A stretch of 13,177 bases of DNA, taken from contig RDNZ01000059.1 of the NCBI GenBank assembly GCA_011364905.1, positions 1 to 13,177 of the forward strand, read 5' to 3'. The stretch is from Candidatus Thorarchaeota archaeon (lineage in GTDB: Archaea; Asgardarchaeota; Thorarchaeia; Thorarchaeales; Thorarchaeaceae). Below are positions 1 to 13,177 of this stretch, piece by piece. The notes under the pieces were generated by a model. The model did no database searches. It worked only from the letters and a program-made list of their open reading frames with translations, and was not told where the DNA came from. A program made the translations under genes and the position numbers. Position 1 is the stretch's first letter. The number at the start of each line of letters is the position of its first letter.

Positions 1-734
1 CTTGCTATATCTGCCCAATATGCTCCTTCATGATAATACCCAACTGGATATGCCATCAGGATTTGACTGCCTTGTGGAGCTGCGGGATCTGGTACTAGAA
101 GCATATCAACATTGTAGTAGGCAAGAAGTTCAACTCCTCTATCCTTCATTATTGTGGCCACTTCTGTGCTACCCAGAAGTCCATCTTCTTCTGCGTTCCA
201 GGCGCCAAAGTAGATGTCCAAGGGCCAATTGTACCTTGACATTACTCTAGCAAGCTCCAGAGCAGCAGCGACACCTGTGGCATCATCATTTGCTCCTGGC
301 GCAGCTGGCACCGAGTCATAATGTCCTCCAATCATCAGAGCTGGCGCATCCACAGGTAGGTATCCAGGAAGTTTCCCTAGCACTGATGCATAGTGCCCAA
401 GTATTTCGACCTCAATCCTACCATTTGAAACCTCTTTCAACTGCTCAGCAATCCAGTTTCTTGCAGCAATGTTTTGATCTCCCAGTTGTGAAGGGTATCC
501 AGCTGGTCTTGAACCGTTCTCTGTTAGTTGAATGATGAAGTTTCGATAACTATTGATTGATACAGTGTTGAACACCTGTTGTGACAAATCGATTCCATAT
601 ACTCTCTGGATATCATTGGCTGCTGCTGGAGCATAGAGACCTGAATTGGTAGTGTCTGTTTTTCCTGGTCTGCTATAGATTGGACTAATGAATAGAAACA
701 GACAGATGAAGTAGATTGAGATTACTCGTTTCAT
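1..734 (-). CDS. M28-family zinc metallopeptidase, secreted/surface; catalytically intact; 3' end truncated by window edge
   Basis: Absent from the ORF track because it runs off the edge. ATG at 734 with GAGGA upstream, 13 nt after the stop of the 748..2583 gene. My translation: MKRVISIYFICLFLFISPIYS (signal-like)...[70 protein letters not shown]...YYNVDML. These are the canonical M28 HxD, GAxDD, EE and NxD motifs. Confidence 0.9.
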   Translation of the reverse strand, partial: MKRVISIYFICLFLFISPIYSRPGKTDTTNSGLYAPAAANDIQRVYGIDLSQQVFNTVSINSYRNFIIQLTENGSRPAGYPSQLGDQNIAARNWIAEQLKEVSNGRIEVEILGHYASVLGKLPGYLPVDAPALMIGGHYDSVPAAPGANDDATGVAAALELARVMSRYNWPLDIYFGAWNAEEDGLLGSTEVATIMKDRGVELLAYYNVDMLLVPDPAAPQGSQILMAYPVGYYHEGAYWADIA

Positions 735-747
735 ATACTATCCTCGT

Positions 748-2583
748 CTAGCTCCAAGGGTCCTTGCGTCTGCGAATATAAACAAATGCACCGATTAAAG
801 CAATGATGCCTATCGGAGCTGTAACCAACTCCCTTGGGATTTCCATTGGTTGGGGTGTTTGCGGATCTGAGTTGTTCAGGTACTCCTGAAGATTAGTGAG
901 TCCGTCACCATCCGGATCCAGTCCTGCATCGTTTACCAGTGGGTCCAATCCATGTTCAAGCTCCCAAAGATCTGGCATACCATCATTATCGGTATCTGGT
1001 GAGAATGGGTTGAGACCTGCCATGTATTCCTGCGCATTGGTCAATCCGTCTCCATCGGCATCTTCTCCACCATCAGATGGGTCTCTCGGATTGAAGCCAT
1101 TGTCGACCTCATATTTGTCGGGCATCTCATCATGGTCTGTATCCGCAAGCGTCATGTTAGTTCCCAGAAGAATCTCTTCTGCATCGCTTAACCCATCAGA
1201 ATCTTGATCGGAATTAAAGAGGGAACTATTAATCCAGTACTCCTGACTGTCCAAAATACCGTTTCCCTCGATGTCAGTTTCCATTGAAACATTGAGCTCA
1301 TACCCAACTACCCTGGAATCGCTGTTATACACAATCAGAGTATACTGTCCATTCTGGTCGACATACTGACTCATAACTTCTGTAGGACTCCAAGCTGAGG
1401 TGTGGTTGTACTCTCTAGATGAAACCACTGAACCTCCAGGGCTCAACAACAAGAAGGAAGATGTACCTCCAAACCACCTTGCTGAAATGTTGACGAAGGT
1501 TGGGGTTGTCACTGTGATATAGATCTGCTTGTCAACATTACTTGCAAGGGTGAAGTCAAAAGTGTTCATCAACGGTTTGCCCAGTCCACGACTCATTGTG
1601 TAGGCTATACTAGCTCCAATAGCAGCCGTTGTTGCCACACCAAGACTGTAACGATAGTTCCTATTGTCCCATTGATCAGTAGTGCTGTGATAGGCGCTAT
1701 CCACCGCTCTTCCTGACTCGAAAGCGCACATCACGTTTGAAAAACCTCTCTCATAGAAGGCGTATTGATCAGACGAACTCCAGAGGTAGAAACTTGATGA
1801 GGGTACTGGAACAATCCTGTTCGTCCCAATATTGTTGCTCATCTGCCGCGCAAGTTCTGCCCAATATTGGCCATTATAGTATGATCCTACAGGATACCCA
1901 ATCTGGACTCTTTCATCCACCGGAAGACTGGGATCTTGTACGAGTAAGGTGTCAAAATTATACAACATCAAGAGATTAATTCCTCTCTGTTGAAACATGT
2001 TTGCAACCTGGGGACTCCCTTCCATTCCACTAAATGTGAAGAGTCCATTAAATGCAATGAAGTAGATGTCGAGAGGCCACTCATACATGGAAAGCACTCT
2101 TGCGAGTTCGAGAACAGCAGCAATACCACTACCGTCACAATTTGCCCCAGGCGAGCCTTGAGCAGAGTCATAGTGTGCACTAACTGCAAAAGCTGGATTG
2201 TTACCAGGAAGGTATCCTGGAAGCTTACCTACAACATTCAGGCAATTTCCGACTACTTCGGTTTCAATTCTCCCATTTGAGAGGTCGTGCAACTGTTGAA
2301 TGATGTAGTTACGGGCATACTTGTTATTGCCTTCTGAAGCCATTGAATAGTCCATTATCCATCTTGATCCATTCTCAGTCAGTTTCTGAACAAAACCTCT
2401 ATAGTTTGATTCCGAAACACTCCAATATACCGATTCCGAGAAGTCTTGGCCGTATACTCTTGGAAAAAAAGTTACAGGCGAGTCAGAAGAAGCTTTACTG
2501 TTATCTACTGAAACATTAATGCTTGACGTAGAAGGTGCGAGGAGTAATAGTAATACTATCCACAAGACCCCAAGCTGTTTCAT
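748..2583 (-). CDS. M28-fold surface protein with degenerate active site, probable beta-sandwich domain, six DxDxDG (TSP3-like) repeats and C-terminal TM anchor
   Basis: Start more likely ATG 2583 ([21 protein letters not shown], signal peptide) than 2604; 611 aa. Motifs [30 protein letters not shown]. Closely similar to the downstream paralogue ([28 protein letters not shown]). Ends with a hydrophobic helix followed by RRRK. Confidence 0.88.
862..1275 (-). repeat. Six Asp-rich DxDxDG-type repeats (thrombospondin type-3-like, probable Ca2+ binding) at protein level
   Basis: Units [72 protein letters not shown], most followed by GxN/DP. Confidence 0.85.
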
Positions 2584-2653
2584 AGTATCCCGCCCGATGC
2601 ACAACCCTTGATGAAGGTTGCCCTAGAAGCAAGGAGGGGTAGGTATTTCAGGG

Positions 2654-2662
2654 TTTTTTATA
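2654..2662 (+). promoter_or_regulatory. Candidate TATA box in the divergent intergenic region between the M28 and HD genes
   Basis: TTTTTTATA ending 33 nt upstream of ATG 2696, consistent with archaeal TATA spacing for a short or absent leader. Confidence 0.4.
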
Positions 2663-2695
2663 CACTTCAAATGACCAAAAAAGGTTGAATGAGAT

Positions 2696-3970
2696 ATGCC
2701 GTTGACAGACTTTTCCACCGTTGCCAAGATTAAAGACCCTATACATGGATATGTTTCCTTAACCGCTCTGGAGAAGGAAATCATTGACCTGCGTCTTAGT
2801 CAGCGTCTGCGGTACATCCAAGGACCTGCTGGTTTGTCCTTGGTCTATCCGGGAGCCGCTATTTCTCTGATGGGTAGGACATTCGGTTTTATGCACATGA
2901 CCGAGATCTTTCTTGAGTATTTAGGTGCTGGAGTTGAAGAAGTTCTCAAAGGAAGATTAGCGGCGTTACTTCTCATGTTAACAAATGGCCCCTGGGCAAA
3001 TGTGTCTGAGGAGTATCTTTCCGTACGTGGGATCGACCGAACAAAGATTGCCGAAATAATCCTAAAAGAAAGTCAAGTTGGCGAGTTTGTTACGAAACAC
3101 GGGTATGCGTTGAATGAGGCAGTTGATTTTGTTCGCAAAGGAATACCGATTAAGAGCTATTTGATTGACCTCATCCACTGTCCAATCAATCCAGAGCTGA
3201 TTGATGACCTTGAACGCGATTCCTATTTTGCAGGAGTTGAATATGCTCAGTTAGAGTTCAGGAAACTATTCTCTGCCACACGAATTGCGAAGAATAAGAT
3301 TGCTGTCGAACGAAGTTCTCTATTCACGCTGGAGTCGTATCTTTCTGCCGCAGCGAATATGTTCGAAGCGGTTTATTTTCATAAGACTGTCCGAGCCGCT
3401 GAACTCATGCTGCTCAGGGTGCTTGATGAAGCTGGGTCTCAACTGTTTTCCTTACCCACTGAAGATTCAGCCTCGTTCATGGTGTGCGATGACCTCTCTT
3501 TTCTCTATCGTCTACTGCATGTCACGCCTGATGACTCAGATGAGTTAAAAACCGCAAATCGCATCTTTGATGATTTTAGAAGACGGAATCTCATAAAGCT
3601 CACCAGTTCTAGAGCAATATCTGACCCAACTTTCTTGGGGAAGCTATCCACCGCAGATGGGTTGTTCGAATTGGAGAAAGAGATTGCTGAGAGTGCGGGG
3701 ATCGACCCAGGAAATGTCTACATTGACTATCCTGATAGAGTGTCAGTCACATTCTACCCGAGTAGGTTCGGGTTTGAAGACCTTGCGCTTTTTGAAAGGG
3801 GATCTAGCGGCTATGAGTTTTGGCACGCTACTGACCTTAGTCCTATAGCACGAAGCTTCTCAAGGATTCTAAAACCAGTTCGAGTCTATACAACCCGCGG
3901 CTACAGGACTCGAGTAAAGAAAGCAGCAGACAGTCTTCTTGAGAGTGTCGATGCAGCTGGTATACAATAG
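2696..3970 (+). CDS. SAMHD1/dNTP triphosphohydrolase-like HD-domain protein, predicted catalytically inactive
   Basis: Family landmarks IKDPIHG, IID, QRLRYI, VYPGA, RLAALL, GP, ERDSYFAGV and MFEAVYFHKTVRAAELML are present. The HD dyad position reads LM and the HxRxEHS segment reads ISLMGRT. Confidence 0.85.
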   Translation: MPLTDFSTVAKIKDPIHGYVSLTALEKEIIDLRLSQRLRYIQGPAGLSLVYPGAAISLMGRTFGFMHMTEIFLEYLGAGVEEVLKGRLAALLLMLTNGPWANVSEEYLSVRGIDRTKIAEIILKESQVGEFVTKHGYALNEAVDFVRKGIPIKSYLIDLIHCPINPELIDDLERDSYFAGVEYAQLEFRKLFSATRIAKNKIAVERSSLFTLESYLSAAANMFEAVYFHKTVRAAELMLLRVLDEAGSQLFSLPTEDSASFMVCDDLSFLYRLLHVTPDDSDELKTANRIFDDFRRRNLIKLTSSRAISDPTFLGKLSTADGLFELEKEIAESAGIDPGNVYIDYPDRVSVTFYPSRFGFEDLALFERGSSGYEFWHATDLSPIARSFSRILKPVRVYTTRGYRTRVKKAADSLLESVDAAGIQ

Positions 3971-4032
3971 ACAGCTCCATTCCAAAATACATAATATACA
4001 TCAAGTCATTCTATGCACATTTGGTGAGGATA

Positions 4033-4524
4033 ATGAGTGATAAACCATTAGATGTATTTCAGCAGTTGATTACATCACCCAATTTCATCATGATCTTGGT
4101 TGGAGCAATCATCTGGTACTTGGGCTATTTTGTGCCCTGGATTAACCATTTCTTTACTGTTGCTGGGTTCGGATTAGCCTGCATAGCAACAGTGCAAGCG
4201 GCCATGACTAGACCAGTCACGTCTTCATTTCCTGGATTGTTGATTGGCGGTCTCATACAGGTATTGGGATATTATATGCTCCCATACCCTCTTGTGGGAA
4301 AGGTCATTGGAGGAGCTTTGGTAGTTTTCGGTGGAATTATGATTCTCTTCTACGGTTCTTCTCTGGCATTGCAGAGAATAGATATTCCCATAGTTAAGAA
4401 CCTAGAGGACTTCATTGACTCGAGAACGAAGAAACCTGCACCGAAGAAGAAAGAAAAAGTTGTCGATGTAGAAGAGGAAGAAGAAGAAGAGGAAGAAGAA
4501 GAGGAAGAAGAATCATCTGAGTAA
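4033..4524 (+). CDS. Small integral membrane protein (about 4 TM helices) with Lys-rich then poly-Glu C-terminal tail; unknown function
   Basis: ATG 4033 preceded by GGTGAGGA SD (ORF track starts at TTG 4021). Four hydrophobic segments. Tail is RTKKPAPKKKEKVVDV-E14-SSE. Confidence 0.8.
   Translation: MSDKPLDVFQQLITSPNFIMILVGAIIWYLGYFVPWINHFFTVAGFGLACIATVQAAMTRPVTSSFPGLLIGGLIQVLGYYMLPYPLVGKVIGGALVVFGGIMILFYGSSLALQRIDIPIVKNLEDFIDSRTKKPAPKKKEKVVDVEEEEEEEEEEEEEESSE
4471..4512 (+). repeat. (GAR)14 trinucleotide tract encoding 14 consecutive Glu
   Basis: gaa gag gaa gaa gaa gaa gag gaa gaa gaa gag gaa gaa gaa, in frame, three codons before the stop. Confidence 0.95.
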
Positions 4525-4604
4525 ATCGACCTTCTATGTCAACAAATAGCTGGCTCTAGCTCTTTAAAATGGAGGCTCGCCGGAAGTTCCCTTAATAGTG
4601 TATC

Positions 4605-6932
4605 ATGGAAGTCACAAGTCCCCAATTACTCTCGCTCTTCCAGTGGTGCATTATAGTGTTCTCATGCAATAGGTGCGGCGATCCCCTATACATTCGTAGT
4701 GCTGAGATGAAGGACAAGATTTTGACAATGGATGTCCAATGTCTTAGAGGGCATAAGAGCGTCCGAAGACTTTCTGAAAACCAAGCCAATGAAATGGCTC
4801 ATGAGGTTTTCAAGAAACTGTATACTTGCACTGACTGTGGTTCGAATATGACCCTGATTGAAGAGCGTGGCCAGGGGAATAGCATTGAAGGTGTGTTTCT
4901 TTGCCCGATACATGGTCCGGAGAATAGAGAGTTCCCTCGGTCATTTCACGCTACAGTTGAACTAGCCGGTGCAGAGGTGAACAGCCCTCGTTCAATCATT
5001 GATTCTTTCAGGTGTCCTCAATGCGGTCTAGTGTATGCAGTGAACATCATAGATCAAAGGCGTGGTATCCTAGAGGTTGAAACTCGATGTGCCAATGGCC
5101 ATAGGACAACAAGATACTTACCAAGTAGCCTTGACACATCATTGCTCAAGAAAATTCTACAGCGAATTGTGCATTGCGACAAATGTGGATTGCCCGGACA
5201 TATCACAGAAGTAGAAAATCGAGGAAACACCACTCGACTTACGACAACTTGTCCAATTCATGGAGCAGCAAAGAAGGAGATTCTTTCAACTCAACTGGAC
5301 CTTCTTCAAGAGGCAATATCCGAAATTCCTGAAGATGCAGTTGTGAAGTCATCACTAACCTCCAATGACTGCAGTCATGCATTAGCAATCCGGAGCATCG
5401 AGGCGAACAAACAAGGATACAAACTGAAATGTGTTTGTCCTGGAACTAAGCACACTTCCGATAGAATCCTGCCACTCACATGGAGCGAACCAATTGTAGA
5501 TCGAATAGCAGTTGCCCTACTTACGTGTGATGAATGTGGAAGTCTTACTCATATTCTAGACACTAGAAAAACCAAGAAGCGAGTTGGTTTCAGAATTGTC
5601 TGCCCTACTCATGGTGTCATGAATCGCGATGTCCCGCCAGAGGTCTTCAGATATATCAGTGCACACCAAGCAAGTATTGACCGAATGCCATCCATCGTAA
5701 AGAATCTCAGTTGTGAAAAATGCAGTATGCCTCTGAATGTGAGAGATGTTGAGGAACGTCGTGGGTTGATCGAGTTTGATATGGACTGCAGAAATGGTCA
5801 TCGGACCAAAAGATTGTTTGTGCCAGGACTTGACAAAGAAACACTCACTGGATTGTATAAGAGGCTGTACCAATGCCCCGAGTGTTACGAGTCGCTCGAA
5901 CTGGTCTACATTGAGCCTCGCGACCGTGAGGATCGAGTTGTTCTTCTATGTACACTTCATGGTAAGATAGTCCTTGATATTCCACCAGACCATGCACAGG
6001 CAATGCAGAATGCTTACGACGAGCTTCAGAAAGACAAAACCAAACCTCCCATTGAGGCTGCCGAATCCCCCATGCCTGAAGTACTTGAAGCCTCCTCTGC
6101 TCCAGCAACTGCTAGCGAGTCTGGAGTTGTCGTTCACAGGGGATGCGAGATTGTTGGCGGAAAGTTCGACTTCAAGGTGAAAATTGTTAATGATAGCGGT
6201 TATGTTATCACGAACGCTACGGTTTCGATCATCGCTTACCCATTAGACTGTATGGAACTTGCTGGTGAAAGTGTCAAGACAATATCAAGGATTGAGGTGA
6301 GTGGATTTAGAAGTCCACAATTCACACTATATCCAACAAAAGACTGCGTTCAAGGGAAGGTTGTTGCCACTGTTTCCTACATTGACTTCATGGACCAGCT
6401 GCACACCATCAGTGTCGAGCCATATCTGATACGTTCTGTCTGTGATCTTCTTCTGCCATCAAAGAAGACGACAGAAGCTTTTGAGCTTGTGCTATCCGGT
6501 CTTGAAAGGACACAACAGGAACAGACCCTAGACTGGAACTCTCAAGTTCTCTTTACTAAAACTGAGAAGATATTGCCTGCCAAGAACTTTCACATCGTTG
6601 ATACTGAAGAACGAATCGTTGGTGGAGAATTCATTGGAACAATTAGAGGCTATGCAGAAGGCAAATACACTCAGAAAAAGGTCGCAGTTATCATTCTAAT
6701 AAGCGGACCTGAAAATGGGCGCCACTCCTGTGTTAAGGTTGAAGCGCTTGGTGAAGATGTAGCAATGCTACCTACCACCATCGATGAACTAGCAGATACA
6801 ATGGACTCTTGGATTTGTCTTCGTTGCGGTGCTCCATTAGAACCTGAGCAGGTTGAAGAGATGGGTCGCAGACTTCCAATTCGTTGCAAATACTGCGATC
6901 ACACTCTGACCATCGCACTTTATCTCCAATAA
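4605..6932 (+). CDS. Multi-zinc-ribbon repeat protein A: 8 C3H modules, Pro/Ala linker, Ig-like plus platform (adaptin/coatomer appendage-like) region, terminal C4 zinc ribbon
   Basis: Long ORF. Modules begin at C21, C75, C137, C191, S253, C308, C370 and C424 (775-aa numbering). Terminal CLRC-x19-CKYC. The true start may be GTG 4656 (GGTG 7 nt upstream; close to the N-terminus of the paralogue). The appendage call comes from an alignment by eye. Confidence 0.8.
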   Translation: MEVTSPQLLSLFQWCIIVFSCNRCGDPLYIRSAEMKDKILTMDVQCLRGHKSVRRLSENQANEMAHEVFKKLYTCTDCGSNMTLIEERGQGNSIEGVFLCPIHGPENREFPRSFHATVELAGAEVNSPRSIIDSFRCPQCGLVYAVNIIDQRRGILEVETRCANGHRTTRYLPSSLDTSLLKKILQRIVHCDKCGLPGHITEVENRGNTTRLTTTCPIHGAAKKEILSTQLDLLQEAISEIPEDAVVKSSLTSNDCSHALAIRSIEANKQGYKLKCVCPGTKHTSDRILPLTWSEPIVDRIAVALLTCDECGSLTHILDTRKTKKRVGFRIVCPTHGVMNRDVPPEVFRYISAHQASIDRMPSIVKNLSCEKCSMPLNVRDVEERRGLIEFDMDCRNGHRTKRLFVPGLDKETLTGLYKRLYQCPECYESLELVYIEPRDREDRVVLLCTLHGKIVLDIPPDHAQAMQNAYDELQKDKTKPPIEAAESPMPEVLEASSAPATASESGVVVHRGCEIVGGKFDFKVKIVNDSGYVITNATVSIIAYPLDCMELAGESVKTISRIEVSGFRSPQFTLYPTKDCVQGKVVATVSYIDFMDQLHTISVEPYLIRSVCDLLLPSKKTTEAFELVLSGLERTQQEQTLDWNSQVLFTKTEKILPAKNFHIVDTEERIVGGEFIGTIRGYAEGKYTQKKVAVIILISGPENGRHSCVKVEALGEDVAMLPTTIDELADTMDSWICLRCGAPLEPEQVEEMGRRLPIRCKYCDHTLTIALYLQ

Positions 6933-7007
6933 AACCGAATTTTGTTTGTACGTAACATCTTTTAGGAACCTCGTAGAACAACTGGGTGTTTCGCCGCCGC
7001 GCGCCAA

Positions 7008-8870
7008 GTGGAGGAGAACACGATTTTCACTTGCAAGAAATGTAAGGAACCTTTCTACGTTCAGGCTGGCGAGCTACGAGGTCAGACTCTCAGAGTGTAT
7101 TGTCAATGCCTTAATGGTCACAAGGGGAAGAGGGATATTTCAAGATACCAAGCTGACAGTATGGCCAATGAGGTATTTGAGGGAATATTCACATGTATCG
7201 AATGCGGGTCTACCATGACTCTGATGAACACTGATGTTGGTCGTCGTAAAGCTGAGTATACTTTCATCTGTCCCATACATAGTATTCAGAGGCGAGAGAT
7301 ACCTGAATTCTATCATAGCGCTGTTGCGGGCCTTCAAGGTAGTTTGAATAGTTCCAAATCTATTCTTGATTCCTTGAGTTGTCCCAAGTGCGGCAACGTT
7401 TTTGCTGTTTCAGAAGTCGCAGAAAAAAAGGGTATTCTTGAGGTCAAAACGCGATGTCCCAATGGACACAAAGAGATGAGGTACATCCCGAAGGTTGCTG
7501 ATGAGTCCGTATTAAAGACAGTTGTAAAACGTTTCATTCACTGTGATGAATGTGGATTACCTTGTCAGGTGCTAGGAACTCAACCCAAAGGAAACAACGC
7601 ACAAGTAGAAATTAATTGTCCAGCTCATGGAAAAACGAAGAAGCAGCTTCCTGCTGAGTATACATGGATGATTGAATCAATAGTGGAAGCGATGTCTGAG
7701 GGAAGCATTGTAAGGTCCATGTTGAACTGCCGTGACTGTGGAGAGTCTTTATCGATAAAGTCTGTTGAACTCGATAAAATGAAGTATAAGATCAAAGCTG
7801 CTTGTTCGAATGGCCACAATACTGAGCTCTCACAGCCTTCTGATCTTGATGAGGAAGCCATTGACGCCATTATTGGTGGAATACTAAAATGCAATGATTG
7901 TAGTTCTGTTACTGACATTGCTGAAACCAAAATTAACGGCAATGATGTGGAAGTAAAGCTTGTATGTCCCATTCATGGTGACATGAAGAAGAATGTAAGC
8001 ATGGGGATCTTCAAGCATCTCGAGGAACGTAACAAGCATATCGATAGAATTCCTTCCACTGAAGAAAGCCTCAAGTGTGAGAAATGCAAAACTCAGCTAT
8101 CCATACGAGAGGCAAAAGTTCGCGATGACATTATAGAACTGAAGATGGAATGCCGCAATGGGCATGGGAGTACAAGATACCTCTCTGTTGGGGCCAATGA
8201 ATCTGTCGTTGAGCGCTTCTATAAACAGCTCTACGAGTGCCATAAATGCCACGGTCCATTGAGCCTATCCTTCATTGAAGATAAAGGTGACAAGTCAGAG
8301 GCTGTGTTGGACTGTGTAAACCACGGTGAGAGTAGGGTGGAGATTCCTGCCGCACACGCAGCAATCGCACGAGACGCATACCTATCAACCAAATCCATGA
8401 CGGACCTTGAAAAAATCTTGGAGACTCGTTTGCAGACAGAGAGAGCCGCAGAATATCAGATCGAACCAGATGCGGACATCCAAGAGATGATGGATATAGT
8501 CAACGATGTCATTGAACAGCAGAGTGTCATGTTCATCGGTGAAAAGAGCGGCACTAAGAATGGCGAAGAATCATGGTATTATGGGAAAGCTCGTGCCGGG
8601 ACTGAATACATCGTGATTGGTTCGGTATCGAAAGACAACTTGACAATGCGGATCTCAGTCGCAAGTGATGACGAGAGTAAACTCAACTTGCTATTATCAG
8701 AAATGCGCGATAGACTCAGAGAAGTGCTTCTGAAGCTTCAGGCGAAGACTGGTGACACGGCACCCCAAAAGATTGAGTGCGCAAACTGTGGTGCTGCACT
8801 TGCCAAACGAGCTCTTCCTGGTGAAACTGTGATCTGCGAACACTGTGGAACACCATTGCATTGGGGTTAG
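7008..8870 (+). CDS. Multi-zinc-ribbon repeat protein B (paralogue of A): 8 C3H modules, platform-like alpha/beta domain, terminal C4 zinc ribbon
   Basis: Modules begin at C9, C63, C125, C179, C241, C295, C357 and C411 (alternating 54/62 spacing). Terminal CANC-x15-CEHC. Collinear with protein A over about 450 aa but lacks its linker and Ig-like segment. Confidence 0.82.
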   Translation: MEENTIFTCKKCKEPFYVQAGELRGQTLRVYCQCLNGHKGKRDISRYQADSMANEVFEGIFTCIECGSTMTLMNTDVGRRKAEYTFICPIHSIQRREIPEFYHSAVAGLQGSLNSSKSILDSLSCPKCGNVFAVSEVAEKKGILEVKTRCPNGHKEMRYIPKVADESVLKTVVKRFIHCDECGLPCQVLGTQPKGNNAQVEINCPAHGKTKKQLPAEYTWMIESIVEAMSEGSIVRSMLNCRDCGESLSIKSVELDKMKYKIKAACSNGHNTELSQPSDLDEEAIDAIIGGILKCNDCSSVTDIAETKINGNDVEVKLVCPIHGDMKKNVSMGIFKHLEERNKHIDRIPSTEESLKCEKCKTQLSIREAKVRDDIIELKMECRNGHGSTRYLSVGANESVVERFYKQLYECHKCHGPLSLSFIEDKGDKSEAVLDCVNHGESRVEIPAAHAAIARDAYLSTKSMTDLEKILETRLQTERAAEYQIEPDADIQEMMDIVNDVIEQQSVMFIGEKSGTKNGEESWYYGKARAGTEYIVIGSVSKDNLTMRISVASDDESKLNLLLSEMRDRLREVLLKLQAKTGDTAPQKIECANCGAALAKRALPGETVICEHCGTPLHWG

Positions 8871-8882
8871 TTACTAGCCACT

Positions 8883-9449
8883 CTAGGTTTCACCACTCCA
8901 CTGAGGAGCCGAATCCCTGATAATATCCAAGTGAAACATTACTCTCTCAACAATAGAGTCTACCAGCTCTTCGATGGACTTTGGCTTCACCCAAAAAGCT
9001 GGACTTGCTGGGATTACAATAGCCCCAGCTTCTGTTACAGTAGCCATATTCTTGATTTGAATAAGGTTGAGTGGTGATTCTCTTGGTACAAGGATTAGCT
9101 TTCGTCTTTCCTTTAAACTACAATCAGCTGCCCTTGCAATGAGATTGTCCGCGTACCCGTGTGCAATTCCCGCAAGGGTTTTCATGGAACATGGAATGAC
9201 CACCATCGCATCAATTGGAAAGGTTCCACTCGCTGGACCAGATGTAAGGTCATAGTCATCATAGACATAGTCGGCTTCTTTGCTGAGGATATCCACGTCA
9301 ATGCCTGTTTCATACTTCAGTGTTTCTTCTCCCCATTTGCTTACAATTAGATGCACTTCGTGCCCATTCGATTTCAGGGCTCGCAGGAGTCGGACTCCAT
9401 AGATGGCACCGCTAGCACCTGTTAGACAGACAAGGACTCGTTTCTTCAT
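8883..9449 (-). CDS. ubiX: Flavin prenyltransferase UbiX
   Basis: Likely ATG 9449 (MKKRVLVCLTGASGAIYG), 188 aa. Motifs ASGTF, PCSMKTLAGIAHGYADNLIARAADCSLKERRKLILVPRESP and PASPAFW. Confidence 0.93.
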   Translation of the reverse strand: MKKRVLVCLTGASGAIYGVRLLRALKSNGHEVHLIVSKWGEETLKYETGIDVDILSKEADYVYDDYDLTSGPASGTFPIDAMVVIPCSMKTLAGIAHGYADNLIARAADCSLKERRKLILVPRESPLNLIQIKNMATVTEAGAIVIPASPAFWVKPKSIEELVDSIVERVMFHLDIIRDSAPQWSGET

Positions 9450-9522
9450 GGTATACTTACGCACCAACAGAGTCTCTGAATCGTAACTCATGCATATACT
9501 TCTATCGAAATAGTAGAATAGA

Positions 9523-11349
9523 CTAGAAAAGGAATGCTAGAAGGATGTAAAGAAGGATTGATCCGCCTCCCGCCCATATCCCGACTCGTTTTGCTATTCC
9601 TGCAGCCTCAGCTACATCCTGGGTGAGAGTATCAAATCCTTTCTCTCCATAGGTCCTGAGATTGCTAGCTTTTCCGAATCCTAAACCAACTCTTAAGGGC
9701 TGAACATTTTCCCTAGCCTTTACTGAGGCAGCTACAATGTGTTCCAGAGTTTCATTTCCTTTATTTCGACCTACTGGTGGATACCCCCGACTTGAGAGGG
9801 ATAATGCGTTCACAACATGAGTGTCTGTGGTTATGAGTTCAGCATCGTCGAAACCTTCTGCCTTTAGTAGACTTTGGGCCTGTTCTCTAAATCCAGGTTC
9901 CATGTTGTTTCCATCAATTGAAACAAGAACCATCTCTCTCTCCCCAAGATTGAGGACAACTGCAATGATTCCGCTTGGACCAATTCCTTCTGATCTACTG
10001 ATATCATTTGGACAGACTTGATGAATTCCGAATGCCAATTTGGTCTTCTCATTGTTTATTGTAGAGAAGACAGCTTCAGAAACAGTCCCGACAAATTCTC
10101 CTGCCTCAGGATCTCCTGGATTCACTGAAATAGCAGAATCATTAATGCAGTTGTGTGCATCAACGACAGCAACGCCTCGAATTTGGGGCAACCTATCCCG
10201 TATCATTCTTGCAGCATCGTATCCAACATCCAGGGAAACATCATCAGTAAAATCAGGAGCACTCGTGCTTATGGTCAGTACATCACTCCCAACAAACAAG
10301 CTCCATACCTTAAACTTACCACCATCTGACCAATGAGGTCCCGAAATCAACTCATGAACCTCGGTTTCGTTGATGAGTCTATCAATCTCTGCTAAAACAA
10401 TTGGATAATCATCCTTGGTGGTCAAGTTCTGTTGATGTGTGCAACTTCCGTGCATGACGAATGCTGGTATTCCATGTTTTTGCTTAATATGCTTAATAAT
10501 AACCGACGGGAGGTCGCTGCTTCCAATGTCCCTGAAAGGTCCAGGATGGATATACTGAATGACACCGCATGCTACGGGTCCTTCATCATCCTTGAAAAGA
10601 ATAATCTCAACAGGGATTTCTTGTAACGTAGCAATCTTTGTGAGTATTTTATCGAATGGTTCTGGATTATTAGCCAGGTAGTCATGGCCAAATGCTCTCA
10701 ACAATTGTGGTCCATTTATGCCCAGATCTCTTTCAAAAGGCAAACTGACTGCCCTGTAAATGTAATAGACTACCAAAGAAGCTACTACCATTGAAATGCC
10801 TAGAGGGACATACCAGAACATCGGTAAATTGGGAAGGAGAGGATTTGTTGGTGCAAGTAGGAGCTCTACAACTATCCAAAGCATTGCAGGCATCATCGCG
10901 GCAACAATGTTCCTCGAAAGATGGTGGTCACTGAGTCCATTAACAAAGAATGCAAATGCCATGAACGCCATTGAAACTCCTAGAATGGAGAATCTGATTT
11001 CATATACTTGGGTTACAGCTACTGCGTCAATTATCCCTCCGATGATACTAAGCGCAATCCAAAATACTAGACCGAAAAGGACCAATCCCGCTGTTCTTCT
11101 AGCATCAAGAGGTGAATTCTCTTCAGTGGCGATAAGGTAGAGAAAACTTGATCCAACGAAAACTGGAACGCCTAGGATGAAGAGATATCCAAGAAAAACA
11201 TCTGTGCGTAATCCCTTGATTATAGTTGGAACTAGCGAACCAATGAGAACTAGAAGGAGCATTTCCAAGACTATCTGACGATGGGATGGAAGCTGCCAGA
11301 CTTTGGAATACAAACGAACTGTTTCCTTGACCTTTGCCTTCTCTCCCAA
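9523..11349 (-). CDS. DUF2070-family archaeal membrane protein
   Basis: About 6 N-terminal TM helices, then a soluble domain with HPGPFRDIGSSDLP, HGSCTH, VDAHN, IDGNNM and TTDTHVVN motifs recognised as typical of DUF2070, then one C-terminal TM. TTG start with GAGTGA upstream. Confidence 0.82.
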   Translation of the reverse strand: MGEKAKVKETVRLYSKVWQLPSHRQIVLEMLLLVLIGSLVPTIIKGLRTDVFLGYLFILGVPVFVGSSFLYLIATEENSPLDARRTAGLVLFGLVFWIALSIIGGIIDAVAVTQVYEIRFSILGVSMAFMAFAFFVNGLSDHHLSRNIVAAMMPAMLWIVVELLLAPTNPLLPNLPMFWYVPLGISMVVASLVVYYIYRAVSLPFERDLGINGPQLLRAFGHDYLANNPEPFDKILTKIATLQEIPVEIILFKDDEGPVACGVIQYIHPGPFRDIGSSDLPSVIIKHIKQKHGIPAFVMHGSCTHQQNLTTKDDYPIVLAEIDRLINETEVHELISGPHWSDGGKFKVWSLFVGSDVLTISTSAPDFTDDVSLDVGYDAARMIRDRLPQIRGVAVVDAHNCINDSAISVNPGDPEAGEFVGTVSEAVFSTINNEKTKLAFGIHQVCPNDISRSEGIGPSGIIAVVLNLGEREMVLVSIDGNNMEPGFREQAQSLLKAEGFDDAELITTDTHVVNALSLSSRGYPPVGRNKGNETLEHIVAASVKARENVQPLRVGLGFGKASNLRTYGEKGFDTLTQDVAEAAGIAKRVGIWAGGGSILLYILLAFLF

Positions 11350-11433
11350 GATTACATCACTCGCCAGTTCGCTACAACGACAGTGGAGGTCTTATCAAAC
11401 TTCCCCCACGGTCTGAGTGTACCTACCAAAGCG

Positions 11434-11485
11434 TTTATATCGCATTCGATATCGAAAATATCGCATTCGATAATCGTATCCGATA
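11434..11485. promoter_or_regulatory. Triple ATCG-N4-CGAT palindrome array overlapping a TATA box; probable PadR operator
   Basis: Exact 15-bp direct repeat ATATCGCATTCGATA at 11437-11451 and 11458-11472. Third variant ATCGTATCCGATA at 11473-11485. TTTATA at 11434-11439. Confidence 0.75.
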
Positions 11486-11502
11486 ATTGAGTAGTGATTA
11501 AT

Positions 11503-12042
11503 ATGGATGATGAAGCTCCAAATAAAGAATGTGAACACCTCGAGTTACCACAATCTGTACCTAGGGGGCTTCTTCGACATATTATTCCTCGTCTCTTGCG
11601 GTCTAATGATATGACCGGGACTGAGATTATGCAGCGTCTTCGAGACCTCACCGACGGTGCATGGAACCCTAGCCCAGGAACAATCTATCCTCTACTTTCA
11701 TACCTGGAGGAAGATGAGATAATTGAAACTGTGTCTATTGAAGGCAGAAGCAAGACGTACCGCCTTACAGAAAAAGGTAAGAAACGATTGGACCTAGTGC
11801 TGGACCACAGAAAAGGCATGGTTGGAGAAAAGACGCGACTTGGACCAAGGCTTTGGGAAAGACTGTTAGATCCAACTGAGCGGGTTCATTTTCATATGCA
11901 TGGCATGCAACACTCAATTGAATCGTTCGATTCGATCTCTGACTCTCTAACCAAGAAACAGCAGAAACAGCTACTCAACTTTTTGGAAGATTTGTCTACA
12001 AAGATTGCATTACTCATTGACAAACTAAAAACCGGAGCCTGA
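11503..12042 (+). CDS. PadR-family winged-helix transcriptional regulator
   Basis: PRGLLRHIIPRLL...MTGTEIMQRLRDLTDGAWNPSPGTIYPLLSYLEEDEII...KTYRLTEKG is the PadR signature. Start is ATG 11503 (or GTG 11494). Confidence 0.92.
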   Translation: MDDEAPNKECEHLELPQSVPRGLLRHIIPRLLRSNDMTGTEIMQRLRDLTDGAWNPSPGTIYPLLSYLEEDEIIETVSIEGRSKTYRLTEKGKKRLDLVLDHRKGMVGEKTRLGPRLWERLLDPTERVHFHMHGMQHSIESFDSISDSLTKKQQKQLLNFLEDLSTKIALLIDKLKTGA

Positions 12043-12045
12043 AAA

Positions 12046-13177
12046 ATGTCTAGAAACAATGGCGGTGCAACTATTCGAAAAACACCTTGGAGATACATGC
12101 TCAGTGGAATGACTAGAAACAAAGTAGTTGCGACTACTGGTCTGTTACTCTCAATGATATCCAGCTTGCTCACAGTATTCCCCTCTGTTTTCATTGGAGA
12201 TGCAGTCACTGAAATTCAAACATCGGCTACAATAACTCCCAAATTCATGACCTTCGTTTGGCTCATTGTAATATTCGCTCTGATTTACATGGGTCTCTTT
12301 TTGGTGGGAGGGTATGTCTGGGCGGTCCTCACTCTACGATGGGAACGTGATGCACGTCAGGACTTCTTTGAAGCACTCCAAGTGAATAGTATGACTTTTC
12401 ATGATGAGTATGATAGCAAACGACTTCTTGCTGTTGCTATGCAGGACATTTTTTGGGTCCGTTTCTCCCTAAATCCGGCAATGAGGAACATTGCTACAGG
12501 TATAGCATCCTTCTTTATAACCACCGTCTTCTTGATACAGATAGATTTCATTCCGGGTCTTAGCACACTGTTCACGCTTTCATTTGGCGGCATTACTGTT
12601 CCTGTCTATGGATTTACACTTATCATGCTTGTCGGGGCTCCTATCTATTTTGCATTTTCATATCGTTATGCTAATTCGATTGAACCAGTGAGAAGAGCCC
12701 GAGCTGAAAACCTTGAAGACCTGACAGCGATTACACAAGGTGTTTTCGAAGGAATAGAGGTCGTAAGGGCCTTCGATTCGGAGGACCTTGAGGTTCAGAA
12801 ATTCCATGATGTGAGCAAGACTCAGGAATCACTCGTAGCAAAGGAGGGGAAGCTCTCAGCTTTCTACCTGCCTGCTCTTATCTTGGCTGGAATGACAACT
12901 CTCGCATTTGCCTATGCTGGCTATGCTGTTATCAATGGTATTCTAAACGTTGGCCAGATGATTACAATCCTTACACTCCTTACTTCACTTCAAATGCTTA
13001 ATTTCCAATTTCCAGCAATGCTCCTAATGTTGCGAGGTGGATATGTCAATGCTCAGCGTATTGTGAATCTTCTGAATTGGCGAGACCCAATGTCTGAACC
13101 TGAAAAGGAGATCACAGATGTTGATTGGACTGGTGATGTCGTCTTTGATAATGTTAGCTTCAGATACGGTCAAGAAG
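12046..13177 (+). CDS. ABC exporter, fused TMD plus NBD (MsbA/MdlB-like half transporter); truncated at start of NBD
   Basis: Absent from the ORF track because it runs off the edge. ATG 12046, 3 nt after the padR stop. My translation: ...ERDARQDFFEALQVNSMTFHD...EGIEVVRAFDSEDLEVQKF...NAQRIVNLL...GDVVFDNVSFRYG. These are type IV exporter TMD landmarks plus the first NBD strands. Confidence 0.9.
   Translation, partial: MSRNNGGATIRKTPWRYMLSGMTRNKVVATTGLLLSMISSLLTVFPSVFIGDAVTEIQTSATITPKFMTFVWLIVIFALIYMGLFLVGGYVWAVLTLRWERDARQDFFEALQVNSMTFHDEYDSKRLLAVAMQDIFWVRFSLNPAMRNIATGIASFFITTVFLIQIDFIPGLSTLFTLSFGGITVPVYGFTLIMLVGAPIYFAFSYRYANSIEPVRRARAENLEDLTAITQGVFEGIEVVRAFDSEDLEVQKFHDVSKTQESLVAKEGKLSAFYLPALILAGMTTLAFAYAGYAVINGILNVGQMITILTLLTSLQMLNFQFPAMLLMLRGGYVNAQRIVNLLNWRDPMSEPEKEITDVDWTGDVVFDNVSFRYGQE

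Follow-up and report, generated by a model that had tools for sequence, protein, structure and literature searches.

Neighbouring zinc-ribbon array proteins with appendage-like C termini in a Thorarchaeota archaeon, candidate cytoplasmic docking scaffolds

Two genes with periodic ribbon arrays

The window (the whole stretch of DNA that was analysed, 13,177 nt, contig RDNZ01000059.1 of Candidatus Thorarchaeota assembly GCA_011364905.1) contains two adjacent genes on the forward strand, here called A and B. Gene A (4656..6932) encodes 758 aa from a GTG at 4656 in the ORF list; with the alternative ATG at 4605 as start, the product would have 775 aa, and its homologues are mostly 741-758 aa long and start at the equivalent of 4656. 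A TATA-like TTTAAAA is found upstream, at about 4563. Gene B (7008..8870; 620 aa from the GTG at 7008) follows after a gap of 75 nt with a T-rich stretch within. Two syntenic neighbours lie upstream on the same strand: a gene for a 424-aa HD_assoc_2 protein (Pfam; 2696-3970) and a 167-aa ORF (4021-4524).

Most of both proteins consists of an array of four units, each made of two Cys/His modules. The A units, all on the forward strand, are unit 1 (modules 1 and 2, 4656..4988; unit profile E 1.9e-37), unit 2 (modules 3 and 4, 4989..5336; E 4.3e-38), unit 3 (modules 5 and 6, 117 aa, 5337..5687) and unit 4 (modules 7 and 8, 5688..6035; E 1.9e-35), placed by motifs, with support from hhalign. They are followed by an acidic, Pro/Ala/Glu-rich hinge (6036..6125; pI 4.3) modelled with low confidence (pLDDT <50 at residues 464-488), a predicted ear consisting of an Ig-like beta-sandwich subdomain (6126..6455) and a platform subdomain (TBP-like/helix-grip; 6456..6809), and a terminal C4 zinc ribbon (6810..6929) whose C721, C724, C744 and C747 are invariant in the family alignment. 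The B array (7008..8399) has eight complete C3H modules in four 116-aa units (7008-7355, 7356-7703, 7704-8051 and 8052-8399; unit-profile E 3.8e-36 to 7.2e-41), supported by motifs, hhalign and the AlphaFold2 model. It is followed by a predicted platform (8400..8762) and a terminal C4 ribbon (8763..8867; C591, C594, C610 and C613 invariant in the family alignment), and gene B has neither hinge nor Ig sandwich.

Using a regular expression on the translations, we found the B modules (C-x2-C-x21-C-x2-3-H) to begin at residues 9, 63, 125, 179, 241, 295, 357 and 411, so the steps are strictly 54, 62, 54, 62, 54, 62 and 54 and the period is exactly 116 aa. In A (775-aa numbering) modules are matched at 21, 75, 137, 191, 308, 370 and 424, with a step of 117 from 191 to 308 that reflects a 1-aa insertion. 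The second knuckle is C-x-[NR]-G-H (C-x3-H) in odd modules and C-[PTV]-x-H, usually with G next, in even ones. Module 5 of A is degenerate, with Ser for the first Cys (S-N-D-C) and C-P-G-T-K-H as second knuckle. The 21-residue spacer is present in 16/16 modules and the full C3H ligand set in 15/16. The translations thus reproduce the pattern of the original prediction (eight modules per protein, alternating 54/62 steps, four 116-aa units, an invariant spacer and a 1-aa insertion in A), and the interval it gave, 4665-8324, runs correctly from the first Cys codon of A to the last His codon of B module 8. Its claim of Cys3-His in all modules stands for every module except A module 5, and because that module is degenerate, the roughly nine metal sites it expected per protein come down to about eight predicted sites in A.

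Every unit-versus-unit pair was matched by hhalign at a probability of 96-100%, and each A unit is nearest to the same-numbered B unit. The two arrays align over 458 collinear columns with a single 1-residue indel. Identity between units is 17-25% in a gap-free alignment over about 105 columns, so length is conserved while sequence diverges, as had been proposed. The repeat is regular far beyond chance. No DNA-level tandem repeat was reported in a Tandem Repeats Finder run, which points to an old repeat, and the sequence comparisons indicate that all four units are homologous and that the quadruplication is older than the A/B split.

Conservation, predicted fold and relatives of the array

Among about 200 homologues, the spacer is exactly 21 residues in 1346 out of 1357 modules, and modules are spaced by 54 residues in 572 cases and by 62 in 448. 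In two family alignments modules 2-8 show no variation at nearly all of their ligand positions and at least 90% conservation at the others, and module 1 is absent solely from N-terminally incomplete sequences. In 40 of 41 sequences of the A family, module 5 has Ser, Ala or Thr at its first ligand position; the sister-family orthologue P0211 has this module intact (C, C, C, H) and lacks all four ligands of module 3. The four-unit architecture was found only in the A/B family itself and this one sister family.

AlphaFold2 gave confident models of B (mean pLDDT 89.1, pTM 0.70) and A (mean pLDDT 81.3). In both, every module runs from a first knuckle through two long strands to a second knuckle, and from there through a third strand into helices. 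The predicted three-stranded antiparallel sheet, with one knuckle ahead of strand 1 and the other between strands 2 and 3, is that of zinc ribbons in general, and two knuckles with two ligands each are found in 15/16 modules and conserved family-wide. The models therefore favour the metal-ribbon reading of the original prediction, and the proteins are, as it also stated, without a transmembrane segment. The bound metal is most likely zinc in a structural role, judging from the predicted fold; loss of ligands with module length kept (A module 5, P0211 module 3) fits a structural, non-catalytic metal. In charge, the arrays are near neutral, with a pI of 5.5-8.7 across the family and a net charge of -2 to +1 over 460 residues in Thorarchaeota.

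Neither the array nor the single unit has a match above threshold in Pfam, NCBIfam or PADLOC, and no description of the array was found in the literature searched; zinc ribbons are unmentioned in a recent Asgard structural-clustering preprint. Profiles of the small-protein alignment (see below) and of the pooled units retrieved generic ribbons only from PDB sequences (E >0.003), including HypA, bL33, LysW and Rpo12 at E up to 10. In the ESM Atlas the best scores (0.81-0.83) were at chance level, and the VIA lists were occupied by C-terminal-domain matches, the array fold being barely compared with the PDB. Weak Pfam signals are Zn_ribbon_recom (PF13408; 24.8 bits for B and 26.5 bits for a 93% homologue, cut-off 25.3, both confined to model positions 2-29 of 58 in a single module) and the TFIIB ribbon (28.7 versus a cut-off of 29). 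Other weak matches are bL33 (E 0.055) and the topoisomerase I C4 ribbon (PF01396; Pfam E 0.24 in one homologue, E 2.2-2.4 for PDB topoisomerase I). The absence of a known family for the alternating array, as originally claimed, therefore holds for Pfam, NCBIfam, PADLOC, PDB sequences and the literature searched. The suggested likeness to the rubredoxin-like domain of Tes/GDGT-MAS found no support: no such chain is among the PDB-sequence profile matches at E up to 10 (a Tes/GDGT-MAS entry in that PDB copy is unconfirmed), and Pfam gives no Radical_SAM match in A or B.

The array had been treated as unique, and in this respect the picture changes, since its unit also occurs singly across Asgard archaea. 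We found it as a single copy in basic proteins of about 160 aa in MAGs labelled Heimdall, Hod, Hermod, Loki and Odin. These 'zinc-ribbon domain-containing proteins' consist of one twin-ribbon unit joined by a linker to a C4 double-zinc-ribbon tail; they share the unit in register, with two C-x2-C-x21-C-P-x-H ribbons spaced by 54-56 residues, and match every A/B unit at an hhalign probability of 97.4-98.8%. The comparison indicates that the 116-aa unit is an unnamed Asgard-wide domain homologous to the A/B units. Unlike A and B, the small proteins are earless and strongly basic (pI 9.4-9.8, net charge of +8 to +13 over 105 residues), with one unit, doubled once, in P0360; in some Asgard proteins the unit is preceded by 2-4 transmembrane helices. 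Their genes are often next to those for GatD, a ribosomal protein with L2 C-terminal domain, TrmI or an aminoacyl-tRNA synthetase, with no conserved neighbourhood among the loci compared. Their public names derive only from the C-terminal ribbon.

The ear module and its wider family

In the models, the A ear has an Ig-like sandwich followed by a platform, as in the adaptin/COPI appendage, and B has the platform only. Among Pfam appendage families (Alpha_adaptinC2, B2-adapt-app_C) A has no match, and the best B2-adapt-app_C match stays at 12.3 bits (E 0.17) against a cut-off of 22.6. The terminal ribbon of A matches DUF7479 weakly (26.5 bits, cut-off 27). In A the ear is more conserved than the array (majority frequency 0.82-0.89 versus 0.66), and the hinge is the least conserved part (0.47).

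The A profile retrieved 500 proteins at E of 0.001 or below. In nearly all of the best 150 of these 500, only the ear and ribbon region is aligned, and it follows 20-45 residues after a single transmembrane helix, ahead of which are ectodomains of beta-helix, beta-propeller, LVIVD or TSP3 type. In the source genome, 4 of 5 other ear genes encode an N-terminal membrane anchor. The profile matches thus indicate that the A ear and C4 ribbon belong to a large Asgard family found mostly as the cytoplasmic tail of membrane proteins. Three proteins considered as array-less A orthologues (P0208, P0209 and P0213) were rejected, as each has a helical N-terminus and, after it, two ear-plus-ribbon modules in tandem.

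The nearest known ear systems are AP-2 alpha/beta2, AP-4 beta4, the gamma-COP and beta-COP ears and the GAE-plus-platform parts of the BBSome, to none of which A or B has a significant sequence match. A has a hinge as adaptors do, but its trunk is a zinc-ribbon array where those systems have an alpha-solenoid or propeller, the platform of both proteins is followed by a C4 ribbon, no adaptor subunit genes are nearby, and there is no known partner of the coat, clathrin or GTPase kind. For multidomain proteins of archaea, the part of Makarova et al. 2024 (doi 10.1101/2024.02.06.579148) on appendage-like proteins describes appendage regions of the Ig plus TBP-like type, frequently accompanied by zinc ribbons, as presumed interaction hubs. 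It places Asgard adaptin-appendage-like proteins among ESCRT-linked proteins, most having Vps28-C or steadiness-box domains, in many cases together with longin, TPR, IG-like or HTH/PCI, and locates the euryarchaeal ones in ESCRT loci. In contrast to the proteins described there, A and B are without Vps28-C, steadiness-box, longin, TPR or HTH/PCI, their locus is without an ESCRT gene, and that part makes no mention of a four-unit twin-ribbon trunk.

Docking scaffold and alternative readings

We propose, with a probability of about 0.5, that A and B are zinc-stabilised soluble cytoplasmic docking scaffolds or adaptors. In each ribbon, the C-x2-C and C-x2-3-H knuckles would hold one structural metal ion at the base of the long three-stranded sheet; the metal would fix the fold, and selection would preserve how the trunk is shaped and how long it is rather than its sequence. 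The four-unit trunk would carry a C-terminal docking module (hinge, ear and C4 ribbon in A; platform and C4 ribbon in B). Since many surface and membrane proteins of Thorarchaeota have the ear-plus-ribbon of A as their cytoplasmic tail, A and B may sit at the inner membrane face as multivalent docking pieces of an ear network. The data establish the repeat and its conservation, the homology to a unit found Asgard-wide, the predicted folds and the domain architectures; we infer the metal identity, the protein docking and the membrane-proximal site. In favour of the scaffold are the family-wide ligands with fixed spacer, the near-neutral arrays (unlike typical polyanion binders), an A ear more conserved than the array, and the twin-ribbon unit behind transmembrane helices in some Asgard proteins. 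Against it count the lack of a known partner and of any trafficking, ESCRT or GTPase gene near A/B in the loci examined, and also the single-unit relatives, strongly basic and often beside translation genes, which point to nucleic-acid or membrane binding as the ancestral role of the unit. Several genera of the same family are without both genes in an otherwise intact locus, which makes the function dispensable. Strings of small structural zinc modules serve as binding platforms in LIM-domain proteins and in the zinc-ribbon tail of topoisomerase I; the analogy is functional only, as the LIM fold differs and neither LIM proteins nor bacterial topoisomerase I has significant sequence similarity to A or B.

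Asgard archaea are the closest archaeal relatives of eukaryotes and have been searched for parts behind eukaryotic membrane trafficking, ear-like domains being already listed. New here are the unnamed twin zinc-ribbon domain across Asgard lineages, its four-fold expansion to form a trunk to which an ear is joined, and evidence for the ear-plus-ribbon module as a common cytoplasmic tail of many surface proteins. Should trunk, ears and surface proteins interact, the result would be a docking network close to the membrane that can be tested; failing that, the family, clean and well conserved as it is, still lends itself to defining a new domain family and to studies of metal and structure. A bolder extension, for which we hold out slim hope, is that the twin C3H unit is an undescribed Asgard-specific domain, multiplied in Thorarchaeota into a rigid trunk that stands in for the adaptin alpha-solenoid, with A and B as soluble adaptors linking ear-tailed surface proteins to membrane-remodelling or sorting machinery. 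If true, a coat-adaptor-like system would have been built independently in these archaea.

It is also conceivable, if rather unlikely, that the array binds nucleic acid (ssDNA or RNA) like topoisomerase I or ribosomal zinc ribbons, the ear being a tether only. The single-unit relatives have a strongly positive net charge and often lie beside translation genes, and the weak matches (Zn_ribbon_recom, TFIIB ribbon, bL33) are to nucleic-acid-binding ribbons. However, these matches span single knuckles below or at threshold, the small-protein neighbourhoods are not conserved, the Thorarchaeota arrays are near neutral, and the fusion partner is a protein-docking fold otherwise tied to membranes.

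An obligate A/B heterodimer closing into a ring or arc (the original prediction raised an arc or ring scaffold and a possible heterodimer) would suit the collinear arrays with their matching units, and in the window's genus and some others the genes stand side by side in the same direction. Most genera of the family, however, have A alone, one genus mostly has B alone (among its members a genome in a single contig with 77% completeness from marker genes), and the two genes are 1.7 Mb apart in one complete genome, so we regard an obligate pair as distinctly improbable.

We give even less weight to a nucleotide-sensing or defence system formed with the upstream SAMHD1-like HD_assoc_2 protein and small membrane protein. 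In nearly every family genome that has them, an HD_assoc_2 orthologue immediately precedes A, or B if A is missing, but the block of HD_assoc_2, small ORF, flavoprotein, DUF2070, PadR and ABC genes also occurs in four genomes, each from a different genus, that have neither A nor B in it. HD_assoc_2 was therefore rejected as a conserved operon partner: it is syntenic, yet persists where both genes are absent. The sister-family orthologue has different neighbours, B is found elsewhere in one genome, after an SPFH gene, and none of the four proteins has a PADLOC match.

Finally, rubredoxin-like iron sites in a redox carrier or metal store are most improbable despite the eight or nine mononuclear, Cys-rich sites of each chain and a flavoprotein gene downstream on the opposite strand, since Cys3-His ligands in a long-stranded ribbon are typical of structural zinc, modules lose ligands and yet persist, PDB-sequence profiles match neither rubredoxin nor Tes/GDGT-MAS, and the flavoprotein gene is still there at loci that lack A and B.

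Regularity and history of the ribbon array

The window corresponds to contig 59 in a genome of 3.08 Mb and 95 contigs, and all nearest homologues of its proteins carry the Thorarchaeota label. Gene A (4656-6932; 758 aa, GTG start) and gene B (7008-8870; 620 aa) are co-directed, with 75 nt between them. An alternative ATG at 4605 would make A 17 residues longer; the majority of homologues begin at the equivalent of 4656. In B, a regular-expression scan identified eight C-x2-C-x21-C-x2-3-H modules (first residues 9, 63, 125, 179, 241, 295, 357 and 411), whose strict 54/62 spacing gives a period of 116 aa (one odd plus one even module, the unit). The same scan finds seven complete modules and a degenerate fifth in A (the first Cys is replaced by Ser and the second knuckle reads C-P-G-T-K-H, with the 21-residue spacer retained), and unit 3 of A is 117 aa through one additional residue. 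The closing motif is C-x-[NR]-G-H in odd modules and C-[PTV]-x-H, mostly with G next, in even modules. The span originally predicted (4665-8324) opens at A's first Cys codon and closes at B's last His codon. The alternating spacing, the exact 116-aa period in B and the single 1-aa insertion in A were all reproduced; of the claim that each protein has eight C3H modules with a 21-residue spacer, the spacer holds in both proteins and the full ligand set fails in module 5 of A.

Among about 200 retrieved homologues, the spacer is exactly 21 residues in 1346 of 1357 modules, and module spacings of 54 (572 cases) and 62 (448 cases) were counted. In the two family alignments, ligand positions in modules 2-8 are almost all invariant (the remainder are at least 90% conserved), and the array region contains just 1-3 insertion columns per ~440. 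The regularity is thus a property of the family and not a peculiarity of the window's genome.

According to hhalign, all single-unit profiles, four each from A and B, match one another (probability 96-100%), and each B unit has the same-numbered A unit as its best match (E 1e-38 to 1e-49). The two arrays align over 458 columns with 37% identity and one 1-residue indel. The four-fold repeat is therefore older than the duplication that gave A and B. Similarity between odd and even modules is moderate (probability up to 94%), and no DNA-level repeat was found.

The unit in other Asgard archaea

Neither Pfam, NCBIfam nor PADLOC has an entry for the twin-ribbon unit or its four-fold array; profile searches of PDB sequences turned up no relative, and the literature searched describes neither. 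The array had been proposed to lie outside known families, which stands for the array; the unit itself, however, occurs as a single copy across Asgard families. When the B array was searched against 400 genomes of the phylum, full arrays were found only in 68 of the 85 genomes of the window's own family and in the single genome of its sister family. Six other families gave weak matches (E 1e-9 to 1e-4), nearly all spanning about one unit of the query, in ORFs of ~160-260 aa. In these single-unit proteins, two C-x2-C-x21-C-P-x-H ribbons spaced by 54-56 residues are followed by a low-complexity linker and a tail formed by a C4 double zinc ribbon. Each A/B unit is matched in register by their twin-ribbon part (probability 97.4-98.8%), and an alignment of the window's eight units with four single-unit proteins is near gapless over ~105 columns (14-39% identity to the first unit). 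On this sequence evidence, the 116-aa unit is an Asgard-wide domain.

Profile searching across 5.8 billion proteins yielded 127 clusters at E <=0.001; those with a name are labeled Heimdall-, Hod-, Hermod-, Odin- or "Prometh"-archaeota, always as "zinc-ribbon domain-containing protein" only. In about a dozen clusters, the unit is preceded by 2-4 transmembrane helices. Intermediate forms of the unit include the retrieved proteins P0360 (289 aa; two units, modules at 12, 66, 142 and 196) and P0458, P0473 and P0475 (253-281 aa; four transmembrane helices before the unit). A 583-aa protein from another Asgard family (L014:3658-5409) combines one twin-ribbon unit, C4 ribbons, a PCI-like winged helix, an ear (the adaptin-appendage-like region discussed below) and a terminal ribbon; it shares its layout with A, including the same ear, but has a single unit. 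Within the window's genome, the unit profile has no match beyond the eight A and B units. The neighbors of single-unit genes vary and are often translation genes. In one Asgard genome, a single-unit gene is flanked by two genes for B12-binding radical-SAM proteins, each 486 aa long (L015:2252-3712 and 4960-6420).

Ear-like C-terminal parts

Archaeal and Asgard ESCRT-linked proteins with adaptin-appendage-like regions, often together with zinc ribbons, are already described in an earlier report (doi 10.1101/2024.02.06.579148). In AlphaFold2 models built from family alignments, B reached pLDDT 89.1 with pTM 0.70, and A reached pLDDT 81.3 with pTM 0.52. When B residues 458-577 were compared with 48,161 PDB representatives, the top four matches were all appendage platforms: beta2-adaptin (3h1z; 11.7; 3.2; 105), alpha-adaptin (1w80; 11.3), AP-4 beta4 (2mj7; 10.7; 111 of 141) and gamma-COP (1r4x; 9.7). 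Unrelated helix-grip folds scored at most 9.2, and the ranking was unchanged on a second comparison. Since the sequence link to appendage families is not significant (best Pfam E 0.17), we term the C-terminal parts ear-like folds and not Pfam family members. The last element of both proteins is an invariant C4 ribbon.

In a search of 1.84 billion representative proteins, a profile of A matched 500 at E <=0.001, of which 164 reached E <=1e-30; for almost all of the 150 best of the 500, the match is confined to the ear and C4 ribbon. Many ear proteins are 600-2800 aa long, beginning with a signal or anchor at the N-terminus and continuing with NosD/beta-helix, SBBP propeller, LVIVD or TSP3 ectodomains and a single transmembrane helix 20-45 residues ahead of the ear. 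Named examples come from Thorarchaeota, plus one from Lokiarchaeota. The ears most closely related to that of A (E 1e-172 to 1e-212) belong to P0208, P0209 and P0213, Thorarchaeota proteins of 755-793 aa in which two ear-plus-C4-ribbon modules in tandem come after a helical N-terminus. Conservation within A is higher in the ear than in the array (majority-residue frequency 0.82-0.89 versus 0.66). Ears are found in 75 of 85 own-family genomes and patchily in nine further families of the phylum. The window's genome has five more ear genes, four of them with an N-terminal membrane anchor. Three ear-plus-C4-ribbon genes (404, 377 and 349 aa) lie within ~5.4 kb of contig 15 (183085-188042; L024:6669-12058), each with one N-terminal transmembrane helix, and two membrane-protein ORFs separate the first gene from the second. 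A fourth such gene, of 338 aa, is on contig 36 at about 129 kb.

Possible roles of A and B and their genomic neighborhood

Cys3-His ligands in classical ribbon positions, together with ligand loss at unchanged module length, point to a structural metal in the arrays. Such loss affects module 5 across the A family, and in the sister-family orthologue all four ligands of module 3 are lost while its module 5 is intact. Adding the charge of the arrays (near neutral, whereas single units are strongly basic), the ear and the ear's membrane-tethered relatives, our best reading, at a probability of about one half, is that A and B are soluble proteins acting close to a membrane, in which the zinc-stabilised array would serve as a multivalent docking scaffold. 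For binding of nucleic acid by the array, which we consider unlikely, the basic single units speak in favor and the near-neutral arrays against.

The locus order (HD_assoc_2 protein, small ORF, A, B, flavoprotein, DUF2070, PadR, ABC transporter) recurs across the own family. Most genera have A only and one genus has mostly B only; in one complete genome A is at the usual site and B is 1.7 Mb off, with an SPFH/Band-7 protein carrying a double zinc ribbon (L023:4578-5453) on the same strand 147 nt upstream of it; Makarova et al. linked that pair of domains to archaeal adaptin-type ESCRT loci (doi 10.1101/2024.02.06.579148). In four genomes of four genera, the entire block is intact, with the small ORF and the flavoprotein as direct neighbors. 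A and B are therefore not obligate partners, which contradicts the suggested heterodimer insofar as pairing is obligate; an obligate A/B ring, for all their adjacency in the window, is improbable. Nor do these arrangements show a partnership with the HD_assoc_2 protein, and a joint system is slightly less probable still despite the recurrent order; none of the four proteins (A, B and the two upstream) matched defence models. The HD_assoc_2 protein (2696-3970; 424 aa) matches only the HD_assoc_2 region (residues 189-358), with no Pfam match to an HD domain, and may be SAMHD1/dGTPase-like without a recognisable catalytic domain. Every own-family genome has a second copy at ~30% identity (contig 7, 59792-61048 in the window's genome). 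An iron or redox role for A and B is very improbable given the evidence for a structural metal. The once-suggested likeness of even modules to the rubredoxin-like domain of Tes/GDGT-MAS gained no support from profile searches of PDB sequences.

Two adjacent M28 peptidase genes lie on the minus strand of the window (3-734 and 748-2604), and the longer, of 618 aa, additionally has a bacterial TSP3 repeat.
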